Assembly (NCBI GenBank): GCA_963841915.1
Contig: CAWJEN010000006.1
Coordinates: 1,312,001-1,376,000, forward strand
DNA: 64,000 bases
Source of the DNA: an uncultured Planctomycetota bacterium
Lineage (GTDB): Bacteria > Planctomycetota > Phycisphaerae > Tepidisphaerales > Tepidisphaeraceae
Direction: 5' to 3'
Shown: piece after piece, positions 1 through 64,000 of the stretch
Layout of the letters: each line of letters starts with the position of its first letter
Position numbering within the stretch: the first letter of the stretch is position 1
Notes under the pieces: model-generated
Told to the model about the DNA's origin: nothing
Databases searched by the model: none
Seen by the model: the letters and a program-made list of their open reading frames with translations, nothing else
Position numbers and translations under genes: made by a program

Positions 1-75
1 AGGAAAGAAGTCGTTGGCTTCCACGGCCGCGAGGGCGACGAAATTGATTGCATCGGATTAACGTACATCGAATAA
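1..75 (+). CDS. 3' end of a gene, possibly with a jacalin-like lectin domain (partial)
   Basis: Frame 1 reads RKEVVGFHGREGDEIDCIGLTYIE* (TAA 73-75), matching the jacalin C-terminal GFHGRxGxxIDxIG motif. Confidence 0.5.
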   Translation, partial: RKEVVGFHGREGDEIDCIGLTYIE

Positions 76-127
76 CGAAGCGGAAACGTGTAAGGGGGAA
101 GAAACGGGGACATCGCTCGTGTCTCGT

Positions 128-857
128 TCATGGGCGGCCTTCAACCACCGTGCTCAGCATCGCGTGCGGGTTGCGGTCGTTGTAGAGCTTCAGCAGCGAC
201 TCGACGTACGCGGCCTCCGTCAGCTCCTGCTCGATGTCGCGTCCATCAGCCGTACCCAAGGTTCTGCACCGTCGGCGGTGGCCGGTTGGAAGAGCATCAT
301 CGTGACGTTCTCGAACTTCTCGCCGGGGCCGGTGTAGTCGTCGCGGCCGGAGAGGGTGGCGAGCAGCTTCGTGGCACGGGCGAAGGTGCTGCCGGTCGAT
401 TCGCCCCCGCGTCCTCGTCCGCCGCGGCGGGCATGGCGAAGAGGCAGCAGACGACGCTGTACGGGAACCGCATGTGCAGCGTGATCGCCTCCGTGCACAG
501 GTCGCCGAAGCGGTTCTTGAGGTTCTTCGACCACGTCTCGCCGACGATCTCCTTCTTCGCGTTCCGCACGGGGGACGGGGAGGCGATCGACTTGATGCTG
601 AGGGCGAACTGGAGGCCGTGGCGGTCGTCGCTGTAGTGACGTCGACCCGCTTCGGGGCCGAGGCCGCCTTGGAACTCCTTCTCCTTCTTGCCGCCGGCGT
701 CGGGCTTGATGGTCTTCATGCCCCGCTCGCGGAGGGCGGCGGCGATCTGCGGGGCCAGCGCGTGGGACAGCTTCTCGGCGTACCGCTTCTTCTCGCTCTG
801 CGTGGCGTCGGCCGACGGGTACGGGCCGGCCTCGATGACGGCGTCGACCAGACTCAT
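128..857 (-). CDS. putative type II restriction endonuclease, PD-(D/E)XK-like (frameshifted in this assembly)
   Basis: ORF 297-857 plus continuations in other frames (..TFARATKLLATLSGR.. and ..ELTEAAYVESLLKLYNDRNPH..*, TGA 128-130). Correcting two compensating indels near 635-655 gives GPKRVDV.YSDDRHGLQFALSIKSI; also KNLKNRFGDLCTEAITLHMRFPY. ATGA overlap with the MTase. Confidence 0.65.
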
Positions 858-2531
858 CGCTTGCTCCCTTTCCCCACCTTGCCCGCGGCATATCGACGCT
901 CCATCAGGTCGTCGCGGCGGAGCGGAGGCGGCGGCAGTCGGCGGCAGTCAGGCCGAGGCCGTCGATCAGGAGGGCGCGGTCGACCCGGTCGGCGACGGCG
1001 TCAGACTGGCCGGTGCGGGCGAGGGCGTCGAGTTCGTCGAGGTCGAGGCGTTCGCTGCTGGCCAGGGGGGGCAAGGCGATGCGTTCGGCTTCGCCGGGTT
1101 CGAGCTTGAGCATGCCGCCGCCCATGGCGTGGCCTTCGAGCTCGACGCTCAGGCGGGTCAGGGCCGACGGCCAGGCGGTGGCGAGCATGTCGGCGGTGGC
1201 CTGAACACCGTCGCGGAGGCGGACGACGTGCAGGTTGTTCGGGGCGACAACGTCTCCGCTGTTGACGACGAACCGCGGGACGCGGCCGCTCATGTAGGTC
1301 AGGAAGGCGTCGGCACGGTGCACGTGGGGCACGCTGTACCACGGCGTGCGGACGCGGCACTTGTACGCCCGGTGGACGCCGGCGGCCTCGCCCTCGTCGA
1401 GGTAGTCTCGCAGCGGCGGGGGACGCTGCCGTTGAGCAGGGGCGGCGGGACCTGGAGCAGGTAGGCGGCGTCGCCGGTGGCTTCGGCGGCGTGCCAGTCG
1501 TCGGTCGTGAAGCGGAGGCCGACGAGGGCCCGGCCCTTGCGGACGGCGGGCGTGAGGTAGTCGGCGGGGATGCCGCGACGCTCGGCGTCGGCGGCGGAGA
1601 GGTGGAAGAAGTCGTTGTTGCCGCTGACGTAGCCGATGCCGACGCGGGCGACGTCGCCGAGGCGACGGACGGCCTCGTGGTCCAGCAACTCGCGGTAGAG
1701 GTCGCGGGCGGGCTTGGAAACGAACTGCTCGATGAGGCGTCGGCCGTCGCCGAGGGCGTCGGCGTCGAGGCGGCGTGACCGCGGGAAGATGACCCCGTTG
1801 GGGTGCGAACCCGCAAGGTCGGCCGGGCCGTCGAGGTCGCGCCAGTAGATCGAAGCGTCGGCCGCACGAGCGACGTTGAAGCCGTCGGCAAGAACGAGGA
1901 CACAGTCCTGCGAGAGCTTGGGGAAGAGGCGGTTCTTGAAGGTGAGCACCTGGAGCGTGGCGAAATGCCCGCTGAGGTGACGCAGTACGGGTCGGCCGTA
2001 GGCGGCGTGGAAGGCTTCCATCGGCAGGACCATCGCGAGCCTGCCGCCTTCTTTGAGCATGGCGGTGCCGTGGATGACGAAGGGTGCCCACAGACTGGCA
2101 AGCTTCGGCAGCGACAACCCCTGATCGGCGACGCGTCGCATGGCGGTGTCGCGGGCAACGCCGTTGAACGACTGATAGCGGACGAACGGCGGATTGCCGA
2201 CGACGGCGTCGTAGGTGGGCTCGCCGTCTATCGCGAAGAAGTCGGCCCGCGTCAGGTGATCGGGTGCGACGTCAGGGGCGAGGCGACGGACGACCTCCCG
2301 ATGCACGTCGGGATCGAGCTCCACGCCGTGGACCGACATGGCCGGATCGCCGTTGAGGTCGCAGATGCGGGCGGCGGCGGCTTCGAGGAAGACGCCGCCG
2401 CCGAAGCTGGGGTCGATGACGCGGTCCGTCGGCTCACGAACGGCCCAGCGGACGAGAAAGTCGGCGACCGCGTCGGCGGTGTAGTACGCGCCGGTCCGCT
2501 TGAGATTGGGCGAGGCGACCCCCAGCGACAT
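854..2531 (-). CDS. N6-adenine DNA methyltransferase (gamma class, Eco57I/TaqI-like), frameshifted
   Basis: GAYYT, motif I IDPSFGGGVFL and motif IV VVGNPPFVRY in ORF 1299-2531; C-terminal YKCRVRTPWYSVP..DAFLTYM..GGGMLKLEPGE in ORF 904-2091; frameshifts near 1420 and 905. Confidence 0.85.
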
Positions 2532-2724
2532 CGTTGGTGAGTCTAACGCCGACCCTTACCCGATGCGAACATCGCTTGTGCGCGACGCGACTTGCGGGGA
2601 TGCCGCTGCAGCCTTAGCTGCTGTGCGGCACCGATCATGCATGGAAGCTGAGACGCCTAGTGGAAACGTCGCGCGGATCGGTGGTGGCGGAAGTGCTGAT
2701 AATCCACTAAGGACGCCCGTCGCA

Positions 2725-2752
2725 TCAACACAGCGGCGAGGTCGGCCGATAG
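2725..2752 (+). promoter_or_regulatory. sigma28 (FliA)-type promoter
   Basis: TCAAC-N15-GCCGATAG about 80 bp upstream of the ATG at 2835; same spacing as the motifs at 27358, 33750 and 56588. Confidence 0.6.
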
Positions 2753-2834
2753 AGGGGCCAGACGGGCAGGTCGTGGCCAGGGTGGCGGCGTCAGATTCCC
2801 GTTCTTCACCCAAAGACCCCTTGAAACAACAGCC

Positions 2835-3524
2835 ATGCCAAGCCGAACCAACTACCTCCCGACGCGAATCGCCGACCTGATCGAATGGGCGGTTTCCTTC
2901 CACCGCAACGCGACACTGCTCCAGGGCGAGATCGGCCTGAGCGAGCAGGCGGTCACCGACCTGTCGACGACGCTCGATCGGGCGAAGGCGTCGGTCGACG
3001 CCGCTTCGGACCCCCTGACCCGCACGCGGATTTCGGTCGAACGCCAACGGGAAGATCTGGACACGCTCAAGCGGAGCCTGCGCAGCCTCGTCAAGCAGGT
3101 GCAGGCCCATCCGCAGACGACGGACGATCAGCGGCGGCAGCTGGATATCACCGTGCCCGACCGCACAAGAAGTGACCGACCTGCCCCCGGCGAGGAGCCC
3201 GTCGTGACGATCACGAAGGTGCAGCGGCACATGGTGGCGATCAAGATCCGCCGCGAGGACGGCCGGGCCGGCAAGCCGGCGGGCATCAGTGGCATGAACG
3301 TCTACTACGCGGTCAGCGAGACCATGCCGTCGCACATCGGCGGCTGGACGCACGCCGGGCAGGCGACGCGGATGAGCCACGTCATCGCGATGCCCGAGTC
3401 GATCGCGCCCGGGGCGACCATCTGGATCACGGCCAACTACTACAACGGCCGCGGCGAGACCGGCCCGCTGGCGGACGCGATCAGCACGAACCTGCCCGGC
3501 GGGCAGGCCCGGCTGGCGGCGTAA
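2835..3524 (+). CDS. hypothetical protein: helical N-domain plus FN3/Ig-like C-domain; paralogue of 27458-28174
   Basis: 229-aa ORF; motifs shared with the paralogue (P.T..(D/E)L, DP.TR, T.DQR..L, KP, W...G/TT.R, WITA...N..G..GP); ends RLAA. Confidence 0.8.
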   Translation: MPSRTNYLPTRIADLIEWAVSFHRNATLLQGEIGLSEQAVTDLSTTLDRAKASVDAASDPLTRTRISVERQREDLDTLKRSLRSLVKQVQAHPQTTDDQRRQLDITVPDRTRSDRPAPGEEPVVTITKVQRHMVAIKIRREDGRAGKPAGISGMNVYYAVSETMPSHIGGWTHAGQATRMSHVIAMPESIAPGATIWITANYYNGRGETGPLADAISTNLPGGQARLAA

Positions 3525-3545
3525 CGAAGCATGTTAAAGCATGAC

Positions 3546-3583
3546 ACACAGCCCGCCCGGCCAATGCCGGGCGGGCTGTGTTT
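3546..3583. terminator. intrinsic terminator hairpin between convergent genes
   Basis: ACACAGCCCGCCCGGC-caat-GCCGGGCGGGCTGTGT followed by TT. Confidence 0.8.
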
Positions 3584-3634
3584 GCAGGCTTGCGTGGTCC
3601 AGATCCGGCTGCCCTTGCATCGTTCCGCTTTATG

Positions 3635-4639
3635 CTACTTCTGCGGCTCCACCGTTGCGAGGCTTGGCTCGAACATCTTTGCCGCCAGCAGACGCCGCCA
3701 TGCTTCGATGAACGGGAGCTGGTTGTAGCGATCCGGGAACTTCTCACGCAGCTTGTCGCTGACGAGCGGGTAGAACCGCGAGTCCATGCCCGGGAACAGG
3801 TGGTGCTCGGTGTGGTACGAGAAGTTGAAGTGCAACGCGTCGACCCAGCGCGGGACGATGACCGACGTGCTCGAGCCGACTGGATCGCTTTCGTCGTGAA
3901 TCGGATGCAGGAAGTGGTTCGTGAAGACATACGCCATGACGACGGCCGAGGCGACGACCCACGGGAACGGGCCAATGAGCAGGTATCGGATCGGGTCGAA
4001 CCCGACGATGGCGAAAGCAGCGACCTGGATCAAGACGATCACGCCCAGCTCGAGGGCGATGGCGCGGCGTTGCTTGGCGTCGTACTCCGGGGCGGCGGGC
4101 AGCGTGCCCCAGTGGCCGCCGCTGAGGGCGGCGATGATGTTCCGCATCACGTAACCCACAAATTGCAACGGCACGAGCGGGCTGAACCGCAACCAGCCCT
4201 TTTGCGGGTGGAACGCCGCCGAGATGGCTGTGTTCCGCTTGTTGGCCTCATCGGTCATCCACCGACGGTCAGGGTCGCCGGGCGTGTTGGTGTTGCCGTG
4301 GTGGGTGATGTTGTGCACCTCGTGCCACATCGTCGGCGGGATGCCGAGCAACCCCATGAAGCCGGTTTCGATGATCTGCTTGAGCTTGCCTCGCTTGAGG
4401 ATCGAGTTGTGGCTGAGCTCGTGGGCGAGAAAGGCGAGGCACGCCAAACTGTGCCCTGCGAGGAGGCCGAGCAGCGGCCAAGCCCACCACGCGAGGTAGC
4501 GTGCAGCCACCCAGCACGTGACGACGATGGCGACGTGCGCGAAAGCAGGAATGATCTTCCGCGGGCTACGACGGAACGCCTCCGCCGGCAAGAGCGGGCG
4601 AATCGCGGTGGAATAGGTGCGGTGCGGGTTACTGCTCAA
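3635..4639 (-). CDS. membrane fatty acid desaturase
   Basis: Three His boxes (HELSH, HNITHH, HTEHH) plus TM segments; start taken at TTG 4639 within ORF 3635-5074. Confidence 0.9.
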   Translation of the reverse strand: MSSNPHRTYSTAIRPLLPAEAFRRSPRKIIPAFAHVAIVVTCWVAARYLAWWAWPLLGLLAGHSLACLAFLAHELSHNSILKRGKLKQIIETGFMGLLGIPPTMWHEVHNITHHGNTNTPGDPDRRWMTDEANKRNTAISAAFHPQKGWLRFSPLVPLQFVGYVMRNIIAALSGGHWGTLPAAPEYDAKQRRAIALELGVIVLIQVAAFAIVGFDPIRYLLIGPFPWVVASAVVMAYVFTNHFLHPIHDESDPVGSSTSVIVPRWVDALHFNFSYHTEHHLFPGMDSRFYPLVSDKLREKFPDRYNQLPFIEAWRRLLAAKMFEPSLATVEPQK

Positions 4640-4771
4640 ATCGATATCCGTTGGTAAGTGTCGGGCCTTGCACGTGATCGTACTGCCGAACGGTGCTCGA
4701 AGATCGCTGCTGTTTTCAGATCGACGGTGTTGGTTTTGCAGAGCGGCGACGCAAGCCGCCGTACAGTTCGT

Positions 4772-6155
4772 TTGTTGCGTCGCATCCTGCTGAACCTCTT
4801 CCTCCCGCTTTGCGCAGCAGCGGCAGGCGGGTGTGCGGCCGTACACGGAAGTCGAGGCTGGAGTCGTCGTCGTTCCCGCCGACTTCTCCAGGACCGGCGA
4901 ACCGGCGATGCCGTTGAAGTGGTGGACGACGTTCCAAAGCAACGCACTGAACGGCCATGTCGATCGAGCGCTTTCCAACAACCTGTCGCTGGCCAGTGCA
5001 CGGGCACGACTCGACGAGGCCGCGGCCCTTGTCCGGCGGCAGCGGTCGGAGCTGTTCCCGCAGGTCGACGGCATCGCCGAGGGGCGACGAATCGAGACCG
5101 ACGGCGACGACCAGACCGACCTGAGCCTTGGCTTGGCCGCCTCTTACGAGGTTGATCTGTGGGGCCGCATCCGTGCCGACGTTGCCGCCGAGCGGTTGCA
5201 GGCAATGGCGACGGCGAGCGATCTGCAGACTGCAGCCGTGACGCTGTCGGCACAGGTGGCCGAAGTATGGTTCTCGCTCGTGGTCGCACGGCAGCAGCTT
5301 GACCTGCTGGCGTCACAGCTCGAGACGAACACCACGGTGCTAACGGTGCTCGAACGACGCTTCGCCGCCGGGCAATCGGGCAGTGCAGACGTCCTGCGGC
5401 AACGGCAGCTTGTCGAGGCGTCGCGCGGGCAGATCGTTGTCGCCGAGTCGCAGGTGGCGGTGCTGGAGCATCAGCTGGCGGTGCTGGAAGGCGACGCACC
5501 GTCGCGACAGATGGAGGTGCCGGACAACTTGCCGACCGTACCGCCGTTGCCGGCGACGGGTGTGCCGGCAGCGTTGCTACAGCGTCGGCCGGACCTGCTT
5601 GCGGCACGGCAGCGGCTCGCCAGCACTGACCGCTCGCTCGCCGCGGCCGTGCGGGATCAGTATCCGCGGCTGGATTTGACCGCCTCGCTCACCACCGCCG
5701 CCGAGCGTCCAGCGGATCTCTTCGAGGAGTGGCTCGCCTCGGTTGCCGCCGGTCTTGTCGCCCCGCTCATCGACGGCGGCCTTCGCCGGGCTGAAGTCGA
5801 ACGCACTGAAGCCGTCCGCCGACAGCTCCTGTACGACTACGGGCAAAGCGTGCTGATCGCTCTGCAGGATGTCGAAGACGCGCTCGTGCTCGAAGCGGCG
5901 CAGGTTCGCCTCATCGACAGCCTCACGGTGCAGCGCGACCTCGCCGAGTCGACGTACGACCAACTCCGCAACCAGTATCTCAACGGTGCTGCCGACTTTC
6001 TGGCGGTCTTGTCTGCGTTGCAGGCGCAACAGCAGATCGAGCGCGATCTTTTGGAAGCTGTCCGGCAGCGGGTGATCTTTCGCATCGGCCTCTACCGTGC
6101 TTTGGCCGGAGGATTCGAGTTGCCGCCGTACGTAGAGGAGTCGAGTCGTGAGTGA
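4772..6155 (+). CDS. TolC-family outer membrane efflux lipoprotein (one frameshift near 4835)
   Basis: OEP motifs SYEVDLWGRIR and P..LLQRRPDL..A; lipoprotein signal LRRILLNLFLPLCAAAAGGC lies in the adjacent frame just upstream of ORF 4833. Confidence 0.9.
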
Positions 6156-7359
6156 AGACGTTGTCGAACCTGCTGAGGAGGACGCCCCCGGCACGTGGCT
6201 GCGCGTGGCGGTTACGGTCGTCGCCTGCCTCGTCCTTGTCGCCGCGGCAGGCGGTGCGACGTACTGGATCTACACCAACGAACCCGAAGCTCAGCGCGAA
6301 ACGCAAACCCGCCGCTCCGCCGCCCCGGTCGAGACGATGACCGTCACCCGCGGCGACTATCAGCCGCGACTCCGCGTGCTCGGCACGGTCGAGCCGGCAC
6401 GTGACATCATGCTGAGTCCGCGGGTCGGCGGACAGATCGTCGACGTCTCGCCCGACTTCGAGCCCGGCGGCATCATTATGGCCGGCGACCCGATCGTGCG
6501 GCTCGACCCGGCCGACTACGAGCAGGCGCTTCGTGCCAGGCAAAGCGAGCTCGACCAAGCCGAGGCGGAGCTGGCCATCGAAGAAGGCATGCAGGCTGTC
6601 GCACGACAGGAGTTCGAGCTGCTCGGCGGTGACATCGCACCCGGTGACGCGTCGCTGGCCCTTCGCGAGCCGCAGATCCGCTCGATCCGCGCCCGCGTCG
6701 ACGCCGCCCAGGCTGCCGTGGCACAGGCACAGCTGGCCCTCGACCGCGTCAACGTCGTCGCACCGTTCGACGCCAAAGTTCTCGACCGTGAAGCCAATCT
6801 CGGTTCACAGGTCGCACCCGGCCAAGCCATCGGTCGCATCGTCGGCATCGACCACTACTGGGTCACGGCCGGCGTGCCGTTGCGCGATCTGCAGTCGATC
6901 GACTTCGCCGCCGAGACCGGTGACGACGGCTCTCCCGTGCAGGTTCGTCAAACCACCGCATGGCCCGAAGGCGTTTACCGCGAAGGGCGTGTCAGTCGGC
7001 TCGTCGGCCGCGTCGACGAGATGTCGCGACTCGCCCGCGTGCTCGTTCGCGTGCCTGACCCGCTGGCCCGCAACACCGACGGCCCGCAACTGGTTCTCGG
7101 CACGATCGTCGAACTGTCCATCGCCGCCCGGCCGTTGACGAACGTCGTCCGCCTCGACCGCCAGTACCTTCGGCAGAACGACACCGTCTGGGTACTCGCA
7201 GATGGCAAACTCGACGTCCGCCCCGTGACCGTCTCCTTCGAAGAGCAAGAGATCGTCTTCATCAGCGACGGTCTTGAGGACGGCGACGAGGTCATCACCA
7301 CGTCCCTCGCCACCGTCACGGCCGGCGTCGAGCTTCGCCGCATCGAGGAGACGCCATGA
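6148..7359 (+). CDS. RND efflux membrane fusion (periplasmic adaptor) protein
   Basis: N-terminal [12 protein letters not shown] lipoyl half, helical hairpin, [16 protein letters not shown]. Confidence 0.93.
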
Positions 7360-10300
7360 GCGACAACAACGCCTTCGGCGACGCGGCCGGCAGCGACACC
7401 CGTGTCGGGCCGATCGCCTGGATGGCCCGCAATCCCATTGCGGCCAACCTGCTCATGGTCATCTTGCTCCTCGGCGGCTTTTGGGCGGCCGTCGGTGTGC
7501 AGAAAGAGGTCTTCCCGTCGGCCGAACTCGATGTCGTCGAAGTCCGCGTCGGCTACCCAGGTGCCGCCCCGACCGAGGTCGAGCAAGGAATTCTCCGCCC
7601 TGTCGAAGAAGCCATCCGCGGCGTCGACGGCGTGCGCGACGTCATCTCCAACGCACGCGAAGGCTCCGGCAGTGTCGACGTCGAACTCGTCAGCGGCGTC
7701 GACCGCATCAAGGTTTTCCAGGACATCGACGCCGCCGTCAGTCGCATCCGCACGTTCCCCGACGACATCGAGCAGCCCGAGGTCCGTCTTCGAGCGCGGC
7801 AGCAAGAGGTCATGTCCGTCGTGCTCTACGGCCCGGTCGACACGTGGACGCTCCGCGGCCTGGCAGAGCGACTGCGCGACGAACTCGTCGCCAGTGAATC
7901 GATCAGCCAGGTTGAGCTCGGCCGCGTCTCCGACTACGTCACGCACGTCGAGATCCCACGCGACCGCCTGCGCGAGTTCGGACTGACGCTCGGCGACGTC
8001 GCCCGCAAGATCGAGGTCGCCAGCAACGACGTCGCCGCCGGCGCGGTCGAGACGAATAGCGGCGAAATCCTCCTGCGGGTCAAAGCACGCAAGCAGTTCG
8101 CCGAGCAGTTCGAAGACGTCGAGATCGTCGCCGAACCCGGCGGCGCGGTCGTCACACTCGGCGACATCGGCACTGTCCGCGACGGCTTCGCCGAAGAAGA
8201 CTTTCCGTCGCAATTCAACCAGACGCCGTCGGTCGAGTTGGAGGTGTATCGCGTCGGTGAGCAATCACCGCTGGACGTGGCCGAGGCGGTCGAGGCGACG
8301 CTGGCGAACTTCGAGCAGGTCCTGCCGCCGGGCGTGGCGTGGCGGACCGACTCGAACGCCGCCGAAGACTTCAGCCGTCGGCTGACGCTCGTCACGTCCA
8401 ACGGCTTGATGGCCGTCGTGATCGTGCTGCTGATTTTGTCGCTGTTTCTGGAGTTTCGCCTGGCGTTCTGGGTGATGCTCGGCATGTCGATCAGCTTCAT
8501 CGGCGGCCTGCTGTTCCTGCCGGTGACGGGCGTGAGCATCAACATGATCAGCCTCTTCGGCTTTCTGATCGTCCTCGGCATCGTCGTCGACGACGCCGTG
8601 GTCGTCGGCGAGAACGTCTACGAACGTCGACAATCCGGCGAGTCGGCCATGACCGCCGCCATCCGCGGCACGCGAGAGATCAGCGGGCCGGTCGTCTTCA
8701 GCATCCTGACGAACATCGTCGCCTTCGTGCCGTTGATGTTCATCCCCGGCGAAACGGGGCAGTTCTGGAAGCCGCTGCCGATCATCGTCATCATCATCCT
8801 GCTCGTCTCGCTGCTCGAGGCGCTCTTCATCCTGCCGGCCCACCTGGCCCACCTCAAGCAGGCCCGGCCCACGACGCGTCGCGGCATCCGCGGCCGACTG
8901 CACGCGGCACAGCAAGGCTTTTCGAAGCTCTTTTCCCGCGGCGTCGAGAGGCTCTACCGCCCGGTGCTGGCGTTGGCCCTGCGGTTCCGCTACATCACGG
9001 CGACGGCTGCCTTGTCGCTGCTCTTCGTCGTCGGCGGATACGCGACCAGCGCCCACATGGGCATGATCCTCATGCCCGAGGTCAGTGCCGACGAAATCGA
9101 AGCCGGCGTGCGGCTGCCCGGCGGCACGACACCCGAGCAGGCCGCCAAAGTCGCCGCCGACGTCACCGCCGCCAGCCTTCGGATGTTCGAGGAGCACGAC
9201 CTTGATCGCGTCGCCGAGGGCATCAAGACCAACGTCCGCGGCGGTGGCAGCTTCGTCGACGTCGAGATCGTCATGCGTCCGCCCGACGAACGCGATATGA
9301 CCGCCTCGCAAGTCATCGACCTGTGGCGCGACTCCATCGGCGACCTGCCGGGCGTCGACCAGATCACCTTCGAAGCCGAACGCGGCCCCGGCGGCTGGCG
9401 ACGAGACATCGCCATCGCCCTGTCTCACAGCGACACCGCCACACTCGAGCGCGCCGCTAAAGCACTCGTCGCCCGCTGTGAGGAGTTCGCCAACGTCGTC
9501 GATGTCAACGACTCCAACGACCGCGGCAAGACACAGTTCGACTTCCGCCTCCTGCCCGAAGGCCAGGCACTGGGCCTGACGCCGGCCGACGTCGGCCAGC
9601 AGGTTCGCGGCTCGTTCGTCGGCTCGCTCGCCCTTCGCCTGCTCCGCGGCACGAACGAGATCGAGGTCCGCGTCCGCCTGCCGGAAAACGAGCGCGAAGA
9701 CCTCTTCGCCCTGCGCGACCTGATGCTCCGCACGCCCGACGGCGTCGAGGTGCCGCTCTACGACGTCGTCGAAGTCACCGAGGGACAGGCCTACAGCAGC
9801 ATCTCCCGCCGCAACGGCCGACGCGTCGTCAACGTCTCGATGAATGTCGAGCCCAAACGAGCCGTCGGCCAGGTGCTCGACGCCATCCAGGCCGACGTGC
9901 TCCCGAGCCTGCGCAACGACTTCCCCGGCCTGACGTGGACGTTCGTCGGCAGCAACGCCGAGATGCGCAAGGCCACCGGCACGCTCTACAACGGCTTCGC
10001 CCTGGCGATGCTCATCATCTACGCCCTGCTCGCCGTCGCATTCCGTAGCTACCTCCAGCCGCTGATCGTGCTCGTCGCGATCCCGTTCGGCGTCGTCGGT
10101 GCGGTGCTCGGCCACATGCTGCTCGGCTACGACCTGTCGCTCATCAGCCTCATGGGCGTCATCGCTCTGTCAGGCGTCGTCGTCAACGACGCGCTGATCA
10201 TGATCGACTACGCCAATGGCCAACGGGCGACGATGCCCGCTTTCGACGCGATGCTCAAGGCCGGCGTCCGTCGCTTCCGCCCGATCTTCCTGACGACGGC

Positions 10301-10490
10301 CACCACCTTCTGCGGCCTGACGCCGATCATCTTCGAGGACTCGCTGCAGGCCCAGTACATCGTCCCCATGGCGATCAGCCTCGGCTTCGGCATCGTCTTC
10401 GCCACCGCGATCATCCTGCTGCTGGTGCCGTGCCTGTACCTGATGCTCGAAGATCTCTTCGGTTTGAAGCGTCGCCTCCTGGGGGCGTAG
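7356..10490 (+). CDS. RND efflux permease (AcrB/AcrD/AcrF family)
   Basis: 1044 aa; [35 protein letters not shown]. Confidence 0.96.
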
Positions 10491-10594
10491 CCGTAGCACA
10501 CAACAGGCTCAGGTGAAAGTTTGACTCTCAGCCGACGTTACCACCGTCCCGGGCTGCTGGAACTGTCGGCGCCGATCTGGCGGATGATGATGAC

Positions 10595-13500
10595 TCAGCG
10601 ACGCCGACGCAGCATCATGCCGCTTGCAAGAAGGAGCGACATCGACGCCTGCTCCGGAACGGTGGCGGCCCAGGCATCCATCAGTGCCAGCTGACCCGCC
10701 GGTGCAGCAGCGAAGCTTCCTCCGAGCGTGCTGCCGAAGTTCGCACGGAGAATGGCAAAGTCGAGAATGGAGATCGTGCCGTCGCCGTTGAAGTCAGCAC
10801 CGCTGCGGCCGGTCGTGCCGAAGTCGCCGCGCAGGATGGCGAAGTCGAGAATGCTGACCGTGCCGTCGAAGTTAGCGTCGCCGTCGAGCAGGCGGACCGG
10901 CAACAGCGTGGTGACGGCGTTGCCATACACCACATTGTAAGCGAGGCCGATCAGCGAGCCGCCGGCAACGATGTCTGCAAACGTGCCCGTGGACGAGGCA
11001 TGAGTTGCGATGTCGAACAGGTCGCCGGGCAGCGGCTGGAAGTTATCGATGGCAACGACGTTCAGGGAGCCGTCGAGGAGCAAATCGCCCAAGATCTCCA
11101 GACGATCGAATGCACCGAACGCGAGGCCACCGAGTTCGATTTCGAGGATGTTCGTTTCGGCGAAGACGACGTCGCCTTCGAACCTGATGATGCCGGGGCT
11201 GTTGCCGGGCGCGTACCCGCCAGCGAAGATGGCGGCGCCGGGTCCGAACAGGAAGCCGGGGCCGCTGACGAGATCGTTGAACCGCGTAGAGCCGATGTAG
11301 GTCGAATCTCCAATCAATTCGACAGGTCCGGAAACCTGCCTGGTGCCGTTTGGTGAGATAAAGACAATGTCGCTGAACGCCTCAACGACCGTCCGACCGG
11401 CGCTGTAACCGCCGATGATCGTCAGTTCGGCACCCGGCTGAACAATGACGACGTTGGTGACCTCCAGAGTTTGATCCTGCGTGAAGGTCGCGGTCGGGCC
11501 GAACAGGCCGTTCGTGCCGATGACAAGGTCGCTATCGGTCAGAGCGAACGTGCCGCGGTCGAAGTCGACGTTGCCGAGGCTTCGTCGCGTTGATCCGTCC
11601 GACTTCGAACCGCCCGCCGTCGACTCGAAAGTAGAGTTGAAAGCATGGCGAGTTCATGGATAGTCGAGCGTCTGACCGTCGGTGAGCGTGCGTTCGTTGC
11701 CGACGACGAGATCGAGAGTGGCGGGCGTCAGCGTCTGCCCGGCGGGGTTGGCGAAGCGGACGGTGCCGGCGTTGAAGTTGAAGGTGCCGCCGGCGAGGGT
11801 GAGGTCGCCGAGCTCGATCGTCCCGCCGTTGACGTTGATGGTGCCGTTCTGGCGAAGGCTGAGCAGGCCATCGGTGTCGACGGTGCCGTTGTCTTCGATG
11901 TTGAGGATGCCGAAGCCACTAGCAGTGCCGGGGCCGATGAAGAGCGCGTGTCGATATCCCATCGCGCCGGCAGGCCGGGCCCGCCGATGGTGGCCTCGCC
12001 GCGGTCGTTGTTGAAGCGTCCGACGAAGCCGAGGTTGCCGGTCTCGACGCGTCCGCCGTCGCGGACGAAGAGGTCGCCCTGACCGTTGACCGAGCCTGTG
12101 GCGGCGACGGAGAAGTCACCGCCGGTCTGGAAGAGTGAGCCGGCGTCTTCGACCGTCAGGCTGCCGTTGCCGGAGTTCTCTGCACCGATTTCGGCGAAAA
12201 CGTCGAGCAGGATCTGCCCGCCGTTGCGAACCGTGACATCGGCGACCGTGCCGAGGTAGACGGCGACGTTCATCTCCTTACCTTGCACGATGCCGCCGTC
12301 GACCATGAGCGTTGCGTGACTGTTGACTTGCTCTGCGATGCTGATGCGTTGGGTGGTCGTCAGAAGCCCACCATCCGAGACGGTGACCGTCGTCGAGTAC
12401 GGCGCTGCTCCCGCCGAAGTGGCCGAGGATCATCCGGCCCATTCCTTTGATAGTCGAGCGTGCTGCCGGAACCGGTGACGGTGAGGCTCGATCCATCGCT
12501 GGTACTTTCGTCTGCGACGACGAAGCTGTACCGCCACCAACATTGATGTCGTCGACAAGCGCACCGTCGGAGACTGTACAGGCTGCCGACGCCGGTATCG
12601 CCGACGAGGAAGGTGCCGTTGATATCGGCCGTGGTGTCGGTGCCGGCGACGGTCATCGTGCCGCTGCTGCCGTAGCCCAGGAGGATGCCATTGGAGGTGA
12701 AGTCGGAGCCGTTGGTCACATTGACCGTGCCGGTGCCACCGAAGCCGACGAGCGTGAGATCAGCGGTCGTGCTGAACGTGGCGTCGTCGACGTTGATCGT
12801 GCCGATGGCGTTGGCTCCGTCGCCGAACAGCACGTCCGGCGGTGCTCAAGCTGGCACCCGAGTTGACGTTGATCGTGCCGGTGCCGGCCGTGTCGTTGCT
12901 CGATCCGCCGATCCAGACCTCCGCCGTTCCGGTGGTCGCAAATCTCCACCGTCGTGATGTCCAGCGTCGCCTCACTGCCGGGGTCGTCGCCGAGCGTGAC
13001 GGCGACGCCCGTCGGCTGATCGAAGGTGGCACTTGCCACGTTGCTCACCGTCATGAACGCGACGCTGCCGGCACCGCCGTTGTTGTTGCCGGCGAAGAGT
13101 TCGGTGCCAGTTAGCGTCGTGCCTGCACCATCAATGAGGACGGTGCCGGCACCGCCTTCAAGCAGGCTGATCTGCAGGTCTTCCAATTCGACGGTGCTTC
13201 CGCTCGTTGAGAATCTGGAGGCTTCCCTGGCTTTCGACGCCGACCGCGATGTTGTTCGCGTTTAGGGTGACCTCGTTGAGGACGTCGAGCTCGCCCTTGG
13301 CCCCTTGGCCGACGAAGATGTTGGCAGAGCTTGCCGTGGCGGACGCACAGGCGACGACCATGCGGTTGTGGAGCGTGTTGGCGACGTTTCGGCCGATGGT
13401 GATGTCGCCGTCGAGGACAGCCGACCGGTGCAGCCTGTTGCCGGCGAGGTCTTGGCCGATGCGGAGGGTGCCGCGCCCGACGTCGCCGACGAAGAGGTTG

Positions 13501-14587
13501 TCGTCGACGATGAGGGACGAGGCGTCCGCCCCGCTGCCGAAGACCGCGACGCTGCCGTCGCCGGTGGTGCCGACGCCGATGACGACGTCGCCGTTGAGTG
13601 TGCCAGAATTAACCGCGCCGACAGGCCGCCCGCCTCGACCGAAAGCGTGCAGTTGCACGCTCGAGACCGACATGCAGGCCGACGCAAACGCCGCTGCAAA
13701 CCGTCGCCGTTGACGACGGCGGTGCCGGTGGATCCGGCCTGGACGGCGATGATCCCGTCCGGCGAGCTGCCGATGTCGGCGTTGAGGGAGCCGCCGTTGG
13801 TGATGTTGAGACCGCGCACTCCGAACCCGACGAAGTGGTCCTCAGCCCGGACAATCGAGCCGACGCCGTCGACGCTGAGCGTGCCCGAAGGACCTGCCGG
13901 CGTTGACGCCGAGCTCGATGTCGGGGACGCCGATCGCGTTGTTGATCGTCGGATTCACCTGGGCGAACCCGCCGTTGGTGACGTTGAGCGTGCCGGTGCC
14001 CTCGCGGCCGATGAAGATGCCTTCGCCGTTGGAGCTGCCGTCGGCGAAGAGCAGGCTGCCGACGCCGTCGACGTCGATGACGCCTTCTGAGCCGACCGCT
14101 TCGCCGATGACGACGTTGAGCCCGCGGAACGTCGAGCCTCCCGTGAGCGACAGCGTGCCGCGGCCCTGGTTGCCGACGGTCATCGAGCCGACGCTGTCCC
14201 ACGCGACGCCGCTCGTCAGCGACAGATTCGCCCCGCTCGTGAGATTCAGCGCCGTCGCGTCGTCGATGAGCACGACGCCCTCGGTGTCGAGAACCGACCC
14301 GCCGATGCCGGTGAAGTCCCAGTTTCCGCCGAGAAGGCTGACGTTGTTGGCGTTGCTGGGCGCGCCGATGATGACGGTCGTCAGCGTGCCAGTTGCCGCG
14401 TCGAAGAAGACGTTGTCGAGTCGGTGGGCGTTTGATTCGGATCCCAGTTGCCCGCCGTGTTCCACGGCAGGAACGCCCCGCCCGTCCGCCGTCCCACGTC
14501 AGGTCCTGCGCAGTACGTGGGCGGAGCTTGGCCACAAGCGGCACCGCCACCGCGACGGCGGCGGCAAGGAGATGACGGGTTCGACAT
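10595..14587 (-). CDS. large secreted beta-strand repeat protein (T5SS/PEP-CTERM-associated repeats) with dockerin-like domain and PEP-CTERM sorting signal; heavily frameshifted
   Basis: Fragments in alternating frames with Gly/Thr-rich repeats (VG..GTGTLNVTNGG, G.G.SS); GGYAPGNSPG; duplicated GD.NFDGTVSILDFAILR..FG; C-terminus VPEQASMSLLLASGMMLRRRR; signal-peptide-like RHLLAAAVAVAVPLVA near 14580. Confidence 0.8.
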
Positions 14588-15234
14588 CGATCGGCGACAG
14601 GTGATGCATGGCAGCGGGTGGAGTTCGGTGGTTTCAACAACAACAACGCGTGTGGTTCGCGTTCCGCCTCCTTTTAAACAAGTCGCAATCATACAACGCG
14701 CAGGGGTTTGCTGCGGGAGCTGACGCAATGTTTGGGCTGTGTCGGGCGAGAGTATGGGCTGGCCCGGCGCACGCAGCCCGCCAAGCACCTGATTTGCCGT
14801 GCGGCCTTTCCAGTGAGCTTGTTGAAATGCTTCAGGTGCGTTGCCTTCTGGATGACAATCGACTCATCAGCACCATCATTTTGCCTGCACGTCAGCCGAC
14901 CGCGACGTCGCCATCAAGCTCGACCCGCCGATGTTCCTCATGCAGGGCACCGACGCCGCATCCCCTGCCCTCGCCTGGCCGTTCCGCACCATCAACGCAA
15001 CGCTTGCCGACACGGGCGACTTCTCCGATCGCCACGACGACCAGCTGTACCCCACCGTGGTCTGCGTCGGCTTCCGTTGCTGGTGCACGACGTCGCTCGT
15101 TTCCGCGTCCATGGCCCACACGTCGGCGGAGGGTCGGCGTCACTTGAACGCGGGCCGCGGACCGGGCCAGTTCCGATACAAAGGGCGGGTTTCCAGACAG
15201 ACAACGATCCCAGGGAATCCCTGGAAACTTTCCC

Positions 15235-15472
15235 GGATACCTTTGGAAGTTCCAAAGGCATGTTTCCAACTTCAAAGGCATGTTTAGAAGTTCCCAGGGC
15301 ATGTTTGGAAGTTCCCCGGGGCATGTTTCCAAGACGTAAGGGCATGTTTCCAAAGCTCAAGGGCATCTTTGAAAGCCGTCAGGGCATGTTTTGAAGTTAA
15401 GGGCATGACGTCAGAGGCTCAAGGGCATCTTTGGAAGTCTTACGGGCATCCCAGAACCGTTCAGGGGCATGC
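15235..15472. repeat. tandem array of about 12 degenerate 21-bp units, consensus approx. GGGCATGTTTGGAAGTTCCAA
   Basis: GGCAT at 15257, 15277, 15298, 15320, 15341, 15362, 15383, 15402, 15424, 15445 and 15466 (spacing 19-22, mostly 21), plus a degenerate unit at 15235. Confidence 0.9.
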
Positions 15473-15578
15473 GAGACGGGCCGCCGGGCAGTCGCAGGAC
15501 GGCGTCGTAACGCCGGGACGACGGCTGCTACGACGCCACGACGTAGACCGGCTGCAGCGAAATTGATGAGCAGGTCGA

Positions 15579-18500
15579 TCAAGGCCTAGATGTTTCGTGC
15601 GAGGAAAAACGCCAAGAAGCGGGCTGAGATTCGTCACGACCTTGTACCTGGCCGGGTTCTCGACGCCGTTGCCGATCGCCGCGAAGTGGGCGCAGGCCGC
15701 ACTTGATCTTCCAGGTTCTCTCGGCCGCACAGATCGCGATCGAAGAAGGCCGCCCTTCGTCTCGGCCACGAAGTAGAGCCGCTCCTCCCCCTCGTGCTCC
15801 ACGACGACCAGCCAGTCCGGCTCGTAGCGACCCAGCGGCGTGGGCACCCAAAACGTCTTGGGCGGCGCGTAGAGCTTTACTTGGCGGTCGGCCGCCTTGA
15901 GCTCCGCCAGGAACGACCGCTCGACGTCGCTGTCGGACGCGCACCCGAGTACAGTTTTACACAACGGTCGTCCGCCTGCACGAGCTGCTTCAGGTCGGCC
16001 TCGTCCTCCTTGCTCAGCAGGTCCTGCACCACATCGAGCCCGTCCGCTCGTACTGAATGCCGCTCACCATCAGCTTCTGCTTCTGTTCCTCAATCGTGTC
16101 GCCGACGAGCTTGATCACCGCCTGCGGGTTGTACTCCAGCTTGCCCGCCATCTTGCTCTGAATGATCACGTCGGCCACCGTCCGCCGCGTCCGTCCGCTC
16201 CTGCAGCAGGCCCAGTACGTCCGGCACCGCCGCCGCCCACTACGTAACTGGAATCGTCCGCACCTCGCGTTCATCTTCCCCTCGGCGTATTGCCGCCGCT
16301 CATGCCGATGCGGTTCCGTCTCCCAGATGATCCGCGCCGCTTCGACGTCGCGGTTCGCCAGCGACGCCACGCACTTCTTGACGAGCTGGTCGGAGTCAGG
16401 AAGAAGTCGACGCGGTACGTCGTCCGGTCCCGCACCCGCTCCCACAGCGACCGAAACGCCTCCGTGTCGATGACGGCCCGCTGCGGCCGGATCGCCTGCG
16501 GCTTTGTGTCGGCGTTGCGCACCTCGAGGTGACGCCCCGCCCGCTCGCGCAGGAACGCGACCACCCTCGCTGCGTCGACGTCGTGCCCCTCGGGCACCGT
16601 CACGACGTCGTTGTTCAGGTCGTCCTTCAGCTTGTCGGTCACGTCGCCCTTGCCGTCGAGGTAGCCGGCGGCCTGCAGATCGGCCCACAGCGACTCGCTC
16701 GCCGCCTGCCCGATCATGTCGCCGGCGGCGTTCTCCAGACGGGCGAACTCGTGCGACTCGACGCGCTGGAAGACGACGCCCGTGCCCTCCTCGGGGTGCT
16801 CGTACTCGCCCTGCAGCCGCGTCGCGAACTGCTCGTAGCTCTCGCCCGCGATCACCGTCAGCACGTTCACGGTCCTCGTCGCGCACGCGGTCGCCGTCCT
16901 CGTCGACGCACATCCGCAGACCGCGACCGAGGGTCTGGCGCGCGCTGTCGCTCGGTGCCCATCGCGCGGAGGCTACAGATCTGGAAGACGTTGGGGTTGT
17001 CCCACCCCTCGCGAAGGGCAGAGTGACTGAAGATGAATTTCAGCGGCTCGTCCGCAGGCCCAGCAGCCCCTCCTTCGCCTCCATGATCAGGTCGTACGCC
17101 TCCTTCTCGCCTCGCGGGGCTTCGCTGCTTTGCGGCTTGCCGCTGTTCGGCGGAAAATCGTCGTAGAGGCCGCGCCCTTCGCGTCCGTCTTGGCCTTGTC
17201 GGGGGCGAAGTACCCGTCGTGCACCGCCTCCGCCGCCGTCTCGCGGGATGCCCTCGAAGAGCGTCTGGTACTTGGGGTCCTGCTTCTTCCGCGTCGGTAG
17301 ATCTTCTCGAACATCGTCGACCGGCCCGGTATCGGGTTGCCGTTCTCGGCCGTACTCCCGGTAGTCGCCCACGCTGTCCAGGAAGAACAGCGACAGGACC
17401 TTGATCCCCATCGGGCGTCGGATCAGCTCCTTGTCCAGGTGGGCCGTCACGGCCCGTTCGATGAGCTCCCGGTGAAGCTGTTCGGGTCGATCCCGCCGTG
17501 CGTTTCGCCACGCCGAAGCCAGGCCTCGTCTGGCCCGGCGGCCCGTAGCTCGACCAGTCTGCTCGGCCGCCTTGCCGCCGCGGATCTCGCCAAGGCGAAC
17601 GTCCCGGTAAACGTCCCGGCCGGTCGTTTGTTCGAGGTTCTCGTTGCCGGTGAGGATCTTCTCGCTCTCGCCTGACGCCACCCCCCGGCCGCGCCACCTC
17701 CAGCTCCAACGTCGCCCGCGGGCCGCTGCCCTTCGCGTCTGGACCTTCACCAGCTTCACGTACGGCTTGTTGTGCGCCGCCTTGGCCACCGCCGCGGCGA
17801 CTTCGATCCGCTTGACCAGCCGACGCTGGAACGCATCGACGGCATCAAGCCGGTACACCTCGTGAACCTTCCGCAGGTGCGTCGCCGAGTACCTCAGAAC
17901 CGCCAGCGGGTTCAGCCCCCGGATCGCCTTGGCACCGACGCCGTCCTCGCCGCCCTCGACGCTTTGCGGCTCGTCGACGATCACAACCGGGTTCGTCCCC
18001 GGATCAGGTCGATCGGCCGGTCGCCCCCGGTCTTTTCGTGCTCCTGGTACGCAACCCGGCTCGGGTCCGGGTAGATCGACTGGACCGTCGTCACCAGGAT
18101 CCGCACGTTCCGGCTGACCGCAAAGTCGCGCACCCGCGACAGGTCGGCCCCGTCGTACTCGTGGTGCTCCATCGCCACGCCGTCGTAGAGCGAGCGGAAG
18201 TGGTCCCGCGTGATCTGAAGGCTCTTGAGCACGCCTTGCTTGATCGCCACCGACGGCACGACGATCACGAACTTCGTCCACCCGTATCGCTTGTGCAGCT
18301 CCAACGCCGTCCGCAGGTACACGTACGTTTTGCCCGTGCCGGTCTCCATCTCCACGGCGAAGTCCATCGCGTCGAGCCGGTCGTCCTGCCTTAGACCGTT
18401 GCGGAGCTGAACGGCCCGCAGGTTCTCCAGCAGCTCCTCAACGGGCAGCCGAAGCACGTTGGCGTAGCCGCTGTCGGGCGTGTCGAACATCCGCCCCTGC

Positions 18501-18634
18501 GCCGCCTCCACGCCCACCTTCGGTGCCGCCACCGTGAACAGCGACTCACCCACCTCCTGACCCGTGAACAGGTCGCACACCGCGTTGATCGCGTCCTGCT
18601 GGTAGTCGAGATTCGGCTCGAACTGCAACTTCAT
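15579..18634 (-). CDS. res: type III restriction-modification endonuclease/helicase subunit (multiple frameshifts; 3' end approximate)
   Basis: [63 protein letters not shown], and C-terminal [18 protein letters not shown]. Confidence 0.92.
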
Positions 18635-18684
18635 GATAATTCCCGTTCTACCAGAGCTCGCAAAGTAGTTGCAACTTGACCACC

Positions 18685-19218
18685 TTACCTGCCGGATTCG
18701 TCTCGCTTTGGGAACAACCAGCGGGCGACGACGACGAACAGACCGACAACCGTAGCGGTGGTTTGAACCAGTAAGGCCACCATCACCGTGTCAGACACCT
18801 CCAGATCGAGATGCCACTGTGTGTGGTCACTTTTCCAACGCACCGGGGGTATTGACGCAATGATCAGAATGATGGCGACGAAAATGAGCCAGTTCTTGAC
18901 GAAGTTGTAGAGCTTCGGGACATACTCTTTGCGAAGCTCAAAATCGTGCTGCACCGCCTTGAGCACTTGGCCACGCCGCTCGGCCAGGTACTCGTCTTGC
19001 GACTTCTGTAAAAAACCCTGCACTTCATCTTCGGCGCCAGGTCTCGGGACGGCCGCCAGCGGCTCGTCGATGATCTCCTCGAAGTCGTCGTACGAATCGT
19101 GGATGGGAACGATGACCTGGTCGAGCCACGGGTCTTCAGGAGGCGGCACATCGTCAACGTCGCCCGGGACATCCGGCACAGCGTCAGGTCCGGGTTGAGG
19201 TACTTTCGAATCGTCCAT
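18685..19218 (-). CDS. membrane protein with acidic N-terminus and two TM helices; putative toxin partner of Panacea
   Basis: 177 aa; TMs WLIFVAIILIIASI and VSDTVMVALLVQTTATVVGLFVVVARWLF; directly downstream of the Panacea gene. Confidence 0.7.
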   Translation of the reverse strand: MDDSKVPQPGPDAVPDVPGDVDDVPPPEDPWLDQVIVPIHDSYDDFEEIIDEPLAAVPRPGAEDEVQGFLQKSQDEYLAERRGQVLKAVQHDFELRKEYVPKLYNFVKNWLIFVAIILIIASIPPVRWKSDHTQWHLDLEVSDTVMVALLVQTTATVVGLFVVVARWLFPKRDESGR

Positions 19219-19229
19219 CTACTCCGCAT

Positions 19230-19767
19230 CTACGCCGTCGGCTTCAAGCTCGCCTCTTCCTTAGCTTGACGGCTCTCGAAGTTGACGCGAGCCTTCTGCT
19301 CGTAGTACTGCCGGATCATGTCGTTGTCGATGACAAGCGGCGTTCCGTGACGGGCGCTGTGGCGCAGGTTTCTTGCCACGGCGAACCCTCTTGATGCGTC
19401 AGGCTGATGAACTCGCCCCGGAGTACTTCCGGTAGTTGTGCCATACTGCGGCCAGCAACTTCTTCTGCCGATGATCGCCTTCAAAAGCCGGCACAATCCT
19501 GCCGGCAGCGGGCCCGATGTCATCACGGGCTCGATCCGTAATCGGACTTCTCCCGTACTTGCGAAATGTGCGGTACAAGCTCCGGATGACAGGCCCATGC
19601 TTCCACGCCTCGACGGGTTCCTCCAGCAGCGGATCCTGAAGAAGTCCGAGGTGCCAACCGTGGGCGATGTAGACCAGCTTAATGACGTCGAGCATCGTCA
19701 GCGACCGACCCTCGCGGTCGGCCGCGTAGAGAAACCAGTTCGCTAATTCAAGGCTCCGTCGCACCAT
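19230..19767 (-). CDS. Panacea/SocA-like (DUF4065) antitoxin (frameshifted near 19400)
   Basis: LANWFL..LTMLDVIKLVYIAHGWHL..EAWKHGPVIRSLY; then LTHQEGSPW..IDNDMIRQYY in shifted frames. Confidence 0.88.
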
Positions 19768-19827
19768 GGCCGCGTCTCCGTGTGAGCCTAGGCGACAGGT
19801 TGTCCACCATCCGCCGCGTGTGCTCGA

Positions 19828-21825
19828 TCAGAGGCTCAGCACGCGCACGTCGTTGGTCTCGCCGTCCGCCCGCTTCTCGCGGGCGAGGGCTTGGCGGAGG
19901 TTTTCGACAAGGTTCACCTTCGCCGCGTCGCTCCCGGCAAAGGCGGCGTCCAGCAGGAGCACGGTGACGGTGCCGGCGGGCTGCCACTTACCGATCAGGT
20001 CGGCCAAGCCCGTGGCCAGCGTCTCGCCGCTTTGCAGGGTGATCGTCGTGTCATCGAAGGAAGCGACCACTGAGCCGCCGCCCGCAACGAACGTGCGCCG
20101 TCCGTCGATCTGACGCTCGTCAACGCGGCCGTCGAGGGGGAGGCCGAGGTTGACGAGCGCCGCCCCACAAGAGGTCCTCGGGCGAGCGGTCGGGCTTGAC
20201 GGCGTCGACGTGGTCCTCGATCAGCCGCTGGCCGTCGCCGGGTTGAAGTTCGTCGGTGGTCGGCGGGTCCCACGCCTTGACGTTGGCCGAGTCGAGCTTG
20301 AAGACGCGGAAGCCGGTGTCGAGCGGCGTGTCCCGGCCGATCAACGTTCCCTCGTGCTCCTTCTTGATCTTCGCCCCCGCCCGCCGCAGACGTTCCTTCG
20401 TGAGGTCGGCGATGGTCGGGTATTCCTCGCGTCCGGTCTTCTCGGGGAGCTGCACGAGCATGTACCGACGGTTCCCGCCGTCAGCGGCATTCTGCTCCAT
20501 CACCGCGTGGCCCGTGGTGCCCGAGCCGGCGAAGAAGTCGGACTGGCGCATTCTTATCATCGTCCTTGACCGCGTTGATGCAATCAACCACAGTCCACAG
20601 ACTCTTTGGAAAGTCAAAGGGCGAATCTGGCACTAAGTCCTTGACGACCTTGGTGCCGTAGACGTTTGCGTCGTATCGCGTTCCAATCCAAACGGTCTTT
20701 TGCGTCGCGAAGTTCTTACCAATTTCTATCGAAAGAAGGTCATCCTCCGACTTCACGCGGAGAAGGTACAATCTCCTCGACAGACTGTCGGGCATATCGC
20801 CACTTCCGTTCAACGCCGTTCCTATCGATTGGGTAGATATGCGTAACGCCATCGACTACTTCATTCGATTTTGGGTGGTTCGCGTCCGGCTCAACTTTCC
20901 CAAACCCAATGATCTCACCGTTCTTGACCAATATCGGATAAAAGCAGTTTTTTGCATCGCCGCGTTCAGACTCCGTTCCCCAGTTTCGGAAACTAGACCA
21001 CGAGATTTCGTCCGAGCTAAGAAGCCTCGGCGATATGCGTCGCTCACCTCGCCGATAAACGAAGTATGCGTATTCGTGCGTCGCAGAGAAATTTGTGCCC
21101 TGCACTCCTCGCGGGTTATGAACTACGGTGACACACGAATGCTCGTAACCACCTTCGTCAAAGACGTCTTTCAGTAGCGCCCGAGATTAACTTGCTCGTT
21201 GTCATCGATCGCACAAATGAGCACGCCGTCCTCGGTAAGAAGCTCACGCGCAAGAAGCAGCCGCGCGTACATCATGTTCAACCATGTGGTGTGATGCCTT
21301 CCGCTTCTCTTCGGATTGGATACGAGTGATGCCTCACCTTCTCGCTGCCCGGTAGCTTCCAGATATGACTTCAGGTTGTCGCTGTAGTTATTCGGATAAA
21401 GCAGGTCGTTTCCAGTGTTATAGGGCGGGTCGATATACACTATCTTGACACGCCCGGCGTAGCTTCTTCTGTAGCAGCTTCAGCACTTCAAGATTGTCGC
21501 CCTCAATAAAGACATTCTTCGCCCGATCCCAATTTACCGACTCATCATGTGCCGGTCGTAGCGATCCAGCTGAAGGAGTCAACGCGAGCCTACGGGATGC
21601 GCTCTTACCATGCCAACTCAAGCCGAAGCCCTCTCGCCCATGCTCGCTGACAGGACTACCGATAAGATCGGCGAGAACCTTCGTGTCAATAACGGGCCCA
21701 TCGCTACTCTCGGACAGCACACCAGGGAAAAACTCCGCAAGCTTTCTGCGGAACTCTGCCTGCAGCTCCGCGCTTCTCGCCAAGCCAGAAGCACCATCTA
21801 CTTTCTCAATATGATCGTCCATCAT
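19828..21825 (-). CDS. mod: type III R-M methyltransferase subunit (frameshifted)
   Basis: FGLSWHGK, NVFIEGDNLEVLKLL, YIDPPYNTGND, WLNMMYARL, FDFPKS, DFFAGSGTTGHAV, TKERLRRAG, DTGFRVFKLDS. Confidence 0.93.
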
Positions 21826-21832
21826 GACTGTC

Positions 21833-22321
21833 TCAAGGAAGCGTGTGCGCCAGAAGTTTGAGCGTGCGCTCGATTACCGTGTTCCTCTCGCCCCCTGCCT
21901 GCTGACTGCCACCGTAGTTCGTTCGCAGATAGGTCTGTGCGATGTTCGCAGCTGAAACTGGCGAGTTAACCTTCGTACCCGGGGGAGTGAGCACGTCGGC
22001 ACCAGACGTCGCAAGTAGCTGAATCATACCTGTCTTCACTCCATCCCAGACGCCATCTCTTGCCTCAGCACTGTGCTTGTCCATGTCTGTTCCGAGACTT
22101 GTCGCTTGCCTAATCAGGGCAAGCTGGTTTGGTTGCTGCCGTATGAACCATATCGCGAGAGGAATCAATGAACGATGGTGGCCATTTAAGTTGTGCCACC
22201 CCAGCCCGCGATCAACGAGTGCTTGGGCGTCTGGAACGTTCTGTTGCGCCAGTCTATCGATGATCAAATGGGTTGCATCGACGAGGGCGTTGTAACGAGG
22301 GTCTTGAGTTAGGTCTGCCAT
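21833..22321 (-). CDS. hypothetical protein (162 aa, lower GC)
   Basis: Intact ORF filling the gap between the DUF4391-like gene and mod on the same strand; no recognisable motif. Confidence 0.75.
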   Translation of the reverse strand: MADLTQDPRYNALVDATHLIIDRLAQQNVPDAQALVDRGLGWHNLNGHHRSLIPLAIWFIRQQPNQLALIRQATSLGTDMDKHSAEARDGVWDGVKTGMIQLLATSGADVLTPPGTKVNSPVSAANIAQTYLRTNYGGSQQAGGERNTVIERTLKLLAHTLP

Positions 22322-22342
22322 GTTGGTGTGCCATTTACAAAG

Positions 22343-23053
22343 CTACACGGCGTCGGCGGCAGCGCGACGCTGGCGGCGGGCCTCCTGGAGGCGTTCGTTG
22401 AGCTCGGCCCGCCGACCCGCCTGCCGCTCCCGCTTCGCGGCGGCGGTCAATCTAGCGATCTCCTTGTCCAACGCAACTACGCGTGTCAGTGCATCGCGAC
22501 GCTCGGCCGACGCTTCGGGTGTGCCGGCCCCGTCGCGTGCGGGCACTCGCCCCGTCGCGTGCCACGCGATCACGCCGAGTACCGCGTCGGCCCATCGCCG
22601 GTGCAGATCGCCCAGCGACGTTGCCCGGTCGACCGCCAGCAGCGCGACGACCTCCGGCGGCAGGGACTCGGGCACCTCGCACGCGAGAACCTCCCCGAGG
22701 CCGGGCTTGATGCTGAGGGTCACGGCTTCGGGATGATCGACGTGGTCGACCGCCAGGAGCAGCGGCGCGGGCACCACGCGGTGCAGCAGCGCGAGCAACC
22801 GGGGCGGCGGCGCGGGCGGTCCGTCACGCGTGGTGAGTCTTGCGACGACCAGAGAGGGCGTGCCGTCAGCGGGTAGTCCGGTGGTGCCGGCGTTGAGGGT
22901 GGCATGCCAGAGGAGCGACTCGACCCGTTCGTTGACGAGGCGTCGGTCGGCCGCCTTGTCGAGTTGGTCGACCAGCGCGGTTTTGGGGACGCGCTCCCGC
23001 TGCACCGCCGCGGCGGGCAGGCCGAGGCCGTCGAGCAGGTCACCGGTCTTCAA
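22343..23053 (-). CDS. DUF4391-like protein
   Basis: LGLP..A...RVPK, LLHRVVP.P.LL, C-terminal coil EIARL..AAKRERQ..RRAELN; position between SNF2 helicase and mod is typical of this family. Confidence 0.8.
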   Translation of the reverse strand: MKTGDLLDGLGLPAAAVQRERVPKTALVDQLDKAADRRLVNERVESLLWHATLNAGTTGLPADGTPSLVVARLTTRDGPPAPPPRLLALLHRVVPAPLLLAVDHVDHPEAVTLSIKPGLGEVLACEVPESLPPEVVALLAVDRATSLGDLHRRWADAVLGVIAWHATGRVPARDGAGTPEASAERRDALTRVVALDKEIARLTAAAKRERQAGRRAELNERLQEARRQRRAAADAV

Positions 23054-26000
23054 GCCGCGGCCTCCCCGCCCGCGTGATTCGCCTCCGCGTCGCGGTGGTC
23101 GGGGGGCAACACGGCGAGGTAGGCCAGGACCTCGAAGTCGCCGCCGGGGCGGGCGTCTCGTCGGCCGGTGTGAGCGGACGCCGCGGCCAGGGCGGCGGCG
23201 TTGAACAGCCCCTTGGCCCGTTGCTCGTCGCTCTTGCCGCGGACGGCAGCGGTGGCGGTCGCCAGGGCGCGGGTCACGGGCGTCATGTCACGGCCCTTCT
23301 TCGTTAGCTTCTCGAAGGCGGCCACGGCGGCGGGGTCGACGACGTCGCCGCGGCGGACGCGAGCCGCAGCACGTCGAAGATGGCGCGGGTGCGCGTGTGG
23401 GGGCTCAGGACGGTCGTGCCGTCGAAGGAGACGTGAACGGCGTAGTGGGGGGCGAGCGGGTAGTCGGCCGTGTGATGCGTTTCATCCGGGTCCTCGTCAC
23501 TTCGGAGGCAGAAGACGAAGCCGGGCGGGACGTGCTCGGTGGCGAAGCAGGCGGCAAAGGTGCCGGGCGGCTCTGCGGCGAGGCGATCGGGGTTGGCCCG
23601 CTCGAAATCGCCGAGGTCGACGCGGAAGTCGCTCAGCGTGAGGTCGGCGATGCTCACGCCCGCTGAGAGGTCTTCGAGGTCCACGACGCTGTCCTGAAGC
23701 TTGAGGAGCTGTCGTCGGCGATACGGCAGGTCGTTCATCGCGTTGTCGGTCGTGGTGCTGAAGAGGTCTTCTTCGCCGGTTGCCGAGACGTCGAGCAGGG
23801 TCATGCGGCCCGAGACGCGGGATTCGAGGTCGAGGTACTGCTCGATCTGCATGTTGGGCCAGAAGTTGGCCAGCTGGATCTGCGTGTTGGGGCTGCCCAG
23901 ACGGTCGATGCGGCCGAACCGCTGGATGATGCGGACAGGGTTCCAGTGGATGTCGTAGTTGACGAGCCAGTCGCAGTCTTGGAGGTTCTGCCCCTCGCTG
24001 ACGCAGTCGGTGGCGATGAGCAGGTCGAGTTCCCCCTCGCCGGCGTCCTCGGGCGAGCGCTGCTTGGCTCGTGGGGCGAAGGCGGCGAGGATGTCGGCCT
24101 GCTTGGTGCGGCCCTGTCCGAGGGTGGAGCGGTTGTCGTTGCCGCCGGTCAGCAGGCCGGTCTCGACGCCCTGCTGCTTCGCCCAGGCGTGCAAGTGGTC
24201 GTAGAGGTAGACGGCCGTTTCGGCGAAGGCGGTAAAGACGATGACCTTGCGGTTGGGCTTGCCGTCGACGTGGTTGATGGGCTCGTCGTACTTGCGCTGG
24301 AGCATCGCCGCAGGTCGGCGAGTTTGGCGTCGCGGGCAGGTGCGACCTTTTGTGCGGCCGCAAGGAGACGGCGTAGGCGGTCACGATCATCCTTGAGCTC
24401 GCCGGCCCCACTTGATGAGGTCCATGTCCTTCAGGAGGACCTTGACGCCCTTGCCGACGGCAAGCTGCTCGACGAGCGGGTCGTCGAGTTCGAGGTCGGC
24501 GATGTCGGGCGAGTCGACATCCTCCTCAGCGTTGTGGCTTTCGATCTTCGAGAGCAAGGCCTCGACGTCGGCGAGCTGGCGGCCCAAGGTGAGCTGGAAG
24601 CTGTGGACGCTGCTTTCAAGCCGTTTGAGGACATTCACCCGCATCAGCGAGGTGAGAGAGGTTTCGCGGTCGAGCTGGTTCCAGATCGTGCCGCGGCTGG
24701 TCTCGGTGGCGTATTTCTTCTCATAATCGTCCACCTTGCCGGGCAGCAGGTATTTAAGAGGAGCGAACGCGGCGAGGTTGAGCAGCGTGATGTCGCGGTT
24801 GAGCTCCACGACGCTCGCCATACCTCCCTGGGCGGTGGGTACGGCGTCGAGCTCGGGCCTGCGGTTGATGGGCGGCAGGCGGTCGGGGAACTCGCCGGTC
24901 TCGACGGTGCCGTAGTAGCGCTCGACGTGCCGGCGACTGCGGGCAATGGTGAGCAGGTCGAGGAGCTGGAAGTAGCTGAACCCGAGCATGTCGACGAGCT
25001 TGCCCGGCGTGCGTTCGGCATCGTCGAGGGCGAGCCAGCCGTTGAACTGCTGCTGGGCGTGTCGCGTCGCCGCCTTGATGCTGGGGATGCCCTCGGCGGC
25101 GAGCGCGTCATCTTCACCGCTGACGGCGAACGCGACCTGATTGCGCAGGTCGGCGAGGCGGTTGTTGACCGGCGTCGCACTGAGCATCAGCACCCGCGTC
25201 TTGACGCCCGCCTTGACCACGTCGTCGAGCAGGTGGTCGTATCGGGTGGGCTGGCCCTTGCGCGGCGACTTCTTGTTGCGGAAGTTGTGGGACTCGTCGA
25301 TGACAACAAGGTCGTAGTTGGACCAGTTGAGGTGCTTGAGGTCGATGCCGCCCGACTCACCGCGGTTGCGGGAGAGGTCGGTGTGGTGCAGGACCGTGTA
25401 GTTGAAGCGATCGTCGAGCAGGCTGTTTCGGCGGTCATTGAGCGTGTGGATCGTCCAGTTCTCACGCAACCGTTTGGGGCACAGGACCATCACGCGATCA
25501 TTCCGCAGCTCGTGGTACTTGATGACCGCGAGCGCTTCGAAGGTCTTTCCGAGGCCGACGCTGTCAGCGAGGATGCATCCACCGTGTCGGGCAAGCTTGT
25601 CGCACACGCCGACGACGCCGTCCCGCTGGAAGCGGTAGAGCATCTGCCAGACCTTTGTATTTTTGATACCGGTTCCTGCGTCGACAATGCGGTCCTCGTC
25701 GAGGCCGCCGTCGCCCGTGGCGAGTAGGTGGTGCAGAAACAGCGCATAAACGTTGCGGGGCGGGCGCGGCGATACGAGCGACGCCGCCGTGTCGGCCAGC
25801 GCCGCGGCGGCGGTCGGGGCCGGAGGGTGTGCGAACCACTGTTCCTCGAACCACGCCGCATACTGCGCTGCGGCTTCGCCTTCAAATGCCTGCACCATGC
25901 CGAGCGGGTTACCGCGAGCGAGGCCGAGGCCGGCGGTCGAAAGCGAGAGGCTACCGATGATTGCAGACTGAGCGATACCTTCCGAGTCGCGGATGATGAC

Positions 26001-26321
26001 TGTGCCCTGCGGGATGGCCGTTGCCGTACGCCGGACTTCGACGCCGCCGCTGCGAAGCCAAGCGGATAGCCGGAGCGAAAGCCGCTGCCCGGAGAGCGTG
26101 GATCTCAAGGCTTGATCCCTCTCATCCCCCAGCAGCGCAAGGTCCGAGTCTTCGGGAGGCAGCAGGAGTCTTACCCGCTTTACCGATGTCATCGCCTCAA
26201 TCGCGTCGAGACCGAACACCGAGGCGGACGCTGTGATAATGTCAACGCTCCCCGCTGCCGGCAGCAACTCGCTGAGCCGTTTAGCAACCGTGTCGTCGCC
26301 GCTATTTTTTAGTAGCCTCAC
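23050..26321 (-). CDS. SNF2-family helicase with N-terminal PLD-like domain (frameshifted)
   Basis: LYRFQRDGV, ILADSVGLGKT, VVIDESHNFRN, MLSATPVNN, KVIVFTAFAETA, LIATDCVSEGQNLQDC, NYDIHWNPVRIIQRFGRIDR across ORFs 24387-26378, 23304-24305 and 23050-23325. Confidence 0.9.
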
Positions 26322-26390
26322 TATGGGCAGCGACTGTATCGGCAGCGGCTTGCAATGCACATCGCCAAGTGCGTCCACCGCATATGGATT

Positions 26391-26481
26391 GTCGCTTGAG
26401 CCGCCGTTGAACCGTGGGTGGGGGCGGCGGCGGGACCGTCTGCAGGAGGTCGCGTCCCTGCAGGCAAGTTGTTTCGAGTAC
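26391..26481 (+). repeat. degenerate direct-repeat copy of the 3' part (27189-27271) of the downstream gene
   Basis: GTCGCTTGAGCCGCCGTTGAACCG...GGGACCGTCTGCAGGAGGTCGCGTCCCT vs GTCGCTGGAGCCGCCGTTGAACCG...GGGACCGTCTGCAGGAAGTCGGGTCCCT. Confidence 0.85.
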
Positions 26482-26526
26482 GGGGACCGAAAAGCGTCAA
26501 CGGGCCCTGCCCGTACACTCGCATCG

Positions 26527-27318
26527 ATGAGTTATCAGCGGGAACTAACGTGGCGGGAAGCGATCCAGCGGGTGCTGCGGGAAGCCGGCGAGCCGATGCA
26601 CTACGCAGACGTCGGCGACGAGATCGCCAAGCAGCAGCTGCGGACCAACCTAGGGGCAACGCCGGCGAGTACGGTGACAGCAGTCGTTACGACGGACGTC
26701 AAAACACACGGCACCGCATCGACGTTCCAGCGATTCGGGCCGGGGATGATCGGCTTGCGGGAGATCGTCGAGCAATCGACGCCGGAGGCAGCGGCGGAAG
26801 CGACCGCCGATGACACGACCACCGCAGAGCGGGCCGGCATCGTCCAGGCCCTCGGCATGTTCTGGCGACGCGACCGCGTCGAGTGGAAGGCGACGCCTTC
26901 GCTGATGGGACAGCAGCAGACCGGCAGCACGCCCGTTAACTTCGCCGACCAACGCGGCGTCTACCTCCTTCACGACGGCCGCGAGACGGTCTACGTCGGC
27001 CGCAGCGTTGATCGGCCCCTCGGCCGGCGGCTCTTCGAGCACACGATCGATCGGCTCAACGGGCGGTGGGACCGTTTCTCCTGGTTCGGCCTGCTCGCCG
27101 TCGACGAGGACGGGAGCCTGCACGAAGTCGCGAACGACTGCTTCGGCGACGCACTGATTATCGAGGCGATGGAGGCAGTCCTGATCGAGTCGCTGGAGCC
27201 GCCGTTGAACCGGCGGCGGGGGGACCGTCTGCAGGAAGTCGGGTCCCTTCAGGCGGCCGATCCCGGGTACGAGCGGCGGCAACGCGAGCAGCTTGTCATG
27301 TCGCTGTTGCAGCGGTAA
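26527..27318 (+). CDS. HARE-HTH domain plus GIY-YIG-like nuclease
   Basis: LTWREAIQRVLREAGEPMHYADV..GATPASTV..F.RFGPG (HARE-HTH); RGVYLLHDGRETVYVGRS...LGRRLFEH...WDRFSWFG (GIY-YIG-like); ATG at 26527. Confidence 0.8.
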   Translation: MSYQRELTWREAIQRVLREAGEPMHYADVGDEIAKQQLRTNLGATPASTVTAVVTTDVKTHGTASTFQRFGPGMIGLREIVEQSTPEAAAEATADDTTTAERAGIVQALGMFWRRDRVEWKATPSLMGQQQTGSTPVNFADQRGVYLLHDGRETVYVGRSVDRPLGRRLFEHTIDRLNGRWDRFSWFGLLAVDEDGSLHEVANDCFGDALIIEAMEAVLIESLEPPLNRRRGDRLQEVGSLQAADPGYERRQREQLVMSLLQR

Positions 27319-27357
27319 CAGCGTGAGGTGAGGCCGCGGAAAAATCTTCACGTCGCC

Positions 27358-27385
27358 TGAAGGCTTGCTGCACGTCAGCCGTTAT
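27358..27385 (+). promoter_or_regulatory. sigma28 (FliA)-type promoter
   Basis: TGAAG-N15-GCCGTTAT upstream of the 27458 gene. Confidence 0.45.
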
Positions 27386-27457
27386 CTCGGCTGTCGGCGG
27401 TTTCAGCGGCAACGTGGCCGTGCTCCCGACGCATCCGTCTACGAAAAGCAGGAAGGC

Positions 27458-28174
27458 ATCCCTTCGAAAGACGTCGTCCCGACGACCGACCGGGAGCTTC
27501 GCGACTTCGCGGAAAACTTCTACAACGTGTGTGCCGCCAACGCAGCGGCCTTCAATCTCGCCGAGCCCGTCATGACCCAGCTCGACCTGCTTTCCAGCGG
27601 CTACGTCAGCAAGCTCACCGCCGCCGTCGACCCGCAAACCCGCGGCGTCCGCACCGTTTACGAGAAGGACCAAGCCCGCAAGGCGCTCGTCACGCTGATC
27701 CGGAAGGTCGCCAAACAGATCAACGGCCTCATGGATGTAACGAACGACCAGCGACAGGCGCTCGGCTTGAACATCGCCGACACGACCCCGACCCGAATCG
27801 ATCCGCCGACGACGGCCCCCTACGTCCGCGTGACGGGTGTGAAGAACGGCGAGATCTTCTTCGAGCTGCGCCAGAACGGCGACCTGCGGGCCAAGCCGAC
27901 GAACGTCGCCGATGCGCTCGTCTTCACCTACGCCGGCGACGCCAGGCCCACGAGCATCAACCAGTGGAACTACGCGATGACGACGGGCCGCACGAACCTG
28001 TCGATGCCCTTTCCCGAAGGTGCCGGCGGCCAGACGCTTTGGATCACTGCATTCTGGACCAATGCCAAGGGGCAGAGCGGCCCGAGCAGCGAGCCGGTCA
28101 GCGTGAACCTGCCGGCCATCAGCGCCCGGCCGTCGCAGATCGACCAGCAGTCGAATCTGCGGATCGCGGCGTGA
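27458..28174 (+). CDS. hypothetical protein: helical plus FN3/Ig-like; paralogue of 2835-3524
   Basis: Aligns from IPSKDVVP (ATC at 27458 after AGGAAGG) with MPSRTNYLP of the paralogue; ends RIAA. Confidence 0.8.
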   Translation: MPSKDVVPTTDRELRDFAENFYNVCAANAAAFNLAEPVMTQLDLLSSGYVSKLTAAVDPQTRGVRTVYEKDQARKALVTLIRKVAKQINGLMDVTNDQRQALGLNIADTTPTRIDPPTTAPYVRVTGVKNGEIFFELRQNGDLRAKPTNVADALVFTYAGDARPTSINQWNYAMTTGRTNLSMPFPEGAGGQTLWITAFWTNAKGQSGPSSEPVSVNLPAISARPSQIDQQSNLRIAA

Positions 28175-28197
28175 GTGTTTGACGACCCAAAACAAAG

Positions 28198-28231
28198 AAC
28201 CGCCCCGCGAGCGTTGGCTCGCGGGGCGGTT
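28198..28231. terminator. bidirectional intrinsic terminator
   Basis: AACCGCCCCGCGAGC-gttg-GCTCGCGGGGCGGTT between convergent genes, with A-rich left and T-rich right flanks. Confidence 0.85.
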
Positions 28232-28255
28232 TGCGTCGGCTTGCCGATCGATCGA

Positions 28256-29798
<1,543 letters not shown>

Positions 29799-29808
29799 GG
29801 TCAGTTGT

Positions 29809-29982
29809 TCAGGAAGAGAGAAGTCGAAGTACCGCTCTGCCAGCGAAGCCAATCGCGTAGGCCAGAGCGAATGCTGAGAGAATGCAGAGAACGAGCGAGA
29901 AAACCCACAGCAGGATGAACTGCCAAAGCGGAATCCGACGTCGGAGCCGATCGGCAGAGTGCAACGTCTTCGAGCGGTGCAA
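29809..29982 (-). CDS. possible small single-TM protein (57 aa)
   Basis: TTG-started [60 protein letters not shown] fills the sahR-ahcY gap. Confidence 0.4.
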
Positions 29983-29984
29983 GG

Positions 29985-30927
29985 TCAAGCAGAGCCTCCG
30001 CTGGCAATGAACAGCGCCGGCCCCTTCGCATCCGCCTCAGGCGGGAGGGGGACGACGCGGAGGTCGACCAACCCGGCCATCAGGTCGCGGACGGCGTCGG
30101 GGGAGAAGCCGCGGTGGCGTTGGCCCATGCGGCGACGGAAGTCGTCGCGGTCGTGGGCGAGCACGTCGACGATCACCGCCCGGCCGCCGGGCTTCAGCAG
30201 GCGACGCATCTCAGCGACGACGGCGGCGGGATCTTCGGTGTAGCTCAGGGCCAAGACGCAGAACGCGGCGTCGCACGTCGCGTCGTCCAGCGGCACGCTC
30301 GACAGCTCGGCCTGCTTGAGCTTGACGTTGTCCAGCGGCCTCAGCCGACGCCGGGCGGCCTTGAGCATCTCGGGCGAGGCGTCGATGCCGACGACTTCGC
30401 CGGCGAAGCGGGCGAGCTTGTTCGGTGAATTGTCCCCCGCCGCAGCCGAGGTCGGCGACGACGCGTTCGCGGGCAACAGGGCCAGGCCGGCCATGGCCTC
30501 AAAGCGATCGGCCGTACTGCTCGTCGCGGATCGCCTGCCAGTCGCCGGCGACGCCCGCGAAGAAGCCGTCGGCAGTGCCGCGGGTGGCGACGAACTGGCG
30601 AAGCCGCAGCCGATCCTGGTCGGCGGTCGCCCACGTGTCGCTCGCACCCCGGGCGGCAAGCCACAGGTCGCGGCGGGCCGGGTCGAGCTCGTCAAGGACG
30701 AGTCGGCTGTAGCCGGCCGTGCCCTCGCGGCGGTGGATGAGCCACCCGCCGTCGAGCAGCGTCTTAAGGTGTCGGCTGACGGTCGACTGCGGCAGTTGCA
30801 GGACGTCGGTCAAGTCAGCGACGGTCAGCTCTTCCGTCTCCAGTATGCGCAGCAATCGAAGCCGAGTCGTGTCGGCCAAGGTCGACAAGTGGTCGACGAC
30901 GGAGTTGGTGTCGGTGATGAGGGGCAC
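29985..30927 (-). CDS. sahR: ArsR-HTH plus methyltransferase-domain regulator (SahR-like), frameshifted
   Basis: LADTTRLRLLRIL..ELTVADL..LPQSTVSRHLK; SAM-binding domain VVGIDASPEML..RRLLKPGGR; upstream of ahcY. Confidence 0.85.
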
Positions 30928-30944
30928 AGGTGTTGGTTCAACCG

Positions 30945-30966
30945 TTCATCCGGCTGGACGGATGAA
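30945..30966. promoter_or_regulatory. palindromic operator, probable SahR autoregulatory site
   Basis: TTCATCCG-gctgga-CGGATGAA, 18-39 bp upstream of the sahR start; ATC-N10-GAT core. Confidence 0.65.
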
Positions 30967-31026
30967 TGTAGTGCATCGACACGTACTCGGCAAGGGCTTC
31001 ACGACAGTTCGAGTGAAAGCACGTTC

Positions 31027-32388
31027 CTAGATCGTGGTGCCAGACGAATCCGCTCCCGCCGGTTCCTGTACGAAGCTCAACAGCACCAACCCACCTAGCA
31101 GGAACGGTAACACGGCGAAGACCGCCAGCCGCGGGCCAAACATCGTGCCGACGCCGGCAAACAGCAAGGGGCCAAAGACGCTCATGGCCTTCGTGCCGAT
31201 CGCGTAGAAGCCGAAGGCTTCGTTCCGGATCTCGGGCGGCGTCAGCTTGCTCATGAGCGTGCGACTCGACGACTGCACCCCGCCGAGCACGAGGCCGATG
31301 AGCGAGCCGAGCATCGTGAACTGCAACGGCGTTTGCACGAAGTAGGTGCCGAACACGCCCACACACCACATGGCCAACGTCACCATGATGACGACTTTGC
31401 ACCCGAACCACTCGGCCACGTAGCCGCACACTGCGGCACCGACGAAGGCGACGACCTGCACGATCAGGAACATGATCGTCAGGTCCTTCACACCCATCAT
31501 CAGCACATCCTCGGCGAACGCGCTCGACAGGCTGATGACCGACTCGACGCCGTTGATGTAGACGAGGAACGCCAGGAGGAACAGGAACAGCATGCGGTAG
31601 CTCCGCAAATGCTTCAGCGTCCGTGAGACCTGAACGAACGGCCCGAACACACCCGGCGGCCTGGTGGCAGCGTCGGCGGCGGGTGGGACGGCGGGCATGG
31701 CCCAGAAGATCGGCAGGCTGAAGATCAACCACCACGCCCCCGCCGCGGCCAGGCCCAGGTGGTAGACGTAAGGGTCGTTGCCCAGAAGTAGCGGCATGAG
31801 CAACGCCGCGATGACGAGCATCACCGCCCCGCCGATGTAGCCGATCGCAAAGCCCCAGCCGCCCAGCTTGTTCTGACCCATAGCCCCGGCGACGACCGGC
31901 AGGTAAGCGTTGTAAAACGCGATTGACAAGCCAAACAAGTAGAAACTAAGGACATACAGCACCGCTGAGGCGACCCACGTGTACGCCCAGCCGGTCGGGA
32001 CAAGGACGTGCCCCATCGCCACAACCGAACCGGCCGACGCTGTCGCGACGAGCAACGGTCGCTGCCACCCCTTGGCGTCGGCGAGTGCGCCAAGCACCGG
32101 CGCGGTCAGTACGGTCAGCGTCGCCACGATGGATACCAGAATGGCAAAGACCGCGCTTCCCGGCACCTGCTGGCCCAGCAGATTCAGTCCTGTAACGACC
32201 ATCTGTTCGCCGGCAACGTCACGCATCGGCCAATCGGGCTGCTTGGGCAGCATCGATCCGACGAAGACGGCCGAGAAAAGGACGCTCCAGACAAGCCCGT
32301 AACCACTGTTGGCCCAGTCGTAAAGAATCCAGGCGACCTGCCGACGTCGGTCGTCTGCCTGAACCGGCGTCTCGTAGTCAAGGGTCAC
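31027..32388 (-). CDS. MFS transporter (UMF1/ATG22-like family)
   Basis: AWILYDWANS, PVLGALAD, FYNAYLP, GFAIGYIGG, GGVQSSSRTL..FGFY; GTG start overlaps the upstream stop (GTGA). Confidence 0.9.
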   Translation of the reverse strand: MTLDYETPVQADDRRRQVAWILYDWANSGYGLVWSVLFSAVFVGSMLPKQPDWPMRDVAGEQMVVTGLNLLGQQVPGSAVFAILVSIVATLTVLTAPVLGALADAKGWQRPLLVATASAGSVVAMGHVLVPTGWAYTWVASAVLYVLSFYLFGLSIAFYNAYLPVVAGAMGQNKLGGWGFAIGYIGGAVMLVIAALLMPLLLGNDPYVYHLGLAAAGAWWLIFSLPIFWAMPAVPPAADAATRPPGVFGPFVQVSRTLKHLRSYRMLFLFLLAFLVYINGVESVISLSSAFAEDVLMMGVKDLTIMFLIVQVVAFVGAAVCGYVAEWFGCKVVIMVTLAMWCVGVFGTYFVQTPLQFTMLGSLIGLVLGGVQSSSRTLMSKLTPPEIRNEAFGFYAIGTKAMSVFGPLLFAGVGTMFGPRLAVFAVLPFLLGGLVLLSFVQEPAGADSSGTTI

Positions 32389-33617
32389 GCCGCCAATGGT
32401 CGCGTTGTGGTGCCACCACGGCAAGCGGCTGTCGCGCCTTGCACACTGCCCAAGACCGCTTGGTCAATCGCCACAAGCGCTGCCGTCAGACGCAGCTGCG
32501 TGAGGATGCACTGCTTCAACGCGACGTTTGCCGAGCCGTGCCACAGCTTGCGGCTTGATGAACCACCGGCGGTTAGGTCTTGCGCCGTTATTGCCGCGAG
32601 CGGCAAGTCGCTCATGCCCAAGGTGTCCGGACCCAGATCGGCCAAACCCAGCACAAGTCGTGGCAAGGCCATCGCCCGCTTTTGACCGCTGGGCCGCCAG
32701 CCGGCCTCGGTCGGGGTCTGCTCAATCGGAAGTGTCCACCCACCACTGGCGACCAGTGTCGACTCTCGGCAAGCGTTGGCCTGTCGGGCGTCCGTCGTGC
32801 CCGGTGCCACTGGAACCACATTGAACATCAAGTGCGCCGCGTCGTGCCGGTACTCGGCCCTGGCCCCGGCGACGGCGACCGGTCTGCCGTCGATGCGAAC
32901 CTGCACGTCGCTGCCGTGCACTTGCTCGGCCAACTCCCACGCGCCCGCCGACTCATGGTGCAGACTTGCCGTAAAGCCCGCAGCAACACCCGACCGCTTC
33001 GACACCAGCACCACCTGATCCATGCGCAACGACACCCTGATGTCTAGCGGTGCGAGCTGGGAGGCGAGCTCTTTGACAAAGGCATCATCGGCGACAGAGG
33101 CAGTGACGGGCACAAGCACCGCAGCCGCTTTGCGCCTCTCGAATTTCGCAGCAGGAATAGGGGCAACACGCAGCGCTTCGACGGCGTCACCGGCCGCAGG
33201 TGGGTGGTTCCGACGGAGCGAGACCGAGGCCGGCGTGGCCTCACCCGTCGCCCGCACGTGAAACATCCGCTCGCTCACACCAGGCGGGACGGCCATCGTC
33301 GCCACGTCGATGTGGCTCAGCAAACGCTCGTCGGCCTTAACGGTGATCTGGTACGACCCGTCGAGCCGGCTGGTGCCGTCAGGCTTCTTGCAGGCATCCA
33401 GCGCCTGACGCGCAGCCGTCGCATGCTCAATCACCACGTCCACCGTTTCAGCACTGTCAGCGTCGCCGAACCACGCGACGACCTTGCCCAGCGATCTGAC
33501 GGCCTGAGCAGCCTGCTTTTGAAGCTCGAGAAGCTCACAACGCGCAGCGCGAAGCTCGGCCAGTGGCTCTGCAGGTGGAGGCGTCGATAGCTCAGCTGCG
33601 TGGTGTTCCTGACTCAC
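32385..33617 (-). CDS. hypothetical protein, possibly a highly divergent flagellin-like protein lacking terminal D0 regions
   Basis: 410 aa; RLDGS, LVSKRSG, GSDVQVRIDG, VASGG, LGLADLG..LG..QDLTAGGSSS..A..AL occur in flagellin D1/D2 order; sigma28-type promoter upstream. Confidence 0.45.
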   Translation of the reverse strand: MSQEHHAAELSTPPPAEPLAELRAARCELLELQKQAAQAVRSLGKVVAWFGDADSAETVDVVIEHATAARQALDACKKPDGTSRLDGSYQITVKADERLLSHIDVATMAVPPGVSERMFHVRATGEATPASVSLRRNHPPAAGDAVEALRVAPIPAAKFERRKAAAVLVPVTASVADDAFVKELASQLAPLDIRVSLRMDQVVLVSKRSGVAAGFTASLHHESAGAWELAEQVHGSDVQVRIDGRPVAVAGARAEYRHDAAHLMFNVVPVAPGTTDARQANACRESTLVASGGWTLPIEQTPTEAGWRPSGQKRAMALPRLVLGLADLGPDTLGMSDLPLAAITAQDLTAGGSSSRKLWHGSANVALKQCILTQLRLTAALVAIDQAVLGSVQGATAACRGGTTTRPLAA

Positions 33618-33722
33618 TGCGACCCGTTCCCTCTGGTTCGACGCTCAAGCGAAGCCTCGCCACGAATCGACGAGAAGAAGGCCCCCGAGTTGCACGCGTT
33701 CCACACGGAATACGTAAGATCC

Positions 33723-33750
33723 ATATCGACCGGCCACCTGCACGGCTTGA
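33723..33750 (-). promoter_or_regulatory. sigma28 (FliA)-type promoter
   Basis: Minus strand TCAAG-N15-GTCGATAT about 105 bp upstream of the 33617 start. Confidence 0.6.
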
Positions 33751-33911
33751 CGACGAATTTGCGGGAGCGTCGACACACACCGGCTCCCCGGCCGACCGTC
33801 CGAGAATGTGCAGCCGTTCGGCATGAACAAGCGGTCGTGGGGTGGCGTCCGATCTAAAGACACGGGCGGTTGCATTAGACCGTCACTTGCCTCGACCTGA
33901 CTCGCCCCGCC

Positions 33912-35708
33912 ATGAGCCGACCGAACGACCCGCAGCCCGATCTGATTCCCGCCACCGGCACGATTGTCAAGCAGACAGCTCTTGCCCTGCTGATCCTGGG
34001 CGGCGCGGGGGTATGTCTCTTTGCCGCAGCCGACCGATTTGCGGCCTTTGAGCAAGTTCAGGACGCCAAGCGGGACAGCCGCCCGCGCGTCAACCGCACG
34101 CTCCCGATCGACGGTGACACCATTGCGGTCGACCAGGCGTCGTTCCGCGCCGAGCTGTTCCTGCCGGTTGTCGGTGCGGGCGTCGACGCCGCAACGCTCT
34201 TGCCCCAGGCCGTGCGGCTGGTCGACGACGCGACGGGCGCACAGCTGCCCGGCCGCCTCAGCGTCGCCGCCGACGGGGGCAGCGTTTCACTCACGCCCGA
34301 CGTCGCGCTTCAGCCCGGCACAACCTACCGCTTCGAGATCACCGGCGAGCTACTCGACACCGAGGGGAACGCATTTATCCCCTACGTCAGCGTCATCCGC
34401 ACGGGCAAGGGCTCGCCGCGAGCCCAGACCAACGCTTCCATCGCCTACGAACTCGAAGGCACGATCGGCCAGCTCGACCGTTCAATCTTTACCGCACTCG
34501 CATGGGGCCCGGGCACGACTGGCGGGCGCGATCTCTTCGCCGCCACTGCCGATGGTCGCATCTTTCGCTACGACATCGCCTCCGACGGCTTGCCCGTTGA
34601 GGTGGCCATGATCTCGACCATGCTTGCCAGCAACGGTGGGCCACGCCTCGTCACTGGCATGGCCTTCGACCCGAACGACCCGAGCACGCTCTGGGTCAGC
34701 CACATGACGATGGCCCTCACCGGGGCGGACGATTTTACCGGAAAACTCTCCACACTCAGCGGCCCGGCCTTCGACCTCTACGCCGACCGCGTCGTCGGCT
34801 TGCCCAGAGCCTTTAAAGATCACGGCAACTTCGGACTCGCCTTCGCACCCGATCGCCCTGATTCGCTGTACCTCAGCCAAGGCTCCAACACCGGTCACGG
34901 CGGACGCGACAGCAAGTGGAACTATCGCCCCGAACGCCCGCTGACCGCTGCGATGTTGCACGTCGATCTTGCCGCGCTGCCGACGGACGGCCCGCTCGAT
35001 GTCTCGACGCCGACCGACGCAGAGAGCCCATTTGCCGGTGGCTCCTACGACCCGACCGCTGACGGTGCGGCGGTGACGGTGCACGCGACCGGCATCCGCA
35101 GCGGGTACACGCCGATCTTCCATTCTTCAGGAAAACTACTCGTTGCCATCAACGGCGCCGGCGCAGGTGGGAACACGCCACCTGTGCGAGACGACAACAA
35201 CACCGTCGTTGAAGGCCCGCTTATGGCAATCGGCTCGACCACCCCCGACACGCTGGCCGACGTCACGAAGCCCGGCACCTACCACGGCCATCCCAATCCC
35301 TTCCGGGGCGAAGACGTGCTGATGGGCGGCAACCCGACCGACAGCGTCGACCCGTTCGAGATCAGCGCATACCCCGTCGGCATCGCCGCAGAGCCAAACT
35401 TCGCCAAGCCCGTCTTCGACTTCGGTCGCGGGTACAGCGTCAACGGCCTGGCCGAGTCGAAGGCGGATGTCTTCGACGGCACGATCAAGGGCGACCTCTT
35501 TGCCGCCCGCTACAGCAGCGGTGACGACGTCGTCCTGCTCGACCTCGACGAGGCGGGCAACGTGCTCAGCATGCACACCGGCATCAACGGCCTGACCAAC
35601 CTCGGCTCGCCGCTGAACATCCTCGAAGACCCAGATACCGGCCGACTGTTTATCACTGAGGCCGACACGAACTCGCTGCGCGTCTTCCGGCCTGTCAAAC
35701 CCGAGTGA
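33912..35708 (+). CDS. secreted protein with Ig-like (Big_5/SbsA-like) domain and glucose/sorbosone dehydrogenase-like beta-propeller
   Basis: Signal/TM; LTPDVALQPGTTYRFEIT..LLDTEG; VVGLPRA.KDH, LYLSQGSNT, HATGIRSGY, YHGHPNP. Confidence 0.75.
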   Translation: MSRPNDPQPDLIPATGTIVKQTALALLILGGAGVCLFAAADRFAAFEQVQDAKRDSRPRVNRTLPIDGDTIAVDQASFRAELFLPVVGAGVDAATLLPQAVRLVDDATGAQLPGRLSVAADGGSVSLTPDVALQPGTTYRFEITGELLDTEGNAFIPYVSVIRTGKGSPRAQTNASIAYELEGTIGQLDRSIFTALAWGPGTTGGRDLFAATADGRIFRYDIASDGLPVEVAMISTMLASNGGPRLVTGMAFDPNDPSTLWVSHMTMALTGADDFTGKLSTLSGPAFDLYADRVVGLPRAFKDHGNFGLAFAPDRPDSLYLSQGSNTGHGGRDSKWNYRPERPLTAAMLHVDLAALPTDGPLDVSTPTDAESPFAGGSYDPTADGAAVTVHATGIRSGYTPIFHSSGKLLVAINGAGAGGNTPPVRDDNNTVVEGPLMAIGSTTPDTLADVTKPGTYHGHPNPFRGEDVLMGGNPTDSVDPFEISAYPVGIAAEPNFAKPVFDFGRGYSVNGLAESKADVFDGTIKGDLFAARYSSGDDVVLLDLDEAGNVLSMHTGINGLTNLGSPLNILEDPDTGRLFITEADTNSLRVFRPVKPE

Positions 35709-35777
35709 AGCCGACCTGCGCTGCGCCGCGGCGGCCAAATCTGGGCGGCCGACGGCGGCCGTTGGGGTTGAGCCCGA

Positions 35778-35793
35778 TGTTCCACGTGGAACA
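35778..35793. promoter_or_regulatory. parS site 1
   Basis: Perfect palindrome TGTTCCACGTGGAACA, extended to CCGA..TCGG (35774-35797). Confidence 0.85.
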
Positions 35794-35845
35794 TCGGCCG
35801 AGCCTCGATTGCCGTACGTGGCGAGGGTTTCTCACGCTCGCCGAA

Positions 35846-35861
35846 TGTTCCACGTGGAACA
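35846..35861. promoter_or_regulatory. parS site 2
   Basis: Identical TGTTCCACGTGGAACA starting 68 bp after site 1. Confidence 0.85.
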
Positions 35862-36030
35862 ATTTGCTCCAAATCGTACTGAAAAGTGCGACACGTGTCG
35901 TCGGCGGCGCGGTTTGGGTGCGACAAGAATTCCGCTCCTCGTGCGCTGCGGGTCGTCGCCGACAACGCACATTGCGACTCATTGAGCAAACTCGGTCGTT
36001 CTGTCACGCCCGCTTACCGTAGGGTCGATT

Positions 36031-36690
36031 GTGACCACCGACGCCCGCTTCAGCGGCCAATCCGCCGCCGAGGAGAAGGCCAACGTGCTCACCCACGGCA
36101 TCGGTGCAGTCTTCGCCCTCGTCGGCATCATCGCCATGCAGGTCTTCGCCACGCCCGGCACGACGTTGCAACGCGCGACGCTGCTCGTCTTCGGGGTCAC
36201 GCTACTGCTGACCTACACCGCCTCGACCGGCTTCCACCTCGCCGCCCAATCCACGTCTCGTGGCAAATGGCGGCTGCTCGATCACGTCTCGATCTACACC
36301 CTCATCGCAGGCACCTACACGCCGCTCATGCTCGTGGGTTTGGGCGGCTTCTGGGGCAAACTCGTCTTTTTCGTCGTCTGGTCGCTGGCGCTCATCGGCA
36401 TCGTCGCCAAGACGCTGCTCGTGGGTCGCTTCGACGCCTTCGACAAGGTCGACACGCTGCTCTACGCAGTCATGGGCTGGCTCATCGTCATCGCCATCGT
36501 GCCAACCTTCCAGGCGCTCAGCGCGACGGGCCTGTGGCTGCTGCTCGCCGGTGGCATCAGCTACACGGGCGGGACGTACTTCTTCCTGAACAACCAGATC
36601 CGCTACAGCCACGCCATCTGGCACGGCTTCGTCCTCGGCGGCAGCGCGCTGCACTTTGCCGCCGTCTGGATCGAAGTGGTTCGGCGGTAG
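36031..36690 (+). CDS. hemolysin III / PAQR family membrane protein
   Basis: EEKANVLTHGIG, ASTGFH, LDHVSIYTLIAGTYTP, LYAVMGW, HAIWHGFVLGG..HF. Confidence 0.95.
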   Translation: MTTDARFSGQSAAEEKANVLTHGIGAVFALVGIIAMQVFATPGTTLQRATLLVFGVTLLLTYTASTGFHLAAQSTSRGKWRLLDHVSIYTLIAGTYTPLMLVGLGGFWGKLVFFVVWSLALIGIVAKTLLVGRFDAFDKVDTLLYAVMGWLIVIAIVPTFQALSATGLWLLLAGGISYTGGTYFFLNNQIRYSHAIWHGFVLGGSALHFAAVWIEVVRR

Positions 36691-36776
36691 CCCTCAGGGT
36701 CAACGCGGAGCAAGCTCCGCGGCTACCCCAGACACTCCAGTACGCAGGCGCAGGCTACAGATGAAGTTGACTTGCT

Positions 36777-37445
36777 CTAGAGGCGAATCGCGAAATTGAT
36801 GCCGAGGTTGAGCGTCGTGATGTCTTCAGTACGGAGAAGCAGCGTCGGATTCGGCGATGCGAGGTCGTGAAACGCGACGTTGAGGCTCGCGTTGGCACCG
36901 AGGCTGAGGCGATCGGTCAGGTAGACGTCGAGCCCGCCGACGCCGCGGACCGCGAGCGCTCGGTCCGATGAGTCGCCGAAGCGGCCAGCATCGATGTCGG
37001 CGTTAGAGAAGCCGACCCCGCCGCCGAGGTACGGCCGCAGCCGGCTCTGCCCGAGGCCGACGACGCCGTTGACGGTGAAGGTGCTCACCGCAAGGTCGTA
37101 ATCGACTGTCTCGAAGAACGGCCCACCCGGGTCGGCGTTGGGCACGATGAAGGCGGCGTCGCCGGTGACGTGGCTGCCGGCGGCGAAGAGGCGGATCATG
37201 AGGGCATCGCGTTGTGCTTCGGCGCCGACGTTGAGGAAGCCGCCGATGTTGTTGTCCTCGAAGTCGCCGATGCCGCCGGCGTCGAACACGACGGGCACGA
37301 TCGGGCCGGCGGCGGCGTAGAAGTCGACGTTCCCGAAGCCGCCGCTGCCCGCGTCCGATGACACAGCCTGCCCCGCAGCCGGCGCGGCGGCAAGGGCGAG
37401 GACGCCACCCAACAACATCACCTTGTTCGCACGAAGCTTCGTCAT
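36777..37445 (-). CDS. outer membrane beta-barrel protein
   Basis: Signal peptide, LRPYLGGGVG, amphipathic strands, terminal strand LNLGINFAIRL. Confidence 0.75.
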   Translation of the reverse strand: MTKLRANKVMLLGGVLALAAAPAAGQAVSSDAGSGGFGNVDFYAAAGPIVPVVFDAGGIGDFEDNNIGGFLNVGAEAQRDALMIRLFAAGSHVTGDAAFIVPNADPGGPFFETVDYDLAVSTFTVNGVVGLGQSRLRPYLGGGVGFSNADIDAGRFGDSSDRALAVRGVGGLDVYLTDRLSLGANASLNVAFHDLASPNPTLLLRTEDITTLNLGINFAIRL

Positions 37446-37490
37446 GCAGCCGAACCTATCGGCAACGGGCCGGAATGCAACGATGCGCCG

Positions 37491-38774
37491 TCACGCCGCG
37501 ATCATGTGCACGTCCCGCTGCGGGAACGGGATCGAAATGCCGTCGCGGTCGAAGCGTTGCTTCACGAGCTTGTGCAGATCCCAGTAAACGGGCCAGTAGT
37601 CATCGGTCTTGACCCACGGGCGGCAGATGAGGTTGATGCTCGAGTCGCCGTGGGCGGTCACGCGAATGTTCGTCGCCGGCTCGTCGAGCACAAGCGGATG
37701 CTCGCGGCAGACGTCAGCCAGCGCGCTCATGACCGCGTCGAGGTCGTCGTCGTAGCCGACGCCGAACGTCATGTCGACGCGTCGCGTGGGCAGTGCCGTG
37801 AGATTGGTGATGGTTTCGCCCCAGATGTTGTTGTTCGGGACGATGATGCGGCGGTTGTCGAAGGTGAGGATCGTGGTCGAGACGAGGCTCATCGCGTCGA
37901 CCTTGCCGCTGACGCCTGCCGCGACATCGACGGTGTGGCCGACGTCGTAGGGGCGGTACATGAGAATGAGGATGCCGCTGGCAAAGTTGCTCAGCGTGCC
38001 TTGCAGCGCGAGGCCGACGACGAGCCCCGCCGCACCGATGGCAGCGACGAGCGGGCCGATGTTCACGCCCAGAAAACTGAGCGCGACCACGAATCCGACC
38101 ACCATGACGAGCTTGGCCACGAGTCCGCCGAGAAAGTTGACGAGCAGCTTGCTGGCCCCGCGGAAGTTGCCGAGCGTCTTACGCGTCAGCCGACCGAGGA
38201 TGCGCGACAGGATGAACGCCAGCACCAGAATGACGATGAAGTAGACGATCGCCAGCCCGACCGCGATGCCGCCCTCGGTGTCGACGAGCCACGCCCGCGT
38301 GGCGGGCCAGAGTGCTTCGACGTCGTACGCATCGAGGTCGGGCCGCGTGACGCTGGCGTAGTAGTCGCGCATGGCCTTGCTGTCGCCGCCTTTGTCGTCG
38401 AACGTCTGGAGTACGACTTCGGTGCGGTCGGCAATGCGGTCCTGACGAAGGACAAGCTCGGCGGCATCGGCAAGCAGCGCTCGCCGGGCGGCACCGTCGG
38501 CCTCGCGCGCGGCGAGGCGCGTCCGGCTGATCTCGCCGACGATGTCCCGCAGCCGGCCCACCCAAGCCGTCGCCACAGGCTCCAATTCCTCGGCATCGAG
38601 CGGCCGCAGCATGAGGTTGAGCTCGTCGACATCGACTCCGTCCCCCGCCGTCGCCGCATCGGGAAGCGCGGGCAAGGTCGTCGCCTCCGTCTCCTGCGCG
38701 GCGAGCGGCGCGGACACGTTGAGCAACACCAACCAAGCAACAACAGCAAGCCGCATGAACGGCTTATCGGACAT
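37491..38774 (-). CDS. mscS: small-conductance mechanosensitive channel with N-terminal extension
   Basis: AAIGAAGLVVGLALQGTLSNFASG, RPYDVG, IVPNN, RRVDMTFGVGY, GISIPFPQRDVH. Confidence 0.93.
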   Translation of the reverse strand: MSDKPFMRLAVVAWLVLLNVSAPLAAQETEATTLPALPDAATAGDGVDVDELNLMLRPLDAEELEPVATAWVGRLRDIVGEISRTRLAAREADGAARRALLADAAELVLRQDRIADRTEVVLQTFDDKGGDSKAMRDYYASVTRPDLDAYDVEALWPATRAWLVDTEGGIAVGLAIVYFIVILVLAFILSRILGRLTRKTLGNFRGASKLLVNFLGGLVAKLVMVVGFVVALSFLGVNIGPLVAAIGAAGLVVGLALQGTLSNFASGILILMYRPYDVGHTVDVAAGVSGKVDAMSLVSTTILTFDNRRIIVPNNNIWGETITNLTALPTRRVDMTFGVGYDDDLDAVMSALADVCREHPLVLDEPATNIRVTAHGDSSINLICRPWVKTDDYWPVYWDLHKLVKQRFDRDGISIPFPQRDVHMIAA

Positions 38775-38880
38775 TGCGGGCGACGGCGGTAATTTTTACG
38801 ACCGCCAACCTCGCCCGCGATGGCGTCCGCGAAGTCTGTCGTAGCAAGCGACGATGCAACGCGATGTTCGGAACGAACTG

Positions 38881-38950
38881 CGAGCCCCGACTGTGAGGGA
38901 GCGGGTTCTGGTACGACGACCACAACCCGCTCCCTCACGGTCGCGGCTCG
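38881..38950. repeat. REP-like inverted repeat downstream of gyrB
   Basis: CGAGCCCCGACTGTGAGGGAGCGGGTT ... AACCCGCTCCCTCACGGTCGCGGCTCG, near-perfect arms of about 27 bp. Confidence 0.8.
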
Positions 38951-38968
38951 CCAAGCTTGAGCACCGGC

Positions 38969-42572
<3,604 letters not shown>

Positions 42573-42617
42573 AAGCCGAATTGCATCCGCCGGCCGCGCG
42601 CGACAGCATGGGCAGGC

Positions 42618-43661
42618 ATGCCCGGGACCATGACGCCTGCCGACACGCTGCGCACCGGCAGCCTGCTGACCATTGCCGCCCTCCTGGCGCTGGCGGCGAT
42701 GCACTTGCTGGCCGACGTGCTCGTGCCGTTCGTTCTGGCGGCGTTCGGGGCGATGCTGCTCAACCCGCTCGTCGACGCGCTGATCCGCCGCTACCGCTGG
42801 CCGCGACCGGTGGCGGTCGGGGCGACGTTCCTCACCGGCACGCTGCTGCTGACGAGCATCATCTACGCAGTCGCCTCACCGGCGGCCGGCGCGGCAGAAA
42901 GCCTGTTCGAATACGGCAGAAGCCTTGAGAAAAGCGTGGCCAACGGCCTGGCCAACCTGCCCTTCGACCTGCCGCCCGCTTGGGAAGCCGAGGCGTACAC
43001 CTGGGCGAGCGATTTCGAGCGGTCTCAGCTGTTGCCCTACATCGGCGCGGCGGGTGGCGGCGTGCTCTCGATGCTTAGCGACGCCGGACTCATTCTCGTC
43101 TTTCTGCTGTTTCTTCTGCTGGGCCGCGGGGACCGGCCGGTACCGGCCGAGTCGACACGCGGCCGCATCGAGCGACGTGTGCAGGCTTATCTTGCCGTCA
43201 CGCTCGCCGTCAGCGCCGCCACGGGACTGCTCGTCGGTTTCTCGCTCTGGATCCTGGGCGTGCGACTGGCGTGGGTCTTCGGCGCCGCCGCCTTTGTGCT
43301 CAACTTCATTCCCGTCGTCGGCTCGGCGCTGGCGACGCTCCTGCCGATCCCGTTCATCCTCTTCGGCCAGGAGTTGTCGACGCCCGTCATCGTCGCCGCG
43401 ATCGGCGTACCGGCGGCGATTCAATTCGTGCTGGGCAACATCCTGGCGCCCAAGCTGCTCGGCGACGCGCTGCAGTTGTCACCGGTAGCTGTCATGCTCG
43501 GCCTCATCCTGCTCGGAGCGATCTGGGGGTTGCCGGGCATGGTCCTGTCGACGCCATTGCTGAGCGTGTTCGCCATTGCCGTCGATCGCTCTGCTGAGGG
43601 CGTGCCGATGCTCCGCCCGCTGGGCGACTGGCTCGCAGGCCGAACTGCAAGAGCGGCTTAG
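42618..43661 (+). CDS. AI-2E family transporter
   Basis: Multi-TM; LNFIPVVGS, QFVLGNILAPKLLG..LQLSP, WGLPGMVLSTPL. Confidence 0.92.
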   Translation: MPGTMTPADTLRTGSLLTIAALLALAAMHLLADVLVPFVLAAFGAMLLNPLVDALIRRYRWPRPVAVGATFLTGTLLLTSIIYAVASPAAGAAESLFEYGRSLEKSVANGLANLPFDLPPAWEAEAYTWASDFERSQLLPYIGAAGGGVLSMLSDAGLILVFLLFLLLGRGDRPVPAESTRGRIERRVQAYLAVTLAVSAATGLLVGFSLWILGVRLAWVFGAAAFVLNFIPVVGSALATLLPIPFILFGQELSTPVIVAAIGVPAAIQFVLGNILAPKLLGDALQLSPVAVMLGLILLGAIWGLPGMVLSTPLLSVFAIAVDRSAEGVPMLRPLGDWLAGRTARAA

Positions 43662-43838
43662 ACGATCCCGTTTAACGCTTGTTGAACAGAGCACGTCAGT
43701 CTGCCGCCCTAACAAAAGACGCGGCACGCCACGACGTCTTGTCGCGCCAGGGGCGACAGCGCGGGCCGGCACGGCGCGCGCGGCTACAAACGGTCGAGCA
43801 CTACAGGTTGTGGATCGCGTCAGCCGCCGAGGCGTTCG

Positions 43839-45002
43839 GTGGTGAACCGACCGCCCCGTGCCCGCACCGCTTCCATGCCACGTCGAGCCGCACCATCCGC
43901 CGCCTCCGCCGCAAAGGCCGCCCCTAACACAGGACGGCATCGGCACCACATCGACGTCGAAACCGATGAGCCCGAGGTCCACGTCTCGATCGGCCAACGC
44001 CCCGCCGCGGCCGTGCCGGGTGGGTTCGCCAAGTTCTTCAACCGCGTCATCGACAATGGCTTGTGGTCGCAAATGCCCGACGCGGCGCGAACCGTCTACC
44101 TGCCGCTCGTTCGCCTTGCCGACGGCAGCGGGCGCGGGCCGATGCGGGCGCGATGCGGCCTGGCCGGACTCATCAAGCACACCGGCCTCAGCCGCTCGAG
44201 CGTCAAGCGGGGGCTGCGCGCGCTGCAGGATCTGCGACTGATCGTCGTCGTCAGCCAGGGCGGCGTCGGGGCCGATGGCGTCAACCGGACCAACGTTTAC
44301 GAACTGCTGGTTCCCGAGCCGGCGGATGTCACATCTGTGACATCCGCACCCACAGGGTCGGTCCAGCAGCGGACCCCCTCCCGGTCCAAGGCTGAACCGG
44401 CAGCCGGTCCGACCGCGGCCACACCGCCGGGTCAGCGACAGGCCGGAACCGGGGCCACAGGCAGACCCCTTCTAAGAGGCTCTTCCCAAACTCATAACCC
44501 AGAGGCGAGCGGGGGCCAGGTGGCTGCGCCTGGAGAGAGCACGGAGGCCGACGCGTTGGCCGAGCGGTTCGCCGCCTTCGAGTCCGACGCCGGTGACAAC
44601 GGCCGACTGGTCGCGATGCTCGGCCGCTGGGGTATCGGCGAGTCCGACGCGTCCCGGCACCTTGCCACCTTCGGCCGCCCTGCCGTGATCAAGGCGCTCG
44701 ACGATGCCCGCGACCTGCACGCCAAGGGCAAGCTTCGCAGCCCGAGCGGCTTCATCGCGTGGCGGTTGAACGAACTGGCACCGGCCGAGAAGCCGGCACC
44801 CGAACCGGCCGCGCCCGTCGCCCCGCCGACGGCCGACGGCGATATCATCGACGAACTCGCCGACGACGTGCTCGATCGGTTGGCCGCCTCGGTCCGCGCG
44901 CGGTACGCGGCCGACGCGTCGATGATCCGTTTGCTCACGAAGAAGCCGCCACGTCAGTCGCCGCTGATGCGTGCGGAGGTTGAGGCGTTGTTAAAGGGGT
45001 GA
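43839..45002 (+). CDS. winged-HTH protein resembling phage/plasmid replication initiators
   Basis: N-terminal ARTVYLPL...GLAGLIKHTGLSRSSVKRGLRALQDLRLI...TNVYEL; low-complexity linker; C-terminal LRSPSGFIAWRL motif. Confidence 0.7.
   Translation: MVNRPPRARTASMPRRAAPSAASAAKAAPNTGRHRHHIDVETDEPEVHVSIGQRPAAAVPGGFAKFFNRVIDNGLWSQMPDAARTVYLPLVRLADGSGRGPMRARCGLAGLIKHTGLSRSSVKRGLRALQDLRLIVVVSQGGVGADGVNRTNVYELLVPEPADVTSVTSAPTGSVQQRTPSRSKAEPAAGPTAATPPGQRQAGTGATGRPLLRGSSQTHNPEASGGQVAAPGESTEADALAERFAAFESDAGDNGRLVAMLGRWGIGESDASRHLATFGRPAVIKALDDARDLHAKGKLRSPSGFIAWRLNELAPAEKPAPEPAAPVAPPTADGDIIDELADDVLDRLAASVRARYAADASMIRLLTKKPPRQSPLMRAEVEALLKG
44322..44469. repeat. 26-bp palindrome followed by five 23-bp-period iteron-like repeats inside the HTH gene
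   Basis: GCGGATGTCACA-tc-TGTGACATCCGC (44322-44347); CGGTCC/CGGTCC/CGGTCC/CGGGTC/GGGGCC at 44359, 44382, 44405, 44428 and 44451. Confidence 0.6.
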
Positions 45003-45005
45003 GCT

Positions 45006-45160
45006 CGAAGAAACGCGAAGGCGCTAAAGGGCGAGGTCGGAGTGAAGTTCAGATGGAGCGTGAAGATGGTCCAGAAGCCGCGTCACAACCGTGACGCGGC
45101 TTCTGGGTCCTCTTCGATTTCTGACCTTCGCTCCGTCTTCGCGCCTTCGCGATTCTGGCG
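45006..45160. repeat. long imperfect hairpin with an inner perfect stem; probable terminator or REP-like element
   Basis: Inner CCAGAAGCCGCGTCAC-aacc-GTGACGCGGCTTCTGG (45071-45106); outer arms CGCGAAGGCGC..GCGAGGTC and GACCTTCGC..GCGCCTTCGCG. Confidence 0.7.
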
Positions 45161-45171
45161 AAGACGCATAC

Positions 45172-46176
45172 TCAAGCCGCGGCAGCGGTGGCCATTTCGT
45201 CTTGCTTCTGGGCCATCTGATCCCGCAGGCGGGCGATGATCGACGAGTGCATCTGGCTGACGCGCGACTCGCTGAGGTCGAGCGTCGCACCGATTTCCTT
45301 CATCGTCATCTCTTCGAAGTAGTAGAGCGTGACGATGAGTCGTTCGGCCCGGCTCAGGCCCTTTTCCATGAGCTGCTTGAGGTCTTTCCTCTGCATCTCA
45401 CGGACGGGGTTGTCGGTGTTTCGGTCTTCGAGAACGTCGATCTCGCGGACGTCCTTGTTCGAGTCGGTCTCGTACCACTTGCGGTTGAGGCTGACAACGC
45501 CGGTGGCTTGGGCGTCCTTGGAGATCTTCTCGAACTCCTCCATGTCGACTTCCATCTTGTCGGCCAGCTCTTCGCGCGTGGGCTGGCGGCCGAGCGAGAC
45601 TTCGAGGGCCTTTGTGGCGGTGTCGAGCTTGTGCGCGCGGCTGCGGACGAGACGCGGCACCCAGTCCATGCTGCGAAGCTCGTCGAGCATCGCACCTTGC
45701 ACGCGGCGGGCGCAGAAGGTTTCGAACTTGACGTCGACGTCGAACTTGAACTGATCGATCGCGTCCATCAGGCCGAAGATGCCGGCGCTGATGAGGTCCT
45801 CGATGTCGACTTCATTGGGAAGTTTGGCATAGACCCGGTCGGCGTTGAAGCGGACCAGATGGAGGTAAGCCTCCATGAGGATGTTGCGACATTGCTCGTC
45901 GCCGCTGGCCTGGTAGTGAATCCAGACACCGGCAAGGTCCTGGCGGTCCGTGCGGACGCGGATGCCGGGCGGCAGGTCGTCGACGAGCGGGAGCAGCGAC
46001 GCGGCCAGGTCGCGCTGGGCGGTCGTCGGGATGGCGCGGAGCGAGCGAACGCGGCCGCGATCATCGCGGAACGGCTTTTCGTTCTTCTCGGCGGGCGTGT
46101 CGCGACGCACAGTGTTACCTGAGCCGGCTTGCGTCGGGCGGGTGCGTCGCGGCGTGGCGGTGGCAGTGGATGACAT
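45172..46176 (-). CDS. fliA: RNA polymerase sigma-28 factor FliA/WhiG
   Basis: DLISAGIFGLMDAI..F....VKFETF...RVQGAMLDELRSMDWVPR, LYYFEEMTMKEIG..LSESRVSQMH. Confidence 0.96.
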   Translation of the reverse strand: MSSTATATPRRTRPTQAGSGNTVRRDTPAEKNEKPFRDDRGRVRSLRAIPTTAQRDLAASLLPLVDDLPPGIRVRTDRQDLAGVWIHYQASGDEQCRNILMEAYLHLVRFNADRVYAKLPNEVDIEDLISAGIFGLMDAIDQFKFDVDVKFETFCARRVQGAMLDELRSMDWVPRLVRSRAHKLDTATKALEVSLGRQPTREELADKMEVDMEEFEKISKDAQATGVVSLNRKWYETDSNKDVREIDVLEDRNTDNPVREMQRKDLKQLMEKGLSRAERLIVTLYYFEEMTMKEIGATLDLSESRVSQMHSSIIARLRDQMAQKQDEMATAAAA

Positions 46177-46446
46177 GAAGTCTCCCGGTCCGTGGGAACC
46201 TCGTAACGAGGTCGAAGGCGCCGCTTGAGCGGCAAGAAGCAAAACCGGCGGATCCATCCGCAGCGGCCGTGTGCCAGTGTACCGAAGTCAACCGCAACGC
46301 CAAGTCCTACGCGGGGGAAAACTGCGGGTTCGATAACACCATGCCTCTCAAGGCTGGCAACGCCGCGGCTAACGGACGACTCGTGACAAGCTGTAAGATT
46401 CTGCTGTAGATGCCGTGGATCGTTTGCCGAATGGCGCGGAAAACGC

Positions 46447-46725
46447 TCAGCCCACCGTGGGAATTTCTTCCTGTTCCAGCGCTGCCCGCTTCTCGGCGAG
46501 CGTGCGACGGGCGTCGGCGAGCTTGGCGGCGTCGCGGTCCAGACTTTCGCGCACCATCCGCTCGGCCATTAGGCCGACGACAAAGCCGACGATGAACGTC
46601 ACGCCCAGGCCGACCAGCGCGCGAAGGACGGCCGTCTCCAGCGTGTTGTCACCCACCAACACGCCGGCCATCAGGCAGCAGGCAAAGGCGATGAGGGACA
46701 GCGTGCCGGCGATACGGGCGGCCAT
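46447..46725 (-). CDS. small two-TM membrane protein in the flagellar operon
   Basis: 92 aa with two hydrophobic helices, co-oriented between flhG and fliA. Confidence 0.75.
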   Translation of the reverse strand: MAARIAGTLSLIAFACCLMAGVLVGDNTLETAVLRALVGLGVTFIVGFVVGLMAERMVRESLDRDAAKLADARRTLAEKRAALEQEEIPTVG

Positions 46726-46737
46726 GGGTGCTTTGGA

Positions 46738-47706
46738 TCAGGAGCGGATGCGATGGGCCAGACGCCCGAAGAAACGACCCGCTTTGTGCGGCGCGACGAC
46801 GCCCTGCTCCAACCGCGCGGCCAACCGAAGGACGGCGGCGGCGGCGGGTGAAGTCGGCTCGGAAATCGCGAACGGCTTACGCGAGCGGACCGCGCGCGTC
46901 ACCGCTTTATCACTCGGGACGAAGCCGGCATCGTCGATGGCGACGCCCAGGAACTGAGCCGCCACCTTGGCGACGCGTTCAAAGACGCTGCGTGCCTCTG
47001 AAGCGCCTTTGGCCTGATTGACGAGTAGCGACACGCGTGGCCCGCCTTCGCGATCCTGCCTGCCGCGGAGCACGACCTTGATGGTCGCGTACGCGTCGGT
47101 GACGGCAGTCGGTTCAGGTGTGGTGACGACGAGCACGTCGTCGGCACTTCGCGTGAAACTCAGGACATTGGGACTGATGCCCGCGCCGGTGTCGACGAGA
47201 ATGATGTCGGCCGACCGCTCGAGCGAGTCGAGCGCAGCCAGCAGTCGGTCGTGTTCGGCGGCGGGAAGGTCGGCCATGCGGGCGAGCCCCGTCGCGCCGG
47301 CGGCAAGTCGAAATCCGCCCGGGCCGGTCGCCAGCACGTCGTCGAGCGAACGCCTACGCGCGACAACGTGGGCCAGGTTGTGCGTGAGATTCAGCCCGCA
47401 CAGCACGTCGGCATTGGCGAGGCCCATGTCGGCGTCGAGGAGCACGACCGACTTGCCCGCCTGGGCGAGCACACCTGCAAGGTTGACGGCAATGTTGGTC
47501 TTACCAACGCCACCCTTGCCACTGGTGACGGCGATGACGCGGGCGCGGCGGGTGACGGGCTCCGGCGTCGGTAGCTGTGCAGGTGGCGCTTCGACGGGTC
47601 GCGTCGCTCTTCGCTGCCCCATGAGCTGGCGCAGCCGGGTCGCCTGATCATCGACCGGTGCTGACCGGCCGAAGGTGTTGGCGATGTTGGCGTTCATTGC
47701 TGTCAT
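46738..47706 (-). CDS. flhG: flagellar number regulator, MinD-like ATPase
   Basis: DQATRLR, VTSGKGGVGKT, DADMGLAN, DTGAGI, TPEPTAVTDAY. Confidence 0.95.
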   Translation of the reverse strand: MTAMNANIANTFGRSAPVDDQATRLRQLMGQRRATRPVEAPPAQLPTPEPVTRRARVIAVTSGKGGVGKTNIAVNLAGVLAQAGKSVVLLDADMGLANADVLCGLNLTHNLAHVVARRRSLDDVLATGPGGFRLAAGATGLARMADLPAAEHDRLLAALDSLERSADIILVDTGAGISPNVLSFTRSADDVLVVTTPEPTAVTDAYATIKVVLRGRQDREGGPRVSLLVNQAKGASEARSVFERVAKVAAQFLGVAIDDAGFVPSDKAVTRAVRSRKPFAISEPTSPAAAAVLRLAARLEQGVVAPHKAGRFFGRLAHRIRS

Positions 47707-47759
47707 ACGTGCCCCGGCAAAACCAAACGGCTAGATCAATTCAACGGTCCGGCCCACGC

Positions 47760-49121
47760 TTAGGCGGCGGCGCGGGCAGAGCTGTTGTCGCTCGACCCGT
47801 CGGTACGCCCCGTTGCCGCCTTCGGTTTCTCAGGGTCGCTCGGCGACAGGTCCGAGTCGCCGTCGGCGTCGTCGGTCAAAATCAGGTTCGCCAGCCGGCT
47901 CGAGTCGGCCGTCTCCATATCGGCTGACACGTCCTGGCCGGTCGTGACGTAGCTGATGGGCAGCTGGCGGTCACCGGCGGCGCCGACGATGACGCCGATG
48001 TCGGCCGCCTCGTCGAGCTTCGTAAAGATGAGGCGATCAGCACGCACGCCCGCAAAACGCTGCAGAGCAAGGCTCAGCGAACGCGGCCCACAGCAAGCAT
48101 TGAGCACCAGGTGCACCTCGGCCGGATCGGCAGCGTCGAGGAACGAGGCCAGCTCGCCGAGCTTGACGCTGTCACGCGGACTGCGACCGGCTGTGTCGAT
48201 CAGCACATAGTCGTAGTCGGCCACGCGGGCGATGGCGTCCTTGATCTCGCGCGGCTCGCTGACGACTGTCAAAGGCACGTTCAAGATCTGAGCGTACTTC
48301 TGCAGTTGGTCGATCGCAGCGATGCGGTAGGTGTCGATCGTGATGAGCGCGACGCGGGCGTTGTCCCGCATCATGAGGCTTGCGGCGAGCTTGGCGATTG
48401 TTGTCGTCTTACCGACACCGGTCGGGCCGACGAGTGCGACGACCTTCGGGCGGCCGGGTGTTCTGGCGGGCTTGGTTGCGCCGCTGGTGGCCAGACGCTG
48501 CGTCAGTCCGGCACGGACGAGGTCGATCAGCGGCGTTTCGCCGCGACGTTCTTTGAGCGCGGCCGTCGTCTCGTCGAGGGCGGCAGCAACGAGTTCGCCG
48601 GCAATCTTCGGGCACACCTGGGCATCAATGAGCTTGCGGTAGATCGCAGCCGCTTCGGGTGGCAGGTGCGGCGTGCGGCCGTCGCGAACCTGCTCGATGA
48701 GTGTGCCGACGACGGCGCTGAGCTGCGTGACCTGGCTGCTGACGTCGAACATGGCCGCAGCGGTGGCCGCGGGCGAGGTCATAAACGCGGTTTTGGCGTC
48801 CATCGTGGGCTGATTGCCACGCGGCAGGAGGGCCGCTCCACCGGCGACGGCCGAGGCTCGACTGGCGGCCTGGGCGTAGGCGGCTTGGGCGCCGGGCATC
48901 GGAGCCGTCTGCGCCGGCCGGTCGGCCACCGTGCGCGGCCGCGACATGCCGTTAATGCCGCGACCTGCGGTGATCTCGATGTGCTCCGAGCGGATCAGGC
49001 CGAGCAAGCGGCGGCTGCGGACGGTGCGGGTCGACAGCACGACAGCTTCTTTGCCCAGCTCGCTGCGGACACAGCTGAGGCATTGACTCAGGGTCGGGGC
49101 GATGAACTTGCGAAGCTCCAT
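47760..49121 (-). CDS. flhF: flagellar SRP-like GTPase (start may be 49220)
   Basis: MELRKF....L..VRSELG.EAVVL, GPTGVGKTTTIAKLAA, DTYRIAA, DTAGRS, TKLDE, TTGQDV. Confidence 0.95.
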   Translation of the reverse strand: MELRKFIAPTLSQCLSCVRSELGKEAVVLSTRTVRSRRLLGLIRSEHIEITAGRGINGMSRPRTVADRPAQTAPMPGAQAAYAQAASRASAVAGGAALLPRGNQPTMDAKTAFMTSPAATAAAMFDVSSQVTQLSAVVGTLIEQVRDGRTPHLPPEAAAIYRKLIDAQVCPKIAGELVAAALDETTAALKERRGETPLIDLVRAGLTQRLATSGATKPARTPGRPKVVALVGPTGVGKTTTIAKLAASLMMRDNARVALITIDTYRIAAIDQLQKYAQILNVPLTVVSEPREIKDAIARVADYDYVLIDTAGRSPRDSVKLGELASFLDAADPAEVHLVLNACCGPRSLSLALQRFAGVRADRLIFTKLDEAADIGVIVGAAGDRQLPISYVTTGQDVSADMETADSSRLANLILTDDADGDSDLSPSDPEKPKAATGRTDGSSDNSSARAAA

Positions 49122-49355
49122 GCGGCCACCGGTAGAGGGTTCACCACCGCTTTGCCGCGGACGCCGCGCTGCGGCGAGTGCGGGAACAGTGGGGGCGGCG
49201 GTGGTGTGGGTCTGGTGCATGGTGCCTCGCGTCCTGCAAGGGCTGAAAAGTGCGGGTGGGCTGTTGTGCCCGCCCGTGTCGCCGTCCGGCTCCGCCGGAT
49301 AGTTCAATCGACTGTAATGGTTATCGGTCGTTGATGTATTTGGTCATGAGTGCAA

Positions 49356-51503
49356 TCAGTTCAGGCCCGCCATGGCCACGGCTTCGACGTGGACGTCGGG
49401 GACGATTTCGTTGTAGCCCACCACTGCGACCTGCGGCAGCGTGCCCTCGAGCAGCCTTCGAATCGGCAGCCGAACGTGCGGGCCGCAGACGACGACGCCC
49501 GGGCGACCCGTTGCCGTCAGCTCCGCCACCTTCTCGGCAATGACGCGAACCACAGCCTGCGCCGGGCCGGGTGGCATCGTGTTGGTCGCGGCGACCGACT
49601 TGTCGTCCTGCTGCAGGTGCTGTGCGACCGCGTCCTCGAGGGCCGGATCGAGCGTGATGCAGTGCAGGCGGTCCTCTTCGTCGACGTACTGCTTGCAAAT
49701 GGTGCGGGCCAGTGCGTTTCGGCAGTATTCGGCCAGAACGTCGGTGTCCTTGGTCCTGCCGCCGTAGTCGCCGAGCGTTTCGAGAATCGTTTCGAGGTCG
49801 CGAATCGGCACGCGTTCTTTGAGCAGGTTTTGCAGGACTTTCTGCACTTCACCGAACTTGACGACGGCCGGCACGACTTCTTCGACGAGCGCGGGCACGC
49901 GCTCCTTGAGGCCGTCGATGAGCTTGCGCACATCCTGCCGGCCCAGCAACTCGTGGGCGTGTCGGCGGATGACTTCGGTCAGGTGCGTCACGATGACAGC
50001 CGTCGTCTCGGCGACCGTGTAGTTCAGCAGCTCGGCCTCGGGCTTCTGCGGTGCGGTGATCCAGTAGGCGGGCAGTCCGAAGGCCGGCTCGGTCGTCTTG
50101 TACGCGTGCTGCAGCTCACCGGCGACAGTGCCGTTGTCCATGGCAAGGTACTGGTCGGGGTACGCCTCGCCGCGACTGACGGCCATGCCGCGGACCTTGA
50201 TCTGGTAGTCGTTGGGGCCGAGCTGCACGTTGTCGCGGATGCGAATGGCCGGCACGAGCAGGCCAAGTTCTGCGGCGACCTGCCGGCGGATGATGCCGAC
50301 GCGCGCCAGCAGGTCACCGTTCTGTTCTTCATCGACGAGCGAGAGCAGGCCGTAGCCGATCTCCAGTTCCATCGCGTCGACTTCGAGCAGTTCTTCGACG
50401 GGACGCGGCTTGTCTTGCTCGCGGGCGGCGTCGGACATTGCGCGGCGTTCGCCGACTTCGCTTTCGATCCGCTTGCCGCGGTAGAGCATGAACGCCAGCC
50501 CGCCACAGCAAAGCCCGACGACCAGCAACGGCATCGCCGGCAGGCCGGTGAAGGCCATCAGGCCCAGGAAGACGGCCGAGATGATCAGCGGCTTGGGATT
50601 GTCGGCGACCTGCTTGGCGACTTCTTCGCCGAGCTCGCTGCGGGTCGAGGAGCGTGTGACGATAAGGGCCGCACCGAGTGCGGTGACGAAGGCCGGCACC
50701 TGGCTGACCAGGCCGTCACCGATGGTCAGTCGCGTGAAAAGCTCAGCCGTTTCGGCCAATGCCCAGCCACGCTCGACGAGGCCGACGTACATGCCGCCGG
50801 CGACATTGACGAGTGTGATGATGATGCCCGCAATCGCATCGCCGCGCGTGAATTTGCTGGCACCGTCCATCGCTCCGTAGAAGTCGGCTTCCTGCGTGAC
50901 TTCTTCGCGACGCTTGCGGGCGGTCTGCTCGTCGAGCAGGCCGGCGTTGAGGTCGGCGTCGATGGCCATCTGCTTGCCCGGCATCGCGTCGAGCGTGAAC
51001 CGGGCGGCGACTTCACTGATTCGGGTCGCACCTTTGGTGATGACGACGAACTGGATGACGAAGATGATCGCGAAGATGATGAAACCGACGGCCATCGAGC
51101 CGCCGGTCACAAAGTCGCTGAAGGCGCGGACCACGTCGCCGGCGTCACCGGCGGCGGCCTCGGCAGACGCCCCGCCGCCACCGGCATTCAGAATCAACCG
51201 CGTCGTGGCGACGTTCAACACCAGCCGGAACATCGTCGTCGCCAAGAGCAGGCTCGGCAGGACGGCAAACTCCAGCGGCGACTTCACATAGATCGCCGTC
51301 ACCAGCAGCACGATGCTGAACGTGATGTTCAACACCAGCAGCAAATCGAGGATCGCCGACGGCAGCGGAACCAGCAGCACCAACAGCAACGCGATGCAGC
51401 CGACCGGAAAGATGAGCCCACGATGCTGGCCGAGCTTGTCGATCCACGCCAACGCACCGGGCGCGGCGACCTGCGCAGAAGATGGAGACGCGAGCTGGCT
51501 CAT
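49356..51503 (-). CDS. flhA: flagellar export gate protein FlhA
   Basis: RISEVAARFTLDAMPGKQMAIDADL, FYGAMDGASKF, IGDGLVSQ. Confidence 0.98.
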   Translation of the reverse strand: MSQLASPSSAQVAAPGALAWIDKLGQHRGLIFPVGCIALLLVLLVPLPSAILDLLLVLNITFSIVLLVTAIYVKSPLEFAVLPSLLLATTMFRLVLNVATTRLILNAGGGGASAEAAAGDAGDVVRAFSDFVTGGSMAVGFIIFAIIFVIQFVVITKGATRISEVAARFTLDAMPGKQMAIDADLNAGLLDEQTARKRREEVTQEADFYGAMDGASKFTRGDAIAGIIITLVNVAGGMYVGLVERGWALAETAELFTRLTIGDGLVSQVPAFVTALGAALIVTRSSTRSELGEEVAKQVADNPKPLIISAVFLGLMAFTGLPAMPLLVVGLCCGGLAFMLYRGKRIESEVGERRAMSDAAREQDKPRPVEELLEVDAMELEIGYGLLSLVDEEQNGDLLARVGIIRRQVAAELGLLVPAIRIRDNVQLGPNDYQIKVRGMAVSRGEAYPDQYLAMDNGTVAGELQHAYKTTEPAFGLPAYWITAPQKPEAELLNYTVAETTAVIVTHLTEVIRRHAHELLGRQDVRKLIDGLKERVPALVEEVVPAVVKFGEVQKVLQNLLKERVPIRDLETILETLGDYGGRTKDTDVLAEYCRNALARTICKQYVDEEDRLHCITLDPALEDAVAQHLQQDDKSVAATNTMPPGPAQAVVRVIAEKVAELTATGRPGVVVCGPHVRLPIRRLLEGTLPQVAVVGYNEIVPDVHVEAVAMAGLN

Positions 51504-51562
51504 GCGGCAATCCGTTGCCTACCGACGGGTCACGCTGGCATCCTGCCGGCGCGGATCGGTCG

Positions 51563-52639
51563 TCAAGTCGCTGAGGCGAGCTGCCGGTCCAACCGGTAGA
51601 CGTACGCCAACAACTCGGCGACGGCCGAGTAGAAATCTTCGGGTATTTCCCCGCCAACATCAACGGCACCGAACAGCGCCCTTGCAAGCGGAGGCTTCTC
51701 CACAATCGGCACACCGTTGGCCGTGGCGATTTCGCGGATCCGCATCGCCATCAAATCGCCTCCCTTGGCGACCACACGCGGCGCGTGCATCGTCCCTTCG
51801 TCGTACTTGATCGCGACGGCAAAGTGCGTCGGGTTCGTCACGATGACGTCAGCCCCTGGCACATCGGTTCGGATGCTCTGCATCGACCGTTGCATCGCAA
51901 CCTGCCGACGACGTTGCTTGATCTGCGGGTCGCCCTCCATCTTCTTCATCTCGTCCTTCACCTGCTGGTGCGTCATCTTGAGGTCTTGCTCGTGCTTCCA
52001 CCGCTGGTAGGCAAAGTCGGCCATCGAGATGATGAGCAACGCGGCGGCGACCTTGAAGCCGACCTTGAGGATCGACGCTGCCGCCAGCGGTCCGACGGCG
52101 ACGGCATCGGCGCGTTGCAGCCCGACGACCACGCCCAGCTCGGCCCACACCGCCCAGGCGGCCACGGCGGCGACGGCAAACAGCTTGAGCAGATTCATAC
52201 CGAAGCCGACGTACGTGCGGCTGGTGAAGAACAGCTTTTTGAACCCCTTGATCGGGTCGAGCGTCTCGAGTTTGGGTTGCAGCTTCTTCGGCGCCAGCAA
52301 CAGGCCGACCTGGGCCACGTTGGCGACGATGGCAAAGAAGACCAAGGCAGCCATCATCGGGACCAGCGTCCAACCGACCTCGCTGAGCGTCGCCATCGAG
52401 AGCCTGCGGACGGCGTCGACGTCACCGACCCTCGCGATGTCGGTAAATGAGCGAATGGTCGTGTCGTAGACGGCCATCCAGACGCCGCCACCGAGCATCC
52501 AAAGCATCAGCAGCGACCCGAACAGCACCACGCCGGCGGCCAGGTCCTGGCTTTTGGCTACATTGCCCTCTTCCCGCGCTTCCTGCCGTTTGCGCGGGGT
52601 GGGCTCTTGACTCTTATCTTGATCGTCGTCGTCTGCCAC
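51563..52639 (-). CDS. flhB: flagellar export protein FlhB
   Basis: EPTPRK..EAREEG.V.KS, EGDP, NPTH autocleavage motif. Confidence 0.98.
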   Translation of the reverse strand: MADDDDQDKSQEPTPRKRQEAREEGNVAKSQDLAAGVVLFGSLLMLWMLGGGVWMAVYDTTIRSFTDIARVGDVDAVRRLSMATLSEVGWTLVPMMAALVFFAIVANVAQVGLLLAPKKLQPKLETLDPIKGFKKLFFTSRTYVGFGMNLLKLFAVAAVAAWAVWAELGVVVGLQRADAVAVGPLAAASILKVGFKVAAALLIISMADFAYQRWKHEQDLKMTHQQVKDEMKKMEGDPQIKQRRRQVAMQRSMQSIRTDVPGADVIVTNPTHFAVAIKYDEGTMHAPRVVAKGGDLMAMRIREIATANGVPIVEKPPLARALFGAVDVGGEIPEDFYSAVAELLAYVYRLDRQLASAT

Positions 52640-52651
52640 GGGAGCGCGGGG

Positions 52652-53440
52652 TTAGGTCTGAGTCCAGACCCGTTCGGCGAGGGTGAGGCCTTCGCCGATG
52701 GCGTCGGCGAGGAGGCCACCGGTGATGGCCAGACCGCTGATAACGACGAGCAGGCCGATCATCGCACGCAGACTCAGGCCGACGCTGAGCAGGTTGAGCG
52801 CGGGGATCGTCTTGCCGAGCATGCCCAGCGACAGGTCGACGACGAGCATCGACACGCAAACGGGCGCTGCGATGCGGAGCGCGAGTCCGCCGCTTGCGGC
52901 AAGGGAGTCGACGAGCAGGTCGAGCGAGTCCGTCGTCATGGCAAACGACATGGGCGGCACGTGGGCGAAGCTCTGGCGGATGCCGAGGATCATGTCGTGG
53001 TGGCCGTCGAGCGACAGGAAGATGAAGAGCGTAAGGACGAAGAGCGCGTCACCGAGTGGGTTGCCACCCATGTCGCTCTGCGGGTTGAACGCTCCGGCCA
53101 TATTGAAGCCCATCTGCTGCCCGGCGACGCCACCGGCCCAGCGTGCGCCGTAGAAGGCCAACGACATGAGCATGCCGGCGACAAGGCCGAAGCCGATCTC
53201 GCCGATGAGGCCCAGCGCCAGCAGCCAGGGTGAATCGGGCAGCGGGCCGGGCATCGGCAGATCACCTGCGACGGCCAGGCACAGCGTCATCGCGACCGCG
53301 AAGTACAGCTTCACCGGCATCGGAATTCGGCCCGAGCCCAGCAACGGCGCAACAGCCATCAGGCCCATCAGACGAAACGCCACCAGCGCAAACGCCTGCG
53401 GTATCCCGGCGACGTCGAGGATGGTGACGAGCTGATTCAC
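52652..53440 (-). CDS. fliR: flagellar export protein FliR
   Basis: FRLMG..AVAP, GQQMGF, LDGHH, LGKTIPALN. Confidence 0.96.
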   Translation of the reverse strand: MNQLVTILDVAGIPQAFALVAFRLMGLMAVAPLLGSGRIPMPVKLYFAVAMTLCLAVAGDLPMPGPLPDSPWLLALGLIGEIGFGLVAGMLMSLAFYGARWAGGVAGQQMGFNMAGAFNPQSDMGGNPLGDALFVLTLFIFLSLDGHHDMILGIRQSFAHVPPMSFAMTTDSLDLLVDSLAASGGLALRIAAPVCVSMLVVDLSLGMLGKTIPALNLLSVGLSLRAMIGLLVVISGLAITGGLLADAIGEGLTLAERVWTQT

Positions 53441-53706
53441 GGTGTGGCGCTGAGACTGAAGATCGTCTCGGCGAAGCGGATGATCTGTGCGCCTGCCCAG
53501 GGCAACGCGATGACCGCGGCGGCAAACATGGCGACGATTTTCGGAATGAACGCCAAACTCTGCTCCTGAACCTGCGTGACCGCCTGCAGAAGCGACACGG
53601 CCACACCCACGACGAGGCCGGCGGCGAGCACCGGGGCTGAGCAGATCAGGACGAGCAACAGGGCTTCGCGCAGCAAGGCCACACTGGTGTCCATGTCAAT
53701 GTTCAT
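53437..53706 (-). CDS. fliQ: flagellar export protein FliQ
   Basis: LQAVTQVQEQSLAFIPK. Confidence 0.97.
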   Translation of the reverse strand: MNIDMDTSVALLREALLLVLICSAPVLAAGLVVGVAVSLLQAVTQVQEQSLAFIPKIVAMFAAAVIALPWAGAQIIRFAETIFSLSATP

Positions 53707-53725
53707 GGTGTCTCCTTAGAAGTGG

Positions 53726-54604
53726 TCAACCGGACATGGCAAAGCTGCCCATGAGGCTGGCGACGATGAGGTGCCAGCCGTCGACGAGTACGAACAGCAG
53801 CAACTTGAACGGCAGCGAGATCAGCACCGGTGGCAGCATCATCATGCCCATGCTGATGAGCACGGCAGAGATGATCATGTCGATCACCAGGAACGGCAGA
53901 TAGACCTTGAAGCCCATCAAAAAGCCGACCTTGAGCTCGCTGAGTGCAAAGGCAGGCACGAGCGTGGCCGTCGGGACGTCGCCCCAGGTTCTGGGCGGTT
54001 CGTCACCGGCGAACTGCTGAAACGTCATGACCGTCGCGTCGTTGCCGGCGGCTTCGATCTGAGCGATCATGAACTCGCGAACAGGCGCCGTCCCGCGATC
54101 CCAGGCTTCGCTTTGCGTGAGCTGGCCGTCGAGGTACGGCTGCACGCTCTCGCCCTGCACGCGGGCGATCGTCGGTGACATCACGCACAGCGTCATAATG
54201 AGGGCCAGTCCCGTCATCACCTGGTTCGGCGGCAAGGTCGGTGTGCCCATGGCCTGGCGGAGCAGGCTGAGGACAATGATGATGCGTGTGAAGCTCGTGC
54301 ACAAAACGAGCAACGCCGGCGCGAGCGACAGCACTGTCAGCAGCACGACGATCTGAAGCGCGGGCGCGAGATTCTCGCGATCCGTCAGGTCCGGCAGCCG
54401 CAGCGTCGGGTCGGCCGACGACGTCGCACCGCCCAGCGGTTCACGCTGACCGGCGGCAAAGGCAGGGTCCGACGCAACCGCACTCGACCAGTCGTCGCTC
54501 GTCATCGGTGACGGCGGCGCAAGATCGTCCGTCGGTTCCTGCTGCGCATGGGCTGGCCATGCGAAGATGCAAAGCGTCAGCAGTGTCAGGAGACATAACT
54601 TCAC
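53726..54604 (-). CDS. fliP: flagellar export protein FliP
   Basis: TSFTRIIIVL, PPNQV, PAFALSELK, MGMMMLPP..ISLPFK..LFVLVDGW. Confidence 0.98.
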   Translation of the reverse strand: MKLCLLTLLTLCIFAWPAHAQQEPTDDLAPPSPMTSDDWSSAVASDPAFAAGQREPLGGATSSADPTLRLPDLTDRENLAPALQIVVLLTVLSLAPALLVLCTSFTRIIIVLSLLRQAMGTPTLPPNQVMTGLALIMTLCVMSPTIARVQGESVQPYLDGQLTQSEAWDRGTAPVREFMIAQIEAAGNDATVMTFQQFAGDEPPRTWGDVPTATLVPAFALSELKVGFLMGFKVYLPFLVIDMIISAVLISMGMMMLPPVLISLPFKLLLFVLVDGWHLIVASLMGSFAMSG

Positions 54605-55260
54605 GCACGGCCCCCTTCCGGCTCGGCGGCGTGTTGGACGGTAAGGCCCTTGACCCGCGCGATGAGCGAACGGACGTCTTCGCCGACAAGTTGCTCGACG
54701 TTCGACTCCGACTCGATCGGATGTTCGTAGAGCGTGTCGTCAAGTGTCGCCTCGTCGAGCGTGGCAGCAAACGCGTCGGCCTTAATCGAATCGAACTCGG
54801 CAGAGGCTTTGCCGCAGGTGGCGAGCACGGAGGCGACTTCTTCGGGGTCGCTGATTTCGCAGAGCGGCTGCATGCCGTGGCCGGCATCGCCGACGACGAC
54901 GAGGCGGTGACCGACTTTTAGGACCATGACTTGGTGGCGTGGCGTGATGACGGTCCGGCCGATGAGTGAGACTGCCGCCGCCCCGGCGGCCTTTCCGGCG
55001 GTTTGGGAGACCTTCTTCCACGCGATGCCGAGGCCGACGATCAGCGCAGCGACGAGGGTCAGCGACGCCAGCACACGGGTGACGCTGGGCCCTGTGACTG
55101 GCGCGGCGTCGGTGGTGGCGGTCGCCTCTTGCGACGTGGTCGGATCGGGCAGGTTGATCGGCCGGTCATCGAACGCGTCACCCAGAGCGGGTGATACGAG
55201 CAGGAACAGTCCGATGAGCCAACATGCCGACGCCGCCAAGCGGGTTCGGCGGTGGCTCAC
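54601..55260 (-). CDS. fliO: flagellar biogenesis protein FliO/FliZ
   Basis: TM followed by IGRTVITPRHQVMVLKVGHRLVVVG; between fliN and fliP. Confidence 0.88.
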   Translation of the reverse strand: MSHRRTRLAASACWLIGLFLLVSPALGDAFDDRPINLPDPTTSQEATATTDAAPVTGPSVTRVLASLTLVAALIVGLGIAWKKVSQTAGKAAGAAAVSLIGRTVITPRHQVMVLKVGHRLVVVGDAGHGMQPLCEISDPEEVASVLATCGKASAEFDSIKADAFAATLDEATLDDTLYEHPIESESNVEQLVGEDVRSLIARVKGLTVQHAAEPEGGRA

Positions 55261-55772
55261 AGATCGTCCTCCCTGGCCGTTTCGATGATGTCATTAACGC
55301 GAACGCAGAAGTTGTCGTTGAGCACGAGCACTTCGCCGCGGGCGACAAGGCGTTCGTTCACGTAGACATCGACCGGGTCACCGGCGAGCTTGTCGAGCTC
55401 GACGACGCTGCCTTCGACGAGCTTGAGCACGTCTTCGACGAGCATGCGACAGCGGCCCAGCTCGATCTTGACGTCGAGGTTGACGTCGCGGAGCAGGTCG
55501 ATGCCGCTGACTTGCGCTTCCTGGAGCACCTTGTCGAACTGCGGCAGGTCGAATCCACCGCCCGCGGGGGGTGCGGGCGCGGCAGCTGGGGCGGCTGGTG
55601 CCGGCGCGACGGCGGTGGTCGCCGGTGCGGGTGCTTGGGAGGCGGCCACAGGGTCTTCGAAGCTCGCGCCACTCAAGAGCGCGTCGAGTTCGTCGATCGC
55701 CTGTTCCACATCGTCGGCGGCGTTGTCGCCTTCCGTATCGATTGCCGCTTCCTGGAGATCTTCGTCGGACAT
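55257..55772 (-). CDS. fliN: flagellar motor switch protein FliN
   Basis: IDLLRDVNLDVKIELGR..M...VL.L.EGSVVELDKLAGDPVDVYVN..LVARGEV. Confidence 0.96.
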   Translation of the reverse strand: MSDEDLQEAAIDTEGDNAADDVEQAIDELDALLSGASFEDPVAASQAPAPATTAVAPAPAAPAAAPAPPAGGGFDLPQFDKVLQEAQVSGIDLLRDVNLDVKIELGRCRMLVEDVLKLVEGSVVELDKLAGDPVDVYVNERLVARGEVLVLNDNFCVRVNDIIETAREDDL

Positions 55773-55877
55773 GTCGGCCTTCCTGGCCTGCGTGTGACTT
55801 GGCACGTGCGCTCTAAACGCACGTCACCCGCCGACATCCGTGCCGGCGGGCGACCTGAGTTCTGCATTGGCTTCGGG

Positions 55878-56501
55878 TCAGTAACTCGTGCGATACGGAA
55901 TGCACCGCGGCACGAGCACTTCCTCGATCAGGCCTTCGCCGACGATCAGGTCGAGCTGATAGCGTACCTGACGACGAAGCGTTTCCAAGCCCGGTTCGGT
56001 CGTGCCGTTCAATTTTTGTGGATCGATGCTCCGAATGATCCGCGTCATCCGGTCGCGAACGAGCCCCGTGCTGGCCTCCAGCTTGGCCTTGACCTCGTCG
56101 GCGTGCTTGCTCGGCACCTGCACCGAAATGTCGACGTCGTACAGATAAGTGCGACCGTCAAGCTGGTTCTGAGCCCGGAACGAGTCGACGGGCACCTCGA
56201 CGAGTGCCGGCCCATGCGACTTGATTTCGAGCGGAATCGGCTCGCCGTGGTCGTCGAGCACGGGCTCGCCGTGGTCGTCGAGTTGGTAGAGGATCTCGGC
56301 CTCGTCGCCGTGTGCGTCGGCTTCTGCCGGGCCACCGCTGAGTAGGTTGACGACGACGAGCAGCACGACGGCCTCGACCGTCATGACACCGCCGATGAGC
56401 ACCGGAAGCTTCGAGAGCATGCCCTTGATGCCGCCGCCCTTCTTGGCGTCCTTGCCTCCTGCGCTTGCGTCCGAGCTTTTGTCTGCCTTGTCTTCGGCCA
56501 T
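55878..56501 (-). CDS. fliL: flagellar basal body-associated protein FliL
   Basis: N-terminal TM plus FliL-like C-domain (VRDRM...L...G.ETLRRQ...L...VGEG.IEEVL); gene position. Confidence 0.8.
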   Translation of the reverse strand: MAEDKADKSSDASAGGKDAKKGGGIKGMLSKLPVLIGGVMTVEAVVLLVVVNLLSGGPAEADAHGDEAEILYQLDDHGEPVLDDHGEPIPLEIKSHGPALVEVPVDSFRAQNQLDGRTYLYDVDISVQVPSKHADEVKAKLEASTGLVRDRMTRIIRSIDPQKLNGTTEPGLETLRRQVRYQLDLIVGEGLIEEVLVPRCIPYRTSY

Positions 56502-56560
56502 GGCCTGTCCTTGGTACGTGTCCCCACTGCGACCCGCATCCGTTGCGGGTTACGCCCTGT

Positions 56561-56588
56561 GCATCGGCCCGTCTGGCCTGCCACTTAA
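56561..56588 (-). promoter_or_regulatory. sigma28-type promoter upstream of fliL
   Basis: Minus strand TTAAG-N15-GCCGATGC. Confidence 0.55.
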
Positions 56589-56779
56589 TCTGTCAGCGGG
56601 CGACGGCATCGCCGGGCGTGGTCGATGCTTTGACGCACCACGTCGGCCACCGTCTCTTTGACGATCACCCGCTCGCCACCCTCGATGCCGACCATCGTGT
56701 CAGGCGTCTCTTCGATCGTGCGGATCTTGTCAGCGTTGAGGATAAATCGCTGGCCGTTGAGTCGTGTCAGTGCGATCAT
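56585..56779 (-). CDS. flbD: flagellar protein FlbD
   Basis: MIALTRLNGQRFILNADKIRTIEETPDT. Confidence 0.93.
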   Translation of the reverse strand: MIALTRLNGQRFILNADKIRTIEETPDTMVGIEGGERVIVKETVADVVRQSIDHARRCRRPLTD

Positions 56780-56781
56780 GA

Positions 56782-56893
56782 GGCAGGGAGAGAGGAGATG
56801 AGTAACGAGAGATGAGTAACGAGGGGCGGAGGGAACTACGAGACTCAGCCTCACCGGCCTCTCGTTACTCATCTCTCGTCTCTCGTTCCTGCC
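56782..56893. repeat. hairpin built from tandem GAGATGAGTAACGA units (copy A)
   Basis: Left arm GAGATGAGTAACGA x2; right arm GCCTCTCGTTACTCATCTCTCGTCTCTCG. Confidence 0.85.
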
Positions 56894-56896
56894 GCG

Positions 56897-58615
56897 TTAG
56901 CGGCTTGTATTCAGCAATTCGGTCATGAGTTCATCGCTCGTCGAGATGACGCGGCTGGCGGCGCTGAAGCCGGTGGAGGCGATGATGAGGTTGATGAACT
57001 CGTTGCTGAGGTCGACGTTGCTCAGCTCCAGGGCACCGCTGCGGATGCCACCGGCAAGACCCTCCAGTGGCGAGCCGACGCGGGGTTCGCCCGAGTTGGA
57101 GCCGACGCCGTACAGGTTCGAGCCGTTATCCTGTAAGCCTTGTGGGTTGTCGAACGAAGCCATGGCAACTTGTCCGAGTCGACCGGTCAGGCCGTTGTCG
57201 AAGGTGCCGGTGATGGAGCCGTCCTGACCGATGCCGAAGCCGACGAGCGTGCCGATCTTCGTACCGTCCTGCTGGGCGAAGAACTCGCTGTCGGTGCTGG
57301 CAAGGCTGGTGACCTTCTCAAAGTCGAGGGCGATGTCGACGTTGGGCTCGGCACCGGTGCCGGTCCGGTTGACGGTGAGGGTCCCGTTGTTGGCGATGAT
57401 GAGGCGACCGTTCGTGTCAAATTCGACGGTACCGGTGCCGACGATTTGGCCCGCACTGCCGGGCGTGAATTGGGCGTAGTCGGTGTCGTCGGCGCTGGTG
57501 GCGATAAACCGCCAGTTCGTGCCGGCGTCGCTCTTGGACTCGAGATTCATCGTGACGTCGACCCGCATCGGGACGCCCAGCGAGTCGTAGGCGAGCATCG
57601 ACGTGTGGATCGTCTCACCGGTCGGATCATCCGCCACGCCACCAGCGGTCGTGCCGGCACTGAAGTTGAAGAGCGGCACGCCGTTGACGGTGAGGTCGCT
57701 GCCTTCGATGCTGACGGCGTTGCCTGCGCCGGTGTTGCCGACGACGACGAGTTGGCTGCCGGTGGTCGGGCCAGCCTTGAGCTGGCCGCCGCTGATGGCA
57801 CCGCTGGGCTGGGCAAGGCCACCGGCCACGCCAAGGCCCTGGGTCATGAAGTCGTTGAGGTCTGCGATGGTGGTCGCGGCGGTGACTTCGAGGGAGCTGG
57901 CCGTCTGCCGCCTGCCGCCGCGTGAACCTTCGAGCTCGATCACGTCACCGACGGCGAACATGGGCACAGCCGCGGCGTCGGTCACAGCCGTCAGCTGCGT
58001 CGCCGGTGTGACTGGGCCGCCACCGGAGAACAGCTCGGCAGAGGAGTTGATGACACTGGCCCCGCTGGCGATGTCACCGCCGGCGTTGAGGTTACCGCTC
58101 ATGAACGCGTTGCGGGTCGCCTCTGCCTTGGTGAGTCCGCCGATCGGGATGACGACGTCCTGAAGCTGTCCTGCGATGACGTTTTCTTCTTCGTCGACGC
58201 CGAAGCCCTGGACGTAGTTGCCGTCGCTGGTGACGAGCGCGTTTCGCGAGTCGAGGCTGAACGAGCCGTCGCGGGTGTACATCTGCTCCTGGCCGCGGAC
58301 GATGAAGAAGCCTTCACCGTCGACGGCAAGGTCGGTGGGTCGGCCGGTGGGCTCAATGGAGCCGGCGGACCAGTCTTTTTCGATGGATCCGACGGCAGCA
58401 CCGAGGCCGCGCTGGTCGGGGTTGCTGCCGCCCGCTTCGCCGCTCGGCGGACTGCCGCCGGAGTCGGTCACGTAAAACTGCGGCTTGAACAGCGCTCGGC
58501 TGCCCTTGAAGCCGACGGTGTTGACGTTGGCGATGTTGTTACCGACGACGTTGAGGCGCGTCTGGTTGACGTCGAGCCCGCTGAGGCCGGTGAAGAGCGT
58601 GGAGGTCAGTGCCAT
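56897..58615 (-). CDS. flgE: flagellar hook protein FlgE
   Basis: LSGL...Q..LNVVGNNIANVNTVGFK, TGRPTDLAVDGEGFF, YTRDGSF, GALELSNVDLSNEF. Confidence 0.97.
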   Translation of the reverse strand: MALTSTLFTGLSGLDVNQTRLNVVGNNIANVNTVGFKGSRALFKPQFYVTDSGGSPPSGEAGGSNPDQRGLGAAVGSIEKDWSAGSIEPTGRPTDLAVDGEGFFIVRGQEQMYTRDGSFSLDSRNALVTSDGNYVQGFGVDEEENVIAGQLQDVVIPIGGLTKAEATRNAFMSGNLNAGGDIASGASVINSSAELFSGGGPVTPATQLTAVTDAAAVPMFAVGDVIELEGSRGGRRQTASSLEVTAATTIADLNDFMTQGLGVAGGLAQPSGAISGGQLKAGPTTGSQLVVVGNTGAGNAVSIEGSDLTVNGVPLFNFSAGTTAGGVADDPTGETIHTSMLAYDSLGVPMRVDVTMNLESKSDAGTNWRFIATSADDTDYAQFTPGSAGQIVGTGTVEFDTNGRLIIANNGTLTVNRTGTGAEPNVDIALDFEKVTSLASTDSEFFAQQDGTKIGTLVGFGIGQDGSITGTFDNGLTGRLGQVAMASFDNPQGLQDNGSNLYGVGSNSGEPRVGSPLEGLAGGIRSGALELSNVDLSNEFINLIIASTGFSAASRVISTSDELMTELLNTSR

Positions 58616-58669
58616 AAGATGCTGTTTCGGGAGGGTGCGCGATGCTTCAGAGGGACGACGAGTTGTCGC

Positions 58670-59092
58670 TCAGGCGGGGTCTTTGATCTGCGTGACATTG
58701 GTCAGATCGACGCGGTGACCGGTATCGAGCTCGAGCTTGACGTCGTCGCCCTCGACCTGGATGGAGGTGACGGTGCCGGTGAGGTCCGCCGTCTCGCCGC
58801 CGAAGGTGCCAAGGGCGGTCACCTCTTTACCGATGAGGTTGCCGGCCGCTCCGAGGTTGTTCTGCAGGACCATCGTCGTCAGCGACTTCTGGAGCTGCGT
58901 CGAGCTTTCGAGCTGACCGATCTGACTCATCTGGCTGAGCAGTTGCTCGTTCTTGGCCGGCTCCATCGGGTCCTGGTTCTGCAACTGCGTGACCATGAGG
59001 TTGATGAAGTCCCCGGTGTCGAGCTTGAAGTTCGATGTCGGGGCCGAGGCCGGCGTGGCGGCGGAACCTGCTGCGCTGGTGGGCGAGATCAT
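58670..59092 (-). CDS. flgD: flagellar hook capping protein FlgD
   Basis: DFINLMVTQLQNQDPMEP..NEQLLSQMSQ. Confidence 0.96.
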   Translation of the reverse strand: MISPTSAAGSAATPASAPTSNFKLDTGDFINLMVTQLQNQDPMEPAKNEQLLSQMSQIGQLESSTQLQKSLTTMVLQNNLGAAGNLIGKEVTALGTFGGETADLTGTVTSIQVEGDDVKLELDTGHRVDLTNVTQIKDPA

Positions 59093-59191
59093 GTCCGTCT
59101 TATCGGTCGCGACTCGCCGAGTTGTCCAATAAAGCAGCGGTTTCTTCCTCGTTCCCGCACGAACGCGACCTCGGGCACGCGCGCACGAAAA

Positions 59192-59216
59192 CGCTGTCGC
59201 ACGCCGTGCGACAGCG
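59192..59216. other. short perfect hairpin in the fliK-flgD intergenic region
   Basis: CGCTGTCGCAC-gcc-GTGCGACAGCG. Confidence 0.6.
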
Positions 59217-59240
59217 ACCTTTGTGGCTCGTGCTGAAGGC

Positions 59241-60524
59241 CTAGGCGGCTTGACGCCACTGCCTCAGAATCGCTTCTCGTCGGGCCTGGTCTCGTTGCTG
59301 CTGGTCGGCTTGTTCGCGTCCGCCTGAGCGTCCGTCGTTCTGGCCACCGGGCTGGTCGCCGCCGCGGGCGTCGGTAGGTGCTTCGGCAGCGCCGGCCGGT
59401 GCCATGCGCGTGACGTTGATGCGGTCGACGGTGATCCCGCTGCGTTCGAGACCGGCCTTGAGCTGATCGAGGCTGCCGCGGACGAGAGAGTGGGCGACGT
59501 CGCTGCTGGTGCCGATGGAGGCGTTCGTCTCGCCTCCGCTCATGCGCACCTGAATGCGGACGCTGCCCAGCGACGGCGGGTCCAGGCGGACGGTGACAGT
59601 CTGGCCGTTGGACGATTGGCTGGTCATGACGCCGCGCTTGACGCTGGCGGCATTGAGGTCGCCCATCGCCCCGCCGTCGTCGGAGGGCGGTGTGGGCATG
59701 GCAGAGGTGGCGAGTTTCGACACGACCGGGGCAGCCTGCGTTTCGCTCGACTGGACCGAGGCGACTGTGCTCAGCGTCGGTGCGTCGACATTGCCAGGGG
59801 CTTTGACCGGATCAAGCTTGACCGTTGCCGGCTGCATCGCAGCGACTTCAGTCGTCTGCTGCGGCGTGGTCGGCGTGGCGGCACGCGTCGTCGCCGGCTG
59901 GTTGGCGGTGAGCGTTGACGGACCTTGTGCAACGTTGTCGACGGTCGCAGCGGGAATAGCTTGGCCGGCCTCGACCGGTGCAGCGGTCGGTGCGGCGACG
60001 GACGTCGGCGTCATAGCGGCGGGAGCGTCGCCGGCTGGCGCGACGGGTGCCGCTGGCGCGGGATCGGCCGTCATCGGCTGCATGGCAGCGAGTGGACCGG
60101 CTGGCGTCTCGACCGGTGCAGCCGTCGGTGTGACCGGTAGAGGATGGTCGGCCGATAGGGCGACAGCGGACGGCAAAGCTTCGGGCGTGACAGGCGTCAG
60201 TGATTGCGGCACATTTGCCTGCGGATCGAGCGTCATCACCACCGGCTGCGGCGTGAGCCCTGTCGCGTCGACCGGCTTGACCGTCGCGGCAGTGTCTTTG
60301 CCAGCTTCGGCGTCGGCTTCGACGGCAGGCTTGGCATGCGGCGATCGTTCGTCACGAGCTTCGGCTGCCTGGTCCTCATGCTTCGGCGTCGACTGCTGAC
60401 GCAGCGTGTCGTTGAACTTCGGCCGATCGTCGGCCGTGTGCGATGGTTTGACGGCGGGCTTGGCCGTCGGTGTGGCGAGCGGCGTCGACGAGCTGCGGTG
60501 ATTCAGCAGGAACGAGGAATGCAT
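59241..60524 (-). CDS. fliK: flagellar hook-length control protein FliK
   Basis: Pro/Ala/Thr-rich N-region, then VRLDPPSLGSVRIQV..LDQLKAGLERSGI. Confidence 0.92.
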   Translation of the reverse strand: MHSSFLLNHRSSSTPLATPTAKPAVKPSHTADDRPKFNDTLRQQSTPKHEDQAAEARDERSPHAKPAVEADAEAGKDTAATVKPVDATGLTPQPVVMTLDPQANVPQSLTPVTPEALPSAVALSADHPLPVTPTAAPVETPAGPLAAMQPMTADPAPAAPVAPAGDAPAAMTPTSVAAPTAAPVEAGQAIPAATVDNVAQGPSTLTANQPATTRAATPTTPQQTTEVAAMQPATVKLDPVKAPGNVDAPTLSTVASVQSSETQAAPVVSKLATSAMPTPPSDDGGAMGDLNAASVKRGVMTSQSSNGQTVTVRLDPPSLGSVRIQVRMSGGETNASIGTSSDVAHSLVRGSLDQLKAGLERSGITVDRINVTRMAPAGAAEAPTDARGGDQPGGQNDGRSGGREQADQQQRDQARREAILRQWRQAA

Positions 60525-60557
60525 GGTGTGGGTTTCGTAAAAGTTCCGCAGAATCGT

Positions 60558-61277
60558 CTAGTTCAGCTCGCCCGCGTCGCTGCTGGCCGGCTCGGCAAAG
60601 GGGTCGGCGGCGGCAAGATCGCCCGTCCGCATCATCTCCAACAGCCGCCGGACGCGTTCGGTCTCGGGACCGGCCTCAAACTCCTTGAGCACCTTGGATG
60701 CCTTACGCGGGTCCATGGCTCGCAGGAATTGCAAGGCAACTTCGTCATCAAGACCCTCAAACACGTCCTTGACCTGCCGGGCCGCCATTGCTTCGTAAAG
60801 CGTCAGGGTTTCAGCAAAACCGGCGTCTTCGGCACGATCGGCGGCGGCGGCAACGCGACGCTGCCAGTCGGCAACCGTCTCGGCGTGTGCCTTCCGCTCG
60901 GCGGCCAACGCGCCCGACGCCCGGGCCAGTTGAGCCAGTCGGTCTTCCAGCGTCCGCTTCTCACGCATCACCGACGCCAGCCGAGCATCCATCTCTCGCG
61001 AGACCGAGTCGACCCGCTCGTCGGCAGGTTTGCCCGACTGGGCGTCGAGCAACGCGTAGAGCGACTCCATGGCCGTCGGCTTGGGCGGTGTGTCGTCGAC
61101 GATCTCGAGCGGCTCTGGCTCGGCCGGCGGTGGAAACAGAACGTCCTTCACTTCTGTCAGCTTTTCACGGCTGAGATCAACTTTGGTCGCCAGCATTGCG
61201 GTTGCGACGACCAAGCCGACGAAGTTGATCGACGCGGTCACGACGAGCGCCAGGAGTAGCTTCTTGAGCAGGTTCAT
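60558..61277 (-). CDS. MotE/FlbB/YlxF-like protein (MgtE-N-like C-domain)
   Basis: N-terminal TM, coiled coil, LYEAMAARQVKDV..L...L.AMDPRKASKVL; between fliJ and fliK. Confidence 0.75.
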   Translation of the reverse strand: MNLLKKLLLALVVTASINFVGLVVATAMLATKVDLSREKLTEVKDVLFPPPAEPEPLEIVDDTPPKPTAMESLYALLDAQSGKPADERVDSVSREMDARLASVMREKRTLEDRLAQLARASGALAAERKAHAETVADWQRRVAAAADRAEDAGFAETLTLYEAMAARQVKDVFEGLDDEVALQFLRAMDPRKASKVLKEFEAGPETERVRRLLEMMRTGDLAAADPFAEPASSDAGELN

Positions 61278-61771
61278 GCGTCACCGCCTTCGGTCGAGGC
61301 GTAGGTCATGGCCTCGTCTTCGCTTGCGTGGATGCCGGCGAGCCAGCGGCTTGAAGCGTCGTCGGCTTCGGCGAGCTCCTTGCGTTCAACGCCTTCACGC
61401 CACTGCCGTTCTTGCGTCTCGCGAAGTCGCTCGATTGCGCGGCGGCGTTGGGTGCGGAGTGCCAGTCCGCGTCGCGCTTCTTCGACGGCGCGGTCGGCCA
61501 ATGTGATCTTGGCCAGCACGTCACGGCCGCGTCGGCTGACGTCGATCGTGAACCGCCGATGGGCCGACAGGTAGTTGGGGTCGAGCCTTCCCGTCAGGTG
61601 GCTGCTCCGCAGATCAAACTGCGACTTGACGAGGCTCTGGTTGAGATCGATGAGCTCCTGGCGGAGCTTGTTGCCGTCGCGTTGCTTCTCGGCCATAACG
61701 CGTCGTGCCGCCAGCTCTTCGCGCTCGCGCTGGGCGAGAACGCTTTGAAGTTTGAAGACGAAGCGGGCCAT
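61274..61771 (-). CDS. fliJ: flagellar export protein FliJ
   Basis: MARFVFKLQSVL..R..EE, coiled coil, IERLRE...E....DD. Confidence 0.9.
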   Translation of the reverse strand: MARFVFKLQSVLAQREREELAARRVMAEKQRDGNKLRQELIDLNQSLVKSQFDLRSSHLTGRLDPNYLSAHRRFTIDVSRRGRDVLAKITLADRAVEEARRGLALRTQRRRAIERLRETQERQWREGVERKELAEADDASSRWLAGIHASEDEAMTYASTEGGDA

Positions 61772-61787
61772 GACGAAGAAGCGAGAA

Positions 61788-63200
61788 TCAGGAGGCGTTT
61801 GTCTGTGCGGCGGCGATCAGGACGCGTTGCAGGTCGAAGAGTTGCTTGCGGGCAGAGGCGAGATTCGTCGGCGAATCAGGTGATTGTTTCAGGAATGACA
61901 AGACCTGGTGCCGCGTGTTGACAGCGACATCGGCCGCCCTGTTGGCGCCGGGGACGTACGCCCCGACGTTCACGAGGTCTTCGACCTCGCCGTAGTCGGC
62001 CACGACCTTTTGGATCAGGCGGGCAGCCTCTACCTGAGGTTTATCGGACACGTCGCCCCGCACGCGTGAGACGCTTCGCAGAACGTCGATCGCCGGGAAG
62101 TGACCCTTTTCGGCAAGGTGCCGGTCGAGCCAGATGTGGCCGTCGGTGATGCCTTTGACTGCGTCGGGGATGGGCTCGGAGAAGTCGTCGCCTTCGACAA
62201 GAACTGTGTAGAAACCGGTGATGGACCCGTCGCTCGTGCTGCCGGCGCGCTCGAGCAGGTCAGGCAACATGGCAAACACGCTCGGGGGAAAGCCCTTGGT
62301 CGCCGGTGGTTCGCGGGCGGCCAGGCCGATCTGACGTTGGGCCTGGCACAGGCGTGTCAGCGAGTCCATCAGAAGCAACACGTCTTGCCCTTTGTCGCGA
62401 AAGTGTTCGGCCACACAGCAGGCAGCCTTGGCGGCACGCACCTTCATCAGAGGCGGCTCATCGGCGGTGCAGACGACAACAACGCACCGTTCGAGCCCGC
62501 CTTCACCGAGGCCGACTTCAAGAAACTCACGAACCTCCCGGCCACGCTCGCCGATGAGGGCGATGACGCTGACGTCGGCGCTGGTGTGCCTGCTGACCCA
62601 GCTCATGAGGGTGCTCTTACCGACGCCTGGACCGGCAAACAGGCCCATGCGCTGGCCGTTGCCGCAGGTAAGCAACGCGTCGATCGCGCGGACGCCCGTG
62701 GTGATCGGCTCACGGACCAGCGACCGGCTCATGGGCGGAATGGGCGGTGCGTCGAGCGGGCGGATGTCGGCGACGCGTGTCGAGCCGAGCGGTCCTTTGC
62801 CGTCGATAGGCTGGCCGAAGCCGTTGATCACGCGCCCAAGCAGGCCGTCACCGCAGCGAACTCGCGGCGCGGCCGGGTCACCGACGACCGGGTCACCTAC
62901 GGAGACACCTTGAATGTCACCCAGCGGCATGAGGACGGTGCGGTTGACGCCCGATGGGTCGCGGCCGAAGCCGACCACTTGGGCGCGGCACGGTGCGTCA
63001 CCCGTGCCGGTATAGCCGTCGCTCATGCGTTCGATCCGGCAGGTCGTGCCGAGCGGAAGCGGCAGGTCAGTCGCCTCGAGCGTGAGTCCGCTGACGGCGG
63101 CGATCTGGCCGACGACACGCAACGGCATCGTGCTGGCGACGCTGCGCAAGTGCGACGGCAGCGACGAGCGGGCGGACGTGCGTTTGGCGACGGCGACCAT
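61788..63200 (-). CDS. fliI: flagellar export ATPase FliI
   Basis: GQRMGLFAGPGVGKSTL, IGERGREV, DSLTR..AQRQIGL, DGHIWL, FPAIDVL.SVSR. Confidence 0.98.
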   Translation of the reverse strand: MVAVAKRTSARSSLPSHLRSVASTMPLRVVGQIAAVSGLTLEATDLPLPLGTTCRIERMSDGYTGTGDAPCRAQVVGFGRDPSGVNRTVLMPLGDIQGVSVGDPVVGDPAAPRVRCGDGLLGRVINGFGQPIDGKGPLGSTRVADIRPLDAPPIPPMSRSLVREPITTGVRAIDALLTCGNGQRMGLFAGPGVGKSTLMSWVSRHTSADVSVIALIGERGREVREFLEVGLGEGGLERCVVVVCTADEPPLMKVRAAKAACCVAEHFRDKGQDVLLLMDSLTRLCQAQRQIGLAAREPPATKGFPPSVFAMLPDLLERAGSTSDGSITGFYTVLVEGDDFSEPIPDAVKGITDGHIWLDRHLAEKGHFPAIDVLRSVSRVRGDVSDKPQVEAARLIQKVVADYGEVEDLVNVGAYVPGANRAADVAVNTRHQVLSFLKQSPDSPTNLASARKQLFDLQRVLIAAAQTNAS

Positions 63201-63201
63201 G

Positions 63202-63900
63202 TCAATCCTCCGGAATCAGGTCGGCGGCGATCCGGTCGAGCTGCGTCTGCAGGTCGGCATCAATGAGCCCGCCTTCGGTGTACACCCGGCAGCCGCCACG
63301 GGTGACATTCGAGTCTTCAACGAGCTCGATGTGCGTCAGGGCCGGCCACTTGTGGTTGAGTTGCGGGAGCAGTGACTTGACGAGATTGAAGTCGGCCGGG
63401 TTGACGTTGAGCTTCACGTCGTGCGCGCGCATGACAAGGCGAAGCGCAGCCGTCGCGTTGGCGACGCAGACGTTGGGGTCGAAGCTGCCGGCACGCTTGA
63501 CGATTCGCTCGGCAATGGCAACGGCCAAGTGTGGGACCTCACCACCGGCGCGAGCGGCAAGCGCTTCGCGATCAGCATTGAACGTGCGCAGCGTTGCGTC
63601 GAGCTGCGTCGCCAGATCCGTCACCTTCTCCTGTGATTCGGCGTAGGCCTTGTCGCGGCCCTCGATCATGCCGGCAGCGTGACCCTCGGCGTGACCGGCT
63701 TGCGTGCCCTCGGCATAGCCCAGCTCGTAACCCTCGCGACGTGTGTCGGCAGCTTCTGTTCGAGCACGCTCGACGATGGCCGTCGCCCGGGCCTTGGCAC
63801 CCTCCAGCAGCGAAGCCGCCTCCACCTCGATGTCGGTCATCGAAAACGACCGCAGCGGGCGAATCTCCTTGGCGGCGGCGGTGGACTTCAGGACGGGCAT
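63202..63900 (-). CDS. fliH: flagellar assembly protein FliH
   Basis: GxxxG repeats (GYELGYAEGTQAGHAEGHAAG), VNPAD, GGCRVYTEGGLIDA. Confidence 0.95.
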   Translation of the reverse strand: MPVLKSTAAAKEIRPLRSFSMTDIEVEAASLLEGAKARATAIVERARTEAADTRREGYELGYAEGTQAGHAEGHAAGMIEGRDKAYAESQEKVTDLATQLDATLRTFNADREALAARAGGEVPHLAVAIAERIVKRAGSFDPNVCVANATAALRLVMRAHDVKLNVNPADFNLVKSLLPQLNHKWPALTHIELVEDSNVTRGGCRVYTEGGLIDADLQTQLDRIAADLIPED

Positions 63901-63910
63901 GGCGATCAAA

Positions 63911-63995
63911 GAGATGAGTGACGAGAGATGAGCAACGAGTAGCAGAAAGGTGAATAAGGCCGCTTTGCCTCTCGTTACTCATCTCTCGTCTCTCG
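63911..63995. repeat. hairpin built from tandem GAGATGAGTAACGA-like units (copy B)
   Basis: Left arm GAGATGAGTGACGA-GAGATGAGCAACGA; right arm GCCTCTCGTTACTCATCTCTCGTCTCTCG identical to copy A. Confidence 0.85.
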
Positions 63996-64000
63996 CCACT

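Follow-up and report, generated by a model that had tools for sequence, protein, structure and literature searches.

An initiator gene of phage type that stands alone among housekeeping genes and carries an origin-like repeat structure within its own coding sequence raises the question of whether it marks an origin of chromosome replication. Here, such a locus was analyzed in a window of 64,000 nucleotides, corresponding to positions 1,312,001-1,376,000 of contig C6 in G000, a 3.63-Mb genome in six contigs that is 93.8% complete. A preliminary description of the window had proposed a domesticated initiator that may define an alternative chromosomal or chromid origin. The gene and the conserved parts of its product are the following.

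43875..45002, plus strand: initiator A, an O-like replication initiator gene of 375 aa (P0001), from the open reading frame, homologues, PHROGs and viral folds
43935..44312, plus strand: N-terminal conserved segment and winged-helix domain, residues 21-146, from alignment, structure search and a dimer model
44544..44777, plus strand: residues 224-301, a C-terminal domain of helical type that carries the SPSGF/NPGGF motif, from alignment
44841..44996, plus strand: C-terminal helical subdomain, conserved and family-specific, residues 323-374, from alignment

The reading frame is open and has in-frame starts at 43839 (GTG) and 43875 (ATG), the latter agreeing with the N-termini of the homologues; a search for a sigma-70 promoter gave no match. 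Besides P0001 itself, 27 homologues were found by protein search, in which a linker that varies joins an N-terminal segment and a winged helix to two helical parts at the C-terminus. In PHROGs, P0001 matched six families, five of them of replication initiators or O-like proteins and the sixth DnaD-like, with phrog_1032 (E = 1.4e-7) and phrog_678, “replication initiation O-like” (E = 1.2e-6), as the best matches, and the viral fold matches include “lambda GpO N-terminal” (E = 2.6e-6). The O-type initiator with a winged-helix N-terminal domain that had been proposed is borne out by these matches, and P0001 can be classed, from its sequence, as a lambda-O-like winged-helix initiator. For the N-terminal domain, the top row among PDB structures was a plasmid initiator (4pta, “MDR initiator”; Z 8.5, rmsd 3.3, 89 aligned), the score of which was tied with other, unrelated winged helices. 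The N-termini of DnaB/DnaD proteins were matched as well (5wtn, Z 7.9; 2vn2, Z 6.8), many transcription factors scoring about equally, and Foldseek gave no PDB match at E <= 0.001. The C-terminal domain showed no clear fold match, the DnaD domain 2i5u appearing at rank 43 (Z 4.2, rmsd 2.6, 58 aligned); a role of residues 224-301 in strand opening or helicase recruitment is inferred. Against the 25-bit cut-off of Pfam HTH_36 (PF13730), P0001 reached 18 bits and its homologues 16.6-25.6, one of five being above the cut-off, and NCBIfam holds no family for initiator A or for initiator B, a second O-like gene described below. Furthermore, a homodimer was predicted for residues 15-150 through residues 21-38 and 47-60, with an ipSAE of 0.79 compared with 0.00 for the best control; the mark applied was attained by 20 out of 30 solved pairs and by one out of 23 single chains. 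The runs shared at least 88% of their contacts, and pLDDT was no lower than 79; the score may stem from resemblance to solved dimers.

The linker between the two halves of the protein is encoded by the repeat structure.

44322..44347, unstranded: 26-bp palindrome, specific to G000 and out of register with the array
44357..44471, unstranded: five 23-bp units, predicted iterons, from autocorrelation, codon shuffles, genome profile and symmetry
44472..44501, plus strand: AT-rich, A-rich tract from a conserved YTAAGA motif, predicted unwinding element, from AT content in 13 genes

The units start at 44359, 44382, 44405, 44428 and 44451, and each holds a 16-bp imperfect palindrome (cores at 44360, 44383, 44406, 44429 and 44452, with arm symmetry of 5, 4, 3, 2 and 3 of 5). 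The autocorrelation of 44351-44470 is highest at lags 23 (0.48) and 46 (0.51), which confirms the five units and the exact 23-bp period reported previously. Of the 97-bp windows in the genome, 0.011% attain a lag-23 identity of at least 0.48, and neither TRF nor a second standard repeat finder reported the array as a repeat family. As the period is not a multiple of three, selection at the DNA level had been deduced. That deduction holds through conservation in homologues and not through the G000 gene alone, in which the 23-bp period is no better than in synonymous-codon shuffles (p = 0.355). Across 28 loci and 17 lags not divisible by three, with relatives that are not independent of one another, lag 23 scored highest in 16 of the 19 close homologues and in 3 of the 9 distant homologues, so that orthologues do keep the period; ten of those 16 beat their codon shuffles at p <= 0.02. 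Moreover, with a profile of the units derived from 12 other genomes, the G000 array scored 44.5 bits and nothing elsewhere exceeded 15.4 bits (7.27 million positions), making the array the sole strong match in the 3.6-Mb genome.

The AT-richer patch expected after the units was found in its place. The 30 bp from 44472 contain 53% AT compared with 30% for the gene, which puts them in the top 0.7% of the gene’s 30-mers, and in 12 of 13 genes the tract following the YTAAGA-type anchor belongs to the AT-richest 3.5%. Iterons and AT tract are kept across genera. The internal iterons expected of an O-type gene are present as an array, as a cross-genome profile and with an adjacent AT tract. The 26-bp palindrome exists as described, with perfect 12-bp arms and a 2-nt centre; it was rejected as part of the origin, since it is absent from the linkers of the homologues and palindromes with 12-bp arms fill 159 rows genome-wide, overlaps included. 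It probably lies outside the conserved origin.

The product might instead act in trans, as a DnaD/DnaB-like primosome helper or a self-regulating transcription factor, with autoregulatory repeats and an incidental co-location with the skew switch discussed below. The resemblance of the N-terminal domain to DnaB/DnaD N-termini and, about equally, to transcription factors is compatible with such a role, and phage helicase loaders have repeatedly been domesticated as trans factors (PMC5109545). However, the repeat profile detects no second array in the genome, the conserved AT-rich tract adjoins the array, and a switch lies at the gene in four of four genomes and at least two neighbourhoods, which renders a trans factor improbable.

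The surroundings of the gene were then considered for signs of a mobile element.

42618..43661, plus strand: AI-2E transporter gene, upstream neighbour kept in L012, L014 and L015 (context only)
45172..46257, minus strand: gene for a FliA-type sigma factor at the start of a flagellar cluster, downstream neighbour kept in L012 and L014 (context only)

With these two neighbours, the earlier statement that no integrase, phage or plasmid genes flank initiator A is upheld, and no dnaA, integrase or plasmid gene stands next to it. Synteny is kept in part: L012 and L014 have both the transporter and the flagellar neighbours, L015 has the transporter, whereas other cellular genes adjoin the orthologue at L013, L016, L017 and in G192 and G374. 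Between the convergent initiator and fliA genes, 45009-45156 holds two intergenic inverted repeats (45062-45115, and arms at 45009/45138), possibly a terminator or a REP-like element. Relatives of initiator A were found neither in IMG/VR nor among 50,697 phage records or 72,556 plasmid records. The adjacent P/DnaC-like loader and the phage context that would be expected of a lambdoid prophage module are absent, and so are, beside initiator A, the par genes that would be expected of a plasmid or chromid; a linked partition cassette occurs only with the paralogues in G229. The contig also carries EF-Tu, rpoC, dnaB, 16S rRNA and both dnaA genes, with core genes along its whole length. The chromid was rejected on this account, so that of the alternative chromosomal or chromid origin proposed earlier the chromosomal part is retained, agreeing with the skew switches in all four long-contig genomes.

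Among 141 family genomes, a broad profile matched 54, including 29 of the 72 that are near-complete; for 20 of the matched genomes E was below 1e-45. In a sample of the phylum it matched 21 of 301 genomes. Within the genus, the initiator is present in all five genomes. A tree of 21 rows groups by genus (g24, g26 and g246, and g1 with one g222 row inside). Together with the housekeeping neighbours and the lack of phage or plasmid matches, this distribution supports, at the level of sequence, the domesticated initiator that the preliminary description had supposed, resident on the chromosome and inherited along genus lines. In G229, two paralogues adjoin plasmid-type ParA cassettes, from which a plasmid or plasmid-prophage ancestry is inferred. 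A third paralogue in G000, at C5:679,551-680,225, is missing the N-terminal domain. A plasmid-type parA with a small gene is located at C5:463,557-464,688; the G229 counterparts of the C5 initiator and of this parA are adjacent, the initiator being full-length, and the G367 counterpart of the parA maps beside dnaA1.

Closeness to parS and gyrB had also been put forward in support of an origin.

35778..35861, unstranded: pair of parS-type sites (35778 and 35846), one of 65 clusters genome-wide

Both sites exist, with no specificity for the locus: the exact parS-type 14-mer occurs at 153 sites in 65 clusters on five of six contigs, and closeness to it was discarded as origin evidence. In most clusters, two sites are separated by 65-68 or 73-76 bp, and a third is frequently present at a distance of 1-2.5 kb; the clusters are unusually evenly spaced (mean gap 53 kb; CV 0.53 compared with 0.87 at random, 0 of 5,000 simulations). 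Counts were 0, 0, 0 and 2 in four congeners and 0-2 in most family genomes, with 71 in G337, 29 in G042 and 20 in G205. These dispersed sites may represent chromosome-wide ParB loading or a repeat family. As for gyrB, it lies at 38969-41788 as reported; in G367 it falls in the block at 1,154-1,174 kb, approximately 590 kb from the orthologue, and this linkage was likewise discarded.

The window had been described as free of dnaA. None adjoins initiator A, and two full-length, intact DnaA genes are found elsewhere on C6, at 372 and 511 kb (L001:955-2466 and L002:919-2598). No cluster of at least three DnaA boxes with at most one mismatch was detected in G000, a search that a divergent box would escape, and a candidate DnaA oriC at C5:752 kb was rejected since both boxes lie inside coding sequence. 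Directly downstream of dnaA1 is initiator B, an O-like protein of 596 aa (C6:368,954-370,744; L021:8955-10745, minus strand). The protein has a winged-helix-like repeat in two copies, and the gene holds a separate repeat array together with an A-rich tract. It is located at the strongest skew minimum of G000, its orthologue in G229 adjoins a ParA cassette, and its array is not recognised by the unit profile of initiator A.

Skew was measured raw and, with strand correction, at four-fold sites. It can be observed that the minima of G000 lie at about C6:352 kb, C6:1,335-1,350 kb and C5:425-470 kb; a further one, at about C5:700-735 kb, is weak. Initiator A is at C6:1,356 kb and the minimum at 1,350 kb. 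Its left and right flanks differ with p = 6e-5 (four-fold) and 2e-4 (raw), for flank ends that were chosen by eye after viewing the curve. Four-fold models with at least four change points put one at 1,350 kb (90% interval 1,090-1,375 kb), the BIC-best model has only two change points and omits this switch, and when the flanks are fixed at 300 kb, the site falls among the highest-ranking 13-16% of positions. The switch is weaker than the strongest one in the genome, which is found next to initiator B and dnaA1 at C6:350-370 kb (p = 1e-7 to 1e-11). Between the two initiators, the skew peak is at 870 kb (raw) or 795 kb (four-fold), compared with a midpoint at 863 kb, the intervals for this peak (terminus) being wide (785-1,150 kb), with upper ends at 1,120-1,150 kb. 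The minimum at C5:425-470 kb is clear; no initiator was detected there by profile, repeat scan or eye, nor any DnaA-box cluster, and the RPA family (PF10134) was not found in G000. Co-orientation with the predicted forks amounts to 734 of 1,480 genes and 10 of 26 tRNAs, which is no bias, and a single-origin model gives none either (694 of 1,480 genes). The whole of C6 has almost no gene-strand bias under any origin model. Walks of KOPS-type motifs, with dips at about 400 and 1,350-1,400 kb, were left uncounted, as they comprise only 107 sites and share the same G bias, and a search for dif-like motifs found nothing.

Near the window, the ends of contig C2 match C6 at 1,303.8 and 1,342 kb, and C2 looks, from its sequence, like an alternative haplotype of a variable island at C6:1,304-1,342 kb, so that the assembly contains strain variation in this neighbourhood. 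The version of this island in window 1-30000 contains part of a type III restriction endonuclease, a helicase of SNF2/PLD type and ORFs resembling methylases, with apparent frameshifts in several, and at 15242-15391 a 21-bp repeat array adjoins a small ORF; similar AT-rich repeats occur at C5:499.1 kb.

In the relatives, skew was calculated from 20-kb blocks sampled in part (40 in G367, 61 in G192, 20 in G374, the latter drawn from 0.6-2.3 Mb), with dense sampling in G192 and G374 centred on the orthologue of initiator A. The contigs extend over 2.52 Mb in G367 (the same locus as L014, counted once) and 7.19 Mb in G192. A cumulative GC-skew comparison had been advised at the outset, and it places a negative-to-positive switch spanning 300-700 kb at the orthologue in all four genomes with long contigs, in at least two different gene neighbourhoods; the switch is strong in G367 and G192 and weaker in G000 and G374. 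In G367, skew is negative over approximately 1.03-1.74 Mb and positive from 1.78 Mb, with the orthologue at 1,751 kb. The change falls between 1,741 and 1,784 kb (9 of 11 left blocks negative, 10 of 11 right blocks positive, p = 3-4e-4) and is the only significant one on the 2.5-Mb contig. In the densely sampled stretch of G192 (6.0-7.2 Mb), the orthologue lies at 6.707 Mb, and raw and four-fold cumulative minima both occur in the orthologue’s own block, with p = 7e-4 at four-fold sites (9 of 11 and 8 of 9 blocks) and 0.009 raw. A second V at 3.96-4.07 Mb, based on few blocks (p = 0.036), lies near parB/parS (3.999 Mb) and by a second O-like gene with a 23-bp period at 4.079 Mb. The skew peaks of this genome, at approximately 5.1-5.3 and 1.5-1.7 Mb, compare with midpoints at 5.39 and 1.80 Mb. 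In G374, the four-fold minimum is again in the orthologue’s block (4 of 5 and 4 of 4 blocks, p = 0.008 and 0.02), the raw skew not being significant (p = 0.21 and 0.06).

Minima of this kind can stem from rearrangement or misassembly (PMC4403523; PMC7111523). Separate replicons, each with its own origin, could have been joined into one contig, and the similarity of C2 to an alternative haplotype of C6:1,304-1,342 kb would fit this reading. Against such an artefact, the pattern repeats in independent assemblies, two of which (G192 and G374) are single contigs, and core genes are spread across the whole contig; an artefact is most unlikely, and even so the initiator A gene would mark an origin.

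The switch may also be a relic of a plasmid, chromid or prophage replicon that was integrated long ago and is now silent or a backup. The ParA-linked relatives in G229, the N-truncated paralogue at C5:679.5 kb, the patchy distribution in the family and the silenced second origin of V. cholerae NSCV2 (PMC6284228) would all suit a dormant origin. However, the gene order of G000 and G367 is scrambled, the blocks of G367 being scattered across G000, so that a fossil skew pattern should have been erased; the switch has stayed with the initiator gene through this extensive shuffling. Moreover, iterons and AT tract are kept across genera and the skew peaks are close to the midpoints between origins. 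A fossil is accordingly regarded as unlikely.

A second origin is shown or implied on three of the long contigs. At the implied second minimum of G367, near 0.2 Mb, no initiator was detected, and a second origin at its parB (about 215 kb) was rejected, as there is neither a significant switch (p = 0.11-0.36) nor an initiator match. The dnaA genes were used as controls, and five of the six tested (both in G367, both in G192 and dnaA2 in G000) are without a four-fold switch. For dnaA1 of G367, a raw p of 0.025 was reached only when a 700-kb flank takes in the initiator’s switch. The sixth control, dnaA1 of G000, is confounded with the adjoining initiator B; since dnaA1 of G367 has neither an initiator B match nor a switch, initiator B is favoured as the cause.

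These controls, the lack of a DnaA-box cluster in G000 and the single significant switch on the G367 contig invite the proposal that initiator A took over from DnaA as the sole active origin, with the other minima arising from inversions. It is contradicted by the strongest switch of G000, which lies at 350-370 kb by initiator B and dnaA1, by the second long V of G192 near 4.0 Mb and by the very uneven replichores that would result in G367, and is thought very unlikely.

The anatomy of the locus, its conservation, its residence on the chromosome and its co-location with the skew switch are direct observations. With a lambda-O-like protein, a conserved array with its AT tract and a skew switch in four genomes, a self-contained origin appears likely, and we hold with fair confidence that the locus is a working or recently working origin. 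The fuller proposal, a domesticated, self-contained, bidirectional origin that shares its chromosome with one or more further origins, is judged moderately probable from these sequence features. If the protein works like lambda O, its N-terminal domain would attach as dimers to the five palindromic units, and the AT-rich tract alongside would be opened by the complex. Host DnaB helicase would then be recruited and loaded with host DciA. DciA is present in G000, and a search for IstB/DnaC-type ATPases matched only the two DnaA genes, with no phage P or DnaC-type loader, so that helicase loading would depend on host factors. After firing, forks from neighbouring origins in simultaneous use would meet near the midpoint. 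As the profile of initiator A is blind to the array of initiator B, the two origins would be controlled separately.

In multi-origin archaeal chromosomes, each origin has its own adjacent initiator gene, the initiators being Orc1/Cdc6. A more speculative extension, which we regard as doubtful, is that part of the family replicates in this archaeal manner from several simultaneous O-like origins with their own iterons, DnaA being minor or non-initiating, and that the parS pairs may organise such a chromosome in G000. Second origins are favoured by the second minima on C6 of G000 and in G192, each of which coincides with, or lies close to, a further O-like gene that has repeats of its own. Against the proposal of an origin working beside another stand the patchy distribution, most family genomes having no close homologue, and, in G000, the weak switch, the absence of gene co-orientation and the two intact DnaA proteins.

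All studied bacterial chromosomes are held to follow a single-origin rule, added origins being costly or silenced (PMC7174701), and the existence of natural multi-origin bacterial chromosomes has been called an open question (PMC4403523); as a proven natural case, a fusion at strain level was found in V. cholerae (PMC6284228). No prior report of an origin like the present one was found in the open-access literature, judged from listings, and a class-wide genomics paper mentions neither dnaA nor the chromosome. The locus narrows the question to a named gene with a cis element of 145 bp and to peak positions that can be predicted exactly for several genomes, and the module could provide a replicon for planctomycete genetics, in which foreign replicons failed (bioRxiv 10.1101/2024.01.22.576637).

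In the O genes of lambda and Stx phages the origin lies within the initiator gene (PMC7466680), and initiator A shares with ori-lambda the mid-gene position, an array of four to six iterons that are imperfect inverted repeats, the AT-rich tract behind this array and the N-terminal DNA-binding domain. It differs in its 23-bp units with a GGT(C/T)C-N6-G(A/G)ACC-type core, compared with 19-bp iterons, and in having no P/DnaC gene or prophage, being inherited along the genus line among housekeeping genes. With the staphylococcal RepA_N initiator (4pta) and the N-domains of Firmicute DnaB/DnaD it has the winged-helix fold in common (Z 8.5, 7.9 and 6.8); these scores tie with unrelated winged helices, and the C-domain reaches Z 4.2 with DnaD. 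Planctomycete plasmid replicons have iteron-type initiators near type I partition genes, sometimes with iterons in the gene (bioRxiv 10.1101/2024.01.22.576637); those initiators are mostly of the RPA family (PF10134), with HTH_36 named once in that preprint, whereas initiator A is not accompanied by a par cassette and gave no match among plasmids. As with the domesticated dnaC/dnaI loaders, phage replication genes have become resident on a chromosome, but there the loader replaced dciA (PMC5109545), while in G000 initiator and cis origin were kept and dciA retained. Multi-origin archaea such as Haloferax have several origins per chromosome, some from integrated mobile elements or a plasmid (PMC7174701); unlike archaea with Orc1/Cdc6, G000 is bacterial and has O-like proteins and two DnaA paralogues. 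The nearest natural precedent in the sources consulted is V. cholerae NSCV1, in which two origin types, one plasmid-like, likewise share one natural chromosome through a strain-level fusion of two known chromosomes (PMC6284228). In contrast with NSCV1, the present module is O-like, occurs in several genera, outlasts the shuffling of gene order and is accompanied by long-range skew.
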